From: Nitrosopumilus sp. | GTDB lineage: Archaea > Thermoproteota > Nitrososphaeria > Nitrososphaerales > Nitrosopumilaceae | NCBI GenBank assembly: GCA_965224195.1 | Contig: OZ245040.1 | Coordinates: forward strand, 1,248,001-1,312,000 | Length of the DNA: 64,000 nt | Reading direction: 5' to 3' | Position numbers and translations under genes: made by a program | Notes under the pieces: model-generated | Seen by the model: the letters and a program-made list of their open reading frames with translations, nothing else | Told to the model about the DNA's origin: nothing | Databases searched by the model: none | Shown here: positions 1-64,000 of the stretch, in pieces | Position numbering within the stretch: position 1 is the first letter of the stretch | How the letters are laid out: the number at the start of each line of letters is the position of its first letter

Positions 1-75
1 CATTTTATTTGATTAATTTACGTTTAAAAAATTGTGAAATTTGTATTTAAGTAAGAATTTCTTAATAAAATTAAA

Positions 76-273
76 TTGTCTAAATTAATTATTGAAAAAC
101 TCTTGGAACAACGTGATGCATATCTGAATACACTAAAAAATTTGGATTTTGAATTAGCCATTGGAGAGGACTCAGATATTAAAAAAATAGATAAATTCAA
201 AACCGATACTATTGAACAAATTAAAAAAGTAGAGCAAGAAATTGCATTTATTTATTTAAAAAATCCAAAATAG
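76..273 (+). CDS. small hypothetical coiled-coil protein
   Basis: 65-aa ORF, TTG start, co-oriented with the next gene. Confidence 0.6.
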   Translation: MSKLIIEKLLEQRDAYLNTLKNLDFELAIGEDSDIKKIDKFKTDTIEQIKKVEQEIAFIYLKNPK

Positions 274-310
274 GCACTGAGTTTATCAAACCCACAACAT
301 TACTTGATTT

Positions 311-1138
311 ATGATTGATGTATTGATAGAAAATTTGATTCAAATCAAGCAAGAATTTACAAAAAAATACACAGGTAACGCTCACATACAGGAAGTATTA
401 CCAAAAAATCAATCTACTAAATTTCCCATCGATGAAAAACATTTGAAACAGTTACATGATTTTATGGAAACAAACCCAATTTACTTTAATTCTTATGAAC
501 AACGAATTTTAGATGTAGATTGTATTATCTATGAAGGAGACATTAACGAATATTGGTTAAACAGTATTAAACACGGCTCAAGTTGTCAGCCCTTTTACCC
601 AACATGGATGATGTCAGCATATGTGATGACAAGCATTGCAAAAAAATTAAGGTATTCTGAATTGATAGATATTGGTTCAGGGGATGGGAGAATTGCATTT
701 TGTGGTAATGTAATCGGAATGGATTCACATAGTATTGAAATTGATGATACTCTAGTTGAATTACAAAAAACAATTAGTACATATACTAATCAAAATTTTA
801 ATCCGGTATGTCATGATGCATTAGAGTTTGATTATTCAAAATTAAATCTAAAAAAACCAATATTTTTCATTGGAGGTCTTGCTCAAATGGGGGGGGATGT
901 TTTAGCTACAAGTATTATTGATAGGATTAATTCTATTGAACATTTGAGAAAAGAAACTGGAATTGTATTTGCAGGAACAAATACCAAACGACAACTATCT
1001 GGAAATTTAGAAAATGGAGGATGGAGTAATTTAATTGAAAAACATGATCTAAAAGTTATCGATACTGTTTCATTACCTACAATTTGGACTTTTGATCAAG
1101 ATGTTGAAACACCATACATCTTTACAGAATTCAAATAA
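311..1138 (+). CDS. class I SAM-dependent methyltransferase-like protein
   Basis: LIDIGSGDGRIA motif I, SIEID, DAL. Confidence 0.7.
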   Translation: MIDVLIENLIQIKQEFTKKYTGNAHIQEVLPKNQSTKFPIDEKHLKQLHDFMETNPIYFNSYEQRILDVDCIIYEGDINEYWLNSIKHGSSCQPFYPTWMMSAYVMTSIAKKLRYSELIDIGSGDGRIAFCGNVIGMDSHSIEIDDTLVELQKTISTYTNQNFNPVCHDALEFDYSKLNLKKPIFFIGGLAQMGGDVLATSIIDRINSIEHLRKETGIVFAGTNTKRQLSGNLENGGWSNLIEKHDLKVIDTVSLPTIWTFDQDVETPYIFTEFK

Positions 1139-1439
1139 CTTGAAAAAAATAATTTCCATTATTAATCCCACATTTTGAAATTTTTACATATTTTCCTATT
1201 TCCGGAGTAACCGAAATCTTGGCTATTATCCTAATAGTATTTTCAAACTCTACCATGCAGAAAAACTGATCATTTTGCCTTGAAAATTCAATAATTTCAC
1301 CTTCAAAATCTCCTTCTTTTAGATGAACATTTCCAAAACAATGATTACAAATCTCCGATGGTGGCCATACAATTTTTTTACATTCATCACATTCTGGAAT
1401 ACAGAATTTACCTTCAACTAATTTACCTTCAAAACTCAT
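1131..1439 (-). CDS. DUF35-type Zn-ribbon/OB-fold protein (thiolase partner)
   Basis: CxxC...PP..CxxC followed by an OB-like region; overlaps the thiolase stop. Confidence 0.8.
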   Translation of the reverse strand: MSFEGKLVEGKFCIPECDECKKIVWPPSEICNHCFGNVHLKEGDFEGEIIEFSRQNDQFFCMVEFENTIRIIAKISVTPEIGKYVKISKCGINNGNYFFQVI

Positions 1440-2554
1440 TTCTCTAATACCAATACAGTTGAAGATGTTGCAGCAGCTGACATATTATGAACTAATCCTA
1501 CTTGTGGATTTTCTGTTTGCCTATTCCCTGCATTTAATTGAAGTTGTTGTATAATTTCAATAGTTTGTGCAATTCCAGTAGCACCTAAAGGATGTCCTGT
1601 ACCAATTAAACCTCCTCTTGGATTAATTTTAAAATTATTTGTCTCGTGTAACTCTTTAACCATATCTGTACCTTTTCCATTATTTACAAATCCTAGAGAT
1701 TCTAGTGCCATAGGTTCACAAACAGAAAATGCATCGTGAATTTCTGCAACATCTATGTTTTTAATATTTTTATCAGCCATTTTTAATGCTGCTTGACCTG
1801 CAAGTTTTGTAGATTCCATTGAACTAAATGAAATATTTTTTGTAAATCCTGCTGAAATTGTTTTTTGGCCAATCCCTGTTAACCATACTGGGTTTTCTGA
1901 TAGTTGACTAATTTTTTCTTCTGAACCAAGAATTATGGATGCGCTACCGGTACATGGTCTGGAACAATCAAGTAATCTTAGATCCTCTGTTAGTTTTTTA
2001 GAATTTAAGACGTCATCTATTGAATATGTTTTGTTTGACAACGCATTTGGATTATTTTTTGCTTGTTTGTGATTTTTAACAGATACAACTGCTAATTGTT
2101 CATCAGAAATTCTATATTCTCGTTTGTATGATTTTGCAAATATCGATGCCCAAAATATTGGATGTTTGTATTCCCCTCGGGAATTATCCCATTCTAAAAT
2201 TTGGCCTGGACTATCATATCTTTCAGCACCCGACACTAACACCATATCTGCCAAACCTGACGCTATGTAAGAATATGCTGAAACTATAGAATTTGTGCCT
2301 GAATTACATAGGCTTTCTATGGTATGAGATGTATTAGGTTGAATTCCTGCCATTTCTGACAATATGGGGGAGAGATATTTTGAATTGTTATTTGTAGACA
2401 CTAAAACTGCATCTACATCATTTCTATTAATTTCAGGATTGTTTTTGAAAAGTTCTTTTGTTGAATTTAGTAAGACTGTTTCAATTTTTTGATCATCTTT
2501 TGAAAATGGAGTTATCCCATACCCAACTATTCCAACTTTATTCATTTCATTCAT
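1436..2554 (-). CDS. thiolase family protein (acetyl-CoA C-acyltransferase)
   Basis: ESLCNSG, EIHDAF, NPRGGLIGTGHPLGATG motifs. Confidence 0.9.
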   Translation of the reverse strand: MNEMNKVGIVGYGITPFSKDDQKIETVLLNSTKELFKNNPEINRNDVDAVLVSTNNNSKYLSPILSEMAGIQPNTSHTIESLCNSGTNSIVSAYSYIASGLADMVLVSGAERYDSPGQILEWDNSRGEYKHPIFWASIFAKSYKREYRISDEQLAVVSVKNHKQAKNNPNALSNKTYSIDDVLNSKKLTEDLRLLDCSRPCTGSASIILGSEEKISQLSENPVWLTGIGQKTISAGFTKNISFSSMESTKLAGQAALKMADKNIKNIDVAEIHDAFSVCEPMALESLGFVNNGKGTDMVKELHETNNFKINPRGGLIGTGHPLGATGIAQTIEIIQQLQLNAGNRQTENPQVGLVHNMSAAATSSTVLVLEK

Positions 2555-3512
2555 CCAAAAATGTTTTCTTAAATAATTGGAAAGAATCTAATGTTTTTCC
2601 AATGGGGTTAAATTGTAAAATAGGCTGGTCAATCCCTACACTAACAAAATCATTTAATTGTTTCTTACATTGTTCAGATGTACCGCATATTGTAAGTGAT
2701 TTTAACATGGAATCTGAAACTAATTCATGATTTGATTTGAATCCTGATTTTTTAAATTCTTCAAAAATATTTTTTGTTTCAGATAAATATCCATTTTTTG
2801 CTAAAAATTCTCGATATATTTCTCCAACGGAAATATAGAAGGCAATTGTTTTTTTAGCTCTTTGAATCGCTTTTTTAGAATCTTCTGAAACACAAGTAAT
2901 CAATTGACATGTAACATCAATCTGTTTCTTTGATTGCATTTTTGATATTGTTTCTTTCATTTCATTTAATGGTCGAAGGTAGAAAATTACCCCATCACCA
3001 ACATTCCAAGCTAAATCTACCATTTTTTTGTTAATTGCTGCAACATAAATTGGAATTTTATTTCTTTGTGGTTTTATTAATAATGTAAAATTATTTAATT
3101 TAAAAATATCTCCATCATAATTGATTTGTTTGCCTGATAATGCGAGACGAATAATTTCTACATATTCTTTCATTCTTTGTAGAGGGTTTTCAAATTTGTT
3201 CCCATGAAAAGATTCTACAATAGGAACACTACTAGTCCCCAACCCTAAAACCAATCTTCCATCAGATAGTGAATCTATTGTTGCAGCACCCATGGCGATA
3301 GTTGATGGACTTCTAGAATAGATGTTAATTATTGATGAGCCTATTTTTTGAATACTAGTTTTTGATGAGACTGCCCCTAATATGGAAAAGTTCTCCATTC
3401 CCCAGGTCTCAGGAACCCAAATAGTGTCTGTTTTTGTCTGTGAAATAATTTCTGAGCATTGTAATACCTCATCTATTGAGAGTAATGATCCCAGACTACA
3501 TGCCACACGCAT
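2547..3512 (-). CDS. LLM-class (probably F420-dependent) oxidoreductase
   Basis: WVPE, RSP..IAM...TID.LSDGR.VLGLG, IPIYVAA motifs. Confidence 0.85.
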   Translation of the reverse strand: MRVACSLGSLLSIDEVLQCSEIISQTKTDTIWVPETWGMENFSILGAVSSKTSIQKIGSSIINIYSRSPSTIAMGAATIDSLSDGRLVLGLGTSSVPIVESFHGNKFENPLQRMKEYVEIIRLALSGKQINYDGDIFKLNNFTLLIKPQRNKIPIYVAAINKKMVDLAWNVGDGVIFYLRPLNEMKETISKMQSKKQIDVTCQLITCVSEDSKKAIQRAKKTIAFYISVGEIYREFLAKNGYLSETKNIFEEFKKSGFKSNHELVSDSMLKSLTICGTSEQCKKQLNDFVSVGIDQPILQFNPIGKTLDSFQLFKKTFLDE

Positions 3513-3603
3513 GAATTTAGTATGACTTTTGAATATTCTAGTGTATCTGTTTTAGTAATAGGTTAATTTTGATTGAGGCCGAGGATTATCAGATCAAAAC
3601 ATA

Positions 3604-3759
3604 ATGAAAATTATGAGTCTACAACTATTCTCAGAAAAACATGCAGAAAAAGCATCCTTTTGGGATGATGCCACAAAATATGCCTCAATTAGCAAAGATG
3701 AATCATTTGTTGAAGAAATAGCATATTGTATGGTCACACTACATAGAACAGGTGCATAA
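3604..3759 (+). CDS. small hypothetical protein (51 aa)
   Basis: manual translation MKIMSLQLFSEKHAEKASFWDDATKY...LHRTGA; fills the intergenic gap. Confidence 0.5.
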   Translation: MKIMSLQLFSEKHAEKASFWDDATKYASISKDESFVEEIAYCMVTLHRTGA

Positions 3760-3770
3760 ATTTCAAAAAT

Positions 3771-4439
3771 CTATTTTATTATTTTCTCTACTTCTGAAGA
3801 ACATTCTTCCATATCTTTGAATGAATCAACTGAATACCATTTTACGTTTTTAAATTTTACAAGATGAAGTTTTCCATTTTTGGCATAATCTGGAAAAATG
3901 GTTTTTTCAATATCTCCTTTAGTAGGCAAGTCTTTTAGAATATTTTTTTGAAGATGATATATCCCGGCATTCATCCATAAATCAGAAATTTCTTTCTTTT
4001 CTTTAAATTGGGTAATTTTATCATTCTTTGTTTCTAAAATTCCAAATTTTGTTCTCAACTCTACAGCAGCTATAGAGTTATCAATTTTTGATAATTTTTT
4101 TAAATCAATATTTGTAATAGTGTCGCCATTGATTACAAAAAATGATTTGTCTTTAATCATTTTTGCAGCTTTTTTAATTGCTCCACCAGTTCCTAGGGGG
4201 GATTTTTCTATAGAGTATTTTATTTTAATTCCAATTTTTTTTGAGTCTAAATAATTTTCAATCATCTCTTGTTTGTATCCTGTACATATGATAACTTCAT
4301 CAATTTCAAATTTTTTTAAATATTTTAATTGCCATTCTATGATTGGAATATTTTTAATCGGCACTAGGGGTTTTGGAACATAATCTGTAATGGGTCTTAA
4401 TCTTTTACCTCTACCTCCAGCTAAAATTATGGCTTTCAT
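3771..4439 (-). CDS. sugar-phosphate nucleotidyltransferase
   Basis: ILAGGRGKRLRPIT..PKPL, PLGTGGA, NGD. Confidence 0.9.
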   Translation of the reverse strand: MKAIILAGGRGKRLRPITDYVPKPLVPIKNIPIIEWQLKYLKKFEIDEVIICTGYKQEMIENYLDSKKIGIKIKYSIEKSPLGTGGAIKKAAKMIKDKSFFVINGDTITNIDLKKLSKIDNSIAAVELRTKFGILETKNDKITQFKEKKEISDLWMNAGIYHLQKNILKDLPTKGDIEKTIFPDYAKNGKLHLVKFKNVKWYSVDSFKDMEECSSEVEKIIK

Positions 4440-4688
4440 CTATTTTTTGGGGGGTTTTTCAGGTTTTATGTTTTCAGAATTTACAAGATCTTCCATTTTT
4501 TTTGCAAACTCATTGTATATTTTTTCAAGATCTTTTAATGGCATCTCAATACCCAATAATTTCATCGTTTTATTCCAAGATTCAATATATTTCTCATCAT
4601 CTAGTCCTTTCCCGAGAGTTTCTGCAATAGAATGAACTCCTTCAGTTTTTCCTAGAGCGTAAATTGCAATATCTTTGTCAGTTAGCAA
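4440..4688 (-). CDS. hypothetical protein
   Basis: 82-aa ORF abutting the nucleotidyltransferase. Confidence 0.6.
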   Translation of the reverse strand: MLTDKDIAIYALGKTEGVHSIAETLGKGLDDEKYIESWNKTMKLLGIEMPLKDLEKIYNEFAKKMEDLVNSENIKPEKPPKK

Positions 4689-4816
4689 GATTTTTTACTT
4701 TCTGTAAGGTAATAGTGTAATTCAGTATAGCATTCCACACAATAGTCTTCAAATTTAGTATGGTCACAATCATACACCTTGTTTACATCATTTTCACATT
4801 TTGCACAAGTAGTCAT
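4682..4816 (-). CDS. small Cys-rich Zn-binding protein (44 aa)
   Basis: manual translation MTTCAKCENDVNKVYDCDHTKFEDYCVECYTELHYY...; in an operon-like run. Confidence 0.6.
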   Translation of the reverse strand: MTTCAKCENDVNKVYDCDHTKFEDYCVECYTELHYYLTESKKSC

Positions 4817-4825
4817 GCTAATTGT

Positions 4826-5239
4826 TTAAGATTTTTTGATTTTAAGTATGCCTAAACCGATTTGAATTGAACCTACAACAATTAATGGGGCTGCTTCGGC
4901 CATTACATCTCTTCCAGACTCTTCAGCTGCTACAGGATCTGCATTGTCAATAACAACGGCTCCGCCCACTATGATCAAAATACCTGCAATTATGATCAAT
5001 CCGCCTAATCCTTTAGATGGTTCTTTTCTAGAAATAAAATATGCGATAAACGGCAAAATTAATGTCGGACTACCAATGGCCATACCTCTAATTTTATGAT
5101 CAAAAGGAATGAAACCTTCGCCACTATCAGAACTTAATCCAACGGCAACATCTGCTCCATAAACTACCAATAATGCAATTGCAATTCCAGTAAGGATTAA
5201 TGCAGGGGTTAAAGCCATACACAAATTCCCTTTCATCAA
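4826..5239 (-). CDS. hypothetical membrane protein (~4 TM)
   Basis: multiple hydrophobic segments. Confidence 0.65.
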   Translation of the reverse strand: MMKGNLCMALTPALILTGIAIALLVVYGADVAVGLSSDSGEGFIPFDHKIRGMAIGSPTLILPFIAYFISRKEPSKGLGGLIIIAGILIIVGGAVVIDNADPVAAEESGRDVMAEAAPLIVVGSIQIGLGILKIKKS

Positions 5240-5248
5240 TTAATAAAT

Positions 5249-6394
5249 CTAATTAGAAGATTTGATAACTATTTTTGGTAATAGCAATTGTAGGGCGTTC
5301 AAAAGATCATGAATTGACTCATCTTGCATTCCGACAATATTGATATGGCCTAGTTTTCGTAAAGGTTTTGAAATTTTCTTACCATACATTTTTAAAAACA
5401 CTCCCGATTCAGATATCTCTAGAGGCAGGTATTCTCCAGTAAAACTATCATCCCCCAAAATATTGTACATTATAGAATTATGCTTTAATTTGGTACTTCC
5501 TAGTTCCATGCCCAAAATTGCCCTTAGATGTTGTTCAAATTGAGATGTTTCACTAGATTGTAATGTATGATGTCCAGAATTATGAACTCTAGGAGCGATT
5601 TCATTAATCATCACATCGTCATTGTTAGTTACAAACATCTCTATGCCAAATATCCCTGCCCCTTTTAATACGGACATTGTTTTCTCAGCTATTTTTTCTG
5701 CTTTCTCTGAAATATTTTTAGAAACTCTAGCAGGAGCTATAGTTTCTCTCAAAATATTTTCTTTATGAATATTTTCAACTAGAGGATATGTTTTGATTTG
5801 CCCTTTTGTATTTCTTGATGCAATTACAGAAACTTCCATTCTAAATGGTACAAATTTTTCTAAAAGTAAGGGCTGACCTTTAAAATAATCAAATGCAGTT
5901 TGGATCTCTTCTTCAGAATTAATTTTAAAATTTCCGCGTCCATCATATGCATCTCTACGTGCTTTTAGCATGGCAGGAATTCCGAATTTTTTTAAACCTG
6001 TTTTAACATCATCGATATTTTTTATTTCAATAAATTCAGGAACTGAAATATCATTTTCTCTAAGGAATGATTTTTGTAAAAATTTGTCTTGAATTATTTT
6101 TAATGTGTCTGGGGAAGGGTTAATTTCAGATTTATATTCTACAGATTTTAAAACGTCACTGTCTCCGGATTCAATCTCATAGGTAATGATGTCACACTTT
6201 GTTGCCAAATCAATTATTGCCTTGTGGTCTTTAAAATCAGCAATAATTTGCGTAGCTCCAACTTGTACTGCAGGACAATTTTCAGTAGGATCTAGTACGA
6301 TAATTTCAGATATTTCATCAGGCATTTTTTTGGCAGCTTCTGTAATCATCATTCCTAATTGACCCCCACCAATAAGTCCCAGGATTTTTCCCAT
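5249..6394 (-). CDS. purK: N5-carboxyaminoimidazole ribonucleotide synthase
   Basis: GGGQLG, YDGRGN, NEIAPRVHNSGH, RKLGH; divergent from purE. Confidence 0.95.
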   Translation of the reverse strand: MGKILGLIGGGQLGMMITEAAKKMPDEISEIIVLDPTENCPAVQVGATQIIADFKDHKAIIDLATKCDIITYEIESGDSDVLKSVEYKSEINPSPDTLKIIQDKFLQKSFLRENDISVPEFIEIKNIDDVKTGLKKFGIPAMLKARRDAYDGRGNFKINSEEEIQTAFDYFKGQPLLLEKFVPFRMEVSVIASRNTKGQIKTYPLVENIHKENILRETIAPARVSKNISEKAEKIAEKTMSVLKGAGIFGIEMFVTNNDDVMINEIAPRVHNSGHHTLQSSETSQFEQHLRAILGMELGSTKLKHNSIMYNILGDDSFTGEYLPLEISESGVFLKMYGKKISKPLRKLGHINIVGMQDESIHDLLNALQLLLPKIVIKSSN

Positions 6395-6499
6395 ATCACA
6401 ATGATATTTTTCGATTAAAAAAATCTAATGTCGATATACGAAATATATCTGAATTTTTGTAATAGAATTGTTAATTACTCTCTAGTTTTTCATATTATC

Positions 6500-7075
6500 A
6501 TGGCATATTCTAAAAAACCCCTTGTTGGAATTATTATGGGATCAAGTTCTGATAGTAGAATTATGCAAGAGGCAGCAGAAATTTTAGATGAGTATAAAAT
6601 TAAACATGAAGATCAAATCGTATCGGCACATAGAACTCCTGCGAGATTGGCAGAATATGCTAAACATGCAGAAAAAATGGGATTTAAAATCATTATTGCT
6701 GGTGCAGGAGGAGCTGCGCATTTACCTGGAATGATTGCATCTCACACAACAATACCTGTAATTGGAGTACCAATTCTTGTTTACAATGACAAGCATCACA
6801 AAAAAACAAATACTGAAAAATTTTCTGCATTTGGTGGTTTGGATTCATTATTATCCATAACTGAAATGCCGTCTGGTTCTTCAGTAGTTGTAGTTGGAGT
6901 AAACAAAGCAGGTAATGCTGGGATATATGCAATGAAAATTCTTGCAAATGAATTTTCAAGTTTGAAAAAGGAATTAAAACAACACAAATCAAATCAACAT
7001 GATTCTGTTATGAAAGAATCAGATCAATTAAAGAAACAAGGTCTTTCAAAATTTGCAAAGAAAAAGTTCAAGTGA
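6500..7075 (+). CDS. purE: N5-CAIR mutase
   Basis: IIMGSSSD, SAHRTP, AGAGGAAHLPG, GGLDSLLS; probable start MAYSKK. Confidence 0.95.
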   Translation: MAYSKKPLVGIIMGSSSDSRIMQEAAEILDEYKIKHEDQIVSAHRTPARLAEYAKHAEKMGFKIIIAGAGGAAHLPGMIASHTTIPVIGVPILVYNDKHHKKTNTEKFSAFGGLDSLLSITEMPSGSSVVVVGVNKAGNAGIYAMKILANEFSSLKKELKQHKSNQHDSVMKESDQLKKQGLSKFAKKKFK

Positions 7076-7076
7076 T

Positions 7077-8285
7077 CTAAGTCAATAAAGTGAATTGGAT
7101 GTTCTTCTTCTTTAATGAATTAATTAGCAATTGAGCTTGTTCTTTTCCTTGTATTTCTAGACTTAATGTAACTCCTGCAGAACCTGCATCAATATCCGAA
7201 CTTAGTCTGTCATGCACAACTTCGATAATGTTGGCATTGGCTAGAGATATTTCATATATAACGTCTTTGAAAGCACCAGGTCTATCAGGCAACAATACAG
7301 AGATTTTAAGCAATCTTCCCATTGCGGCCAACCCTTTGTCTACAATTTGTCCTAAAAGATACATGTCTACATTTCCACCAGCCAAAACAGCTACAACTTT
7401 CTTTCCTACTGCTGGTTTTTTTGATATCAAATACGCTAAACTTGAAGCACCTGCAGGTTCCACTACAAACTTCATTCTCTCCATTAGTAGAAACATTGCC
7501 TTTATGATTTCAACATCATCTACTAGAACTATTTCATCTATCAGTTCTTTTATTATTGTAAATGTCAATTGTCCTGGAACTTTAACAGAAATACCATCAG
7601 CTATAGTTCTATCCCCTCCACTAGAAATGATAGACCCTTGTTTTACTGAATCATACATTGATGGGAATGATTTTGATTGTACTCCTATAACTTTGATTTT
7701 TGGGTTTTTTTCTTTAATTGCAATTAAAGTACCTGCTGCCAATCCGCCACCACCTATAGGTACATAAATCTCATCTACATCTGGTAAATCCTCTAGTATT
7801 TCTAATCCAATTACTCCTTGTGCAGCAATTATTTGTGGATCATCAAATGCATGAATCATAATGGCACCTGTTTCTTTTGCTATTTCTTTTGCTCTAGATG
7901 ATGATTCATCATAGTTTACACCCTCCAAAATTACATTTGCACCATAACCTCTAGTTGCAGCTACTTTTGCAGGAGATGCATTTTTTGGCATTACAATAGT
8001 ACATGGAATTTTTTCTAATGATGCTGCAAATGCAACACCTTGTCCATGATTCCCTGCTGAAGCTGCAACTACACCGTGTTTTTTTTCTTCATCTGATAAT
8101 GATTTAATTTTAAAATAGGCTCCACGAATTTTAAACGAACCAGTTTTTTGTCTAAATTCTGCTTTTAGATATACATCGGATCCTGTTAACTCACTAAATG
8201 TAGGAGTATGTATCAGAGGCGTTTTCTTTATTTCATTTCCTCTTAATGCATTTGCCGTTAGTATATCATCAAATGTAGGGTTCAT
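7077..8285 (-). CDS. ilvA: threonine ammonia-lyase (PLP-dependent, C-terminal ACT domain)
   Basis: QKTGSFKIRGA, ASAGNHGQG, PIGGGGL, DRPG. Confidence 0.92.
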   Translation of the reverse strand: MNPTFDDILTANALRGNEIKKTPLIHTPTFSELTGSDVYLKAEFRQKTGSFKIRGAYFKIKSLSDEEKKHGVVAASAGNHGQGVAFAASLEKIPCTIVMPKNASPAKVAATRGYGANVILEGVNYDESSSRAKEIAKETGAIMIHAFDDPQIIAAQGVIGLEILEDLPDVDEIYVPIGGGGLAAGTLIAIKEKNPKIKVIGVQSKSFPSMYDSVKQGSIISSGGDRTIADGISVKVPGQLTFTIIKELIDEIVLVDDVEIIKAMFLLMERMKFVVEPAGASSLAYLISKKPAVGKKVVAVLAGGNVDMYLLGQIVDKGLAAMGRLLKISVLLPDRPGAFKDVIYEISLANANIIEVVHDRLSSDIDAGSAGVTLSLEIQGKEQAQLLINSLKKKNIQFTLLT

Positions 8286-8409
8286 TGGAAATGATGCTAT
8301 TGATTTGGCGTATTTGTCTTCTTCTATCTAAAAATTGTATTTTTAGTCAAATTTTACGCATAAAATTGAGGAATGCCTAAATAGTTAAAAAATCTCGTTG
8401 AAAGTATAT

Positions 8410-8461
8410 CCAGTGGCCGAATCTCCCCTTTGAGATAATATCTCATTTTTCGGTCACTTGG
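8410..8461. other. GC-rich branched stem-loop, candidate small ncRNA or 3' structure
   Basis: CCAGTGGCCGAA pairs with TTCGGTCACTTGG; inner hairpin TGAGAT-AAT-ATCTCA. Confidence 0.4.
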
Positions 8462-8467
8462 GTTTTA

Positions 8468-9307
8468 TTATGATGAAATGATTGTTCCAAGTTCAGTTAA
8501 TCTTTTTAGAATATTCTCTTTTACAGCATCTGAAATTTTTCTAGGATCAAATACCCCTTCACGGTTACCGTTTTTAACAAATTCTAAATCTAATGAAAGT
8601 AAACATCCTTCTTCACCTGAAACCAATCTAGGATCATCAATTAACACAGGAGATGTTTGATAAATTTCAAGTAAAAGTGAATCTAGTTCTGAAAATAATT
8701 TAATCTTTTTTTCAGACAATTCTTGAAAATCAACTCCTGCATCTTTTTGAATTTCCGCAAATACTTTTTCTCTAAATTCATTATTTTCATAAAATACCTC
8801 AAATAGTTTTTGATGATCAAAATCTTTGTATCCCATCTCTTTTAATTTATTTAATACTAATTGATCACTGCTATCTGAAAGTTGCTCCTGTTCATTTTTA
8901 GTTAAATCTACAATTTCTGCTAGTTCTTTCTGACAATCAATTACTCTTTGATCTGGCTTATAATACAACAATACATGAAATTGTAAAGATATGTGTCCTG
9001 ATATCAAGTAGTTTCCTTCGTTAATCTCAAATTTTGTAAAAATTCTCCTAACATCCTGATTGTTTGTAATGGATACATCTTGAACAGACCATTCTTTGAG
9101 AGAATCATTAATTTTTTGAAAATAATCTGTAACTTGTTTTGGATCAAATGTTTTTTGATCTGTAATGGTTGAATCACCCAGCATTACTTTGACATCAATC
9201 ATTTTTGTAAAATCTACCATTTTTGGAAGATATAATTTTTGAATTGATTCATTCTTTTCATTTAAGATTTGAATAAATTCATTAGTTGATCGGGAACCTA
9301 ATCTCAC
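8468..9307 (-). CDS. hypothetical protein
   Basis: 279-aa ORF with typical composition. Confidence 0.75.
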   Translation of the reverse strand: MRLGSRSTNEFIQILNEKNESIQKLYLPKMVDFTKMIDVKVMLGDSTITDQKTFDPKQVTDYFQKINDSLKEWSVQDVSITNNQDVRRIFTKFEINEGNYLISGHISLQFHVLLYYKPDQRVIDCQKELAEIVDLTKNEQEQLSDSSDQLVLNKLKEMGYKDFDHQKLFEVFYENNEFREKVFAEIQKDAGVDFQELSEKKIKLFSELDSLLLEIYQTSPVLIDDPRLVSGEEGCLLSLDLEFVKNGNREGVFDPRKISDAVKENILKRLTELGTIISS

Positions 9308-9380
9308 AGGGAATATCTAAAAAATGCTCTCCTTAAACCTTCATCCGTAAATCTAAATAGATTAAAACGGTATCATAGGT

Positions 9381-9503
9381 ATGGAAAATTCAAAAATTAT
9401 TTGCGATAATTGTAGTGCAGATATTACAGAATATTATCATGAGGGATACAAGGGTAACAGAGGTAAGTGCTTACAATGTGGAGTGGATTTTCCTCTAGAA
9501 TAA
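9381..9503 (+). CDS. small Zn-ribbon protein (40 aa)
   Basis: MENSKIICDNC...RGKCLQCGVDFPLE; followed by a GGTGA RBS for the cyclase. Confidence 0.6.
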   Translation: MENSKIICDNCSADITEYYHEGYKGNRGKCLQCGVDFPLE

Positions 9504-9513
9504 GGTGATTTGA

Positions 9514-10311
9514 ATGACTAAAGAAGAAATTAACACAAACCAAGATTTAGACAATACTGACCAACCTAATAATGTTGTAGATATGTTACTTAGTAAAAAT
9601 CAGATTCAAACTTTAGATTCTGAAACGATGATTTTAGAAACTCAAAAACGTGTTTGGGCTGCTCTGAAAAAAGGCTATGAGTATTCTGGATTAATTGATG
9701 AATCAGATGCATTTCTAAGAAAAAATGTTTTTTCAAAATTAGATATGGTTGTACTCTATGTGGATTTAGTAGGTTCTACCACGATGACATTGGAAATGCC
9801 TCCAGAAAAAATTGCAATCATTATAAGTTCATTTTCTCAAGAAATGGCAGCAGTAATTAGACAACATCACGGGTATGTTTTAAAATTTGTAGGAGATGCA
9901 GTTATTGGTTATTTTGTGGGTGAAGGGATGCATATAGGGGACAATGCTGTGAATTGTGCAAAGTCAATGATCTCAATTATTCAAAAAGGGATAAATCCAA
10001 TTCTAAACCAATATGATTATCCTGATTTGATGGTAAAGGTTGGAGTTGATTTTGGTCAAAACATCGTTGTAAGATATGGTGCAGATGTTGAACATTCTCA
10101 TGTGGATTTAATGGGTCCTGCAATGAATATTGCAGCTAAAATTCAAAACATGGCAAAACCAAATCAAATTTTGATAGGTAAGGATGTATTCGAAAGATTA
10201 CATCCTAGTTTTCAAAAAGATTTCAAACAAATAGTTTGGTCAAAAGGCGAATGGAAGTATCGTTCAAGAATTACAGGAGAAACCTACAATGTGTACGAAT
10301 TTAAAGGATGA
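9514..10311 (+). CDS. class III adenylate/guanylate cyclase domain protein
   Basis: YVDLVGST, LKFVGDAV, DLMGPAMNIAAKIQ. Confidence 0.9.
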   Translation: MTKEEINTNQDLDNTDQPNNVVDMLLSKNQIQTLDSETMILETQKRVWAALKKGYEYSGLIDESDAFLRKNVFSKLDMVVLYVDLVGSTTMTLEMPPEKIAIIISSFSQEMAAVIRQHHGYVLKFVGDAVIGYFVGEGMHIGDNAVNCAKSMISIIQKGINPILNQYDYPDLMVKVGVDFGQNIVVRYGADVEHSHVDLMGPAMNIAAKIQNMAKPNQILIGKDVFERLHPSFQKDFKQIVWSKGEWKYRSRITGETYNVYEFKG

Positions 10312-10314
10312 ATC

Positions 10315-10461
10315 TTAGACTGTAAAATTATCTGGACATTCCACATGTTCATAGTGATGCTCTGTAAATTTTTCTTGAACTACATAAATCACAATTTTAT
10401 GAAGATCTTTTTCTCCGATGTTTTTTTTACATTTTAGACATGCCTTTTTTGATTGTTCCAT
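10315..10461 (-). CDS. small Zn-binding protein (48 aa)
   Basis: MEQSKKACLKC...HYEHVECPDNFTV. Confidence 0.55.
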   Translation of the reverse strand: MEQSKKACLKCKKNIGEKDLHKIVIYVVQEKFTEHHYEHVECPDNFTV

Positions 10462-10586
10462 GTGTATTTGCGATCCAAACTGCGAATCTATAAGGATCTG
10501 CGATCAGCTCAAGTTGAGCTAAAACTCCTGAGAATTGAGTTAATGGTATATCAAATGCGTAAAGCAAGCCACAAATATAGCAAATA

Positions 10587-10970
10587 TTGATGATAATCAT
10601 GGATAATATGGTGACAAACCACCTTCGTGACCTTTATGGATTAAATCCAAACATCCCACATGTAGCATTCCAATTTCCAAGACTACCTCCTGGATTATCA
10701 AATCCAATATTCAAAAATCATGAAAACCCAATGAAAGAGCAATTTTTGCGAAATGCTGATAACATGGCTCAAAAACTTCAAGGATTTCAACACATGTATC
10801 AGCAATATGCTAAAGGATTGTTAACCATGACTTCCACTGTGATTCCACCAGGACATCCTGCATACACTAGACAAAATTCTATAGAAACACTTCAGACAGA
10901 AAATGATAAACTAATCAAAGAGAACTTGGAATTAAAGAAAGAAAAATATAAAGAAAAAAATTCAAAATAA
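10587..10970 (+). CDS. hypothetical protein with C-terminal coiled coil
   Basis: 127-aa ORF. Confidence 0.6.
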   Translation: MMIIMDNMVTNHLRDLYGLNPNIPHVAFQFPRLPPGLSNPIFKNHENPMKEQFLRNADNMAQKLQGFQHMYQQYAKGLLTMTSTVIPPGHPAYTRQNSIETLQTENDKLIKENLELKKEKYKEKNSK

Positions 10971-11027
10971 CTACTAGTTTTAAAAATTGCAATTAGCCAA
11001 CATCCTTATTAATTTAAAAATAACAGT

Positions 11028-11429
11028 TTGATTATGGTAAAAACTCCTGCAGATAAATGGAAAGATACAGTAATCAAATATAGAAAACAATGTCAAAAAA
11101 TTTTAGAGATATCTGATAATATACGATATACTGGAATTGTAAATGCATATGGTAGAACATTAACTGGAATGATCAAACCGAATCTCAAACCTCTTTTACA
11201 ATCAGAAGATTTCAAAAATGAATTATTTGTAATATCTACATTAATTTCATTGAGGAGGGATTCAGTTGGGGCAATTGGAAAGTTGGAACATATTATTTTA
11301 GAACATCAAAAAATAACAATCGTTATTTTACAAAAAAATAATGTTACATACTATGTTTCAGTAAATAGAAAAGAAAAAGGCTTAGAGAGGATTATTGCTT
11401 TAATTAAAAAACAATCTAAGCTGGTGTAA
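11028..11429 (+). CDS. roadblock/longin-like thaumarchaeal protein (DUF6659-like)
   Basis: C.KILEIS..IRY.GIVN..G pattern; paralogs at 33798 and 47278. Confidence 0.65.
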   Translation: MIMVKTPADKWKDTVIKYRKQCQKILEISDNIRYTGIVNAYGRTLTGMIKPNLKPLLQSEDFKNELFVISTLISLRRDSVGAIGKLEHIILEHQKITIVILQKNNVTYYVSVNRKEKGLERIIALIKKQSKLV

Positions 11430-11829
11430 ATCCATGATATCCGCCTGATTGTTGATCTTTGTCATCAAAAATAGGTTCGAATAAGGAAATAAGATAGTCA
11501 TCAGGATCTAAAATTACCGCATTTAGTCCTGCATCTTTTTTAACAACATCACGATGAATTGTGATGCCTTTTGACCTCAATTCTTCAACAGCTGATTTTA
11601 CATCGCCAACAAGAAAACCTATAGTAATTCCATTCTCTATAGAACTGCCAATATGTTGTGCAGTTAGCGATGCAGGATGTAAACTCAATAATGCACCAGT
11701 AGTACCCAAATCAACCCAGGATCTTCTTTGACTTTTGATAGGAAGTCCTATGATTTCATGGTAAAATTGTAGAGATTTGTCAATATCAGTTACAGCCAAT
11801 ATTACATTACCTACTTTTTTGATGTTCAC
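11416..11829 (-). CDS. VOC/glyoxalase family protein
   Basis: V.DIDKSL.FY..I.GL and DPDD...L.E motifs. Confidence 0.85.
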   Translation of the reverse strand: MNIKKVGNVILAVTDIDKSLQFYHEIIGLPIKSQRRSWVDLGTTGALLSLHPASLTAQHIGSSIENGITIGFLVGDVKSAVEELRSKGITIHRDVVKKDAGLNAVILDPDDYLISLFEPIFDDKDQQSGGYHGFTPA

Positions 11830-11865
11830 ATAGATAATACGATAAAGTTCTTTAAATCAATTGCG

Positions 11866-12084
11866 TCATTGCACTTCAACCATAGTTTCAGTTCTATCTA
11901 CCCCGCTTATTTTCTGAATTTGATTTGCAACATCCTTTATCTGAACTAGTTCTTGGACATCAATTATGGCAACTGCGTCAAATTGTCCACTAGTTGGAAA
12001 TGAATCTGCAACAAAAGCAATTTTCTTTAATCTTGCGGCAATTAATTTTTTAGGAGATTTAACCAAAATAATAGCCCTTACCAT
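11866..12084 (-). CDS. stand-alone Lrp/AsnC ligand-binding (RAM) domain
   Basis: SGQFDAVA...IQKISGVDRTET. Confidence 0.8.
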   Translation of the reverse strand: MVRAIILVKSPKKLIAARLKKIAFVADSFPTSGQFDAVAIIDVQELVQIKDVANQIQKISGVDRTETMVEVQ

Positions 12085-12317
12085 CCCATGTTAACCTCCA
12101 CTTCAATCAAGGTTTCAGTTGTAACAATATCTTTGATCTTTTTAAAATCAATTACCATATTATTAATTTCATCAATATTGCCTTGCAATAGAACACTGAT
12201 ATCTGCCCTACCGGCAACCACCATAATCTGTTTTACAATTTTACGTTTTTTCTTTAATATTTCTACTACAGAATCTATTTTCCCAGGTTTGACATTAATC
12301 AAACAAAGAGCACGCAT
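12078..12317 (-). CDS. stand-alone Lrp/AsnC ligand-binding (RAM) domain
   Basis: LINVKPGK...GRADI...TTETLI. Confidence 0.8.
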   Translation of the reverse strand: MRALCLINVKPGKIDSVVEILKKKRKIVKQIMVVAGRADISVLLQGNIDEINNMVIDFKKIKDIVTTETLIEVEVNMGW

Positions 12318-12351
12318 GAATAGTATACGTCACCGGATCTGATAAAGATTC

Positions 12352-12585
12352 CTAGTCAAATGCATCTTGTGAACGAGCCTCTTCTAGATAGGCACGTCTT
12401 TCTTCATTAACTTTTTCTTGATCAATTACAATATCATCATCTACTATGACAATACCCCCATCACCGGAAGGTTCATCATTGTATTTTTTAGATTTTGTTT
12501 TAGATTTAGTATCTTTTGCTTTACTTGTTGTTTTCTTTACAGGTGTTTTTTTTACAGTTTTCTTTACAATTTTTTTTCCAGCCAT
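12352..12585 (-). CDS. small protein with Lys-rich N-terminus and acidic C-terminus
   Basis: 77-aa ORF, last core-like gene before the island. Confidence 0.65.
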   Translation of the reverse strand: MAGKKIVKKTVKKTPVKKTTSKAKDTKSKTKSKKYNDEPSGDGGIVIVDDDIVIDQEKVNEERRAYLEEARSQDAFD

Positions 12586-12756
12586 GAATCTCGAAAATCA
12601 AGAGGTGGGGTGGTTTTTAAAGATTATGCAAAATGCATTTTGAATCAAGTTGGTAATTTTTTATCGATCAAACAGGCCATCTGAGTCAACAAATTACGCA
12701 TAATCCACTTTATCATCAATTCATCCAAATGGTTCCTATTGGAGGTGAAGAAAAAT

Positions 12757-13075
12757 AGCAACATTAGCAGATTACCAAATGACAGGAAATAGTGCATCAT
12801 TGGCTAAGATTGGAGAAAAATTATTTACAATTACATTTGTAGAAGATTCCAATTATACTCAAGGAGAAGTCATTACCCAAGGGGTAAAGATCACAACTAA
12901 AGAAATGTTTGATGTAGATGGAAATCAAATGAATAAATTCCACACTACACATGCAGCCATAGTTAATAGATTCAAAAGGATGTTTGGTGAGTATGCCATG
13001 GCTCACAAAAGAAAATACATGATAAAAGAATTGGAATTAAAAGTTGAACTGTATAATCTATTTGCAAGTGTTTGA
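12757..13075 (+). pseudogene. degraded mobile-element-type gene at the left island edge
   Basis: GGAGGTGA RBS followed by an ATA (lost ATG?) near ATLADYQMTGN; the C-terminus appears to run into unrelated sequence. Confidence 0.4.
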
Positions 13076-13083
13076 GGGAATAA

Positions 13084-13254
13084 GATCAAAAGTTAGCTAG
13101 AAATGATTTGTTCGACAGAGTACAATTTGAGATAAAACCTGGCGTATTTACCAGTTACAAATATGCTTGGGATGAACCAAATCCTGAGACTTTCTCATAT
13201 TGGTCTCCAGCATATTGGTGGAATAGTTATACTGTCTGGTGGCATTTGAAATAG
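13084..13254 (+). pseudogene. orphan C-terminal fragment of a secreted EPNP..WW..WH family protein
   Basis: ...YAWDEPNPETFSYWSPAYWWNSYTVWWHLK*; matches the tail of the 28613-29439 gene. Confidence 0.65.
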
Positions 13255-13539
13255 ATGTTTAATACTATAACATCTAAAATCCTTCTTATTTTTTTAATAT
13301 CTGTAATACTTTTACCGCTCGGAGTCTGGTTGTATGTTTTTTCAATATTTCCATTAATCTCAGAATCTATATTATCAACAAATGCAGAGATAATATCATT
13401 CAAAGAAGAGCATGGTACATCTAATTTCGGGCATCATAAATCTGAGTTTATGTCATATGGAGATGATAAATGTACAATAACTGGTACTTTATCTCCTTGG
13501 AACTGGAATGTTGAGAATGTTATAGTGAAATGTGGTTAA
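13255..13539 (+). CDS. small single-TM protein (cassette partner)
   Basis: N-terminal TM, two Cys; ATG directly follows the fragment stop. Confidence 0.65.
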   Translation: MFNTITSKILLIFLISVILLPLGVWLYVFSIFPLISESILSTNAEIISFKEEHGTSNFGHHKSEFMSYGDDKCTITGTLSPWNWNVENVIVKCG

Positions 13540-13623
13540 TTAAAGTCGACAGCAATCTTCCAAATTAGGTTTCAATCTTTATTGTAATAGATGTGTCATT
13601 GAGACTTGGTTATGGTTAAGTAT

Positions 13624-13953
13624 TCATGTGTTGTAATAATGGTAAAAATATGCTATAATGATAGATGAAGCAGTAGAGAATAAGAGTAAAAGCTGTATCT
13701 TACTGAGCATTGTCTTTTTGTACATTTTTTTTGAAATAGTACAAAATGCAGCAAAATGTATTGCAAAAAATCCCAACAACAAAAAAGCACCGTAATATTG
13801 TTCTTCAAAAACCATATGAAACATATTGTAAGAATTTGTCAGCACATTAATGACTAAATAACCAGAATAAAATATTGTGCCCATACTGGTTATTAGAATT
13901 CCTAAAAATCCTAAAAATCGCCAATAAAAAAAAGAAGGGGTATGGTTTACCAT
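13624..13953 (-). CDS. small multi-TM protein (cassette partner)
   Basis: three hydrophobic helices; probable ATG at 13953 next to the upstream gene end. Confidence 0.6.
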   Translation of the reverse strand: MVNHTPSFFYWRFLGFLGILITSMGTIFYSGYLVINVLTNSYNMFHMVFEEQYYGAFLLLGFFAIHFAAFCTISKKMYKKTMLSKIQLLLLFSTASSIIIAYFYHYYNT

Positions 13954-13958
13954 GACCC

Positions 13959-14696
13959 CTAGAAAAACTTTGCAGTTACAGAGTACCAAGAATTTCCACC
14001 ATCAAAATTGGTAAAAGCATACGAACCATGTCTATCAGAATGATTAGAATCTGATGTTAGATTATGTTTGGTAGTTCCATATTGTATGTAGCCATCTTCC
14101 CATTCATGAGGTACAAAACACCAGTGGAGATAAAATGGACTAGCTTCCCAATTAACATCAACCACATTTGGTTTTACAGTTGCATCAAAAACAGCTTGAT
14201 TGAGATTAGAACATTCAGAGTATCCATCATGCAATTTTAATGTGTTAGGAGTACCATAATCTTTATCGTATAAAGATATTGCAGCTCCTCGGATATCAGA
14301 GTTCCCTGAACCACGTTTTACACGCTGCTCTTCACGATCAGTGAATGTTTCATCAATATCGAGTTTTTTATTTTTTAGAGCATATGTACCATCGTCATTT
14401 AGAGTAATTCTAAATGTTTCTGATGCTTCTAATGTATCATCAATTACAGTTGTTGTTTTGATTTTATACTGCGTATCAGATAGTTGTTTTGTCTTTGTTG
14501 TGACAGCTATTATTTTACCATCGATTATTTTTTGTTCTGTGTTTTTACCTGTAGTAGAGATTAGTTTTTCAATGTAATCTACTACTGCTGGATCATATGT
14601 TGCTTGTGTTTGTGCTGATGCATAATCCATTACAGAGAATGGAAGAATCATTACAGATATCAAACCAGCAAATAAGATTATTTTTGTATTTTTCAT
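13959..14696 (-). CDS. secreted protein with conserved K.I.FA..I..MILPFS.M.YA leader
   Basis: signal peptide, internal RVKR, aromatic-rich C-domain; TAG is followed by GSW-TAA (possible slightly premature stop). Confidence 0.75.
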   Translation of the reverse strand: MKNTKIILFAGLISVMILPFSVMDYASAQTQATYDPAVVDYIEKLISTTGKNTEQKIIDGKIIAVTTKTKQLSDTQYKIKTTTVIDDTLEASETFRITLNDDGTYALKNKKLDIDETFTDREEQRVKRGSGNSDIRGAAISLYDKDYGTPNTLKLHDGYSECSNLNQAVFDATVKPNVVDVNWEASPFYLHWCFVPHEWEDGYIQYGTTKHNLTSDSNHSDRHGSYAFTNFDGGNSWYSVTAKFF

Positions 14697-14721
14697 AATT
14701 ATTGAAAAAATTTATTATATA

Positions 14722-15787
14722 GATGAGTTGTGCAATCAGTCCAATTTGAGCATAATCTCAACATTTTCTAATCATAAGATCCAAAGCTAAGGCTGAATTA
14801 TTTTCAATTCATGTTTAATTGCACAAACTGGCAAAAAAACCAAAGCAATTCCTGCCAATAGCAGGATTAACTGTTCCACAATTTGATTCCCTATACAAAG
14901 AAACAAAGAAAAATTACAAAACTGCAGAACAAAAGGGATTATCCAAAAACAGAGAAAGAGACATTGGTGCAGGACACAAGTTTGACTTGTCCTTCAAAGG
15001 CAGAATTCTAATGTTTTGCATGTACTACAGAATGTACACAGCATATGACATGCCAGGGATGACATTTGATTTGGACAAACCAAACGTAATGAGAAACATC
15101 AGATGTTTGGAGCCTGCAGTGAAGCAGTCCATTACAATTGCTGCCAAAAAATATGCAGACTCAAAAAAGATTAACGGCATGCAGAAATTGCAAGAATTCT
15201 TTCCGGAATTAATTGCAATCACTGATGGCACAGAACAGCCCATCCCAAGACCAAAAAACAAAAAGAAAAGAAGGACACACCATTCAGGCAAAAAGAAAAA
15301 GCATGCAGTACAAAATCAAATCGCCATAAATCCTGATGGGATAACAATCCACAAATCTGCACATTCGCCTGGCAGCCATCATGATTACAGAATTTACAAA
15401 TCAAAGCATCCAACATTATCTGAAGGGTTGCTGCAGTCTTATGATCTTGGATATTTGGGGATGGAAAAAGACTTTCCAGAACAGGCAAGTGTTTTGCCAT
15501 ACAAGAAAAAGAAAGGAAAAAAATTGACTGTTGCTCAAAAGGAGTGGAACAAGATGCAGTCAAAAATTAGAATAAAAGTTGGACGTGTCATTGCACAAGT
15601 CAGGCAATTTCGGATAAATCGCGATGTGTTTAGAAACAAATTATGCAGATATGATGTGACAAGTGAAATTGTTTGTGGGACTGTCAGTTTCAAGATTAAA
15701 TGGAAAGAAGAATTCATTGCAATTCCATAAAATTAAAAATTAAATGATAGAAAAGTCAGATTTTTGTTTGTAATTACGCAACTCATC
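14722..15787 (+). mobile_element. IS5-family (ISL2/DDE_Tnp_4-type) insertion sequence, copy 1
   Basis: TIR GATGAGTTGTGCAAT / ATTACGCAACTCATC, flanking TA on both sides, 1066 bp. Confidence 0.9.
14819..15730 (+). CDS. IS5-family transposase, probably inactive
   Basis: DGTE and DLGY present; the third catalytic residue reads G (RIKVGRVI versus RIKVEHVI in copy 2). Confidence 0.85.
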   Translation: MHKLAKKPKQFLPIAGLTVPQFDSLYKETKKNYKTAEQKGLSKNRERDIGAGHKFDLSFKGRILMFCMYYRMYTAYDMPGMTFDLDKPNVMRNIRCLEPAVKQSITIAAKKYADSKKINGMQKLQEFFPELIAITDGTEQPIPRPKNKKKRRTHHSGKKKKHAVQNQIAINPDGITIHKSAHSPGSHHDYRIYKSKHPTLSEGLLQSYDLGYLGMEKDFPEQASVLPYKKKKGKKLTVAQKEWNKMQSKIRIKVGRVIAQVRQFRINRDVFRNKLCRYDVTSEIVCGTVSFKIKWKEEFIAIP

Positions 15788-16091
15788 TACTGTATATTTT
15801 TTCAACACTTACTATAGTTGTCTTTGATTCAAAACCAGGCTGTATCTCGTCATACTTTAATGTAAAATCAACAAAGCCCCAACCCCTATCTATCAATGTG
15901 TCAGCTGATGACTCTTTTACACAGGCATATGATACTGCATTTGATTTAAAGAGTAACACATAGCTGTCTTTGCATACGTTGCTATCTTCTATCGTAAAAT
16001 CATATGCAAAATCCTCTGCAAATGCAGGAACAGAGGCTGCTGCCGAAACTGCAATCAATGCAAAAACCATCCAAACTGTTTTTTTATGCAT
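15788..16091 (-). pseudogene. secreted protein truncated by IS copy 1
   Basis: signal peptide ending PAFA; C....L..K....ACV.....LI.RGW module; ORF ends inside the IS end. Confidence 0.7.
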
Positions 16092-16123
16092 AATTTAACT
16101 CAGATCAAACGATTCTAAAATAC

Positions 16124-16708
16124 CTATTTACTAGGAGTTGACAGGAATTTCACGTCTCCATCATACCAAGCTTTTCGATCTATTGTGTAATAATCACCAG
16201 TATCAAGGGATTTACACAAGTCTGTTGCGCAATACACTTGCGTGTGTACAGGACTACCTCTGTTTATAACACCATGTATTGTACCAAAATGCCCACCAAA
16301 ATCCCTAACATCATAACACATTCTATCATTAGCCATAACACAACCAGACAAATCATAAAGTGTATTGTTATAAAGTCCAAGTTTTACAGGTTCAATATCA
16401 GCAAACTGTCCTGTAGATATAAATTTGAAGATTGTAATTCCATTAATAATTTCCTCAGTATAATTATAACGAGTACCATTCTTTAGAGATATGGAATATT
16501 CACCAGTTTTATTATCATGATATAAGTTACCAGGAGAAAAAGCCATAGAATAATAAGCCTCACCTGGCGGAAATTCAAATATTGAATAATCCACAGTTAA
16601 ATTATTGTGAGTTTGTTTACTTGATTGATCAAAAGAAGTTACAATGTATATTATAATTACAAATAAAACAAACAAACAAGTAATAACAAAATATTTTTTA
16701 TCCATCAA
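16124..16708 (-). CDS. membrane-anchored protein (partner of the protease)
   Basis: N-terminal TM, 4 Cys in the extracellular part; overlaps the protease stop. Confidence 0.7.
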   Translation of the reverse strand: MMDKKYFVITCLFVLFVIIIYIVTSFDQSSKQTHNNLTVDYSIFEFPPGEAYYSMAFSPGNLYHDNKTGEYSISLKNGTRYNYTEEIINGITIFKFISTGQFADIEPVKLGLYNNTLYDLSGCVMANDRMCYDVRDFGGHFGTIHGVINRGSPVHTQVYCATDLCKSLDTGDYYTIDRKAWYDGDVKFLSTPSK

Positions 16709-18866
16709 TTCCTGTCTTATTTACTATATTTTCCCAAGTGCTAAAAAATTTGAAATATGCCCCATGATCCTCTATACATTGTTCAAATACAGGGAATGTA
16801 TTAAAATCAGTTTGGTTTTCTAACTTGAATATACAAGCTTTACCCACATGTATACCAAGTATACGAGCATTGTAATCATCTAACATCTCAATAACAGGTG
16901 CTCCACTATCCCCCTTATAACTAGGATACACTGATAGAATCTGTTCATGATAAACATAATCACTATTTGTTTGGCTGAGTTGAAGAGTTACATTAGTATG
17001 AGCGATAAAACCCTTAGCCTGATTATATGCACCAATCATGAATATTTCATCATTTACACGTTCAACATCTTTAACACCACCAAACTGTGTAACATGAATG
17101 GTGTCAGTGCCGTTAAGTATTGTATGTTTTGTAGTAGGAATATTTGGATTTGATGGTATAAAAGCAGAATCAGCTTTGATTCCGATCAAATCAGAATCAC
17201 TAACAGGTCCAATATTTTCAGCAATTTTAATTGGGCCTAACTTTATACTAACACGTAAATCACCACTATTATCTACAACAAATCCTTTTGTAACATTTGT
17301 TGGTATCAAACCATGTGCAGACATGATAAACCCTGATATACCGTTCTTAGTAACAGGTAATGTTATTGTGGAAGGAACATCAGGATTTTTTGAGTTATCA
17401 AGTTGACCTTCATATCCTGGAAAATATAATAATAACTGACCACCATAAATACTATTATCTATGGATACAGGTTGCGTATATGTTGTGGATATTTTATCAT
17501 CATTTACATATGGTCCTATACAACCACCTGATTCACGTAATTGGATAGGACAAAACCCAGTAGTTTGATCTGTAGAGAATATACTAGTCTTATTTACTGA
17601 TGATGTAACTATAGGAGGTTTTGGTTTATCTACACATGTATTATTTTGTATAATCTGGCCAGATGGACATGATACCACAGTACACACACCGTTGCGCCAC
17701 TCTTCGTTACTAGCTGGACATCTATCAACACATGCATTACCTTGAAGTATCTGCGAGCCTGTACATGTTGGCATAGTTACCGGCACATTAACAACATCAG
17801 AGTAGAAATACTTGATGCTAGTACTGCCACGGTCATTGGTATAGTACAGCTTTATCTTTAGCTTGTAGTTTTTACCTTCATGTACATTTGATATGGTATA
17901 GGATGTGTCAGTAGATGATAGTTTACCTTTGTATACTGCATATCCACCGTCAATTGATACGTACATTTTGTAGTATCGTACGGTATAGTCAGTTGGCCTA
18001 TCCCATGATACTGTTATATCATCACCGGATTTTACGGTTTTAATATTTTGTAGTTCGTATGTTGGCACAATAACTGGCTTTGGTGGTGGTACTGATATAG
18101 TTCCGCTGTCAGTTGGCAGATCATATCCTGCATTTTTTATGATACTACTATATGTACCACATCGCTTGTACGTATTTCCACCTGTACATCTGTCCTGATA
18201 TAGTTTGTAATAGTAGCAAGTGTTACTTTTTGGTTCATCAGTACATGGGGATGTGCTAGTTTGTGTAGGAGGTGTAACTACAGGTGGGGTAAGTGTAGTT
18301 ACAGAGGCAGGTATTGGCACATGAAGTTGTATCATAGTTTTTTTGTATATCTCACATACCTTTTGGTATCCAGCCTTTACTGGCATACAGGAATTTTTGT
18401 ACCTGTCCTGCCATTGCTTTATCCTGTCTTGGGATGAATGTGACTCTGGTTGGAACTCTACATATTTTATCTCAACTGGTGCATCAATACCAAGTATCTC
18501 TTGTATCAGACCAGGCTCTATTGGAATATCAAAGTATGCAGCCATCGTATCAAGACCAACAACTAGTGTATCATCATCTATGTACACCATTGTAAGTGGG
18601 ATGTCAGGGCCTGTATACTGTTCTAGTGGGGTATCGTTTTGAGTTATCATTAGATTTGTTATTTCAGAGTGAGCTTGTTTTAACTCTGTCTCATTTGTCT
18701 CCCAGTTGCCATCCTTTGAGTAATCTGGATGGTCATCTTCAAACTCATTGTTTCCAGTAAATGTATCAGTATTGTCATCTCCTGGCTGCTGGTTTGCAAA
18801 TGCTCCGCCAGGGACAAGTAATATTAATGAAAAGACTACTGTTGCTGCCAGAAGATGAGGTTTCAT
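16698..18866 (-). CDS. secreted multidomain chymotrypsin-like (S1) serine protease with FN3 and Cys-rich modules
   Basis: signal peptide; TVSWDRP..Y FN3-like domain; CxxxQ..QxNxCVD repeats; IMSAHG, ADSAFI, GDSGAP triad. Confidence 0.8.
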   Translation of the reverse strand: MKPHLLAATVVFSLILLVPGGAFANQQPGDDNTDTFTGNNEFEDDHPDYSKDGNWETNETELKQAHSEITNLMITQNDTPLEQYTGPDIPLTMVYIDDDTLVVGLDTMAAYFDIPIEPGLIQEILGIDAPVEIKYVEFQPESHSSQDRIKQWQDRYKNSCMPVKAGYQKVCEIYKKTMIQLHVPIPASVTTLTPPVVTPPTQTSTSPCTDEPKSNTCYYYKLYQDRCTGGNTYKRCGTYSSIIKNAGYDLPTDSGTISVPPPKPVIVPTYELQNIKTVKSGDDITVSWDRPTDYTVRYYKMYVSIDGGYAVYKGKLSSTDTSYTISNVHEGKNYKLKIKLYYTNDRGSTSIKYFYSDVVNVPVTMPTCTGSQILQGNACVDRCPASNEEWRNGVCTVVSCPSGQIIQNNTCVDKPKPPIVTSSVNKTSIFSTDQTTGFCPIQLRESGGCIGPYVNDDKISTTYTQPVSIDNSIYGGQLLLYFPGYEGQLDNSKNPDVPSTITLPVTKNGISGFIMSAHGLIPTNVTKGFVVDNSGDLRVSIKLGPIKIAENIGPVSDSDLIGIKADSAFIPSNPNIPTTKHTILNGTDTIHVTQFGGVKDVERVNDEIFMIGAYNQAKGFIAHTNVTLQLSQTNSDYVYHEQILSVYPSYKGDSGAPVIEMLDDYNARILGIHVGKACIFKLENQTDFNTFPVFEQCIEDHGAYFKFFSTWENIVNKTGIDG

Positions 18867-19134
18867 ACTATTATAATATCAAACTTGAATATATCTGATC
18901 TCAGATCGCAAGTATCATACCACATTGATACAGTATCAGAAGAGATGGAATGATGATACAACAACAGAGATGAGGATACTTTCTCATTATTGCTTGATCA
19001 TATGTTGGGGGTAAATAATTGATAATCACCTAGATCTATTATCACTCAGGCAAAGAATTGTTTTGAAGGATTTTTTCAATCCTCTTTTTATTTTCCCGGA
19101 TTTTTTTTCATTCACATTATTAAATCTAGTCATT

Positions 19135-19932
19135 TTATTTTACAATCTCTAGCAGAATATTTTCATCATGCCATGTAATGTGTTCCAAATCAGAAAAATT
19201 CTTTCGTATATTTTTCTGAAACATCTCAAGGGATTCATCAAATGTCTTTTCGTCATACAGAGCAAAAGTAGAATAATGATTGGCTTTAGCTTGTTGAATC
19301 AATCTTTCAAAACTAGATGTCCTTCCATGTCCAAACACTCTAGTAGATTTGATCTTCATGTCTGCATTTTTGGCATATTCTTCTAACTCATTTAACTCAT
19401 ACAATCGATTTTCCATATCTCCAAATAATGGGAAATGTTCTCCCCATATGCTCCTGTAATTTTGATTTCTCAATCTAGTGTAAATAATCAATTTACCATC
19501 ATCTTTTAAAATTTCATGGGATTCTAAAAAGAATTTGTCAAGATCAAAATGGTGTATTGCATTAAATGTCATAATACTATCCATAGAATTATTCTCCAAA
19601 GATAATTTGCTAGCATTTCCTGTCCTAGCACAAAAATTTGTAAATTTCTTTTCAGTCAAGTAATTTTTCAAGTGTTGAATCATGTTTTCATTAAAATCAA
19701 TACAGTGAAGATAACAATTTTCAAATGACTTTAAAATCTCCAAAGAGTAACGTCCATCACCACAACCAACATCAGCAATATTGATTTTTGATTTTTTATC
19801 TAGAATTTTTGTGATGTATTCTATATGATCAACATCTGTTGTTCGTAATTCCTTATAATTTGGAGCGATTTTAGAAAAATGATCATTTGCGTTATTTTCA
19901 GAAACTAAAAGATCTTGTGCAATATTCATCAA
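19135..19932 (-). CDS. class I SAM-dependent methyltransferase
   Basis: ADVGCGDG, IDF, NAIHHF, LKDDGKL. Confidence 0.9.
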   Translation of the reverse strand: MMNIAQDLLVSENNANDHFSKIAPNYKELRTTDVDHIEYITKILDKKSKINIADVGCGDGRYSLEILKSFENCYLHCIDFNENMIQHLKNYLTEKKFTNFCARTGNASKLSLENNSMDSIMTFNAIHHFDLDKFFLESHEILKDDGKLIIYTRLRNQNYRSIWGEHFPLFGDMENRLYELNELEEYAKNADMKIKSTRVFGHGRTSSFERLIQQAKANHYSTFALYDEKTFDESLEMFQKNIRKNFSDLEHITWHDENILLEIVK

Positions 19933-20067
19933 GATAGCAAGCCTAGAGGGATTTGAGTCTGTAATACTCTAAATTGGACGGAATTCCAAAAAATCATTCT
20001 GTCTTATTATAAATCCCCTGTCTATAAACGGTGTATTGTACCATGAATCAAGGAAAAAGACATTATC

Positions 20068-20211
20068 ATGACCAAAGAAAAAAACATGAAGCATTTCATA
20101 AAATGCACATTTTGTGGCAAGTCGGATCGTGTAGAATATCTAGGAGGGCTAGATTGGTTTTGCAACAAGAGATGTTATTATAATTTTAGACATAGAGAAG
20201 ACAATACTTAG
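20068..20211 (+). CDS. small Cys-rich Zn-binding protein (47 aa), copy A
   Basis: KCTFCGKSDRVEYLGGLDWFCNKRC; close paralog at 60759-60902. Confidence 0.75.
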   Translation: MTKEKNMKHFIKCTFCGKSDRVEYLGGLDWFCNKRCYYNFRHREDNT

Positions 20212-20264
20212 ATTCCCAATTAAACACTATCAAAGATTTGAAATGTAAAAACTTGAACAAATTA

Positions 20265-21056
20265 GAGCTTCCTAGAAATCATAATCCAAACTAAAGAAAT
20301 GATACACATCTGCGTATCTGAAATCAAATTGTCTCCTCTAACGGGTAATCATGGAAATAATATTCTTATCTCGAATTCTCATGTGAACTGGTTCTGCATC
20401 ATACCCCTTGTCTAACACCATAACATTCATTGAAATGATATCAAGCATTTTAGAAAACAGCTTTGGGAAATGCTTTGATGTCATGAGAAATTGGATGATG
20501 TTGAATCACAACTGCACAAATTAATTGTGTTTTCATGTCAGAACCTGCTGAGCATTCTGTAAATGCATGCATGATATTACATCTGTAGGAATAGTATAGC
20601 GTGGCATGTTTGTTTTCAAATCCTGTCGCATCAATTCCTGCAAATATAGAACCAGGTGATATAATTTGGATGAACCGCCCTATTACAGCATGTAATGTTC
20701 CCTCACTGATTCGAGCTGCTGCCTTTTGTAATGTGGTAAAATGTGAGATGGTTTTAAGTTGTAATTGAATTACAATCTCTGCTGCAACATCCAGCCATTT
20801 AACAAATGACTCGCAGCTTTCTGACTCGTACTGTCCAAGGACTGGTAAAATGATGTGCTGGTGTATTGAAAATGTATGCTTTGATTTTGGATATACAAAC
20901 AACGGAGCATTCATTTTCTTTGGAATCTGGCGCATGATATTCATCATGCGGTGGTGTTTGTTTTTCATGGAATGAGAAATGTGTAATTATTGATGGATCT
21001 TGATAATTAGTTTGATCTACAATTAGGTAAAATCTTGATGATTTCTAGGCAGCCGC
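20265..21056 (-). mobile_element. internally deleted IS5-family (DDE_Tnp_1-type) element
   Basis: imperfect TIR GCT.CCTAGAAATCA at both ends; HFTTLQK, GIDATGF and frameshifted LDKGYDAE motifs. Confidence 0.8.
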
Positions 21057-21116
21057 TGTATACACATGAACAATCAAACCAAAAAGATTAAAATGATTTG
21101 ACCTCAAAATTAAGAT

Positions 21117-21326
21117 ATGAAATTGCAAACAATATTTTGGAAAGAAGATAACATGTATGTGATAAAAGAAGCATCTACAGGTGTAACTACACAGGGCCAT
21201 ACCCTAGAAGAGGCACTGGTAAATATCAAAGAAGCAGTTAGTCTTTATCTAGAAGAATTACCAGATCTAAAATATACTATAGAAAATATGGATGTGGTTG
21301 GTGCATTAAGTGTTGAAATTCCCTAA
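21117..21326 (+). CDS. hicB: HicB-family antitoxin (short form)
   Basis: GVTTQGHTLEEALVNIKEAVSLYLE. Confidence 0.88.
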   Translation: MKLQTIFWKEDNMYVIKEASTGVTTQGHTLEEALVNIKEAVSLYLEELPDLKYTIENMDVVGALSVEIP

Positions 21327-21540
21327 ACTTGCAGGAAGCAAGATAATAAAAATTCTTGTTGACGAATTTGATTTTCAAGTTTCACGTCAGAGGGGGAGTC
21401 ATGTTGTTTTACATAAATTTGTAAAAGATAGAAAAATAGTCACCGTTGTCCCATTACATAAAGAGGTAAAGATTGGAACTATTTTCAGTGTTTTGTCACT
21501 TGCAGAAATCAAAAAAGATGATTTTCTTAAAAATCTTTGA
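21310..21540 (+). CDS. hicA: HicA-family toxin
   Basis: F.VSRQRGSHV...TVVPLH.E...GT; overlaps hicB. Confidence 0.88.
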   Translation: MLKFPKLAGSKIIKILVDEFDFQVSRQRGSHVVLHKFVKDRKIVTVVPLHKEVKIGTIFSVLSLAEIKKDDFLKNL

Positions 21541-21788
21541 TATGATGAACGCCAAATAATTAGTTTTGATAAGAAATTGTTTTCAGATCACCAAAATTTA
21601 ACAGCAGGGCTACAATAGAGAATTTTATTCTAAATTACCAAGTACAAATTATCAATAATATTCAAAATCAATTTGGAGAAGATCTTTATTTCATGATTAA
21701 TGATGTAGATCACTGGAATTTACCAGAACCGTTTGTTGAGTTGTTGATTTTTGTAGATTCTTGTTGATCCTGTTTTAATTCTAATGTA

Positions 21789-22512
21789 CTGTGCTGCACA
21801 ACTGAGTAATTTTTCTTACAGTTTACACTGAATCATTTGATTAACCATACACCTGCAAACAGATTATACAACGCAGTTTTGATTTCCAATTCCTTTGCCA
21901 TGTTGGAATATTTGTGTTCCATAACATGCCTCACCAAAGAACCGTTTGAATGATGAGAATGCCGACTCTACAACCCACCTGTCTCCATAGTCTACGCCAA
22001 GCTTCCACAGGATCCAAATTGTACAGTTGTGCCAAAACAGATTTTCGTCTTGGATGACAGTCAGCATAGATAGATGATGTCTTTCTCACTTTAATTGCAG
22101 GTAGTATTTCCTTGTCATAATAGCAGTATGAGAAATTATTTTTAGAATCATATGGACACCATCTGCCAGAACCTTTACTATCTTGTTATCATTCTTTTCT
22201 GCTTGTTCTACTAGGGAAGGTACAAGTTGAGCATCATGGGATGAATCATCAGTTATTTTTAGTGAAGGAATATTTTTTGTTTTGGCATCAGCTGCCACAT
22301 GAATTTTGAGGAACCCTCTTCTCATATTCCATTTCTGCCACATCCATTCACCCCTGTCTGCAGGCCTTAATCCCTGTTATCAGTTGCAATTACCACATCA
22401 TCACCAACTTTTTGGTTTGTCTTGACATGCAACTTGCTTACTCTTCTTTGTATGGTGGAATAATCTGGTACGTCAGGAATATGTTTTGCGTGAGATTTTA
22501 CCATTCCTTGAG
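21789..22512 (-). mobile_element. degraded IS5-family (IS903-like) transposase remnant
   Basis: PDYSTIQRR, RRGFLKIHVA.D, LADG and RWVVESAFSSFKRFFGE in shifting frames; 5' part cut by another IS. Confidence 0.8.
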
Positions 22513-22514
22513 TA

Positions 22515-22949
22515 GACCTCTTGCATAATTAACCAAATCTGATAGAACAGTCCAAATTCATTCACAGCAAGATCCAAAGCTAAGTACAAACCATTTCATT
22601 TCATGCCAAATTATACAAAACTGGCAGGAAAACCAAAACAGTTCCTGAGATTTACAGGAATAACTGCAACACAATTTGATTTTTTGACAAAAGAGATACA
22701 GAAACAATACAAGATTACAGAGAGAAAAAGACTCTCAAAAAAAGACAGAAAAAGAAACATTGGAGCTGGAAGACCATTCAAACTTTCAGCAAGGGATAGG
22801 ATTCTGATGCTGCTAATTTACTATCGTTGCTATACAAGCTATGATTTACTGGAATATCTGTTTAGAGTTGATTCATCAACAGTGTGTAGAGACATTGCAA
22901 AAATAGAGTCTGCAGTGAAATGTGTAATTCCAATTCCTGTCAAACTGTA
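22515..22949 (+). mobile_element. truncated second IS5/ISL2-type element (HTH region only)
   Basis: TA|GACCTCTTGCATAAT end; ORF 22603-22950 homologous to the copy 1/2 N-terminus; interrupted by copy 2. Confidence 0.8.
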
Positions 22950-24015
22950 GATGAGTTGTGCAATCAGTCCAATTTGAGCATAATCTCAACATTTTCTAAT
23001 CATAAGATCCAAAGCTAAGGCTGAATTATTTTCAATTCATGTTTAATTGCACAAACTGGCAAAAAAACCAAAGCAATTCCTGCCAATAGCAGGATTAACT
23101 GTTCCACAATTTGATTCCCTATACAAAGAAACAAAGAAAAATTACAAAACTGCAGAACAAAAGGGATTGTCCAAAAATAGAGAAAGGGACATTGGTGCAG
23201 GACACAAGTTTGACTTGTCCTTCAAAGGCAGAATTCTAATGTTTTTCATGTACTACAGAATGTACACAACATATGATATGCCAGGGATGACATTTGATTT
23301 GGACAAACCAAACGTAATGAGAAACATCAGATGTTTGGAGCCTGCAGTGAAGCAGTCCATTATAATTGCTGCCAAAAAATATGCAGACTCAAAAAAGATT
23401 AACAGCATGCAGGAATTGCAAGAATTCTTTCCGGAATTAATTGCAATCACTGATGGCACATAACAGCCCATCCCAAGACCAAAAAACAAAAAGAAAAGAA
23501 GGACACACCATTCAGGCAAAAAGAAAAAGCATGCAGTACAAAATCAAATCGCCATAAATCTTGATGGGATAACAATCCACAAATCTGCACATTCGCCTGG
23601 CAGTCATCATGATTACAGAATTTACAAATCAAAGCATCCAACATTGTCTGAAGGGTTGTCGCAGTCTTATGATCTTGGATATTTGGGGATGGAAAAAGAC
23701 TTTCCAGAACAGGCAAGTGTTTTGCCATACAAGAAAAAGAAAGGAAAAAAATTGACTGTTACTCAAAAGGAGTGGAACAAGATGCAGTCAAAAATTAGAA
23801 TAAAAGTTGAACATGTTATTGCACAAATCAGGCAATTTCGGATAAATCGCGATGTGTTTAGAAACAAATTATGCAGATATGATGTGACAAGTGAAATTGT
23901 TTGTGGGCCTGTCAATTTCAAGATTAAATGGAAAGAAGAATTCATTGCAATTCCATAAAATTAAAAATTAAATGACAGAAAAGTTAGATTTTTGTTTGTA
24001 ATTGCGCAACTCATC
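22950..24015 (+). mobile_element. IS5-family insertion sequence, copy 2 (nonsense mutation)
   Basis: same TIRs, TA flanks and 1066-bp length; GAA>TAA at 23461. Confidence 0.9.
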
Positions 24016-24512
24016 TAATGCATAAAGGCATACATTGCAGCCTGCAAATACCACACATCCCGTCGTTTGCCGTAACGAGGCTTTCGCGTCGTCTTGAAAT
24101 CAATGACGGATGAGACGCCATCATATGCTGCAATGACATCTGCAGTTCCGGCCACTTTGAGGGAATCTGATTTTAGCACAGTCTCAAGGGATTGTATGTT
24201 TGTGATTCTATCAAAGTGCTGTTCTATTTGTGAAACATGTGCAGACGAGATTAGACCTGTTTTGTCAACATCAAGTCCAGCTAATTTTTGGTATAAAGCT
24301 GCATGTGTTGCAGTTCCAATTTTTGCTGCATTGTTTCGTCGATCTTCTAAAGCTTCTGGGGATAAATTCACATACTGCATCCACGATTTGTCCTGCATTG
24401 AGTCAAGCAGTGTTGTTGCAGACGCATAGATTGAGTTGTCATGAGAGTAATATCGAAAATCATTCTCATCGTGGCAAACTATTTGTTCTTGTTGAATTTG
24501 TATTTGTTCCAT
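24016..24512 (-). pseudogene. PD-(D/E)XK exonuclease (MGME1/phage-type) truncated by IS copy 2
   Basis: YASATTLL, GTATH, AGTAD, IDFKT, LQAAMY; the stop comes from the IS junction. Confidence 0.8.
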
Positions 24513-24586
24513 GGCATAGTATACATTGAACGTATACTTATAGTTTTACATTGAATGGATATATACTTCTAATGTTAGAGATTAAT

Positions 24587-24730
24587 ATGAGTAAAAAAGT
24601 TGATGGTAATTATTGGCGACATGAATGCAATAGATGTGGGTATATTTGGTATAGTTTGAACAAGGAACCAAAAACATGTCCGAATTCAAATTGCAGATCT
24701 CCATACTGGAATAAAAAGAGAGTAAGATAA
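24587..24730 (+). CDS. small Zn-ribbon protein typical of archaeal viruses/plasmids (47 aa)
   Basis: HECNRCGYIW...EPKTCPNSNCRSPYWNK. Confidence 0.7.
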   Translation: MSKKVDGNYWRHECNRCGYIWYSLNKEPKTCPNSNCRSPYWNKKRVR

Positions 24731-24804
24731 AACAGAAGGCGATGACTGATCTTATGCCCACGAGCCCTCATAAACTTAAATGACTCAATAATTCCAAAAT
24801 TACA

Positions 24805-25668
24805 ATGATAAGATTAAGTTCGTTATTGCTAGCTATATCTTTAGTAGCAGTTGCAGTAACCATGACTACAATCCAACCAGTATCAGCAAATACCACCGAT
24901 AATCTATTTGCAGACTTTAGATCAGATATACATGATCTAATATTCTCAGGTAATTACACTTGGGAGCAAGCAAAAGATATTCAACACATACATGATGCTG
25001 AACTTGAACAAATCATCGATCAAATCGAGATAGGTAAAAACGAGAGAATGGATCCACAAAGTAGAGAAGGTCTCAAGGAATACATGTTGTTAGAAGAAAT
25101 AAAACACCAACAGCTTCTTCATGACAAGTCCAGAGTTATTGATTCTACTCAAGGATCTGAAATAGAAACAAATGATCCGGAATTATTTGGATACTTTTTT
25201 CCTGCAGCTTTTGCAGACTGTGATAAACAATCTGAGCTCGTTTATTTCAGACAGTCTTAAATTGATATCCGGGGCGGTACCTTAGATGGTTTCACTTTTG
25301 AAGGAAGTAATGATTTAACTTCCGTCACTAGAGAAATTCTTGATGATTGTTCTGTCTTGTATGTTTTGACCTTTGAGGATGAAGATCATCCTAAATGGGA
25401 TTCTTGGTATGATGATGCACGTATTGTGATTTACCAACGTGTACAAGATATTGAAAAGTTCACCATATTTGATGATACCATAACATATGTTAACATCTGG
25501 TCTGATGACAAATCATATAGTTATCTTAAATATGGTGCATTTAGTCAACATGCCGACCATGTTGGTGATTTTGAAAGAATCATGTATGTTGCAAATACGT
25601 GGAATCATTCAATGGATACTGAAAATACAAACCCCGACTTGAAACAAAAGTTTCAAAGATTCAGGTAA
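24805..25668 (+). pseudogene. secreted protein with one in-frame stop
   Basis: signal peptide; TAA at 25258-25260, then the frame continues into FEDEDHP..YD..R...NTWNH. Confidence 0.75.
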
Positions 25669-25691
25669 CTCCTATTTTTTTGTAACTTCTT

Positions 25692-25895
25692 TTAATTTAA
25701 AATATCACTCCAAAAATTATTACATTTTAGTTGACTGTGTTCTAAGCATAGTATATCATCAAGTGTACGAGGAACACAATCTACCACACCTCCACGCTGA
25801 TATACACATGTCTCAATAAAACCCAAACTAATAATCGTAACAGCTACAACTGCAACACCAATCAAAAACAACTTGTTACCAAAACTTAACTTCAC
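25692..25895 (-). CDS. small single-TM Cys-rich protein
   Basis: N-terminal TM, 4 Cys; convergent on the secreted gene. Confidence 0.55.
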   Translation of the reverse strand: MKLSFGNKLFLIGVAVVAVTIISLGFIETCVYQRGGVVDCVPRTLDDILCLEHSQLKCNNFWSDILN

Positions 25896-25966
25896 ACTGC
25901 ACTATAAGGAATTAGAGTTAAAAGTTTTATCAAGTTAACGGGTGTTAGGTAAAAATTTTATTCGTG

Positions 25967-26284
25967 TCAAGTGTCGGGTGTTTTTGAGGTATTGACTATA
26001 AACTCAAAAACTTTTTCTTTATTTATGATAATTCTAAGTTCATCATCATTTTTGAATTGATATTTTGTATATAATTGAGTAAGCATAATGCAATTTTTGT
26101 TATTCACTTTTATTTTATAGGTTCTTCCTTGAAATTTTACTTTAAAAATCTTATCTTTTGCTGGAAATTTTGATCTGGTTTCTTTTGGCAATCCCACATA
26201 CTTGTATTTAGATTCACTTGCAGATAAATTTTTGACAAAATCTATCATCCAACCAATCACCTTTTCACGTTTTGAAAAACACAA
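25967..26284 (-). CDS. hypothetical beta-barrel-like protein
   Basis: 105-aa Lys-rich ORF beside the restriction gene relic. Confidence 0.5.
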   Translation of the reverse strand: MCFSKREKVIGWMIDFVKNLSASESKYKYVGLPKETRSKFPAKDKIFKVKFQGRTYKIKVNNKNCIMLTQLYTKYQFKNDDELRIIINKEKVFEFIVNTSKTPDT

Positions 26285-26291
26285 ATCAAGA

Positions 26292-26663
26292 TTATCTGGA
26301 AATACCTAAATCCAGTTCCATGATCGTGCCCATATCTCCGTAATTACAATGATCAATCTCTATTTTAGAATCATTGACAATTATCAGAAAATCATCATCA
26401 TTTCCATAAAGCGTATTTCTTGAAACTGCATTTATGGTTGTATGTAATTTCTTTTTACCATTGCTAGATTCACGCCCAAATTTTTCAAGTAATGAAATGT
26501 TTATTTTTTCTGGTAGAGGTGCTTTTGTAAACAGTGTAAGCATACTAGATGAGCCTTTTCTAGCTGATTTTAGTTCTGTTTGATGTTAATTGGAACCTGA
26601 AATATTATTTTCTTCAATGCCCAATAAATTCTCCAATGTTTTAGCAATACCTGTATTTCCAGA
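26292..26663 (-). pseudogene. MvaI/BcnI-family restriction endonuclease fragment
   Basis: GNTGIAKTLENLLGIEENN..*..ELKSARK...MLTLFTK; internal TAA, both ends missing. Confidence 0.8.
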
Positions 26664-27252
26664 GACAAGAAGCATAATGTTATCTCTACTGAATTTGGCT
26701 GGAACTATTCTTGTGAGGATCAGAATTTTAGAAAGACTTGTTGCAAACATTCCATGCAGTAGAGATTAGCTTGGCTATTAGAAAAGAAGTAAAGCCAAAA
26801 GTTGTTTTAAGTTCCGTAAATATTGATTCCTGTATGTATTGCAAATCTGACAAGATAAGAAAAGATGGAATCAGAAAGAACAAGACACACTCAATCCAGA
26901 GACTAAAGTGTATAGACTGCAAGAAGTATTCTCTATCAATCTGGGATTTGAAAAGATGCATGCCTCACTTGAAACTATCACCAGTGCAATGCAACTTTAT
27001 TTCACAGGTGAATCTCTAAGAGGTGTTAAACAATTCTTAAAACTTCAAGGTATCAATATGTCCCATCAATCTGTTTTCAACTGGACCAAGAAATACACCA
27101 AACTCATGGACAATTATCTCAATACAATTACTCCGCATGTAGGTGAGAAATGGCACGCAGATGAAGTGTGGCTCAAAGTAAGGGGTGATAGAAAGTATTT
27201 GTTTGCCATAATGGACAACGAGACTAGATTTTGGATTTCCCAAGTAGCAGAT
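26661..27252 (+). pseudogene. SWIM-finger/IS6-like DDE transposase fragment
   Basis: SCED..FRK..CKH (SWIM-like), CxxC Zn ribbon, HTH, WHADEVWLKV...YLFAIMD..TRF; two frameshifts, truncated. Confidence 0.8.
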
Positions 27253-27684
27253 TCAAATTTCCCCCTTTTTCTTTTTTTAAATGCCACAAAAATGCCTAGG
27301 ACTATGCAAGAAATTTCAGTCAATGTCCCCCTAACTGCATCTGGAATTTATCATGATCAAGAGAGCAGCAGCAGAAAAAATATAATTAGGCCAAAAGCGG
27401 GAGCGAAGAGAAGGACGAAATCAAAAATGCACGCGGTTCATCATCTCCTTTTAAAAATAATTTTTGGCAATAACATTATTGCATATCAGGTTCTGCTAAC
27501 TTATCAAGGGATATGAATTTTCTCTAAATTGAAAAATTTGAATTATGAAAGATATTATTTGTATAAGCATATAGTCAAAAATCACAGAATTAAAAAAATT
27601 GTTTGTGGTGTGCTAAAAATATCAATTAGTTCATCAATGGATTCCATACAAAAAAAGATGGAATCAGGAATCGTACATTGCAGT

Positions 27685-28105
27685 CTTACTTTTAAAGTCA
27701 TCATCATCTGGTTCGTATGTGGTATGACTAGTCTGGCAGTCCAAGTAGTTCGATGAAAGTCACTCTCCTCTGGATTTTTCTCAATATCTTTGTCAAGTGA
27801 TTCTAATTGCGCATCAGACAGTCGACAAGGCCTGCCTGGACTCTTGCGATCGTATCTCCAATCCATGCTGGTTTTGAGCTTACTCAACTATTCGTGTATG
27901 GTACTTGTACTCTTTCCAATTGCCTTGTGTATTTCAGATAGAGTCTTTCCTCCCTTTCTGAATATGGCAGCCCAGATCTTGGTTTTGACCTTGTAGTCTG
28001 GTTCATTTGCATGCATCAATTTGAGATCTTCTATAATGGAGTTTTCCGATTCATTAGTGGGATTACTATGGGCGATCACAACTGTAGTAGGAACACTTTC
28101 TGCCC
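27685..28105 (-). mobile_element. IS630-family transposase N-terminal remnant
   Basis: HTH (STIHE*L), PGRPCRLS, WTARLV motifs; internal stop. Confidence 0.7.
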
Positions 28106-28180
28106 TTTGAATTTTACTGTGTGGCCAACATCGGAAGCATCCGTGACAGGTTTGTTTTTAAGAAATTTTTATTTTATTTT

Positions 28181-28366
28181 TCACCTGCCGCATGATTCAA
28201 AAAATAATATCAAATCAAATTCAGGATTAAATGAAATGGGTATGTTTGATAGCAACAATGAGATGCATATTATTGTATTTAGGTTAAAAAAAGGCATTGC
28301 ACCGGTTATAGTTAAGATTCCAAAGACCAATGTGGATGGTAGTAAAATGAGATATAGTGGTTTCAT
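28181..28366 (-). CDS. small membrane protein (cassette partner, possibly degraded)
   Basis: hydrophobic; follows a T-run after an orphan C-terminal fragment. Confidence 0.45.
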   Translation of the reverse strand: MKPLYLILLPSTLVFGILTITGAMPFFNLNTIICISLLLSNIPISFNPEFDLILFFESCGR

Positions 28367-28394
28367 TTTAAAAAAAAGAAAAGATGGTTGTCAT

Positions 28395-28570
28395 TTAAGT
28401 CAACTCAATTAATCTTGCATACCCGTTATTGTATGATGATTCGCCAAAGTATCCTGTATTGCCTTGGTTGTAAAGTCCAGTTGAACCTACACCAGTGTTA
28501 CCTGATAAATCATTCCTTAGAAGAAGATCTATATTTCATGTTATCCCTCGAAGATTACACAGAACCCAGA
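28395..28570 (-). pseudogene. orphan C-terminal fragment of a Gly/Asn/Tyr-rich protein
   Basis: ...DLSGNTGVGSTGLYNQGNTGYFGESSYNNGYARLIELT*; no start, one internal TGA. Confidence 0.4.
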
Positions 28571-28571
28571 A

Positions 28572-28599
28572 AAACTAGCTTTGTTAATAAAGCTAGTTT
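28572..28599. promoter_or_regulatory. perfect 11-bp inverted repeat over a TATA-like element
   Basis: AAACTAGCTTT-gttaat-AAAGCTAGTTT, 13 bp before the TTG at 28613. Confidence 0.45.
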
Positions 28600-28612
28600 A
28601 ACAATTTCAATA

Positions 28613-29439
28613 TTGTATAAAAACGCAAAAACCATAGTATTTGCTTCGGTAATTGTGGCAATGATTCTGCCATTTTCTGGTATGAATTATGCATAAGCAA
28701 AAACAGATGAAACAAAATATAGCAAATCAGATGTTGACAAATCATTTAGGAATTCAGAAGGTTATGTCAGTTTTGAGAAAAAGGACAACCAAATGAAAGT
28801 AGACATTAGAAAAATGATCAACGATGGTCTAGATGCCAAAGATATCAAGATTATTGGAGCATGGGCAAAATTATACAACAATGTATGAAATCTTACATGA
28901 ATGGTGATAGAGAAGGAACTGGTGCTGCTTTAGCAAAAGCTGCTACGGGTCCTTTCAGTCATCTTACAAATGCTCAGACAACCGCAATAGGATCTAATGA
29001 TGGTAGTGTAAGTAATGCTTCTTACATCACTCCTGTTAATTATTGGTCTTTGTCTGCTTGTGGAATCACTTATGGTTCTAATGATCATCCAGAACCTCCA
29101 ATTGAAATTGGATTGCATGATTATTACAGTCTATCTTCTGCACAATCAGAATTAGCAAGTTCAGGATATTATCAAGTTCAATGGCCTTGGATTGATGTTG
29201 GCGATGATGGTAAAGTCTATGCCAAAATAAATACAACAGGTTATGGTGATTGTGATAATGGTGAATTTAGAGATGAAAATCATATCTACGATACGTATCA
29301 TGTCAAAGTAGATAATGTGTGGTATGAACCTGTTCTAAGTTTAATACAGGTAAATGAGCCAAACCCTGATCTGAATGCTTATTCTGCTCCAACCTTCTGG
29401 TGAGATGTTTACGTTGCTGCTTGGCATTATAGCAACTAA
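28613..29439 (+). pseudogene. secreted protein, MILPFS leader and EPNP..WW..WH tail
   Basis: KTIVFASVIVAMILPFSGMNYA*A; TAA at 28694, frameshift near 28885, TGA at 29401. Confidence 0.8.
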
Positions 29440-29455
29440 CCTCTTTTTTTTTATT

Positions 29456-29778
29456 TTGAAAAAATAATATTAATTCCAATTGGAATTTTAATTTTCATGG
29501 TGATTATGTTTAGTCTTGTATTGATTGCAAATTATGTACCCTACAAAACTTGGGGAAGTAATGAACACTATTATTTACCACAAGATGGTTTTGAAGTGAC
29601 TTGTGATTATATGCCGTTACAAAAACCAACTAATTGTAGATTCGTAACATCTCAGGCTGTCCATCACATATGCTGGAATTTCTGTGTTACAAAAACCAAC
29701 TAATTGTAGACCCGTAACATCCGATAATAATTTTCCGGATGTTGAAGCAGACACTATCACCATATCCCCAAAACTATA
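29456..29778 (+). pseudogene. small single-TM partner protein, disrupted
   Basis: TM segment; start out of frame in an A-run; 70-bp duplication/insertion. Confidence 0.55.
29616..29721 (+). repeat. 36-bp direct repeat x2 with a 34-bp intervening segment
   Basis: GTTACAAAAACCAACTAATTGTAGA(TT/CC)CGTAACATC at 29616 and 29686. Confidence 0.9.
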
Positions 29779-29864
29779 AAAATCATAAAAACTAAAGAAT
29801 ATTGAAAGGCTCGGTTAATGATTCAAATCATTTTCATGGTGAATCAATAGTGCACGCGGCTCAT

Positions 29865-30286
29865 TATCGCCTTTCATCCTACTCTTTGTTTATTCCAGGT
29901 AATCATATCAACAGTATGAAGACATGTTGAGCTAAACCAATCCTTGAAATTGGTACATAGATGAAACTTGTCCAACCATAAGAACAGGTGGCCAGACGAA
30001 ATCAACACTCGGGCCAGTTCATGGATAAATTCAGATATTATAATGTCTCATTCATTTGTGGAATTTCAACTCGTTTATGATTTCTTGAAGTATCTTCATT
30101 GCCATATTTCATCTGTTCATATACTCCTCTGTATTGAGGATCAAAAAATGAAACAGGTATGCTATTATCACTAATCTTTGAGAGGAATTTTAAACCGTCC
30201 ATTTTAAGTTTTTTGTTAGTTTTCAACATGCGTGGTAGTACTAGTTCTGGTGCAATCACTGTACGTGTAGCAGAAAAAACACTCAC
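29865..30286 (-). pseudogene. N6/N4 DNA methyltransferase fragment
   Basis: MDGLKFLSKI.D.SI...FFDPQY; after a frameshift, ELARVL..SGHLFLW...ITWNK. Confidence 0.75.
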
Positions 30287-30462
30287 TCCGAATCACCCAA
30301 GGCCACAAGTACTTTGCCATTTTTTTTAATCTCAAATTCAAGACTATTGCTTGCTTCCAAGTGAATCATTATTGGTTTTGGGATTCTACATATATTTCCA
30401 CCATTACCGTCATCATTCACTCTTACTCGGAATTTTGTTGCATCCTTTTTCCATTTTGGCAT
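30283..30462 (-). CDS. small AbrB/SpoVT-like regulator (59 aa)
   Basis: MPKWKKDATKFRVRVN...CRIPKPIM..L....LEFEI...KVLV; GTGA overlap with the methylase. Confidence 0.6.
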   Translation of the reverse strand: MPKWKKDATKFRVRVNDDGNGGNICRIPKPIMIHLEASNSLEFEIKKNGKVLVALGDSE

Positions 30463-30495
30463 GCTAGATGTTTAAAGTGCTTGTATTTATTGTTG

Positions 30496-30554
30496 TTATT
30501 AGATCTAATAATAATTAGTACTAATAAATATAGAATTATATATTAGTACTAATA
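30496..30554. promoter_or_regulatory. three related palindromic operator-like sites
   Basis: TTATTAGATCTAATAA, ATTAGTACTAAT, TATTAGTACTAATA between divergent genes. Confidence 0.55.
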
Positions 30555-30695
30555 TAGAATAGATATGATTCAGATAAAAATGAGAGAGATGATGAAACTA
30601 ATAACTGAATCATCATGTAGAATTACAGCCTGTTATTCTGATCTCTCATTTTCTCTTTTCGTTTGTTCCTTATTAATTTTCAAGAGGTCTTATAC

Positions 30696-31448
30696 ATGAA
30701 CGCAAGAACTCAAAGAGCAAAACAAATCATGGAAACACAAGGCTATTGTTCCCAATTAGGCTCCAACACTTTTTCTGTAAGATCACAGACAAATCCAGAA
30801 TTTGAAGTAAAATCAAAAATCACGTCCTCTGCAAATAATATCGTTCAAATAATTGATGATGCCGTAATTCCTGTTGGTTCATCATATGCTATATTTCCAA
30901 TAAAAACAACTGGTTCTGTTGGTAATTCTTTGATCTCTGTAAGTGCAAAAGGTGTGAATGAAACTTCTACTTTGATTACAACTGCATCCTCTCAAACTCA
31001 ATTACAAGTATTTACTGGTGGATTAGCTGATGAAATTAAAGCCAATGAACCTTTTGAATTTAAATTATTTGTAGATGATGAAGATGCTGGTTCTGTCTCT
31101 GGTGCTTTTTTGAAAATTGTAACTGCAGATGATGCAATAATAACTCCTGAAGTTGTAAGGACTGGTTCTGATGGTAGTGCAATAGTTAGTTTAACTGCAT
31201 TTGAAGGTCCTAACATTTCATTTGACATAATTGCTACAGCAGAGGGGTATGCAGAAGGTCAAGATTCCTTCACCGTAAATGTTGATGCTCCAGAAAAAAT
31301 ATTTGATTCTGTTGATTTGGAATTACCTGAATGGATAATTTACATTGTAATTGGTGGAATTTTAATGGTTGGTGTGATAGTTTTTATGTTCTTGAGAAAA
31401 TCCAAGACTAATTTAGAAGAAGAATGGAAAGAAGAGGAAGAACTTTAA
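30696..31448 (+). pseudogene. chimeric ORF: SWIM-transposase-like N-terminus fused to the C-terminus of a large Ig-like membrane-anchored protein
   Basis: MNARTQRAKQI...F.VRSQTNPE changes at ~30800 to a beta-rich acidic region with C-terminal TM and acidic tail; no signal peptide. Confidence 0.6.
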
Positions 31449-31654
31449 TTTTTTCCTACTCTATTTTTATCTCTACAAATTCCACAGAGATAATTTTTTA
31501 AAAATTCCTTAAATTCAATTTCAAATTCATGCGATTGATAATATTTTTCTCCTGTTTTTAATCCCCCTGGGACTTGTTTTCCGCAACTTGTACAATGTAT
31601 TTCTCTATCAAATCTTATCATTTTTTCATTTTTTGAAATTTCCCCAATAATCAT
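31445..31654 (-). CDS. small Zn-finger protein
   Basis: HCTSCG...YLCGICRD. Confidence 0.7.
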   Translation of the reverse strand: MIIGEISKNEKMIRFDREIHCTSCGKQVPGGLKTGEKYYQSHEFEIEFKEFLKNYLCGICRDKNRVGKN

Positions 31655-31740
31655 GAGTGTTTTTCCTTTAATTTTGATATAAGTTGTAACCTCTACTTGA
31701 AACTCATGAATATTATATTGAAAAACTAACCATATCTGTA

Positions 31741-32631
31741 ATGCTTTCAGTATGGTTTAGAGTAATTAGAGTAAGATTTCTTTTGGCATCTGTAATTGCA
31801 GTGTCCGTAGGTTTGGCATTAAATTGGTGGCAAAATTCATCAATTGATATTTTTGATGCAGGCTTAGCTTTTGCTGGTGTAATGGCACTACATGCTAGTG
31901 TTGATTTACTAAATGATTTTTGGGATTTTAAACGTGGAATTGATACTGAAACAACTAGAACTAAAATGAGTGGTGGAACTGGCGTGTTGCCAGAAGGATT
32001 ACTACAACCATCTTCTGTTTATCGTGCAGGAATTGCATTTTTAATTATCGGTACTATTATTGGTGGATACTTTGTATTTACAGATGGAATTACTATTGCA
32101 ATAATCTTGGGATTTGCAATTTTATCTATCTATTTTTATTCTACTAAAATTGTTGACTCTGGATTGGGTGAATTCTTTGTTGCAGTAAAAGGCTCTATGA
32201 TTGTAATTGGTACATTTTTTATTCAATCTGGAGAAATTTCACTTGAATCAATGTTTGCAGGAATTGTTGTGGGATCTTTATCCTCTCTAGTATTATTTAT
32301 TGCATCTTTTCCTGATCATGATGCAGATAAATCAAAGGGAAGAAAAACTTTGGTAATCACAGTTGGTAAAAAAAGAGGTGCACAGTTATTTTGGATTTTT
32401 CCTCTTGTTTCATATTTGGCCATAATTATCGGTGTTTCTGCAAACTTGTTTCCTGTATATTCTTTGATTGGTTTTCTTAGTATCCCATTAATGATAAAAT
32501 CAGGTATTGGTTTACAAAAAAATTACAATTCTATAGAAAACCTTGTACCATACATGTCATCTACATTGATGTTTGGTAGAATCACTGGAGTGTTGTTTAT
32601 AGTTGGATTTTTAATTGATAGTATCACTTGA
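31741..32631 (+). CDS. UbiA-family prenyltransferase (MenA-like)
   Basis: NDFWDFKRGID, D.DADKSKGRKTL; multiple TM. Confidence 0.85.
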   Translation: MLSVWFRVIRVRFLLASVIAVSVGLALNWWQNSSIDIFDAGLAFAGVMALHASVDLLNDFWDFKRGIDTETTRTKMSGGTGVLPEGLLQPSSVYRAGIAFLIIGTIIGGYFVFTDGITIAIILGFAILSIYFYSTKIVDSGLGEFFVAVKGSMIVIGTFFIQSGEISLESMFAGIVVGSLSSLVLFIASFPDHDADKSKGRKTLVITVGKKRGAQLFWIFPLVSYLAIIIGVSANLFPVYSLIGFLSIPLMIKSGIGLQKNYNSIENLVPYMSSTLMFGRITGVLFIVGFLIDSIT

Positions 32632-32661
32632 CATAAATTTAGCAATTTATAGAATGATCTC

Positions 32662-33762
32662 ATGATTCCTGGTTTTGCTAGTCCTGATGGAACACAAAAA
32701 TTTGCTAAAAATTCAGGCGTAAATGAAGGTAATTTTAAAAAATTTGAAAATTTACATCTATCCAATATTGGTATTGGAACCTATCTTGGAGATCCTGATA
32801 CTCAAACAGATCAACTAGTAACAAATGCAGTAAAGAAATCAATTTTGTTGGGAATTAATGTAGTTGATACTGCAATTAACTATAGATCTCAAAAGGCAGA
32901 ACGCTCAGTTGGTAAAGCTATTTCTGAATTAATTGATGATGGTAAAATTACTCGTGATGAAATTTTCATCAGTTCAAAAAATGGATATGTTACTAACGAT
33001 GCTGATGTTCAGTTGGGTTTTTGGGAGTATGTCAAAGAAGAATATTCTCAAAAAGGTGTAATCCAAGAAGGTGATGTGACATCGGGATATCATTGTATGA
33101 CTGTTCAATATCTTTCTGATCAATTGGAAAGAAGTTTGAAAAATCTAAACATTAAGTGTCTTGATTTGATGTATCTTCATAATGCAGTTGAGGGTCAAAT
33201 AAAAGATGTATTCAAAGAAAAATTTTTAGAAAATTTAAAATCTGTTTTTGAATTATATGAACAAAAACGAAAAGAAGGCAAAATTAAATTTTATGGTATG
33301 GCAACATGGGAATGTTTTAGAGTTCCATCCGATAACCCACAATATCTTTCACTAGAGGATACGGTAAATTTAGCAAAACAAGTTGGAGGTGAAAATCATG
33401 GATTTCGATTTGTTCAATTACCTTACAACATGAATTATGATCAAGCTTTACTTGCAAAAAATCAAACACTTGGAAATGAACATGTGTCTATTTTAGAATC
33501 TGCAGTTAGATTGGGAATTGGTGTGTTTACTAGTGTACCATTCATGCAGGGACGTTTACTAACTCCTGGTACGATGCCTGAATTTAATGAATTAAAACCA
33601 TCTTTACGCGCTTTACAATTTATTCGTTCAACTCCCGGTGTTTTAGCACCATTGGTAGGACAGAAATCCGAAGCACACGTTTTGGAAAATCTTGAAATTA
33701 TGAAAATTCCATCATTGTCTAACGAGGAATTTCTTGCATTAGTAAAGAAATTAACATCCTAA
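32662..33762 (+). CDS. aldo/keto reductase
   Basis: IGIGT, DTAINY, SK.G, LDLMYLHN. Confidence 0.9.
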   Translation: MIPGFASPDGTQKFAKNSGVNEGNFKKFENLHLSNIGIGTYLGDPDTQTDQLVTNAVKKSILLGINVVDTAINYRSQKAERSVGKAISELIDDGKITRDEIFISSKNGYVTNDADVQLGFWEYVKEEYSQKGVIQEGDVTSGYHCMTVQYLSDQLERSLKNLNIKCLDLMYLHNAVEGQIKDVFKEKFLENLKSVFELYEQKRKEGKIKFYGMATWECFRVPSDNPQYLSLEDTVNLAKQVGGENHGFRFVQLPYNMNYDQALLAKNQTLGNEHVSILESAVRLGIGVFTSVPFMQGRLLTPGTMPEFNELKPSLRALQFIRSTPGVLAPLVGQKSEAHVLENLEIMKIPSLSNEEFLALVKKLTS

Positions 33763-33797
33763 ATCATCAGCCTCAAAATTCTGTATAAAGATAATAA

Positions 33798-34190
33798 ATG
33801 AGTGTAATTGAGGGTCATAGTAATTTGTCTGCAAAAATATATGATTATACAAAAATCTGTAATTCCATATTCACAATTGACCCTAAAATTAGATTTGCTG
33901 GGGTGATAAATGAACGAGGTCGATTAGTAGCTGGTGGTATGAAGGAGAATGTTGAACCCTTAGAAAGCGAAAAAGATGATGAAATGATTTTCATGGAATT
34001 GGCATTGCGCGTAAAGATGAGAAAAGAATTTGATAAACAACTAGGACTTGTAAATTTTGCAATGGCATCTCGTGAACGTGCACTTGCAATTAGTGTAATA
34101 ATCAATGATGACATTTTGTATGTAGTATCTGAACCTGATACTGATTATGGCACACTACCAAAGAAAATCATTGAAATAATTCATTCCTAA
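33798..34190 (+). CDS. roadblock/longin-like protein (DUF6659-like)
   Basis: IRFAGVIN.RGRLVAGG...MRKEFD..LG. Confidence 0.75.
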   Translation: MSVIEGHSNLSAKIYDYTKICNSIFTIDPKIRFAGVINERGRLVAGGMKENVEPLESEKDDEMIFMELALRVKMRKEFDKQLGLVNFAMASRERALAISVIINDDILYVVSEPDTDYGTLPKKIIEIIHS

Positions 34191-34258
34191 TTTGATCGGG
34201 TTTCCAATTTTGGGACTTTATGATCTTCTTAATTAACAATAAAATTTGATTATTTTAC

Positions 34259-34453
34259 ATGTTTGCCAATGAAAAGTTAGATTTTGATTATTTAGCAATA
34301 TCTGAATTGACTAAAGAAATTGGATTGATTGTAGAGGATTCTTTTGATGAGGGGCGAACTGATTTGTCTTCTTCTGACATTGAACATATTTTAAAAATCA
34401 CTTCTGATGTGACTCATAAAATTAAATCACAATCACGGGAAATTATCATATGA
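34259..34453 (+). CDS. hypothetical protein
   Basis: 64-aa ORF; ATGA overlap with the next gene. Confidence 0.6.
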   Translation: MFANEKLDFDYLAISELTKEIGLIVEDSFDEGRTDLSSSDIEHILKITSDVTHKIKSQSREIII

Positions 34454-34704
34454 ATTTCTGTAATGACCGACATGAACCTATTTACAAAATAAAGTACAAA
34501 CCTCTTACTTTTGGTGGAAATATTAGTGAATGGTTAGTTTGTGAGAAGTGTTTTGGAAGACAGGAATTTTTTGGTGCTGCTGAAGAAATTGAATCTATAG
34601 TTTCATTAAGGGATTGCATTGAAATTGGATTGAAAATTGAACATCTCTCTATCATGACTGGAACTGTTACAAAAAAACTCAAAAACCCTCTTCTAGTCAA
34701 TTAA
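34450..34704 (+). CDS. hypothetical Zn-binding protein
   Basis: C..H...VCEKC. Confidence 0.55.
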   Translation: MNFCNDRHEPIYKIKYKPLTFGGNISEWLVCEKCFGRQEFFGAAEEIESIVSLRDCIEIGLKIEHLSIMTGTVTKKLKNPLLVN

Positions 34705-34757
34705 GATTGAATCCATTATAGATGAAACTATAAATTGAATTTAAGAGTGGAAAATCT

Positions 34758-34904
34758 GTGCCAGTAGATCCTGTTTGTGGAATAGAACTTGATGAGGAAT
34801 TAGCTTTAATTCATGATCATGATGGAAAAAAAGTTTATTTTTGTTGTTCAGGATGTAGGCGAATTTTCCTCAAAAAACCTCGAAAATATAAAAATAATAT
34901 TTAG
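34758..34904 (+). CDS. YHS/TRASH domain protein (48 aa)
   Basis: DPVCG....GKKVYFCCSGC...F...P.KY. Confidence 0.8.
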   Translation: MPVDPVCGIELDEELALIHDHDGKKVYFCCSGCRRIFLKKPRKYKNNI

Positions 34905-35851
34905 ATTGGAAATGCTCCACACATTCTACAAAATTTAGACTTTCCAACATGATGTTTGCAGTATGGGCACGTTTCATTTGATTTAGAATCTACGGGGATG
35001 CCGTACAGTTTTTTAAAAATTTCATAATAGTACATTGATTCCCTACTTCTAATTATAACATCATCTGTTTTCTCTACTGTGAGTTTTTTCTCCACGAATT
35101 GCTCTTCACCTACTATTGAATCAAATAGATTAGTTAATCCTGCTGTTCCAGAGCCATCTTGCATTGGTGATTTCTCTCTCCATGCAATTTGTCGTGGAAT
35201 ATTTTTTTCAAAAGTTTTCCGTAAAATCCATTTACCGTGTCTCTTACCATCTTCTTCTTTGATTTTGAGATTAACTGGAATTTTTTCAGCCAGTTGGATT
35301 ACTTTATCATTTAGAAATGGGGATTCTATGCTTATTCCTAATGCTTTACCTATCGCCTGTGTTGGAAAGTGCATCACTGAGCATACTCTTTTGATTTCTC
35401 TTTCTAACTCCTCTTCAGATTTATTTATGAAAAAACTGTATCCTGCAAATAATTCATCTGCTCCGTCGCCTGTAATTATTGATTTTTCTCCATTGTTTTT
35501 TGCCCATTTGATTGCTAAATACATTACAACGTTATTGCGAATTTCAATATCGTTAAAATTCTTTAAAATTCTAATTGTTTCTTCTATTGCTTCTAGAATT
35601 TGTTCTGTTTTAACATTGTAAATTGTTAATGGTAATTCCATTTTTTTTGAAATCATTTGACAATATGTCAGATCAGTTGAAACAAAATCTTCAGCAATTA
35701 TTGCTACACCTTTAGGTTTTTTATGTTTTAAAAAATATGTAATTATGGAACTATCTAATCCCCCTGATAGTGATATCAAGTTTGATTTGCATTTGTTACA
35801 TGACTCTTCTAAAACACTGTAAAGATTATTTGAAAACTCTTCCAATACCAT
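34901..35851 (-). CDS. asparagine synthase C-terminal domain protein
   Basis: LSGGLDSS, TGDGADELFAGY, KWILRK; no glutaminase domain. Confidence 0.85.
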   Translation of the reverse strand: MVLEEFSNNLYSVLEESCNKCKSNLISLSGGLDSSIITYFLKHKKPKGVAIIAEDFVSTDLTYCQMISKKMELPLTIYNVKTEQILEAIEETIRILKNFNDIEIRNNVVMYLAIKWAKNNGEKSIITGDGADELFAGYSFFINKSEEELEREIKRVCSVMHFPTQAIGKALGISIESPFLNDKVIQLAEKIPVNLKIKEEDGKRHGKWILRKTFEKNIPRQIAWREKSPMQDGSGTAGLTNLFDSIVGEEQFVEKKLTVEKTDDVIIRSRESMYYYEIFKKLYGIPVDSKSNETCPYCKHHVGKSKFCRMCGAFPI

Positions 35852-35954
35852 CGATGTTATTTTGAAATTAAAATAGATATGCCTAATGAGGCTGGACGGA
35901 TAAATTCATTTTTTATTGCAAACTTTAAATCCTTAATCCAATTCTTGATGGGTA

Positions 35955-36371
35955 TTGCTACTTCCTGCTGAAATAGAATCTAAAACTCTAATCCCTGCAT
36001 TACGTGCTATTCTTGCTAAAAAACTTGCAAAAGATCATAACATTAGAGAGGATGAAATTTCTAAAATGTTGGGTGTGACTCAAGCTGCAATTAGTAATTA
36101 CATTAGAGGTACACGTGGTGATCCTTCTTTGATTGCAAAACTTTTGGCAGAAAAACAAGTTTCAATAATGATTGATGAGTTAACTGATAGTCTTTCTTCA
36201 GACATGGCATACACTCCATCTAGTCTTTCAAAATTTATTGGACTTTGCAATTTTATTAAATCAAGTTTGTTAATCTGTGAGATACATCACAATTTAGAAT
36301 CAGACATTGATGAGCAAGTTTGCAAAGAATGTGAAAATATGCTTCTTAAAGGTCCTGGAAGCGTTTACTAG
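35955..36371 (+). CDS. HTH transcriptional regulator
   Basis: ISKMLGVTQAAISNYIRGTRG; C..H..C..C tail. Confidence 0.85.
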   Translation: MLLPAEIESKTLIPALRAILAKKLAKDHNIREDEISKMLGVTQAAISNYIRGTRGDPSLIAKLLAEKQVSIMIDELTDSLSSDMAYTPSSLSKFIGLCNFIKSSLLICEIHHNLESDIDEQVCKECENMLLKGPGSVY

Positions 36372-36682
36372 TTTTTAATTAAAATAATTTCAATTGTTGA
36401 TGTCATATCTCCAATCCCTGCAGCAGATACTGTGTCTAGATTGATTTTTTGAACTTTGGAGTTGCCTTTGAGCATTTTTTCTGTTATGATGTTTGCTACT
36501 GCAACTGCATTTGGTATTGAATTACCTCTTGATTGTAAAACTACTTTCTTTTTATTTCCTGATATTGATAATACTTCGATAGCTGATTCCATAACTGGAT
36601 AATTTCCTATTTTTATTGTGGCTTGTTCAGACTCTTTGGTCTGCTCTTGACCAATTGGTTCAGATGTCTCTTCCATGAGCAT
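36368..36682 (-). CDS. Alba-like nucleic-acid-binding protein
   Basis: RGNSIPNAVAVA...TSTIEI.L. Confidence 0.75.
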   Translation of the reverse strand: MLMEETSEPIGQEQTKESEQATIKIGNYPVMESAIEVLSISGNKKKVVLQSRGNSIPNAVAVANIITEKMLKGNSKVQKINLDTVSAAGIGDMTSTIEIILIKN

Positions 36683-36806
36683 TATTAAATATTTAGAAAT
36701 TTTATGTTCTTTTAAGTTTTGTCGACGATAGGTTCATGTTTAATTATCTCTATATGCAATTTTGTCAACTAACAGGAACTATTTTTAAAATTTTATTTGT
36801 TATTGA

Positions 36807-37298
36807 TTATTTCTCAAAGTAATCAATCGGCATATTCTGATAATCTCCGTTAGGAAGTACACGTCTGATTGTAATTGGTATTACTCTTTGTTCTAACTCT
36901 TCCATTGAAATATCTAGTGAAATTCTAGCAGATTTTGGAATTGGGATAAATGGTGGTGCACCTAATGATAATTGCAATGCTCTTGCTCCCATAATTCTTG
37001 CTTTTTCAAATCTTGTTAATGTTGGTGGCCCAATTGTAACTTTATTTTTCTCACAAGGAATTTCCACTGGATCATGCTCTTCAATTCTTTCAACAACTTC
37101 CCTGTTTTCAATTTCTTTGATTCTTTTTTCAAGACTATCTTGTTCTTTTTCAGTTAATGGTTCAACAAGATCTTTTCTGTCTATTAATTTTCTATAGGTA
37201 TCTAATGCTTTGTTTAATCCTGCATTTTCCTCAACCTCTGCATCTAGTTCTTCAGGTTGTGGAGCTTCGATTAATTCAGTTTCATTAGGTTTAGACAA
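36807..37298 (-). CDS. rpoK: RNA polymerase subunit K (Rpo6) with N-terminal extension
   Basis: LTRFEKARIMGARALQLSLGAP...PITIRR.LP; probable TTG start at 37298. Confidence 0.9.
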   Translation of the reverse strand: MSKPNETELIEAPQPEELDAEVEENAGLNKALDTYRKLIDRKDLVEPLTEKEQDSLEKRIKEIENREVVERIEEHDPVEIPCEKNKVTIGPPTLTRFEKARIMGARALQLSLGAPPFIPIPKSARISLDISMEELEQRVIPITIRRVLPNGDYQNMPIDYFEK

Positions 37299-37350
37299 GT
37301 AAGAAAATTTCCTTAAAACGTTATATAATCTAATCATTTTAAAGTACAAA

Positions 37351-37737
37351 TTGAGTACATCGTCAGTCTCCAGAAAACAACTAATTTTAGAAATTCGTGG
37401 AAAAGTAAAAGTTTCATGTGATCTAAAACGACATTTGTCCCCGAGAACTGTTGGAACCATAATGAGATCTTTGCCGTTAGAAGGTCATGCACATTTACTT
37501 GGAAAAAGCATTTTGTATTTTGAATCTACTGTTGATTCTGGAATTGAAAGATCTAGAACTGAATTCAAGAAAGGGGATGTTGCATTTTTGCCTTCAACTG
37601 GAAGTGTGTGTTTTTTTCTAAATGATGCTGCATTTACAAAAACTATGACTCCTATAGGAAAACTCGGTGAAAATATTGATGCATTAAAGGATGTTAAATC
37701 TGGTGATGTGTTATGTATCTATGAAGAAACTGCTTGA
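37351..37737 (+). CDS. cyclophilin-like fold protein
   Basis: SPRTV...LP...KGDVAF.P....CFF. Confidence 0.75.
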   Translation: MSTSSVSRKQLILEIRGKVKVSCDLKRHLSPRTVGTIMRSLPLEGHAHLLGKSILYFESTVDSGIERSRTEFKKGDVAFLPSTGSVCFFLNDAAFTKTMTPIGKLGENIDALKDVKSGDVLCIYEETA

Positions 37738-38027
37738 TACAAATAATGGCCTGAATAACCGCCAACTTTTTTTACAATTCCTTGACTTGTAGATTCTTTT
37801 AAGAATGAATTTGCTGCTGAAATTTTAACACCTGTTTGTCTTGCAAGATCTTGAACTGTAAGAACTTTGGAATTTTGAATAATTTTTAATGCTTGTTGCT
37901 CATTTACCATAACTGTAATCTCTGCTTTCTTTGGTCCTCCTTCTCCTTTGTCTTTCTTTTTCTTTGTGTCTTTAGAACCTGCAGACTTGTCTTTGTTTCC
38001 TGCTGTTGGTTTTTTTGCTCCACCCAT
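37719..38027 (-). CDS. rps25e: 30S ribosomal protein S25e
   Basis: MGGAKK, Lys-rich N-terminus, winged-helix T..DLA..GVKIS.A. Confidence 0.8.
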   Translation of the reverse strand: MGGAKKPTAGNKDKSAGSKDTKKKKDKGEGGPKKAEITVMVNEQQALKIIQNSKVLTVQDLARQTGVKISAANSFLKESTSQGIVKKVGGYSGHYLYQAVSS

Positions 38028-38119
38028 GATTTTAGAAAAAAATATTCCTCTTATAAACGATGAACCAATTTTGGAATTACTAGTTTAATGATTAAATATC
38101 ATCTTGATTACTATTCTAT

Positions 38120-38332
38120 ATGGGAGTAATATCAAAAGGAGCAAAATGCAATTTTGAGAGCTGTGATCAAGACGGCGCTCGTTCTCTTAACACTAGCAAA
38201 GTAGAAAATGCTGGGTTGCGTGTAAACTCATCTGGCAAAAAAACAGTTCTTTGTAAAGAACACTACAAAGAATACAAGAAAGAATCTAAAGCTGATCGTG
38301 ATCTTGAACGTGCTCGATTTGACAAGTTTTAG
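38120..38332 (+). CDS. small Zn-binding hypothetical protein
   Basis: C....C...LCKEHYKEYKK. Confidence 0.7.
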   Translation: MGVISKGAKCNFESCDQDGARSLNTSKVENAGLRVNSSGKKTVLCKEHYKEYKKESKADRDLERARFDKF

Positions 38333-39420
38333 TTTTTCTTAGATTTTTTTATTTTATTGGCAGGATTTTTAAAATAATCATCACTTAGATTTTTGTATAG
38401 TTTGTCAAGTTTTTTGTAAAGTCTTTTTGGTTTTCTACTCTTCTGATTGCTCAGAACATACAATGCAAGAATAGGAAATGCTATGGTGGCATCTGCATAA
38501 ACTGTGACCATTCCATTATGTGCATCTTGGACTTTGCCCCAACTTTTACCTTCTTGGAGTGTTGCACCTGACAAACCTCCCGTATCTGGACGTGCATCAG
38601 TTATTTGAATAATGTAATCTTGTCCTCCATTTGCTCTTTTTAGAATTTGATCTAAAAGCGGTCCTGTTTGTTGAGCCGTATTCTTTGGTACTCCGCCACC
38701 TAATTCTAAAATTCCTGATTTTTTCGAATCATACACGATAGCAGCTTGTTCTATGATCTCCCTTACAAAATCCAAATTGTATGTTTTGCCTGCTAATCTA
38801 TGTACTGCTAAATTCAAAGCTAGAGAAGAATCTTTTATTGTTGAAACGTATATGGGAACATCATAATCGTATGCTGATGTAACGAAACTCTTTTCAGGAT
38901 GTTTTGCTTTTTCTTTGCTTAATCTTCCCATTAAATTACAAAATTCTGCAGTTGTAAATGGCATATCTGGAAAATCATCTCCGAACATTTTCTGAATTAA
39001 CTGGTCTTGAGCTTCTAATGTTTCATTAAATTTAATATATACATCCCTGATTCTGACAATTTCATTTTCAAACAACTTCATGTCGTTCACATCAAAACTC
39101 CCTTGTTTTACTGGAAGTCCCCATGCAAAATGATCCTCGTGATATACATTGGCCCCTGTTGTGACAATCCAATCTACGAAGCCTCTTTCAATTAGTGTTT
39201 TGATTATTCCACCAAATCCTACTGGTGTCATTGCACCTGAAACTGTCAGACAAATTGTTGCATCTTCTTCAATCATTTTTGCATAAAGTTTTGCTGCATC
39301 CCCTAACTGTCGTCCATTAAATCCTGAGCTTGCAAACACATTGACTAAGTCCTCAATGGTCATTTTAGGATCTAATTTGATATGTGGAATATCTTTACCA
39401 TGAAATTCATGTGGATCCAT
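38329..39420 (-). CDS. dys: deoxyhypusine synthase family protein
   Basis: SGAMTP, TGAN, GGGVPKN, TGGLSGAT..EGKSWGK. Confidence 0.88.
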   Translation of the reverse strand: MDPHEFHGKDIPHIKLDPKMTIEDLVNVFASSGFNGRQLGDAAKLYAKMIEEDATICLTVSGAMTPVGFGGIIKTLIERGFVDWIVTTGANVYHEDHFAWGLPVKQGSFDVNDMKLFENEIVRIRDVYIKFNETLEAQDQLIQKMFGDDFPDMPFTTAEFCNLMGRLSKEKAKHPEKSFVTSAYDYDVPIYVSTIKDSSLALNLAVHRLAGKTYNLDFVREIIEQAAIVYDSKKSGILELGGGVPKNTAQQTGPLLDQILKRANGGQDYIIQITDARPDTGGLSGATLQEGKSWGKVQDAHNGMVTVYADATIAFPILALYVLSNQKSRKPKRLYKKLDKLYKNLSDDYFKNPANKIKKSKKN

Positions 39421-39495
39421 GTTTGGAAACTAATTTTTTGGTAAATAATACTATCGAATCCTTTTTGATGGATGCTGAAAATCAAAGTGCACTAA

Positions 39496-40767
39496 ATGAC
39501 GTTTAAAAATTATGTTTTCAAAAATTTATGGCTACAAGTTGTACTTTCTTTAATCATAGGACTAGCTGTGGGATTAATTTTAGGAGGTGATATGGGTGCT
39601 GGACTAGAAGGTGATGATCTTGATTTTGTTACATCATATCTTTCAATTCCTGCTGGTATATTTTTGAGTATAATTTACATGATTATAGTTCCGTTAATTT
39701 TCTCCTCAATTGTTGTATCTGTTACTTCTTTAGGAGCAACAAATAAGCTAAAAACTCTCGGATTAGGTGTTGGCGCTTATTTTGTAATTACCACTACAAT
39801 TGCAATACTTGTAGCGATATTATTGGTGTCAATAGTGTCTCCAGGTAATTTACTTGATATTTCGTTACTCAAAGAATCATACGATCTTACAGATGATGAT
39901 GTAGAAATAAAAGATAGTTTTGCATTAGATGATATTCCAAGTGCAATCTCAAATATTATTCCAAGAAATCCTATAACTTCATACCTTGAAGGACAAATGC
40001 TAAGCATTTTGGTATTTGCCCTGATTGTCGGGTTGGCAATGGCATCTCTTCCAAAAGAATCAATCAAACCTGTTTTAGACTTGCTAGAATCAATTCAAAA
40101 AATAACAATACACATTCTAATGTTTTCAATGAAAATAGTGCCATTTGCAGTGTTTGGTTTGATTGTTGGAATGGTGGCAAAAGTTGGTATAGAATCAATG
40201 GTTGGAATGGGGGCATACATGGGAACTGTTGTACTTGGTCTTGGAGTAATGCTGCTGGTGTATATGTTAATCTTGAAGTTTGTAGCAAAGAGGCCCATAT
40301 TATCTACATTTTCAAAATTCCGTAATCCGCAAACTGTGTCTTTTTCAACAGCTAGTTCAATGGCAACAATGCCCGTTACATTGAAGACTGCAGAAGAGAG
40401 TCTAAAGATAGATCCAAAAGTATCAAAATTTGTAATTCCGTTTGGAACTACTGTGAATATGGATGGTACTGCTTTGTATCAAGTAATAGCTGTTTTCTTT
40501 TTGGCACAGCTCTTTTCAATTGAATTAAGTCTGTTGTCTATGCTTCTAATAATCGTCACCTCTCTTTTGGCTTCTATTGGAACTCCTGCTGTACCTGGAG
40601 CTGGCGTAATTGTCTTATCTACGATACTAGTAACCGTTGGTATTCCTCCAGTTGGGATCTTACTATTAATTTCTGTAGATAGAATTTTGGACATGATTAG
40701 AACTATGGTCAATGTCACAGGAGATCTTACAGCTAGCTGTGTCTTTGATAAAATAACGCGAGATTAG
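39496..40767 (+). CDS. dicarboxylate/amino acid:cation symporter (DAACS, GltP/GltPh-like)
   Basis: STASSMATMP, GTTVNMDGTALY, DRILDMIRTMVNVTGD. Confidence 0.92.
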   Translation: MTFKNYVFKNLWLQVVLSLIIGLAVGLILGGDMGAGLEGDDLDFVTSYLSIPAGIFLSIIYMIIVPLIFSSIVVSVTSLGATNKLKTLGLGVGAYFVITTTIAILVAILLVSIVSPGNLLDISLLKESYDLTDDDVEIKDSFALDDIPSAISNIIPRNPITSYLEGQMLSILVFALIVGLAMASLPKESIKPVLDLLESIQKITIHILMFSMKIVPFAVFGLIVGMVAKVGIESMVGMGAYMGTVVLGLGVMLLVYMLILKFVAKRPILSTFSKFRNPQTVSFSTASSMATMPVTLKTAEESLKIDPKVSKFVIPFGTTVNMDGTALYQVIAVFFLAQLFSIELSLLSMLLIIVTSLLASIGTPAVPGAGVIVLSTILVTVGIPPVGILLLISVDRILDMIRTMVNVTGDLTASCVFDKITRD

Positions 40768-40840
40768 ATGTAGAATTATTTTTGATAGTAACCCGTATTG
40801 ATATTATTACTTATTTAGGAATAATTCCAAATAATACAGA

Positions 40841-41176
40841 ATGAATATTGTAGATTTACATGATCCTAAACGCGTAGATAGAACCCCTGACACAGTTGAG
40901 ATTTTATTTTCATCTGGAAATTTCATCCAAGATGAATTCAAAATCTCAAAAGTAGAATTACGACTTTATTTAGAACAAACTGATGAAAAATTAGGCGTTT
41001 TTTCTTTAATCACATCTTTTGTTGAAACTGATAGAGGATCGGTAGAAATGATTTATGATGAAGGATTTCGTGGAGAAGAATCTCTTTTAAGAGCAAGTAA
41101 ATTTCTTACATCTAATTTGGGAATCTCTGGGTTGATTCTGCGGTCTGTTATCTCCTTGAGAGAAAAATCAAATTAA
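40841..41176 (+). CDS. hypothetical protein
   Basis: 111-aa ORF. Confidence 0.65.
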   Translation: MNIVDLHDPKRVDRTPDTVEILFSSGNFIQDEFKISKVELRLYLEQTDEKLGVFSLITSFVETDRGSVEMIYDEGFRGEESLLRASKFLTSNLGISGLILRSVISLREKSN

Positions 41177-41352
41177 TTTTTCTATTTTCTTTAGCCTCAA
41201 ATTCAATTAATTTGTCATTTGTTTTAATGACACAGAGAATTACTAATGGTCTAATAGATGTTGAATCTGTAATTCAAACTGTGGATGATTCAATTACTGA
41301 TTCAAACGTAGAGGAATAACTCCTTTATTTTTTATTTTTTTATTTGAATATT

Positions 41353-41850
41353 TTACCATATTTTTCCTTGTTTTTTTAATTGACTTTTTGCATTTTTTGA
41401 AATAGTATCCAATGTATCTGAATCATAATTGGCCCCTTCAAAATTTGTAGATTCTAGTACGGCACCATCAAAATTTGTATGTCTGAGATTAACGCCACTA
41501 AGATTTGCATTACTCAAATCAGCATTTCGTAAATCTGCATAAAACAAGTCTGCCCCTCTAATATCTGCCCCCCGCATATCTGCTCCATACAAATCAGCAT
41601 CCCATAGTTTTGCACTAGACAAATTTGTTTGCTGTAAATCTGCCCCTCGCATTTTTACATAAAACAATATTGAACCACTCAAATCCGCCTCACTAAGATC
41701 AGTACAACTCAAATCAGCATTGTGAATGTCTCTATTTTTGAGATTTACTCCCTTCATGTTGGAATCTGAAAAATCTCTACCAATCAATTCTTCATATTCA
41801 AAATTAACTTTTGATAGATTCCTTTTCCTAAAAACATCTGATGGGTTCAT
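41353..41850 (-). CDS. pentapeptide repeat protein
   Basis: A(D/N)LXX repeats. Confidence 0.9.
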   Translation of the reverse strand: MNPSDVFRKRNLSKVNFEYEELIGRDFSDSNMKGVNLKNRDIHNADLSCTDLSEADLSGSILFYVKMRGADLQQTNLSSAKLWDADLYGADMRGADIRGADLFYADLRNADLSNANLSGVNLRHTNFDGAVLESTNFEGANYDSDTLDTISKNAKSQLKKQGKIW

Positions 41851-41913
41851 TGTCTGTTTTTATTTATCAATATGGTACATTTGAATTTAGATCTAAAATA
41901 TGACCTGAGAGGT

Positions 41914-42066
41914 CTACTTGTTGTATAGTTCCAATTCTTGTAAAATTTTACCCATAGCATGCTTCCATCTTCGCATTTCATCAATCCCGTGCGGTCTGTT
42001 CTTTTCTAATTCTTTCTTTTCTTTGAGTAGTTCCTGATGTCTATGCTCGTCTTTTCTACCTTGCAT
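41914..42066 (-). CDS. small hypothetical protein (50 aa)
   Basis: MQGRKDEHRHQELLKEKEELEKNRPH...WKHAMGKILQELELYNK. Confidence 0.5.
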   Translation of the reverse strand: MQGRKDEHRHQELLKEKKELEKNRPHGIDEMRRWKHAMGKILQELELYNK

Positions 42067-42193
42067 GATTCATTTGTATTCATTCTGAATAAATTTCAAT
42101 AGTAATTCTGGGCTGACTAATCTTCTAGAACCTCCTCACGGTATTGTGGTTTTTGAGAATCGTATATTTATGCCCGATTTAATATCTCTAAAC

Positions 42194-44062
42194 ATGCGTA
42201 TATTGCAACTTCACTGTGATAATATCGAGTATACTCCTACAAAAAAGGAAATACAATCTGCTGAAGATATTGAAAATCCTCAAACTCAAAGATTGGAAGA
42301 ACTCGTAGTGGTATTTGTCGCAATTGAAGATGGTGATGATTCTTCAGTAGCACAAAATGCAATATCTCAGATTAAAGCATCAATGGAAAAAATTGGGTGC
42401 AAAAAATTATTGTTATATCCTTATGCTCACCTTAGCTCAAATCTTGCAAAACCATCAATAGCAATTAAATTACTTAAAGAGATGGAAGATGGAGCATCAG
42501 AACTTGAAGTATCTCATTCTCCATTTGGTTGGACAAAGTCTTACAAAATCCAAGTAAAGGGGCATCCACTTGCAGAAAGTTCTAAAGTTGTCACAAAAGA
42601 TTCTGCATCTGCAAAACCTGATGAAGAATTAACTTCTGATGCACTCAAAGGTGAATCTAAAATTCGCTCATTTTGGAAAATACTTTCTCCAGATGGAACA
42701 ATGACTAACATTGGTGATTTTAATTTTGCAAAATATCCCAAATTAGAAATTTTGGCAAAATATGAATCTGCAAAAATCCGTAAAGTAGACCAACCTCCAC
42801 CACATGTTGCATTGATGAAGAAGATGGGGATATCTGACTATGAACCTGCGTCTGATTCTGGAAATATGCGATTTTATCCTAATGGCCGTTTGATTAAATC
42901 ATTAATTGAACGATATGTTACTGACCGAGTCAAAGAATATGGCGGTTATGAAGTTGAAACTCCAATCATGTATGATTCAGAACATCCCAGTATGGTTAGT
43001 TACTTTAACCGATTTCCTGCAAGACAATACAACATTGACTCTGAAGGCAAAAAACTCTTTTTGAGATTTGCTGCATGTTTTGGCCAATTCCTAATGGCCA
43101 ATCAATATCAATTATCATACAAAAATTTACCATACAAACTCTATGAGTTGACTCGTTACAGCTTTAGACGTGAACAATCAGGGGAATTAGTCGGTTTAAG
43201 GCGATTAAGAGCATTTACCATGCCTGACTGTCATGCATTTTGTAAAGATATGCCACAGGCAATTGATGAGATCAAGATTAGATTTGATCTTTCTCAATGC
43301 GTTCTCAAAGATCTTGGAATCGATGAAGATGACTATGAAATGGCAATTCGATTCACTGAAGACTTTTACAATGAGAATAAATCATCAATTGAAGGACTGG
43401 TAAAAAAACATGGAAGGCCTGTACTAGTAGAAATGTGGAAAGAGAAATTCTTTTACTTTGTATTGAAATGGGAGTTTAACTTTATTGATGGTCTAGGGAA
43501 AGCATCTGCTTTATCAACTGACCAAATTGATGTAGAAAATGGAGATCGATATGGAATTGAATTTGTTGATGAAAACAATACAAAACAAAATCCAATCATC
43601 TTACACAATTCTCCTAGCGGTGCAATTGAGAGAATCATTTACGCTTTGTTGGAAAAAGCTGCTAAAGATTCACATGAAGGACGAAAACCACAATTCCCAC
43701 TTTGGTTGGCCCCAACACAAGTTAGAATCATCCCACTCAAAGAAGAATTTAATACATTTACAGAAACCCTAGCTGGTAAAATTTCTGCAAACGATGTTCG
43801 TGTTGACATTGATGATAGAAATGAAAGCATTGGAAAACGAATTCGTGAAGCTGAAAAAGAATGGATTCGGTATATTTTGGTAATTGGTGAAAAAGAAGTA
43901 AACTCTCAAAACCTTAGTATTCGTGATAGACAAATGGGTGATGTACGAGAATTGCCATTTGATGATTTTATTAATGAAATTAAAGAGCAAACTAAAGGAA
44001 AGCCTTTCACTGGTTTGAATCTGCCAAAATATCTCTCAAAGAGACCAAATCTGATGGTGTAA
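42194..44062 (+). CDS. thrS: threonyl-tRNA synthetase (archaeal type with editing domain)
   Basis: MRILQLH, YPYAHLS, GHPLAE, FRREQSGEL, LWLAPTQVR. Confidence 0.97.
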   Translation: MRILQLHCDNIEYTPTKKEIQSAEDIENPQTQRLEELVVVFVAIEDGDDSSVAQNAISQIKASMEKIGCKKLLLYPYAHLSSNLAKPSIAIKLLKEMEDGASELEVSHSPFGWTKSYKIQVKGHPLAESSKVVTKDSASAKPDEELTSDALKGESKIRSFWKILSPDGTMTNIGDFNFAKYPKLEILAKYESAKIRKVDQPPPHVALMKKMGISDYEPASDSGNMRFYPNGRLIKSLIERYVTDRVKEYGGYEVETPIMYDSEHPSMVSYFNRFPARQYNIDSEGKKLFLRFAACFGQFLMANQYQLSYKNLPYKLYELTRYSFRREQSGELVGLRRLRAFTMPDCHAFCKDMPQAIDEIKIRFDLSQCVLKDLGIDEDDYEMAIRFTEDFYNENKSSIEGLVKKHGRPVLVEMWKEKFFYFVLKWEFNFIDGLGKASALSTDQIDVENGDRYGIEFVDENNTKQNPIILHNSPSGAIERIIYALLEKAAKDSHEGRKPQFPLWLAPTQVRIIPLKEEFNTFTETLAGKISANDVRVDIDDRNESIGKRIREAEKEWIRYILVIGEKEVNSQNLSIRDRQMGDVRELPFDDFINEIKEQTKGKPFTGLNLPKYLSKRPNLMV

Positions 44063-44067
44063 CAAAA

Positions 44068-44943
44068 ATGAGTTTTCTTGATCTATACATGAATAACAAT
44101 CCCCTAATCACATCTTCAGATGATGATTCAGAACCTGTAGCTACGATATTCGGAATACCTTTTGATGCTACACACTCTTACAAGCCTGGTTGTAGATTTG
44201 GACCTGACGCAATTCGTGACTCTTTTAACAATATTGAGATATTCCATCCTGAACTTGGAATTGATTTAGTGAATGTAAACATTGAGGATTTGGGAAACAC
44301 TCGTCATACTGTCGTGGCCTCTGAAATGATTGACATGGTAAAAAAAATTACCACTGAACTTGTTGCAAAACAAAGACAGTTGTTCATTTTGGGCGGTGAA
44401 CATTCCATAACTTATGGCACGTATACTAGCTTTCCAAAAGAAACTGGATATGTTGTTTTTGATGCACATTATGATTTACGTGATGAATTTGCAGACATTA
44501 AACTAAGTCATGCATCTTACTTGAGACGAATTGTTGAAGAGAGGGGGGCTGAAAATATTTTACATGTTGGTGCAAGAGCCTTTGTCAAAGAAGAATTAGA
44601 ATTTCTAACTGAGAATAAAATTAAGACCATAACTTACGAACAAATTCGTGAAGGTAAAGGTTCTAGTCTTCTAAAAGACCATGTCTCTACATTTGACACC
44701 GTGTACTCTAGTTTTGATCTTGATGTATTAGACCCTGCATACGCCCCTGGTGTTGGTAATCCTGAAGCTGATGGTATTACATCTAGGGAACTGTTTGATA
44801 TGATTCATACTTTTCAGGAAACTAAAGTTACTGGTGTGGATATTGTAGAGTTGAACCCATACCATGATAATGGCGCAACTGCATCTTTAGCTGCAAAGAT
44901 TATCTCTACTTTAATTGCAATTAATCTATCTCGAAATAATTAA
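44068..44943 (+). CDS. speB: agmatinase
   Basis: GGEHSIT, DAHYD, SFDLDVLDP..APG. Confidence 0.92.
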   Translation: MSFLDLYMNNNPLITSSDDDSEPVATIFGIPFDATHSYKPGCRFGPDAIRDSFNNIEIFHPELGIDLVNVNIEDLGNTRHTVVASEMIDMVKKITTELVAKQRQLFILGGEHSITYGTYTSFPKETGYVVFDAHYDLRDEFADIKLSHASYLRRIVEERGAENILHVGARAFVKEELEFLTENKIKTITYEQIREGKGSSLLKDHVSTFDTVYSSFDLDVLDPAYAPGVGNPEADGITSRELFDMIHTFQETKVTGVDIVELNPYHDNGATASLAAKIISTLIAINLSRNN

Positions 44944-45173
44944 TTTATTTTCTACCTGCATAACTGTATTAACAAAAATAGCAAATAATATCCCAAAACT
45001 GACTATTCCTACAATTGCAACTTTAATCGATGTATCTATGATGATTTTCATATTTACATCAAATATTACTATTGTTTTAAATTTGGAAAATCTCGTAATT
45101 TGATGAATTTTTAGCCTATTTTGCCTCATTTTACTCCTGTTCACTTTATTAGATGGTATTTTGGGTGTAACTC

Positions 45174-45746
45174 GTGTTAAATAATCTGCGAGATTCTCTT
45201 AGGCCTACTTTAGAAAAAATAGGCAAGGGATTTGCATCTACAGGGCTGTCTGCAAACTTTTGGACATTTGTAGGGTTGGCATTTGCACTAGTATCTGCAG
45301 TTGTTTATGGAATGGGAATTGAATATGGATTAATTCTTGGCGGTATTTTGTTACTTGTTTCAGGATTCTTTGATATGGTTGATGGACAAGTAGCAAGAGC
45401 TACTGGAAAGACTTCAAAAAAAGGCGAATACCTTGATTCAATGTTTGATAAGATTTCTGAAGTTGCAATATTTTTAGGGCTTTTAGTTGGGGGATATGCA
45501 GAACCATATCTTGTGTTGCTTGCAATTACGTTGTCTTTGTTGGTAAGTTACGCTAGATCAAAATCTGATATTATTAACATTAAACTTCAGGGAATAGGAA
45601 TTGGCGAACGAGCTGAAAGATTATTGGTAATTGCAGTTATTGGGATGATTGGATTTATGGAGTATGCTGTAATTATTGTGGTGATAATTGCGGGAATTAC
45701 TCTGATACAAAGAATGACTTACACTGCTAAAAATATTAAAGAATAA
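45174..45746 (+). CDS. CDP-alcohol phosphatidyltransferase
   Basis: D..DG.VAR......G.YLD..FD. Confidence 0.9.
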   Translation: MLNNLRDSLRPTLEKIGKGFASTGLSANFWTFVGLAFALVSAVVYGMGIEYGLILGGILLLVSGFFDMVDGQVARATGKTSKKGEYLDSMFDKISEVAIFLGLLVGGYAEPYLVLLAITLSLLVSYARSKSDIINIKLQGIGIGERAERLLVIAVIGMIGFMEYAVIIVVIIAGITLIQRMTYTAKNIKE

Positions 45747-45748
45747 TA

Positions 45749-46036
45749 CTAACGAAGTTTTCCGCGTTTTCTTCTACTATCTGCAGATCTAATTTTTAGA
45801 ATCTTAAAGTGGATTGCACATGAAATACAGTAATGTTTCAAAACTGTTGGTGATGCAATATATGCGCCTTGTGCACGTAGTTCTTTTGCCAATGTATGCT
45901 CAACCAGATTTAATTTTGATGTGACTTTTTTTGCCTTGTCTTTTGGGACTGTCTGTCCGCAGTTTGTACATTGTACTGTACCTGAGGATCCTTTTCCTCC
46001 CTTTGTACGACCTCTACTTGCACGTTTAAGTGGCAT
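45749..46036 (-). CDS. rps26e: 30S ribosomal protein S26e
   Basis: MP.KR.S.GR, C.NCG..VPKDKA, YCISCAIH. Confidence 0.95.
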   Translation of the reverse strand: MPLKRASRGRTKGGKGSSGTVQCTNCGQTVPKDKAKKVTSKLNLVEHTLAKELRAQGAYIASPTVLKHYCISCAIHFKILKIRSADSRRKRGKLR

Positions 46037-46165
46037 GAAATTGAGCAAATTTGCCTACTTATATTCTTGTAGAATTTTAATTAAAATTGGTTATTTTGTG
46101 CCTATATTTTGGATAAAAATCATACATGTTTTAATCTTAGATCGAATAAATTCAATTGATATATC

Positions 46166-46273
46166 ATGCGTGGTCTTTGCCATACTTGTTTCAGATCTGG
46201 AGTAGAAGTAGTGATTATTCATGGTGAGATAATTTGTGAGGAGTGCATATCTAAAAAAAATGCAAAAAACTAA
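46166..46273 (+). CDS. micro Zn-finger protein (35 aa)
   Basis: MRGLCHTCFRS...IICEEC. Confidence 0.5.
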   Translation: MRGLCHTCFRSGVEVVIIHGEIICEECISKKNAKN

Positions 46274-46300
46274 ATCTATACTGATTAAAATTAAGAAGAA

Positions 46301-47170
46301 ATGAAACTAGCTGTTTTTTCCCACTGTGCAATTGATACAATAACTATTGATGGTAACAACTATGAACAAATTGGTGGGGCTGCTTGTTATTCTGGTATAA
46401 CTGCCAGACAATTCAAGTTTGATGTAGATTTATACACAAAGTTTGGTCCTGATTTTCCAAAACAATACTTGGATGATGACAAAATTAATCTTGTAAATTC
46501 AGAATCTCAAAAAAATACCACAAAATTTACTATTTCAATTACTGGCTCTGATAGAACTTTGAAACTTGAAAATGAATGTGAAAAAATTGATTATTCCCAA
46601 AGTGATGCTGATGCTCATCTTGTTAGTCCGATTTATCATGAAATATCTGATGAGATATTTAAAAAAATTAAAAGTGATTCAAATTTCATTTTCGTTGATC
46701 CTCAGGGGTTTTTGAGACGTAAAGACTCTCAAAATAATATATTCTTGGAAAAGACTGATCTTGATTTAACTAATATCGACGCAATCAAGGCCAATCCTGA
46801 AGAATCTAACCACATTGTAAATGGAACTCATGATGAAATGATGTTGGCATTACAGAAAAAAGGAGTCAAACATGTGTTGTTAACTGATAAGACAAATGTT
46901 TCTTTATTGGTAAAAGATAAAATTTATTCAATAACTTTACCAAATCAGAATATTCATGATACAACTGGCATTGGTGATATTTTCTGCACTGCTTTTACTT
47001 GTACTATGCTTAAAGAGAAAGACTTTTTGTGGGCACTATGTTTTGCTGGGGGTGCTGCCCAAGCGGCATTAGAATCAAGGAATGTAGGTTTGCAAAAAAT
47101 TCCAAAAAAAGGAACAATCGAAACTAATGCATCTTATTTTTATAATTTAGTAAAATTTCGAGATTTGTAA
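46301..47170 (+). CDS. PfkB family carbohydrate kinase
   Basis: GGA, DPQG, DTTGIGD. Confidence 0.88.
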   Translation: MKLAVFSHCAIDTITIDGNNYEQIGGAACYSGITARQFKFDVDLYTKFGPDFPKQYLDDDKINLVNSESQKNTTKFTISITGSDRTLKLENECEKIDYSQSDADAHLVSPIYHEISDEIFKKIKSDSNFIFVDPQGFLRRKDSQNNIFLEKTDLDLTNIDAIKANPEESNHIVNGTHDEMMLALQKKGVKHVLLTDKTNVSLLVKDKIYSITLPNQNIHDTTGIGDIFCTAFTCTMLKEKDFLWALCFAGGAAQAALESRNVGLQKIPKKGTIETNASYFYNLVKFRDL

Positions 47171-47277
47171 TTATTTTTCAATTTCTTCTGAAAGAATTTG
47201 AAAATAAATCCCCTTCCAAAGTATTATTTCTAAAATTCATAAATAAATTTAAGTAACATTTTGTGTTATCATAATTT

Positions 47278-47670
47278 ATGGATTTTGTTGTTCTTTTGAA
47301 GAAGATTATGGATTCAGATGTAAACATTAGACATAGTCTGATAACTGACAGTGATGGAAATATTTTAGCTACCAGTCATAGGGAAGGAATTACAAATTAT
47401 TTGTCTGCTGAGGAGACTGCCGCATCCTTGAAAAGGGCATCTGTTGCATGGAAAGGCAGAAATGAATTGATTCCAAAAATTGGGCATGGATTGTATGCTG
47501 TAGCCAAATTTGAGAAAATATCGCGAATTACGTTTCCGCTTGGGGATGAAAATTTGATTTTTGTCAGTTTAGGTTCAGATACAGTTCGACAAAATATTCA
47601 TGAAGGTGGTGAAAAACAGATTATTGAACATGTTTTGAATATCTTGAGCAAAGATCCTACAAAACAATAA
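47278..47670 (+). CDS. roadblock/longin-like protein
   Basis: IRH..ITD.DG......R.G....LS..E; paralog of 11028 and 33798. Confidence 0.65.
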   Translation: MDFVVLLKKIMDSDVNIRHSLITDSDGNILATSHREGITNYLSAEETAASLKRASVAWKGRNELIPKIGHGLYAVAKFEKISRITFPLGDENLIFVSLGSDTVRQNIHEGGEKQIIEHVLNILSKDPTKQ

Positions 47671-47749
47671 TTTTATTTTCTATTTTCATATTGTCTCAAA
47701 AGAGTGTATTATACGCACAGAAAGTTGAATATTCTTTTATTGTACCAAA

Positions 47750-48763
47750 TTGACTGTTTCTTCTATGCAAATAGGCATTTACGGTTCTGGTAGTACAGAA
47801 TCTGCTGCAAAGACAATTAAAAAAATTCTTGATGAATCTGAAATCTCTTCATTTCCAATATTAAAATCAAAGAGTAAGCAAGCTGATTGCATAATTGTTC
47901 TTGGTGGAGATAAAGGAGTTAGAAATTACTTTCACAGAACTTTTGATTCAACTTTACCTGTATTGGGAATTAGTGAAGGTGAAGCAAGCGGATTTTTAGC
48001 TCAAATTGAATTAAGAGAGTTTTCAACATATGTCAATTTATTAAAAAAACAAAAGTACACTGTAGAGGAAGTTCCAAGACTTGGTGTCAAAATTGATGGA
48101 AAAAATGTCTATCCTGTGTTAAATGATGTTGCGGTATTTTCATCTAAAAGTGCAATGTTGATGGAACATACTTTGAGAGTTAATGGTGATGAGGTATGGC
48201 ACGATAACAGTGATGGAATAATTGTATCTACTCCTATTGGTTCATCAGCATATTCAATGTCTGCTGGTGGCCCTGTATTATTTCAAGATTCTGCAGTATT
48301 TGAAATAATTTCTGTAAATTCCCTTGATGTTACTCGTAGACCAATCATTGTATCCAATTCTAGTTCAATTGAAATTGATGATATTTCTGCGCGGTTACAC
48401 TGTGAGGTAGTATTGGATGGCTTGGATCGATACAAAGTAAACAACACTGTAGAGTGTACCCAATTTTCCCCTCCAGCAAAAATTATCCGTTTAAAGAAAA
48501 ATTCCACTGCAATATCTGCTCTAGCTAAAAAGGTTCATCTTGCTGAAGAATTACTTAGCATGCCTCCAAGCTCCAAGCTTTTATTGAAAACTCTAGAGTA
48601 TGAAGGAGCTTTAACTCAGAAAGATCTTGCAAACAAAACATTGCTTCCTGATAGAACCGTTAGACTGGCATTAAGCCATTTACTCAAAAAAGGATATGTC
48701 AAAAAGAAAGTTTCAATTCGAGATGCAAGACAGAAAATTTATGAAATTTCTAAAATTGAATAA
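47750..48763 (+). CDS. NAD kinase with C-terminal winged HTH
   Basis: GGD, LND, DG.IVSTP.GSSAY.MSAGG, then LTQKDL...RTVR.AL. Confidence 0.88.
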   Translation: MTVSSMQIGIYGSGSTESAAKTIKKILDESEISSFPILKSKSKQADCIIVLGGDKGVRNYFHRTFDSTLPVLGISEGEASGFLAQIELREFSTYVNLLKKQKYTVEEVPRLGVKIDGKNVYPVLNDVAVFSSKSAMLMEHTLRVNGDEVWHDNSDGIIVSTPIGSSAYSMSAGGPVLFQDSAVFEIISVNSLDVTRRPIIVSNSSSIEIDDISARLHCEVVLDGLDRYKVNNTVECTQFSPPAKIIRLKKNSTAISALAKKVHLAEELLSMPPSSKLLLKTLEYEGALTQKDLANKTLLPDRTVRLALSHLLKKGYVKKKVSIRDARQKIYEISKIE

Positions 48764-48926
48764 TTAAGATTCTTCTTTTGTAAGATTATTGGTATGTGAT
48801 GATTCTTTTTCAGTTGCGTCGTTAATTCGTTTTTGAATATTTATTTTGAAACATTTTTCAGAACAAAATTCTCTAACTCCTACTCATATTCCCTATCACA
48901 TTCCTTACATAGTGCCATTGATCTTA

Positions 48927-48968
48927 TTATTTTCATATTGTATGTTATTTTCATATTGTATGTTATTT
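48927..48968. repeat. 18-bp tandem duplication
   Basis: TTATTTTCATATTGTATG x2 plus a partial copy. Confidence 0.8.
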
Positions 48969-49010
48969 ACATAATCTACAAATTCCCATTTTTGGAATTT
49001 TTTTGTTAGA

Positions 49011-50621
49011 TTATTTCTCAGATGATGCTTTGATGAATGCTGAAAATACTTCTTCGGGGTATCCTGGTCTACTGTTGAATTCTGGATGGAATTGTACTCC
49101 GAGATAGAATTTATGTGATGGAATTTCAAGTATTTCCATTCTTTTACCGCCATCACTATCTGCTGAAAATATCAATCCATTTCTTTCAAATTGAGGGATA
49201 TACTCTTGATTAATTTCATATCTGTGTCTATGGCGTTTACTGATTGTTGCTGCATTGTAGATTTTTTTGGCATTTGTGTTCTCTTTAATTATGACATCAT
49301 TAGCTCCCAATCGAAGTGAGCCTCCCATATCTGAAACTTCTTTTTGTTCTGGAAGTAAATCTATAATTGGATTCTTTGTATCTGATTTTATTTCTGTAGA
49401 ATTTGCATCTTCTAGATTCAACACGTTTCGTCCAAATGCAATTGCAGCTAGTTGGAATCCAAAACATATTCCAAGATATGGGATGTTTTTCTCCCTTGCA
49501 TAATTTGCAGTTTGAATTATTCCCTCCGAACCTCTTGTTCCAAACCCTCCTGGTACTAGAACTCCATCATAATTTGATAGTATACTGTAATCGGTAATTG
49601 ATTCTGAATCTATCCAATCAATATCAATTGATTTGCCAATTTGTGCACCTGCGTGTTTTAGTGCGTGATTTACGCTTACATAACTATCTGTTAATGTTAC
49701 ATATTTTCCAACCATTGTGATTTTTACTTTGTTATTTTCATGATTAACCATATTCTGAGCAATTTCATTCCACTTGTCCCAATTGGCTGATGCGTTAACC
49801 ATTCCAACTTTTCCAAACTTTCTAAATATTGAATCCATGATTCCTTGGTCGTATAGCATTTGAGGAACCGCAAAAATTGATTTTGCATCATGGCATGATA
49901 GTACGTCTTTTGGTGTAACATTTGTAAACATTGCAATTTTCTTCTTTGTCTTCTCTTCTAATGGTAATGTACATCTAACTGCTAAAAAGTCTGGCTGGAT
50001 ACCTATTCTTCTTAATTCTTGAACACTGTGTTGTGTAGGTTTTGTTTTTTGTTCTCCAACAACGTCTAAGGATGGTGCTAATGTTACATGAACAAAAATT
50101 ACGTTTTCTGGTCCTTCTTCTACTCTCATTTGCCTTAATGCCTCTAGGAATGGTAATGACTCAATGTCTCCTACTGTTCCACCACATTCTACAATCAAAA
50201 AGTCTAGTTTTTCTTCTGCTGCAATTTTTGAAATTCTATTTTTAATTTCATCAGTTACATGAGGGATGATCTGAACACATGCTCCAAGATATTCTCCCTT
50301 TCTTTCAGCTTCAATTACTGAGGAATAGACTTGTGCTGTTGTAATGTTGTGGCTTTTTGGAATATTTTGATTTAGAAATCTTTCATAGTTTCCAATATCC
50401 ATGTCACATTCTCCTCCGTCATCTGTTACGAAGACTTCTCCATGAGCTATTGGATTCATTGTTCCAGCATCGTAGTTAAGATATGGGTCTATTTTGATAC
50501 ATGAGACTTTTTGATCTGCCAATTGTAATAACTTTGCAATTGAGGAAGTTGTTACGCCCTTTCCAAGGCCAGACATCACTCCACCTGTGACAAAAATTAA
50601 CTTTGTCTGCACATTAAACAA
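49011..50621 (-). CDS. pyrG: CTP synthase
   Basis: [35 protein letters not shown]. Confidence 0.97.
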
Positions 50622-50677
50622 ACGGGTGTCTAGTTTTTGTATGTTTTGTCGATCATGCTAAGTTGAAATAGTGGTGG

Positions 50678-51526
50678 TTGATTTGTTCTGATGTGAGAGT
50701 TTACCTTTTACCTTTGTTAGTTCTATTTGTTGCAGGTTATGCTAGTTTAGCTTTTGCTGAAACTACATATGAAATCAAAATTCCAACTGGCGCTTCAGAT
50801 CCTGGCGCTCCATTCTTTTGGTCTGAAAAATCCACTGGTGCAACCACTGGAATAATTACCATTTTTCCTGGCGATTCAGTAATTTGGCAAAATGCAGATA
50901 CTGCATTTCATACCGTTACATCAATTAGCCAAACAGGTGAAAATATGTTACCTGCTAAAGATAATGAGGATGGGGTTTTTGATAGTGGGTTTTTTACTGC
51001 CGGTGAATCTTATCTTAGAAATTTTGATGACCTTGGAGACTTTTACTACTATTGCAGTCTTCATCCTTGGATGAATGGGGTTGTACATGTTGTAAAAAAC
51101 CCTGGCAATGTTCAATCAATAGATAATGTAGGTTCTGGGTATAGTGATGATGGTTTGGGATTTGAGATAAAGTATATCCTTGACACAAATTTACAAAATG
51201 CAGTTCATGTTAATCCTGATGACAAAAGCTTGACTTTTAAAATTTCAGGAACCAGTGAAAATGATAATATCACATTTGTTTTACCTCTCAAACTAATTGA
51301 AAATCCAAATGCTGTATTCGTTGATGGGGTGATGACTGAATTTGAATCCGAAGATACCTCTTCTGGAACTAAACTAATAATTCCAATAACTAATGATTCT
51401 CAAGAAATTAAAATTATGGGTACAAAGGTAATTCCAGAATTTGGATTTTTAGCTATCAGTATTTTGAGTATCAGTATAATGTCTATATTATTTTTGACTC
51501 GCTCAAAACTCTCAATGTTTAGATAA
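50678..51526 (+). CDS. secreted blue-copper (cupredoxin) protein with PEFG-CTERM anchor
   Basis: HTVTS, YYCSLHPWM, VIPEFG followed by a TM. Confidence 0.9.
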   Translation: MICSDVRVYLLPLLVLFVAGYASLAFAETTYEIKIPTGASDPGAPFFWSEKSTGATTGIITIFPGDSVIWQNADTAFHTVTSISQTGENMLPAKDNEDGVFDSGFFTAGESYLRNFDDLGDFYYYCSLHPWMNGVVHVVKNPGNVQSIDNVGSGYSDDGLGFEIKYILDTNLQNAVHVNPDDKSLTFKISGTSENDNITFVLPLKLIENPNAVFVDGVMTEFESEDTSSGTKLIIPITNDSQEIKIMGTKVIPEFGFLAISILSISIMSILFLTRSKLSMFR

Positions 51527-51634
51527 TTACGATCTTTACAATTGTAAATAATTAATCTACATTTCAAATGAATTTTAGGTTTTGACACCGTCTTTGTTTT
51601 ATTTTTCTAAGTGTATTGTATGTTGAGAACTTCT

Positions 51635-51700
51635 AGTTTGGCGGCCATAACTGAAATCGAGTTCCCCTCCATGAAAGTTTGCACACTTGACCGCCAACTT
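51635..51700. other. GC-rich stem-loop between convergent genes, candidate ncRNA or terminator
   Basis: AGTTTGGCGGCCA pairs with TGACCGCCAACT. Confidence 0.4.
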
Positions 51701-51710
51701 GACGTTAATT

Positions 51711-52511
51711 TCAGAGAATTGTTTGTTTTTTAAGATTTTTTGTAAATGATACAATTTTTGATTCTAGCTTGTTTTGAGGTGTTTTCTCAATTAGTTTTAG
51801 ATATGCACTACCAACTATTACTGCATCTGCTCCTGCCTTGATGCATTTTTTTACATTATCTGGTGTTGATACTCCAAATCCCACTCCTATTGGAATTTTC
51901 CCTTTGGTTTGTTTCTTAACTTGTTTTATTGCATCAAGTGTGTATTTTTTAATTCCAGTTTTTACACCCGTTGTTCCAAACACTGCAACAAGATACAAAA
52001 ACCCTGATGATGCTTTAGATATTTTTTGAATTCTTACATTGCTAGTATTTGGTGATATTAGAAAAATTGTGTCTGCCTTGTTTTTGGCTGCCTGTAGATA
52101 ATCTTTTGATTCTTCAATTGACATGTCTGGAAGGATAAATCCGTCAATCCCTGCTTTTTTAGCCTCTGAAATGAATTTTGCATACCCTTTGTGATATAGA
52201 ATATTAGTGTAAGTCATTAGGATTAATGGAATATCTGTTTCTTTTCTAATTTTTTTTACAAGGCTGAAAAACTTTGTAATTTTTGTTCCCTTTTCTAAAG
52301 ATATGATGCTGGCGTTTTGAATTACAGGACCGTCTGCTAGGGGGTCTGAAAATGGAAATCCTAATTCAATAATGTCTACTCCTCCTTTGACTAATCCCCT
52401 TACTGTTGAGATAGTTGCCTTTTCATTTGGAAACCCTACCATGATGTATGATATCAAGGCTTTTTGCTTTTTTTCCTCAAGCTCTGCAAATTTTTCTTTA
52501 ATTCTTGTCAT
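51711..52511 (-). CDS. trpA: tryptophan synthase alpha
   Basis: [27 protein letters not shown]. Confidence 0.97.
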
Positions 52512-53688
52512 GTTTATTCAAATAATTTTGTACTTCTTCGATGTCTTTATCTCCACGCCCTGAAAGTGTAACAACTATGGTTTCTGATTTCTTACTCTTT
52601 CTTGCAACTTTTACAGCTTCTGCAATTGCATGAGATGATTCCAAAGCTGGAATTATTCCCTCTGTTCTAGTTAGCAGTAGGAATGCATCAATTACTTCTG
52701 CATCAGTTGCTGCATGATATTTTATTCGTTTAGTGTCTTTATAGTATGAATGCTCAGGACCTACTCCTGGATAATCTAGTCCTGCTGAAATACTATGTGT
52801 TTCTGTAACTTGACCTTCTTTGTCTTGTAACAAATATGTCATCATTCCATGTAAAATTCCCTTGCTTCCAGCAGACAATGTTGCTGAATGCATTTTGGAT
52901 TTTAATCCGTGACCTGCAGCTTCTACTCCAATAATTTCTGAATTAGAATTAACTAGTGGATAGAATGTTCCAATTGCATTTGAACCTCCTCCAACACATG
53001 CAATTACTGTATCTGGTGTTTTGTTGTTTATTTTTTTCATCTGTGATTTTATCTCATTTCCAATTACACTTTGAAAATCCCTTACCATTACAGGATATGG
53101 ATGAGGCCCAACTGCTGATCCTAGTAAATAGTAAGTATTCTCTACATTTGTGATCCAGTCACGAATTGCCTCATTAATTGCATCTTTGAGAGTTTTAGAG
53201 CCTGATTTCACTGGATGAACTTCACATCCAAGCATGTTCATTCGAAATACGTTTTGTTTTTGTCTAATTGTATCTCTATACCCCATGTACACTTCTGCCT
53301 TCATTCCCAGTGCTGCACATGCCATTGCAGTTGCAACTCCGTGTTGACCAGCTCCTGTTTCTGCAATGATTCTTTTTTTGTTCATTTTTTTTGCAAGTAA
53401 AGCTTGACCCAATGTATTGTTGATTTTATGAGCTCCTCCATGTAGCAGATCTTCTCGTTTTAGATAGATTTTAGCACCGCCAATTTTTTCAGATAGATTT
53501 TTTGCATAGTATAGTGGTGTTGGTCTTCCTGCATAGATTTTAAGATAGTAATCTAATTCTTTTTTGAATTTTTTATCATTTTTAAATTTAAGATAATTTT
53601 CTTCTAGATCTTCAATTGCTGGAACTAGAGTTTCAGGAATGTACTTTCCACCAAATTCCCCAAATCGACCGTTTTTAGGATATTTCAA
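52498..53688 (-). CDS. trpB: tryptophan synthase beta
   Basis: [35 protein letters not shown]. Confidence 0.97.
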
Positions 53689-54461
53689 TACGCATTCACC
53701 AATTTTTTTACTTGTTCTTCAATGTTATCACTTTTCATTATGCTTGAACCTATCAAAAATGCATCTGCCCCACATTTTTTTAGATATTGAATGTCTTCAG
53801 ATGTATTAATTCCACTTTCAGAAAGTATTGGTCTTGATTTTTCTACTCCTGAAAGAATGTTCTCTGTAGTTTTAAGATCAATTTCTAAGGTATCTAGATT
53901 CCTGTTGTTAATTCCTATGAGGTCAGCTTTTGTGTTTAATGCATTTTCTAATTCTTGTTTTGTATGCACTTCAAGTAAAATTTGCAATCCTTGCTTGTGA
54001 CCATAATCAATAAACTCATCAATGTCTGAGAGGAATTTTTGGTCATACAGTGATTGAATTACCAGCATATAGTCTGCCCCAATCTTCTTTGCAGCATCAA
54101 TTTGGATTTTATCAATCATGATATCTTTCATTAACATCGGAACATCCACTGCTTCTCTTACCTTCATGAAATACTCTGGAGAGCCATGAAACAGGTGTGG
54201 TTGAGTTAAAACTGAGAGTGCTTTTGATCCTCCTGCTATCATTTGGTTTGCAATGCTTACTGGGTCTGTCAGTGTTCTGATTTTACTTAGAGATGGTGAT
54301 GCAAATTTTACCTCTGTAAGTAATGTTGCATGTGGATTTGTTTTAATTGTGTGAAGAAAGTCTTTGGATGATTTTTCCAAGTTTGCATCAACCTCATAGA
54401 CTCCATCATCAATTGCCATCTGGGAGTTGTTTACTAGTTTTCGTAGAATATTTTCAGCCAT
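53685..54461 (-). CDS. trpC: indole-3-glycerol phosphate synthase
   Basis: [25 protein letters not shown]. Confidence 0.95.
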
Positions 54462-55500
54462 TAGCAATCTCCTTTAATTTTGAAATGTCCCCTGTATCTT
54501 GTACAAACTTTTCTAATAATGAAAATGCTTTACCGCTCTTTATTGTATCTAGTGCAAGTTCTACTGCTTCCTCAAAGTTTTTAGAAATATTGGCAACAAT
54601 TAATCCCCCTGCTGCATTTAATGCAGTAGTTTCTATCATTGCTTGATTTGCAGTATTGTTTAACACACCAACAAATGATTTTATCGCATCCTCTTTAGTA
54701 TTAATTTGAATATCTTGTAGTGTGGATTTATGCAATCCTATGACTTCTGGATTAATTGCATTCATTAACACTTTATCATTTTTTAATATACATACACGAT
54801 TAACTGCACTAGTTGAAAATTCATCCATTCCATCATCAGAACGAACTGTCATGATATTTTCAGCCCCCTTTCTTTTTAGTAATAATGGTAATCTATCTAA
54901 ATATTCAATTGAATATACTCCGACTAGTTGATTTTTTACTCCTGCAGGATTTGATAAAGGACCTAGAAGATTAAATGCGGTTCTTTTTCCAAGTTGTTTT
55001 CTTGCAGTAGAGATATGTTTCATTGCTGGATGAAATTTTTGTGCAAACATGAAACAGATATTGTGTTTTTGTAGAATTTCTGCAATTTTTACAGGCTCTG
55101 TATCCAAATCATATCCAAAATATTCAAAAATATCTGCACTACCTGAAACTCCTGAACTTGAGCGATTTCCATGTTTAGATACTTTCCCCCCAGCAGCAGC
55201 TACTACAAAAGATGCTGTTGTGGATATGTTGAATGTCTGGAGTTTATCACCTCCAGTTCCGCACATGTCTATGAGCGTTCCTTGATTTTTAGCCTCAACT
55301 TTTAGTGAAAATTCTTGCATTTTATCAAGCATTCCTAATAATTCATCATCCGTTTCTCCCTTGTCTGCAAGATATGAAAGAAAATCTGCATTTTCTGAAT
55401 CATTAGTTTTGCCAGATAGAATATCTGTCATAACCTTGTTCATTTCATCATATGTGAGATCTGTCTTTTCCTGTAGTCTTGAAATAATATCTATAATCAT
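54454..55500 (-). CDS. trpD: anthranilate phosphoribosyltransferase
   Basis: CGTGGD..TFNIST, KHGNRS.S...GSAD, GMDE. Confidence 0.96.
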   Translation of the reverse strand: MIIDIISRLQEKTDLTYDEMNKVMTDILSGKTNDSENADFLSYLADKGETDDELLGMLDKMQEFSLKVEAKNQGTLIDMCGTGGDKLQTFNISTTASFVVAAAGGKVSKHGNRSSSGVSGSADIFEYFGYDLDTEPVKIAEILQKHNICFMFAQKFHPAMKHISTARKQLGKRTAFNLLGPLSNPAGVKNQLVGVYSIEYLDRLPLLLKRKGAENIMTVRSDDGMDEFSTSAVNRVCILKNDKVLMNAINPEVIGLHKSTLQDIQINTKEDAIKSFVGVLNNTANQAMIETTALNAAGGLIVANISKNFEEAVELALDTIKSGKAFSLLEKFVQDTGDISKLKEIANG

Positions 55501-56093
55501 TTTATTTTTTCCTTTACTTGACTAATGAAATTACCTAGAATTTTTTCCCCGTCTTCAGTCATTATTGATTCTGGATGAAACTGTACTCCTTGAATTAGAA
55601 ATTCTTTATGTTCAATTGCCATGATTTCTCCATCATCTGCTGCTGTAGCTATAACTTTGAGCACCTCTGGAATTATTGTCTTGTCCCCAACCAAACTGTG
55701 ATATCTTGTTGCCCTGAAGGGATTTTTTACATTTGTAAATAGTTTTGATTCTAAATAATTCACAAGACTAGTCTTTCCATGTCTCACGCATCCGGCATTG
55801 GTAACTTTACCTCCAAATGCATCGATTATTCCTTGATGCCCTAGACATACTCCTAAAATTGGTGTAGTTGCTCCCATATCTTTAATCACTTCAGAGCATA
55901 CTCCAAAATATTTTTTGTCTTCAGGTGTTCCAGGTCCTGGCGAAATAATTATTGCATCATAATTTTTTTCTTTGATTTGTTGTATTGTGATCTTGTCATT
56001 TCTAATGACATCGCACCCTACTCCCAGTTCTCCAAGATATTGTGCAATATTGTACACAAATGAATCATAATTATCAATAATTAGAAATTTCAA
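55497..56093 (-). CDS. trpG: anthranilate synthase component II
   Basis: IDNYDSF, SPGPG, GVCLGHQ, QFHPES. Confidence 0.95.
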   Translation of the reverse strand: MKFLIIDNYDSFVYNIAQYLGELGVGCDVIRNDKITIQQIKEKNYDAIIISPGPGTPEDKKYFGVCSEVIKDMGATTPILGVCLGHQGIIDAFGGKVTNAGCVRHGKTSLVNYLESKLFTNVKNPFRATRYHSLVGDKTIIPEVLKVIATAADDGEIMAIEHKEFLIQGVQFHPESIMTEDGEKILGNFISQVKEKIK

Positions 56094-57439
56094 TTTGTTG
56101 CCTCCTTTAATGCTTGAAGCATAGCCCCTGCTTTGTGTTCGGTTTCCTTGAATTCATTTGTTGCAATAGAGTCTGATACTATTCCTGCCCCTGATTGGAC
56201 AAAGCCTTTGTCATTTTCTATGAAAATACTTCTAATTGCAATTGCAAAGTCACAACATCCATTGTATGAGAAATATCCTACAGCACCTGCATATGGTCCT
56301 CTGGCTTCTGTTTCTAATTCATCAATAATCTCCATTGCCCGAACCTTTGGTGCTCCAGATACTGTTCCTGCAGGAAATACTGCCTGAAACGCATCAAACA
56401 TGTCATTTTCAGGTGCCAAATTACCTATTACGTGACTAACTATGTGTTGAACATGACTGAATCGTTTTATCTCCATTAATGATTCTGGATGAACTGTTCC
56501 ATATTTGCAAACTCTACCGATATCATTTCTGCCCAAATCTACAAGCATTGTGTGTTCTGCTAGTTCTTTTTCATCATGAATTAATTCTTCAGATAATGCC
56601 TTATTTTTTACCTCATTATCTGTGATTTTTCTTGTACCTGCAATTGGGAATGTCTCTACTTTATCATCTGTAATTCTAACTAGCATTTCAGGTGATGCTC
56701 CAATGATTGTCTTGTTTCCTTGTTTTAGATGGTACATGTATGGTGAAGGATTTAATTTTCTCAGAGTTTTGTATAGTGTTAGGTTATCTCCATTTGTGTC
56801 AAAAGTAAATTTTCTAGATAATACTACTTGGAAAACATCTCCATCATGAATGTATTTTTTTGCCTTGTTTACTATTTCTGAATATTTTGATTCATCCATG
56901 TTTGGTGTTACTTTGCTTGCATGAAATTCTTCAAACGTATCATCTCCCATTATAAATTTGTCAAATCTGTTTTCATCATGATAAAAGTAGAATAATTTTT
57001 CATGAATTTTGTCATATAAAATCCCATCATCATAAATTCCAAATTCAATTAATGGTTGTGGAGAATTATGAGAATCATTGATATTCTCTACTAATCTGAT
57101 TGCATCATAGTTTACTACTCCTACTGCTCCTCCCAAATACCGATAACTTTGATCATCTGATTTTCCCAATAGTTTTTTTAGCTCTTCAAATGGATTTGTG
57201 GTTTGAATGGTTGTAGTTTTTCCATTTTCAATAATTTCTACTTTATCTGAATACCCTTTTAGGATTATTTTTGGATCAAATCCCATAACTGATGTTTCAG
57301 CTAGAACTTCAGGACCTGTCAGAGATTCAAAGAGAAATGAATGTGAATAGTTTCTTGAAATTTTATTATAAATTTGAAATTGATTTTCAGATAAATCTAG
57401 AGGTATTACTTTTGCTTGTGTCTTTCCAAAGGTGTCCAC
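56090..57439 (-). CDS. trpE: anthranilate synthase component I
   Basis: GDVFQVVLS, PIAGT, EH.MLVDLGRND, SGAPKVRAM. Confidence 0.95.
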   Translation of the reverse strand: MDTFGKTQAKVIPLDLSENQFQIYNKISRNYSHSFLFESLTGPEVLAETSVMGFDPKIILKGYSDKVEIIENGKTTTIQTTNPFEELKKLLGKSDDQSYRYLGGAVGVVNYDAIRLVENINDSHNSPQPLIEFGIYDDGILYDKIHEKLFYFYHDENRFDKFIMGDDTFEEFHASKVTPNMDESKYSEIVNKAKKYIHDGDVFQVVLSRKFTFDTNGDNLTLYKTLRKLNPSPYMYHLKQGNKTIIGASPEMLVRITDDKVETFPIAGTRKITDNEVKNKALSEELIHDEKELAEHTMLVDLGRNDIGRVCKYGTVHPESLMEIKRFSHVQHIVSHVIGNLAPENDMFDAFQAVFPAGTVSGAPKVRAMEIIDELETEARGPYAGAVGYFSYNGCCDFAIAIRSIFIENDKGFVQSGAGIVSDSIATNEFKETEHKAGAMLQALKEATN

Positions 57440-57590
57440 CCATAAACAAAATTTTGGTGGGTTATTATTTAAATTGATGAGATGATGTTGATCTATCTAG
57501 TATTGTTTGAAATTGTTGATTTCTTAGGCATGAAATAATTACGGTATAGTACGGTACCTTTATAGTCTAGTTGATCGTAGTATAATCACC

Positions 57591-57779
57591 ATGCAGGGGG
57601 TAAATCAAACAATCATGCAAAAAATGCATGTTCTCAAATCACAAACTATCTCATCTTCAGTAAGTAAGGTGGAGTGTTACATTTGTGGAAAGGGATTAGA
57701 GGATGGTCACAGTATTATTGCAAAAACATTGCCTAATGGAATAGTACTATTTTGTGATGTTCATTATCCATTACAGTAA
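57591..57779 (+). CDS. small Zn-binding protein
   Basis: CYICGK...LFCDVH. Confidence 0.55.
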   Translation: MQGVNQTIMQKMHVLKSQTISSSVSKVECYICGKGLEDGHSIIAKTLPNGIVLFCDVHYPLQ

Positions 57780-57961
57780 TTACGATCAAAAGTTCCATTC
57801 CGGAATGTGTTTTTTGTTTTAAATTCCATCATGATTATGTGTATTTTATGTATTGAATATTCATGGTACAATGCCCTCATTGTGAAATTCTGTTGATCAG
57901 TCAAGGCTTTCTAAATCGTCATATACGAACAATACATGCATCTAAAAAATCTATTTCAAAT

Positions 57962-60604
57962 TTACAATAACTTAAACGCAGAAAAAAACTCCTCTGCACC
58001 TTTTTTAGAGAGTCCTTTGTTTTTTGTTTGACAATAGTTTTTGGTAAATGTACATTTTGGACATCCTCCCCAATTCTTTTCTTCTTTCTGATTTTTGTCA
58101 GTTGGGCAATCACAGTCATTTACTAGTGAATTACTTGTGTTGAGTACTTTTTCAAATTCATCATAGATGATTTTACTGCATCCGTTAAAGCCATCTGAAG
58201 AATTGTCATAAATGTAGATTACTCCTTTTTCATAATACACATCAATGTCACTTGATTCAGCTTTTGTCAGAATCTTACTTGCATTACCTAAAACATGTGA
58301 TATGGTGTGAACTCTTGAATCATTAACTATTGGACTTTTTGAATCAGAAATATGTTTTGAGACAAATTCTGGAGGGAGCGTTATACTAACGGCTGAATGT
58401 TTTGACTTCCAATGAAAGTTTTTCCAAGATGATGTGTTACTGCGATTATACATTTCATATTGGTCCGTTGTTTCATTATAGTTTCCTTTCATGTAGCCTG
58501 TAATTGTTCTATCCAGTGAAATTATTCCATAACGTAGAGATAATTTTTTGCTATTAGCATTGATTTCTCTATGGATTGCTTTACCTTCAGATGTTTGAAT
58601 GATTGAAGTTCTGACTATGGGAATTGTTCTCTTTTGTTTTTCATATGATTTTATCAGATATGCCCTTGCTCCATTTTGAGATTTTATCAATGAATTTACT
58701 TCATAGTTTTGTTTGTTGAAATGATAGATTGCCTTTTGATGTAGTTGGTAATACCCTACAGGAACTCCTCGTGTTCCTATTTTTCTTGAATTATAATAAA
58801 TGGAAATATCTCCAGATGTTCCTCTCAAGTTTACACTATTTGCAAAATCAAAGAACTGAGATTTGTCTGACTCGTCTGCAGCTTGATCTTCAATCTTTAT
58901 TGATTCTTCGTGTTTTTCAGAAATTATTGGATTTTTCTTGTTAATTGGAATGATGTGATCTTGTGAGAGATACTCATCAATGTGACGTGCAAAATAATGA
59001 CATGCTGCATCGTCTGGATCAAAAACGCAGATAGCATAAGATTTCTGACCTTTTCTTCCTGCTCTACCTATTCTTTGAATAAATGAATCAAACTCGTTTT
59101 TGAATGCAGAAATAACTACATCTACATGTCCAATATCTATTCCCAATTCTAAAGTTGGAGTACATGATAGTACGTCTAGTTCGCCTGCCTTCATTTGAGA
59201 TTCGTATAGTTTTCTATCCTTTTGATCAAGGCCTCCTCTGTGAATCTGAATTCTAATCCCTGTGTTTGCCTCTTCAACGTTTGATGCCAAAAATTCTGCA
59301 TCATTGTGAGAATTGCTAAAGACTAGTTGAGTTGAATTATTCTTGTAACAAATTGATGAAAGCATCTCCATTGTTGTTCTTTGTTTAAATTTTCTAGGCA
59401 TTACAAAAAACATGTGCATGTTTTGCTTTCGTTTAAATTTGCTTTTGATGTATGTGAACGAATCTTCAGGTAGATCAAACATGTTTGAGAAAAATTCTTT
59501 TGAATTATCAAGAGTAGCTGAAGAGCCTACAAACTGGACTTTACCCATGAATCTTTTCATTCTTTTTAACACATGATACACATTAGAGCCGTGAAAACTA
59601 GTGTAGGAGTGAGCCTCATCCATTACTATAATTTTTGCATTCTTGAATAATTCATTCCATTTTTTATCCTGTAAAATCAAATGGTAATTGATGAAATCAA
59701 AATTTGTTGCAATGATTAGCGATTTTTGATTTGCATCTGAAATTATCATGTCCTTGTAATCCGTATTTTGTCCTCCATGAATTGAGTAGATTTCTATTTT
59801 ATCTGACAGTTTGCATTTTTGAATTAAATCTGAAATTTTTGATACTTGGTCGTCAATTAGTGCATTAAGTGGATACACTAGTAATGTAAAAACTCCTGGC
59901 TCTGGGTTCTCTGAAATTTTTTGTATTACTGGAATTGCAAATGCTTCAGTTTTTCCAGATCCTGTTGGTGCTGAAATAATTGAATTTTCTCCTTTTAGAA
60001 TTGCTCTTACTGATTCTTCCTGGAATGGTAACAATCCTGTAAATCCATACTTTACTAATCCCTTGATGATATTTTCTGATAGTACATCACTTAGAGTTTC
60101 AATTAGAATTTTTTCAGCTTCTGGTGCAATCAATCTTTCATAGTGGATTAATGCAAGAGATTCTCCATCATGTCCTTTAATTATTTCTCTAATTATTGGG
60201 TCATTATCAATTAATGATTTTGGGATTTTAGAAATATCATACATGATACTTTCTGGTAATGGAATTTTATTTTCTGGTATTTTTGATTTTAGTTTTGCAT
60301 ATTTTTTAATTTCATCTGGATAATATGACATTCCTGATTCAGATGGGCCATCACATCTGTGCGGTTCATCAGTTCTTGAATCAATTGGGATGAATTTCCC
60401 ACTATCTGATTTGAATATCTCATCCCAGTAAATTTCTGCACCACAACCTTTGGAACATTGCTTAGTTTTTCCTGAATAATTAACCCCGTAGGTTGGTGTT
60501 TTGACTAGAATTTTTTCAGGGTTGCATTTTGGGCAAACCCATGGACCGCCAACATCTTCGTAGCTTTGAACTAGCCTAGAATCACAGTTGTAACAAAATT
60601 GCAT
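57962..60604 (-). CDS. DEAH-box SF2 helicase with C-terminal DUF1998 (Hrq1/MrfA-like) and N-terminal Zn ribbons
   Basis: APTGSGKT, DEAH, SAT, LELGIDIG, QRIGRAGR, CDC...GCPKC. Confidence 0.9.
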   Translation of the reverse strand: MQFCYNCDSRLVQSYEDVGGPWVCPKCNPEKILVKTPTYGVNYSGKTKQCSKGCGAEIYWDEIFKSDSGKFIPIDSRTDEPHRCDGPSESGMSYYPDEIKKYAKLKSKIPENKIPLPESIMYDISKIPKSLIDNDPIIREIIKGHDGESLALIHYERLIAPEAEKILIETLSDVLSENIIKGLVKYGFTGLLPFQEESVRAILKGENSIISAPTGSGKTEAFAIPVIQKISENPEPGVFTLLVYPLNALIDDQVSKISDLIQKCKLSDKIEIYSIHGGQNTDYKDMIISDANQKSLIIATNFDFINYHLILQDKKWNELFKNAKIIVMDEAHSYTSFHGSNVYHVLKRMKRFMGKVQFVGSSATLDNSKEFFSNMFDLPEDSFTYIKSKFKRKQNMHMFFVMPRKFKQRTTMEMLSSICYKNNSTQLVFSNSHNDAEFLASNVEEANTGIRIQIHRGGLDQKDRKLYESQMKAGELDVLSCTPTLELGIDIGHVDVVISAFKNEFDSFIQRIGRAGRKGQKSYAICVFDPDDAACHYFARHIDEYLSQDHIIPINKKNPIISEKHEESIKIEDQAADESDKSQFFDFANSVNLRGTSGDISIYYNSRKIGTRGVPVGYYQLHQKAIYHFNKQNYEVNSLIKSQNGARAYLIKSYEKQKRTIPIVRTSIIQTSEGKAIHREINANSKKLSLRYGIISLDRTITGYMKGNYNETTDQYEMYNRSNTSSWKNFHWKSKHSAVSITLPPEFVSKHISDSKSPIVNDSRVHTISHVLGNASKILTKAESSDIDVYYEKGVIYIYDNSSDGFNGCSKIIYDEFEKVLNTSNSLVNDCDCPTDKNQKEEKNWGGCPKCTFTKNYCQTKNKGLSKKGAEEFFSAFKLL

Positions 60605-60758
60605 GAATGAATTTTTAGACTAAGGTACCATTAATGAACATATGAGAGTGAAAAATTTATCATTAATTTCAAATATCTAACTCTAAAATTGACAATATCT
60701 AATGTGTAGTCATAGCTGTCTGGATTTATTTTGAATCTTGAAGTAATTAGTTGAGAAT

Positions 60759-60902
60759 CTAGGTATTGTCTTCTCTATGTCTAAAATTATAATGACATCT
60801 CTTGTTACAAAACCAATCCAGCCCTCCTAGATATTCTACATGATCTGACTTGCCACAAAATGTACATTTTGTAAAATTCTTTATGCTTTTCTCTCTGGTC
60901 AT
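60759..60902 (-). CDS. small Cys-rich Zn-binding protein (47 aa), copy B
   Basis: MTREKSIKNFTKCTFCGKSDHVEYLGGLDWFCNKRCHYNFRHREDNT. Confidence 0.75.
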   Translation of the reverse strand: MTREKSIKNFTKCTFCGKSDHVEYLGGLDWFCNKRCHYNFRHREDNT

Positions 60903-61019
60903 GTTGATATCTCTTTTCTTGATTTATGATACAATACACCGTTTATAGTATAGATGAAGTATAATAACACAGAATGATTTTTTGCTATTCAACTCAATAC
61001 GGAGTGTTTAAAAAATAAA

Positions 61020-61265
61020 ATGATTAGTTTTGAAAATGTGAATGTAAAGGATTATGTAAAAATCAAAAGAGGATTGAAAAAATCATTCAAAACTATTCCT
61101 TGTTTAAGTGATAATAGATCTGTGATTGAAACTTTTGATGTTCTTTCAACAAAATCTAAACTTTCAATCACATATTTTAAATCAAAAAAACTTGAAATTT
61201 CATCTGATTTTTCCAATGTTTCAAAAAAAGTTATTGAATTAACACAAAACATTCTAAATCCTTAG
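61020..61265 (+). CDS. hypothetical protein
   Basis: 81-aa ORF. Confidence 0.5.
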   Translation: MISFENVNVKDYVKIKRGLKKSFKTIPCLSDNRSVIETFDVLSTKSKLSITYFKSKKLEISSDFSNVSKKVIELTQNILNP

Positions 61266-61463
61266 AAAATACTATTCTCAGTTTAATCTTAAGTAATTTA
61301 TTGAAAACCTAAACCTATAAGACCAAGTTTTGCGTGTAATAATTATGGGATGGAAAAAAACCTTGAGCAAATTTTGTATCATGAAAAAGGTTAGAGATAA
61401 GGCAAACAAGCCTGACGAAGAGTAATTTTAAAAATTATTAATCAATTTATTGTAATTCTGATT

Positions 61464-61871
61464 ATGCCCTTAGATAAGATGCCTGAGCCTGATGAATTTG
61501 TTCTAACGCATAATTCCAAGGTGTTACATACGAGTGGAAATCCTGTTGCATGTATAATTGACAATCAAAATGATTCTAGGTATGCCTTCCTGCCTAATTA
61601 TCCTTCATTGAAGGCAAGCTTAATTGGGTTTTTGAATAAACATGATGATTTGGGACTGCTTATGGGATTCAAGTTAAAGATACAAACTGACACTGAATTC
61701 TTTGAGTATAACGTATATCCTAATGAGGAGTTCATTGATACAGTAATTTTTGATGAAACCATCCATATCATTAATAATTTAATGGAACATCTTTTTTCAC
61801 TAAAAAAAATTAACACAGATCAATTTGTGAAAACAAGATCCGAGTTTGAAAAATTTAAAAAAATGATGTAG
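61464..61871 (+). CDS. hypothetical protein
   Basis: 135-aa ORF. Confidence 0.65.
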   Translation: MPLDKMPEPDEFVLTHNSKVLHTSGNPVACIIDNQNDSRYAFLPNYPSLKASLIGFLNKHDDLGLLMGFKLKIQTDTEFFEYNVYPNEEFIDTVIFDETIHIINNLMEHLFSLKKINTDQFVKTRSEFEKFKKMM

Positions 61872-61912
61872 AATTCAAATCATTCAATAACTACTAGTGT
61901 CAAAAATTTTCA

Positions 61913-62578
61913 GTGGTAAGTTATACACAAATGCTAAAGGCTAGAGAGCCAGTACTTTTGGATAGGGATGATGGACATTGGTACCAGACAAAATTTGATA
62001 AAATTTATCCTTCCATAAGTACAATTCTTTCTGCAACTGCTCCTGAACACAAGAAAAATGGATTACAATCTTGGAAAGACAATGAACCCGCTCATGAATA
62101 CATTACAAAGCAAGCCCAAGACATTGGTACAGAATCTCATAAAATTATAGAGGATTATCTTGGAAATAATCTTGCAATGGAAGAATTTGATTTACTACCT
62201 ATTGCACATTTTAACAATTTGAAACCTTTTCTTGAAAATATTTCAGATGTCACCTCTATTGAGCAGAGAATGTATTCTGACAAATTACAGGTTGCAGGTA
62301 CTAGTGACTTAATTGCCGAATATAATGGAGAATTGTCCATAATTGATTACAAGACAAAGCGCAAGCCTCAGATTGATGAATACATGTATGAATATTATCT
62401 ACAAACTACATGCTATGCACATATGTTTGAGGAGGTAACAGGTCAAAAAATCAATCAGGTGGTGATATTAGTCAGTAGTGAAAAAAACACTAGGCAGGAA
62501 TTTATCAAAGCATGCGATGATTACGTAAAACCTATGATGGAGCGCGTAGACAAATACTATTTGAATAATTTACAATAA
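61913..62578 (+). CDS. PD-(D/E)XK exonuclease (MGME1/phage-type)
   Basis: YPSISTIL, GTESH, E, AGTSD, IDYKT, LQTTCY. Confidence 0.85.
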   Translation: MVSYTQMLKAREPVLLDRDDGHWYQTKFDKIYPSISTILSATAPEHKKNGLQSWKDNEPAHEYITKQAQDIGTESHKIIEDYLGNNLAMEEFDLLPIAHFNNLKPFLENISDVTSIEQRMYSDKLQVAGTSDLIAEYNGELSIIDYKTKRKPQIDEYMYEYYLQTTCYAHMFEEVTGQKINQVVILVSSEKNTRQEFIKACDDYVKPMMERVDKYYLNNLQ

Positions 62579-62647
62579 ATCAGGAAAGTTTATCCAATTT
62601 TTTATCTAATTCTTGTACTTGTTTTGTCAAATCACTTACTAAATTAT

Positions 62648-63240
62648 CTAATCCATCTGGTTTTTTTCTGGCTCTTGACTTTTTCCATTTGACCAATCAA
62701 ACATTGCAGATAGTATTTCAATTGCTTGCGATGAACAGTCTGCCAAATCTTTGAGATTTAGTTCTTTTTTTCTTTTATCTTTATGATTGATTACCAAGTT
62801 ACCTGTCTTATCAATTACAAATACTTGTTGTGTTGTTGCTTCTCTAAAATCTAGTAAAAATAACCCTCTGATTGAATTTTGTAATTTTTCATTATAGTTC
62901 ATTTCTTTACAAATCCTTTGTATCATTTGCTCTAATGTTGTATATTTGCCAAAACCTTCTTCTAATTTTATTGGATTGATTATAATTTTTAAAATTTCTT
63001 TATTGCATCTAGATGAGAATTGATGAATGATAATTCTGAATAAACAATAAAATTTGTCAATTCTGCATTTTTAGTTTCAAATGTATCTAATTTTCTGATT
63101 AATTCACTGATTGGATGTGAAAATGATTTTCTAAATTTTATGAAATTTTTAAAAAATTCTTCATCGAGATATTCTTTGTTAAATTGTACTAGTCCTTGTG
63201 ATTCTATGTCTTTTAAAATAGCAAAAGTGGCTTTATAATA
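62648..63240 (-). pseudogene. hypothetical gene cut by IS copy 3 and frameshifted
   Basis: open frame from the IS junction to ~62990, then a 1-nt shift into ORF 62648-62926. Confidence 0.55.
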
Positions 63241-64000
63241 TATGAGTTGCGTAATTACAAGCAGAAATCTAACTTTTCTGTCATTTAATTTTTAATTTTA
63301 TGGAATTGCAATGAATTCTTCTTTCCATTTAATCTTGAAACTGACAGTCCCGCAAACAATTTCACTTATCACATCATATCTGCATAATTTGTTTCTAAAC
63401 ACATCGCGATTTATCCGAAATTGCCTGACTTGTGCAATGACACGTTCAACTTTTATTCTAATTTTTGACCGCATCCTGTTCCACTCCTTTTGAGCAACAG
63501 TCAATTTTTTTCCTTTCTTTTTCTTGCATGGCAAAACACTTGCCTGTTCTGGAAAGTCCTTTTCCATCCCCAAATATCCAGGATCATAAGACTGCAGCAA
63601 CCCTTCAGACAATGTTGGATGCCTTGATTTGTAAATTCCGTAATCATGATGGCTGCCAGGCGAATGTGCAGATTTGTGGATTGTTATCCCATCAGGATTT
63701 ATGGCGATTTGATTTTGTACTGCATGCTTTTTCTTTTTGCCTGAATGGCGTGCCTTTCTTTTCTTTTTGTTTTTTGGTCTTGGGATGGGCTGTTCTGTGC
63801 CATCAGTGATTGCAACTAATTCCGGAAAGAATTCCTGCAATTCCTGCATGCCGTTAATCTTTTTTGAATCTGCATATTTTTTGGCAGCAATTATATGGAC
63901 TGCTTCACTGCAGGCTCCAAACATCCGATGTTTCTCATTACGTTTGGTTTGTCCAAATCAAATGTCATCCCTGGCATGTCATATGTTGTGTACATTCTGT
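63241..64000 (-). mobile_element. IS5-family insertion sequence, copy 3 (runs off the window; frameshifted)
   Basis: right TIR ATGAGTTGCGTAAT with TA flank; near-identical to copies 1 and 2; 1-nt deletion near 63895. Confidence 0.9.

Follow-up and report, generated by a model that had tools for sequence, protein, structure and literature searches.

Sequence evidence places two tryptophan-rich tails of a Nitrosopumilus genome in decayed paralogs of an unnamed, widespread family of exported proteins

Introduction

Why an unannotated reading frame and a pseudogene, lying apart on an archaeal chromosome, should end in the same tryptophan-rich pattern is the question raised by this locus. The window analysed here is a stretch of 64,000 nucleotides from Nitrosopumilus sp. 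(contig OZ245040.1, positions 1,248,001 to 1,312,000). The host is an ammonia-oxidising archaeon with a genome of 2.07 Mb, a GC content of 33.6%, and an amoA gene. An earlier note, made from the letters of the window, had claimed that the two tails are relics of homologous exported proteins and had suggested that the tail itself could be a membrane-active peptide, an anchor, or a sorting signal. Herein, we follow the tails to their family, describe their decay, and weigh what the family may do.

Results

The two tails match each other and an intact paralog

The frame 13084-13254 (+) ends in ...YAWDEPNPETFSYWSPAYWWNSYTVWWHLK and a stop codon. When X is written for the TGA at 29401-29403, the frame 28810-29439 (+) ends in ...VNEPNPDLNAYSAPTFWXDVYVAAWHYSN and a stop codon. 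Translation bore out the shared pattern that the earlier note had described at these positions, since the spacing EPNP-x4-Y-x2-P-x2-W(W)-x2-Y-x3-WH is the same in both tails. A tblastn search of the whole genome with tail 1 recovered tail 2, at 40% identity over 25 aa (E 0.001), as well as an intact third copy, at 53% identity over 34 aa (E 3e-8). This intact paralog, P0002, has 443 aa and is encoded at genome position 1543362-1544693 on the minus strand, about 266 kb from the window copies. A family profile of 87 members, neither relic included, matched relic 1 at E 2.5e-9 and pseudogene 2 at E 2.5e-29 and 1.3e-13, one match per frame, in a genome-wide search. By these sequence matches, each tail is the 3' end of a dead gene, and the two genes are paralogs within an unnamed, widespread family of exported proteins. 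The features are listed in Table 1.

Table 1. Positions of the relics, their lesions, and the adjoining features in the window
Feature	Position	Strand	Remark
Insertion sequence fragment	12967..13122	+	Last ~155 bp of the element; 14 blastn copies at 87-93% identity
Relic 1	13123..13254	+	Last 43 codons and stop of a family gene, QFEIKPGVFTSYKYAWDEPNPETFSYWSPAYWWNSYTVWWHLK then stop
Junction contig X4	13094-13325		No differences
Junction contig X5	13085-13261		No differences
Partner ORF, 94 aa, intact	13255..13539	+	ATG directly after the TAG of relic 1
Pseudogene 2	28613..29439	+	Family gene at full length, from the signal peptide and helical N-domain to the C-domain and its tail
Lesion: in-frame stop	28694-28696	+	Seen in translation
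Lesion: frameshift	between about 28864 and 28891	+	tblastn with intact relatives
Lesion: TGA	29401-29403	+	Trp column of close relatives
Partner remnant of pseudogene 2, Nitrosopumilales type	29440..29703	+	After a T10 tract

Relic 1 is a gene end cut off by an insertion sequence

Only part of the frame that the earlier note had taken as one unit belongs to the family. Its tail does, but its first 13 codons (DQKLARNDLFDRV) are the end of an insertion sequence, which stops at 13122, and the true relic is therefore 13123-13254. The insertion sequence fragment consists of the 3' end of a transposase frame and a terminal repeat ending in ...gttcgacagagta, and blastn found three weaker copies in the genome besides the 14 listed. 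In the alignment, the copies have their last base in common and diverge beyond it, and the other copies are alike further upstream too. Relic 1 has no start codon, no signal peptide, and lacks the first two thirds of the domain. It covers positions 221-254 of the 257 in the profile, and the genome-wide profile search found no match to the rest of the profile near it. It is thus a fragment of a family member, truncated at 13123, rather than a whole member, and as read from the sequence it was shortened to its 43 codons by the insertion sequence. In the contigs of two other public runs the junction between insertion sequence and relic 1 showed no differences, so it is not an artefact of one assembly. 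The window from 12.7 to 29.7 kb is crowded with transposase fragments.

Pseudogene 2 carries three lesions

The TGA to which the earlier note had drawn attention is indeed a lesion of pseudogene 2, but it is not the sole one, because an in-frame stop and a frameshift were also seen. By tblastn, seven of eight intact relatives mapped to frame 1 until between 28879 and 28969, and all eight mapped to frame 3, with matches starting at 28864-29038 and ending at 29427-29436. Among the eight, P0046 matched best, with 39-53% identity and an E-value of 5e-57. Where pseudogene 2 has the TGA, the closest of the intact relatives have TFWWDVY or TFWWAVY; since the column holds Trp, a mutated TGG, as had been proposed, is the simplest reading. 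Reassignment or readthrough of TGA was considered and rejected for two reasons: pseudogene 2 is broken elsewhere by a TAA-type stop and a frameshift, and the intact paralog can be read without any recoding.

The motifs of the C-domain are present in pseudogene 2 (SACGITYGSNDHP, SGYYQV, KVYAKI, and GDCDNGEFRD), with Asp as the fifth residue of the tail motif and one Trp codon being TGA. Its N-terminus (..KNAKTIVFASVIVAMILPFSGMNYA) is signal-peptide-like, as in P0046, P0083, and the intact paralog, which agrees with the proposal that both tails are what remains of homologous exported proteins. What is probably a fourth stub (..WPVWWWGVYVYNWHN and stop) lies at approximately genome position 1517060, with a hydrophobic ORF and an insertion sequence behind it. 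The neighbouring secreted protein of 245 aa (13959-14696, -) was tried as a family member and rejected: its C-terminus differs, its likeness is confined to the signal-peptide region, and the family profile gave E 0.04 over profile positions 2-113.

The family is widespread, patchy, and often broken

Further homologs were sought and found in number, with 193 cluster representatives from bacteria and archaea at E ≤ 1e-3 and 51 at E ≤ 1e-10, and the domain they share is not a characterised one. The C-domain match reached the end of the protein in all 150 matches listed, and the N-termini differed (coiled coil, Ig-like, DUF4114). The motif lay within the last 70 residues of 143 of 153 proteins, 109 of these 143 stopping 3-4 residues beyond W-H, and an N-terminal hydrophobic segment was detected in 90 of the 143 by a hydropathy test. 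A family protein begins with a signal peptide and a helical N-domain, which a disordered linker joins to an alpha+beta domain of ~120 aa at the C-terminus. This C-domain carries the motifs CG..PHP, GY[HY], D[YF].K, C..G.FR.Q, EPNPE, and W..Y..WWH, and its conserved Cys pair, Cys326 and Cys393 of P0002, probably forms a disulfide. Among 87 sequences, C393, R399, Y425, W439, and H440 (P0002 numbering) are invariant, and C326, G361, H363, D380, F398, E417, P418, N419, P420, E421, P428, W432, and Y435 are at least 90% conserved. H363 is Tyr in the subfamily of pseudogene 2, so that this residue is not essential.

The distribution is patchy, covering Chloroflexota, Actinomycetota, Cyanobacteria, candidate-phyla-radiation bacteria, DPANN archaea, and Nitrososphaeria. 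Within the class, the family was found in 18 of 251 genomes, and in 6 of 36 genomes sampled from the genus. Carriers often had more than one copy, and the copies were often broken. Among the 27 matches in these 251 genomes that reach the C-terminal end, 12 were full-length and open, 9 had in-frame stops, and 6 were C-terminal-only. One genome (G007, locus L007) carries two tandem 5'-truncated tails with a small membrane ORF after each and a transposase adjoining.

Searches of curated collections returned no family that accounts for the domain. In Pfam, no family covering conserved domains matched the 87 members, the single-member rows shown being of coiled-coil type and below the cut-off, and 20 long members gave just the N-terminal DUF4114, SIBA-E_N, and He_PIG near or below the cut-off. 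NCBIfam matched none of 10 family proteins, and PADLOC and PHROGs matched none of seven, save for coiled-coil noise in P0002; across Pfam, NCBIfam, PADLOC, and PHROGs, no known toxin, enzyme, or immunity family was hit. There was no real match among PDB sequences and no usable match in the ESM Atlas, and tblastn found no match to a Brevibacterium family member in plasmids or to the intact paralog in phages. The source names of 10 clusters were "hypothetical protein" or none. In the text portions accessible to a full-text literature search, nothing was returned on an EPNPE...WWH family, including from the literature on archaeal polymorphic toxins and immunity. The accessible part of PMC12352652, on archaeal peptidoglycan hydrolases, deals with Pfam-known hydrolases and has no mention of Nitrosopumilus or immunity, and that of PMC6393860 contains nothing bearing on the family.

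The tail is predicted to lie in the core of a folded domain

AlphaFold2 gave a pLDDT of 84.8 and a pTM of 0.79 for a 259-aa model, and 93.0 and 0.85 for a 128-aa model of the domain alone, whose elements follow the order strand-helix-helix-strand-strand-strand-helix. In the models the tail forms the last beta-strand (ending in EP), an NPE turn, and the final helix (WWxxYVxWWH). The tail blocks reach a pLDDT of 93-98 across the two models and of 96-98 in the 128-aa model, where the strand spans residues 96-103 and the helix, after the turn, residues 117-127. By these predictions the tail is part of the folded domain core, not a detachable peptide. Among solved folds, the best Z for the C-domain was 4.6, with no chain at Z 5 among 48,161 representatives; the matches of the whole 259-aa model were dominated by the helical N-domain (Z ≤ 4.9), and the best hit in a viral predicted-fold library had an E-value of 0.15. 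The result is a confident structural model with no solved relative. We place high confidence in the homology and fold part of our explanation.

A small membrane-anchored partner is frequently encoded downstream

The intact ORF after relic 1 (13255-13539), which we recommend annotating as a likely real gene, encodes a protein with a hydrophobic helix at its N-terminus and two Cys in a tail of ~55 aa. A search of 120 further genomes from the genus gave a single homolog (in G009; 26% identity, E 2.9e-9), which is also located directly downstream of a family pseudogene, and the ORF had no match in Pfam, PADLOC, or PHROGs. The remnant after pseudogene 2 clusters with the family-gene partners in loci L047, L063, L073, L075, and L079 (BLASTP E ≤ 1e-3). 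Of the ORFs in it that have a start codon, the longest (29497-29703, 68 aa) opens within the hydrophobic helix, and the remnant is much shorter than the 309-aa relative in L047.

We scored as a partner any ORF of 60-320 aa with an N-terminal hydrophobic segment that starts from -80 to +200 nt downstream. Such an ORF followed 34 of 54 family ORFs and 79 of 578 control ORFs (odds ratio 10.7), a comparison whose p-value is overstated because some of the controls, mechanically called frames from the same loci, are spurious and related loci are not independent. By the same criterion, 20 of the 54 family ORFs had no such ORF downstream. The partners, about 75-165 aa in size, fall into at least six unrelated clusters plus singletons (BLASTP E ≤ 1e-3), and they were the only neighbour families common to several loci (bacterial type A, 29/76; Nitrosopumilales type, 8). 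Several type-A partners have lipoprotein-like N-termini. In 60 metagenome loci with at least 500 nt upstream of a type-A partner, a family gene was present upstream in 3 and absent in 57, and no other conserved neighbour took its place. Viewed from the partner, the association with the family is weak. The 57 partners without a family gene fit orphan immunity genes, but they fit just as well a widely occurring membrane protein that frequently happens to be a neighbour.

Discussion

The question posed by the locus can be answered at two levels. At the level of homology, two unannotated or pseudogene stretches of the window are explained as insertion-sequence-driven decay, with 13123-13254 to be annotated as a gene fragment, and a domain family of 193 cluster representatives is defined that is absent from Pfam, NCBIfam, and PDB. 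At the level of function, we tentatively propose, at somewhat under even odds, that the family protein is a secreted effector with an immunity-like partner. The domain would be an extracellular effector, most likely an enzyme, with an active site formed by the conserved R399, E417, E421, Y425, and terminal H440; since no solved or viral predicted fold was matched, it is solely the pattern of conserved polar residues that suggests an enzyme. The co-encoded small membrane-anchored, outward-facing protein would act on its cognate effector as an immunity protein or inhibitor. The frequent decay, the retention of a partner gene behind tail-only stubs, the patchy spread, and the fast-changing partners fit a toxin-immunity-like competition cassette. 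The explanation as a whole, including the dead paralogs, the tail in the domain core, and the effector-immunity mechanism, is given a probability of roughly 0.4.

A more specific version, which we consider rather unlikely, is a diffusible, Sec-exported toxin of new fold, countered by outward-facing membrane immunity proteins that evolve fast and are each lineage's own. The toxin domain would be common to ammonia-oxidising archaea, DPANN archaea, Chloroflexota, Actinomycetota, and others, and the tail-plus-partner stubs would be orphan immunity modules, kept as protection from the toxins of neighbours. If true, this would be the first protein toxin-immunity system described for ammonia-oxidising archaea. 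To our knowledge, very little is known about how these archaea compete. The effector mechanism, if correct, would bear on their competition and would imply an unrecognised secreted effector family with an apparently unmatched fold, in which the same weapon moves between archaea and bacteria.

Two alternatives concern the tails themselves. Had the pair been all there was, an E-value of 0.001 across 25 residues would leave room for a chance likeness of low-complexity aromatic sequence in non-coding DNA; with the profile E-values of both relics, the alignment of the full length of pseudogene 2 to eight intact relatives, and a motif common to the 193 representatives, the chance of this is negligible. 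It is also very improbable that the tail is an autonomous C-terminal module, be it a membrane-active peptide, a membrane anchor, or a sorting signal for a processing enzyme, as the earlier note had surmised. Trp and Tyr, in which the tail is rich, favour membrane interfaces, the motif sits near the C-terminus in nearly all of the 153 family proteins, and tail-only fragments recur across several genomes. However, the tail is modelled as a strand, turn, and helix packed in a compact domain, and the conserved residues span the whole 120 aa of that domain. None of 143 family tails contained a hydrophobic stretch (19-residue window, Kyte-Doolittle ≥ 1.6, last 40 residues), so that an anchor or sorting signal is unsupported, and the maximum hydropathy of relic 1 was -0.38. 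Moreover, no basic cluster follows the motif, no conserved sortase-like gene adjoins the family gene, and the tail-only fragments carry no signal peptide, so they could not be exported.

Other alternatives leave the folded domain in place and change its role. The protein could be an extracytoplasmic enzyme or binding protein of the housekeeping type, serving envelope remodelling or nutrient or metal acquisition, with the downstream membrane protein as its anchor, regulator, or folding helper and the window copies as dispensable paralogs that fell to insertion-sequence activity. A signal peptide, a prodomain-like helical domain, a linker, and a compact disulfide domain would suit such a protein, as would the lack of secretion-system and toxin markers nearby and the predominance of type-A partners with no family gene; in a region so filled with transposase fragments, decay may be unselective. 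We regard this as doubtful, because a family present in so few genomes of the class and genus, often multicopy and often broken, is unusual for housekeeping, because lineages differ in unrelated partner families, which is unexpected of a dedicated folding helper or anchor, and because stubs have repeatedly retained the partner gene. A non-enzymatic domain that binds, for example, copper or another metal, or a glycan of the cell surface, is improbable. Ammonia oxidisers depend on copper and the host is one of them, and H363, D380, E417, E421, and H440 together with the many aromatics could be ligands or a binding face; but the Tyr in place of H363 in one subfamily, the invariant R399, which is atypical for a metal site, and the rarity and patchiness of the family in ammonia oxidisers, set against its frequency in unrelated bacteria, all speak against it.

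In the PGF-CTERM/archaeosortase, PEP-CTERM/exosortase, and LPXTG/sortase systems, the motif precedes a hydrophobic stretch that spans the membrane and, after it, a basic end. The family resembles them in having a short conserved motif at the extreme C-terminus of exported proteins. However, a hydrophobic helix or basic end follows the motif in 0 of 143 proteins, the motif lies inside a predicted folded domain and not in a linker, and a sortase-like neighbour is not conserved at the loci. LipA/Lif-type pairs consist of a lipase and its membrane-anchored foldase. There, as here, the gene of a secreted protein is followed by that of an N-terminally anchored, outward-facing protein, whereas the partners of the family are much smaller, belong to several unrelated families, and, like the family itself, match no lipase or foldase family.

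Barnase/RNase Sa and RelE/YoeB are small ribonucleases or ribonuclease-like toxins with a catalytic Glu, Arg, and near-C-terminal His. In the family domain, Arg is invariant, Glu is conserved, and a His stands 3-4 residues before the C-terminus; its predicted order of elements resembles that of the RelE type. The structural matches were at noise level, with Foldseek E-values of 1.2 for RNase Sa2 and 1.6 for HigB2 and Z-scores of 2.8 for CdiA-CT and 3.0 for RnlA, and the partner of the family would face outward, unlike the cytoplasmic inhibitors of small ribonucleases.

Polymorphic toxins have a conserved N-terminal trafficking part and variable C-terminal toxin tips, and those of the CDI and Rhs type were reportedly found by Zhang and colleagues in 2012 to leave displaced orphan modules of toxin tip and immunity gene. 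The family is the reverse, with a conserved C-terminal domain and a varying N-terminus; upstream of its stubs there are just transposases and no full-length gene, and dedicated secretion-system genes are absent near its genes. The likeness is in the 5'-truncated 3' ends that stand with a small partner, alone or in tandem, as in relic 1, locus L007, and the fourth stub.

Colicin M with Cmi, and periplasmic type VI effectors with lipoprotein immunity, combine a secreted effector with a membrane-anchored or lipoprotein immunity gene. The family has no sequence or fold relation to these toxin and immunity families and no uptake or delivery domain. In organisation it is like such bacteriocin and periplasmic effector pairs: directly behind the gene of an exported protein, and often overlapping it, comes a small co-oriented gene whose product is membrane-anchored or lipoprotein-like and would face outward, the family is patchy with several paralogs and frequent decay, and partner genes also occur apart from the gene of the putative effector.

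Two decayed genes with a shared tail

The frame 13084-13254 (+) terminates with YAWDEPNPETFSYWSPAYWWNSYTVWWHLK and a stop, and the frame closing at 29439 with VNEPNPDLNAYSAPTFWXDVYVAAWHYSN and a stop, where X is an in-frame TGA; the conserved residues are spaced identically in both. Compared with each other in a whole-genome search, the two tails matched at 40% over 25 residues (E 0.001), a pair that would be weak by itself. A third copy on the minus strand of the genome (1543362-1544693), an open gene of 443 codons encoding the intact paralog P0002, matched the first tail at 53% over 34 residues (E 3e-8) and pseudogene 2 at 31.5% over 130 residues (E 7e-11). When the genome was searched with a profile of 87 family members, neither relic among them, relic 1 was recovered at E 2.5e-9 and pseudogene 2 at E 2.5e-29 and 1.3e-13, one match per frame. 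Thus, the Trp-rich tail that the earlier note had seen in both places reflects true homology and not chance.

Pseudogene 2 was mapped by tblastn with eight intact relatives. Seven of them placed its signal peptide and N-domain in frame 1, reaching 28879 to 28969, and all eight placed the remainder in frame 3, from 28864-29038 to 29427-29436. At the site of the TGA, close intact relatives have TFWWDVY or TFWWAVY, so that its proposed origin from TGG is well supported.

For relic 1, the sequence at 12967-13122 recurs at 14 further places in the genome with 87-93% identity and at three weaker ones. The aligned copies stop at one base (window 13122, after gttcgacagagta) and are unrelated beyond it, and the other copies remain similar further upstream, indicating that this stretch is the right end of an insertion sequence, here reduced to its last ~155 bp. 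Within the frame 13084-13254, the tail stands as originally described, whereas the first 13 codons (DQKLARNDLFDRV) belong to the insertion-sequence end. Contigs from two other public runs show an identical junction. By itself, the finding in the window is ordinary gene decay through an insertion sequence and point lesions; the interest lies in the family behind these copies.

Window coordinates of relic 1, the lesions of pseudogene 2 and neighbouring genes
Feature	Position	Strand	Remark
265-aa protein	9514-10311	+	adenylate/guanylate cyclase catalytic domain, E 1.4e-13
Relic 1, family-derived part	13123-13254	+	43 codons plus stop
Intact 94-aa ORF of partner layout	13255-13539	+	directly behind relic 1
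121-aa multi-pass membrane ORF	13624-13989	-	overlaps the end of the 245-aa gene by 31 nt
245-aa protein	13959-14696	-	same kind of signal peptide (MKNTKIILFAGLISVMILPFSVMDYASA); C-terminus unrelated to the family
DDE_Tnp_4 transposase gene, 303 aa	14819-15730	+	Pfam
722-aa protein	16698-18866	-	one weak fibronectin type III match
Pseudogene 2, stop	28694-28696	+	directly after signal peptide
Pseudogene 2, frameshift	between about 28864 and 28891	+	tblastn frames
Pseudogene 2, TGA	29401-29403	+	translation

A widespread but patchy family of exported proteins

A word-indexed search returned only three relatives. An exhaustive search with P0002 residues 185-443 detected 193 cluster representatives at E <= 1e-3, showing that the tail motif has further homologs; 51 of them reached E <= 1e-10 and five, including the query itself, E <= 1e-30. 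The match extended to the protein end in every one of the 150 matches listed. The motif lay within the last 70 residues in 143 of 153 proteins, 109 of which ended 3-4 residues past W-H (longest extension, 21 residues), and 90 of the 143 began with a hydrophobic segment that would fit a signal peptide. Over 87 sequences, C393, R399, Y425, W439 and H440 (P0002 numbering) are invariant, and conservation is 90% or higher at C326, G361, H363, D380, F398, E417, P418, N419, P420, E421, P428, W432 and Y435. The Cys count was even in the members inspected, which fits disulfides in an exported protein.

Pfam contained no family over the conserved domains of any of the 87 members, and gave single-member matches only, those shown being of coiled-coil type and below the cut-off. 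There were no matches in NCBIfam (ten proteins), in PADLOC and PHROGs (seven proteins) or among PDB sequences. The source names were 'hypothetical protein' or none, and literature searches found no printed description of the family.

Public genome records with the family are titled as bacteria (Anaerolineales, Caldilineaceae, Dehalococcoidia, Brevibacterium, Cellulomonas, Thermoleophilaceae, cyanobacteria, Elusimicrobia, Acidobacteriota, Saccharimonadia and Gracilibacteria) and archaea (Iainarchaeum, Micrarchaeota, Methanophagales, Nitrososphaera, Cenarchaeum and Nitrosopumilus). The window's genome carries archaeal amoA, indicating an ammonia-oxidising host. Among its relatives the distribution is patchy: 6/36 sampled genomes of the genus, 0/24 from other families of the order, and 18/251 of the class, the window's own counted. 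One genome placed in the same genus, G031, has three full-length family genes, and its family loci (L003, L009, L015 and L020) are G+C-rich, at about 68% as measured for L020 and visibly so for the others. With 33.6% in the window's genome, this is a striking spread within one genus.

The tail is part of a predicted domain

The family proteins are exported and consist of two domains. AlphaFold2 modelled P0002 185-443 (110 sequences; pLDDT 84.8, pTM 0.79) as a helical N-domain joined to a C-domain by a linker of low confidence. Modelled alone, the C-domain (128 residues, 127 sequences; numbered as P0002 residue minus 315) reached pLDDT 93.0 and pTM 0.85, with the order strand 25-29, helix 35-44, helix 58-64, strands 65-69, 83-89 and 96-103, and helix 117-127. 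In this model, the last strand finishes with E417-P418 and leads through a turn made of N419-P420-E421 into the final helix, WWPSYVQWWHA. The tail makes up about one third of the C-domain and is integral to this predicted compact domain; judging from helix periodicity, it would supply the aromatic core. None of 143 tails contained a membrane-spanning stretch, which, together with the predicted position inside the domain, argues against a free peptide and against the anchor or sorting signal considered in the earlier note. An anchor or sorting signal is now very improbable.

Structure comparisons found no relative. Foldseek searches of the PDB gave E 0.22 and 0.37 at best, and VIA-align comparisons with 48,161 chains peaked at Z 4.9 (helical part) and Z 4.6 (C-domain); the top Foldseek chains reached Z 4.6 at best when re-compared, and the best viral predicted structure had E 0.15. 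No known fold stands out, and a weak or absent match is no proof of a new fold.

Decayed copies lie among insertion sequences

Class-wide, the 27 profile matches extending to the C-terminal end comprised 12 full-length open genes, nine with in-frame stops and six C-terminal-only copies. Outside the window, a stub at genome C1:~1517060-1517128 (+) reads YLWPVWWWGVYVYNWHN followed by two stops; its profile E is only 0.28, its match to the tail consensus is plain, and it is probably a fourth, very short relic. It is followed by a 61-aa hydrophobic frame. A near-identical copy of the window's DDE_Tnp_4 gene lies beside it (C1:1517320-1518231, -), and one type of element thus flanks two decayed family copies. 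Transposase genes and fragments (DDE_Tnp_4, HTH_Tnp_4 and a weak IS240 match) abound at 12.7-29.7 kb of the window; the cyclase-domain and 722-aa proteins sit between ordinary genes and this stretch. Around P0002 (locus L001) there are mutually similar transposase-like ORFs of 246 and 148 aa (L001 5108-6456, - strand; genome C1:~1545100-1546460) and another fragment (L001 2208-2450), so the surviving copy too lies in insertion-sequence-rich DNA.

In another genome, G007, two 5'-truncated family tails lie in tandem behind an IS630-like transposase gene (L007, G007:C1:1833584-1836745). Each tail has its own small membrane ORF, and the block has an inverted twin, L011, about 14 kb apart. Stubs retaining a partner gene thus recur in relic 1, G007 and the stub at ~1517060. 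We infer that the tail is kept along with the partner because the partner start sits at or within the end of the family gene.

A membrane-protein gene often follows the family gene

Only two ORF families were common to many of 76 genome loci, the family gene itself (63 loci) and the small downstream type A gene of bacteria (29 loci); a Nitrosopumilales-type partner was common to eight. By a mechanical criterion (an ORF of 60-320 aa with an N-terminal hydrophobic segment, -80 to +200 nt downstream), such an ORF followed 34/54 family ORFs and 79/578 other ORFs of the same loci, the control frames being partly spurious and related loci non-independent. The downstream membrane-protein gene is therefore non-random. 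The 44 candidates formed clusters of 18, 6, 4, 3, 2 and 2 plus nine singletons, and searches of Pfam, PADLOC and PHROGs gave nothing beyond two weak sub-significance matches. Type A proteins have an outward-facing domain of ~90 aa that contains two invariant Cys and ends in FFG[VI]P..L.N, and several have lipoprotein-like N-termini. Nitrosopumilales partners overlap the tail by 29-59 nt; their seemingly conserved start, M-x-N-G-G-M, simply reflects Y-V-x-W-W-H read in the +1 frame.

The ORF behind relic 1 in the window has a single homolog among 120 further genomes of the genus, likewise behind a family pseudogene. Pseudogene 2 is followed by a T10 tract and a degraded Nitrosopumilales-type partner, where nearly one peptide occurs in two frames at 29640-29779 (+; LQKPTNCRFVTSQ and LQKPTNCRPVTSD), which suggests a short local duplication within the decayed gene. 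A second cassette of like layout, convergent to relic 1 (13624-14696, - strand), had no significant Pfam match.

The association was also surveyed from the partner side in 79 metagenome loci with the best type A matches, 60 of which had at least 500 nt upstream, the remaining 19 being too short to judge. The family gene was upstream in 3/60 and absent in 57/60, and no other conserved neighbour appeared in its place. Type A is thus a much larger family whose members mostly stand alone, which speaks against a tight two-gene module. The solitary genes fit equally well with orphan immunity genes and with a common, unrelated membrane protein that often lies next to the family gene.

Possible function and comparison with known systems

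Our tentative reading, with a probability of roughly 0.35-0.4, is a competition cassette. The family protein would act outside the cell as an effector, probably as an enzyme that relies on R399, E417 and/or E421, Y425 and H440, and the outward-facing membrane partner would neutralise it. H363 is non-essential, since Tyr replaces it in the subfamily of pseudogene 2. The main rival is an extracytoplasmic enzyme or binder without an antagonistic role, whose partner would be an anchor or regulator; we consider it only somewhat less likely. A ribonuclease-like domain would be a further lead: the order of elements resembles that of RelE-type toxins and a His lies next to the C-terminus, but the structure searches gave nothing in its favour above noise level.

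If the competition cassette holds, its gene layout would resemble that of secreted bacteriocins or periplasmic effectors whose immunity proteins are anchored in the membrane, and the stubs may be likened to the orphan modules of polymorphic toxin systems. Wherever membership in a named family could be judged, the proteins did not belong. The C-terminus is their conserved part, so they fall outside the definition of polymorphic toxins.
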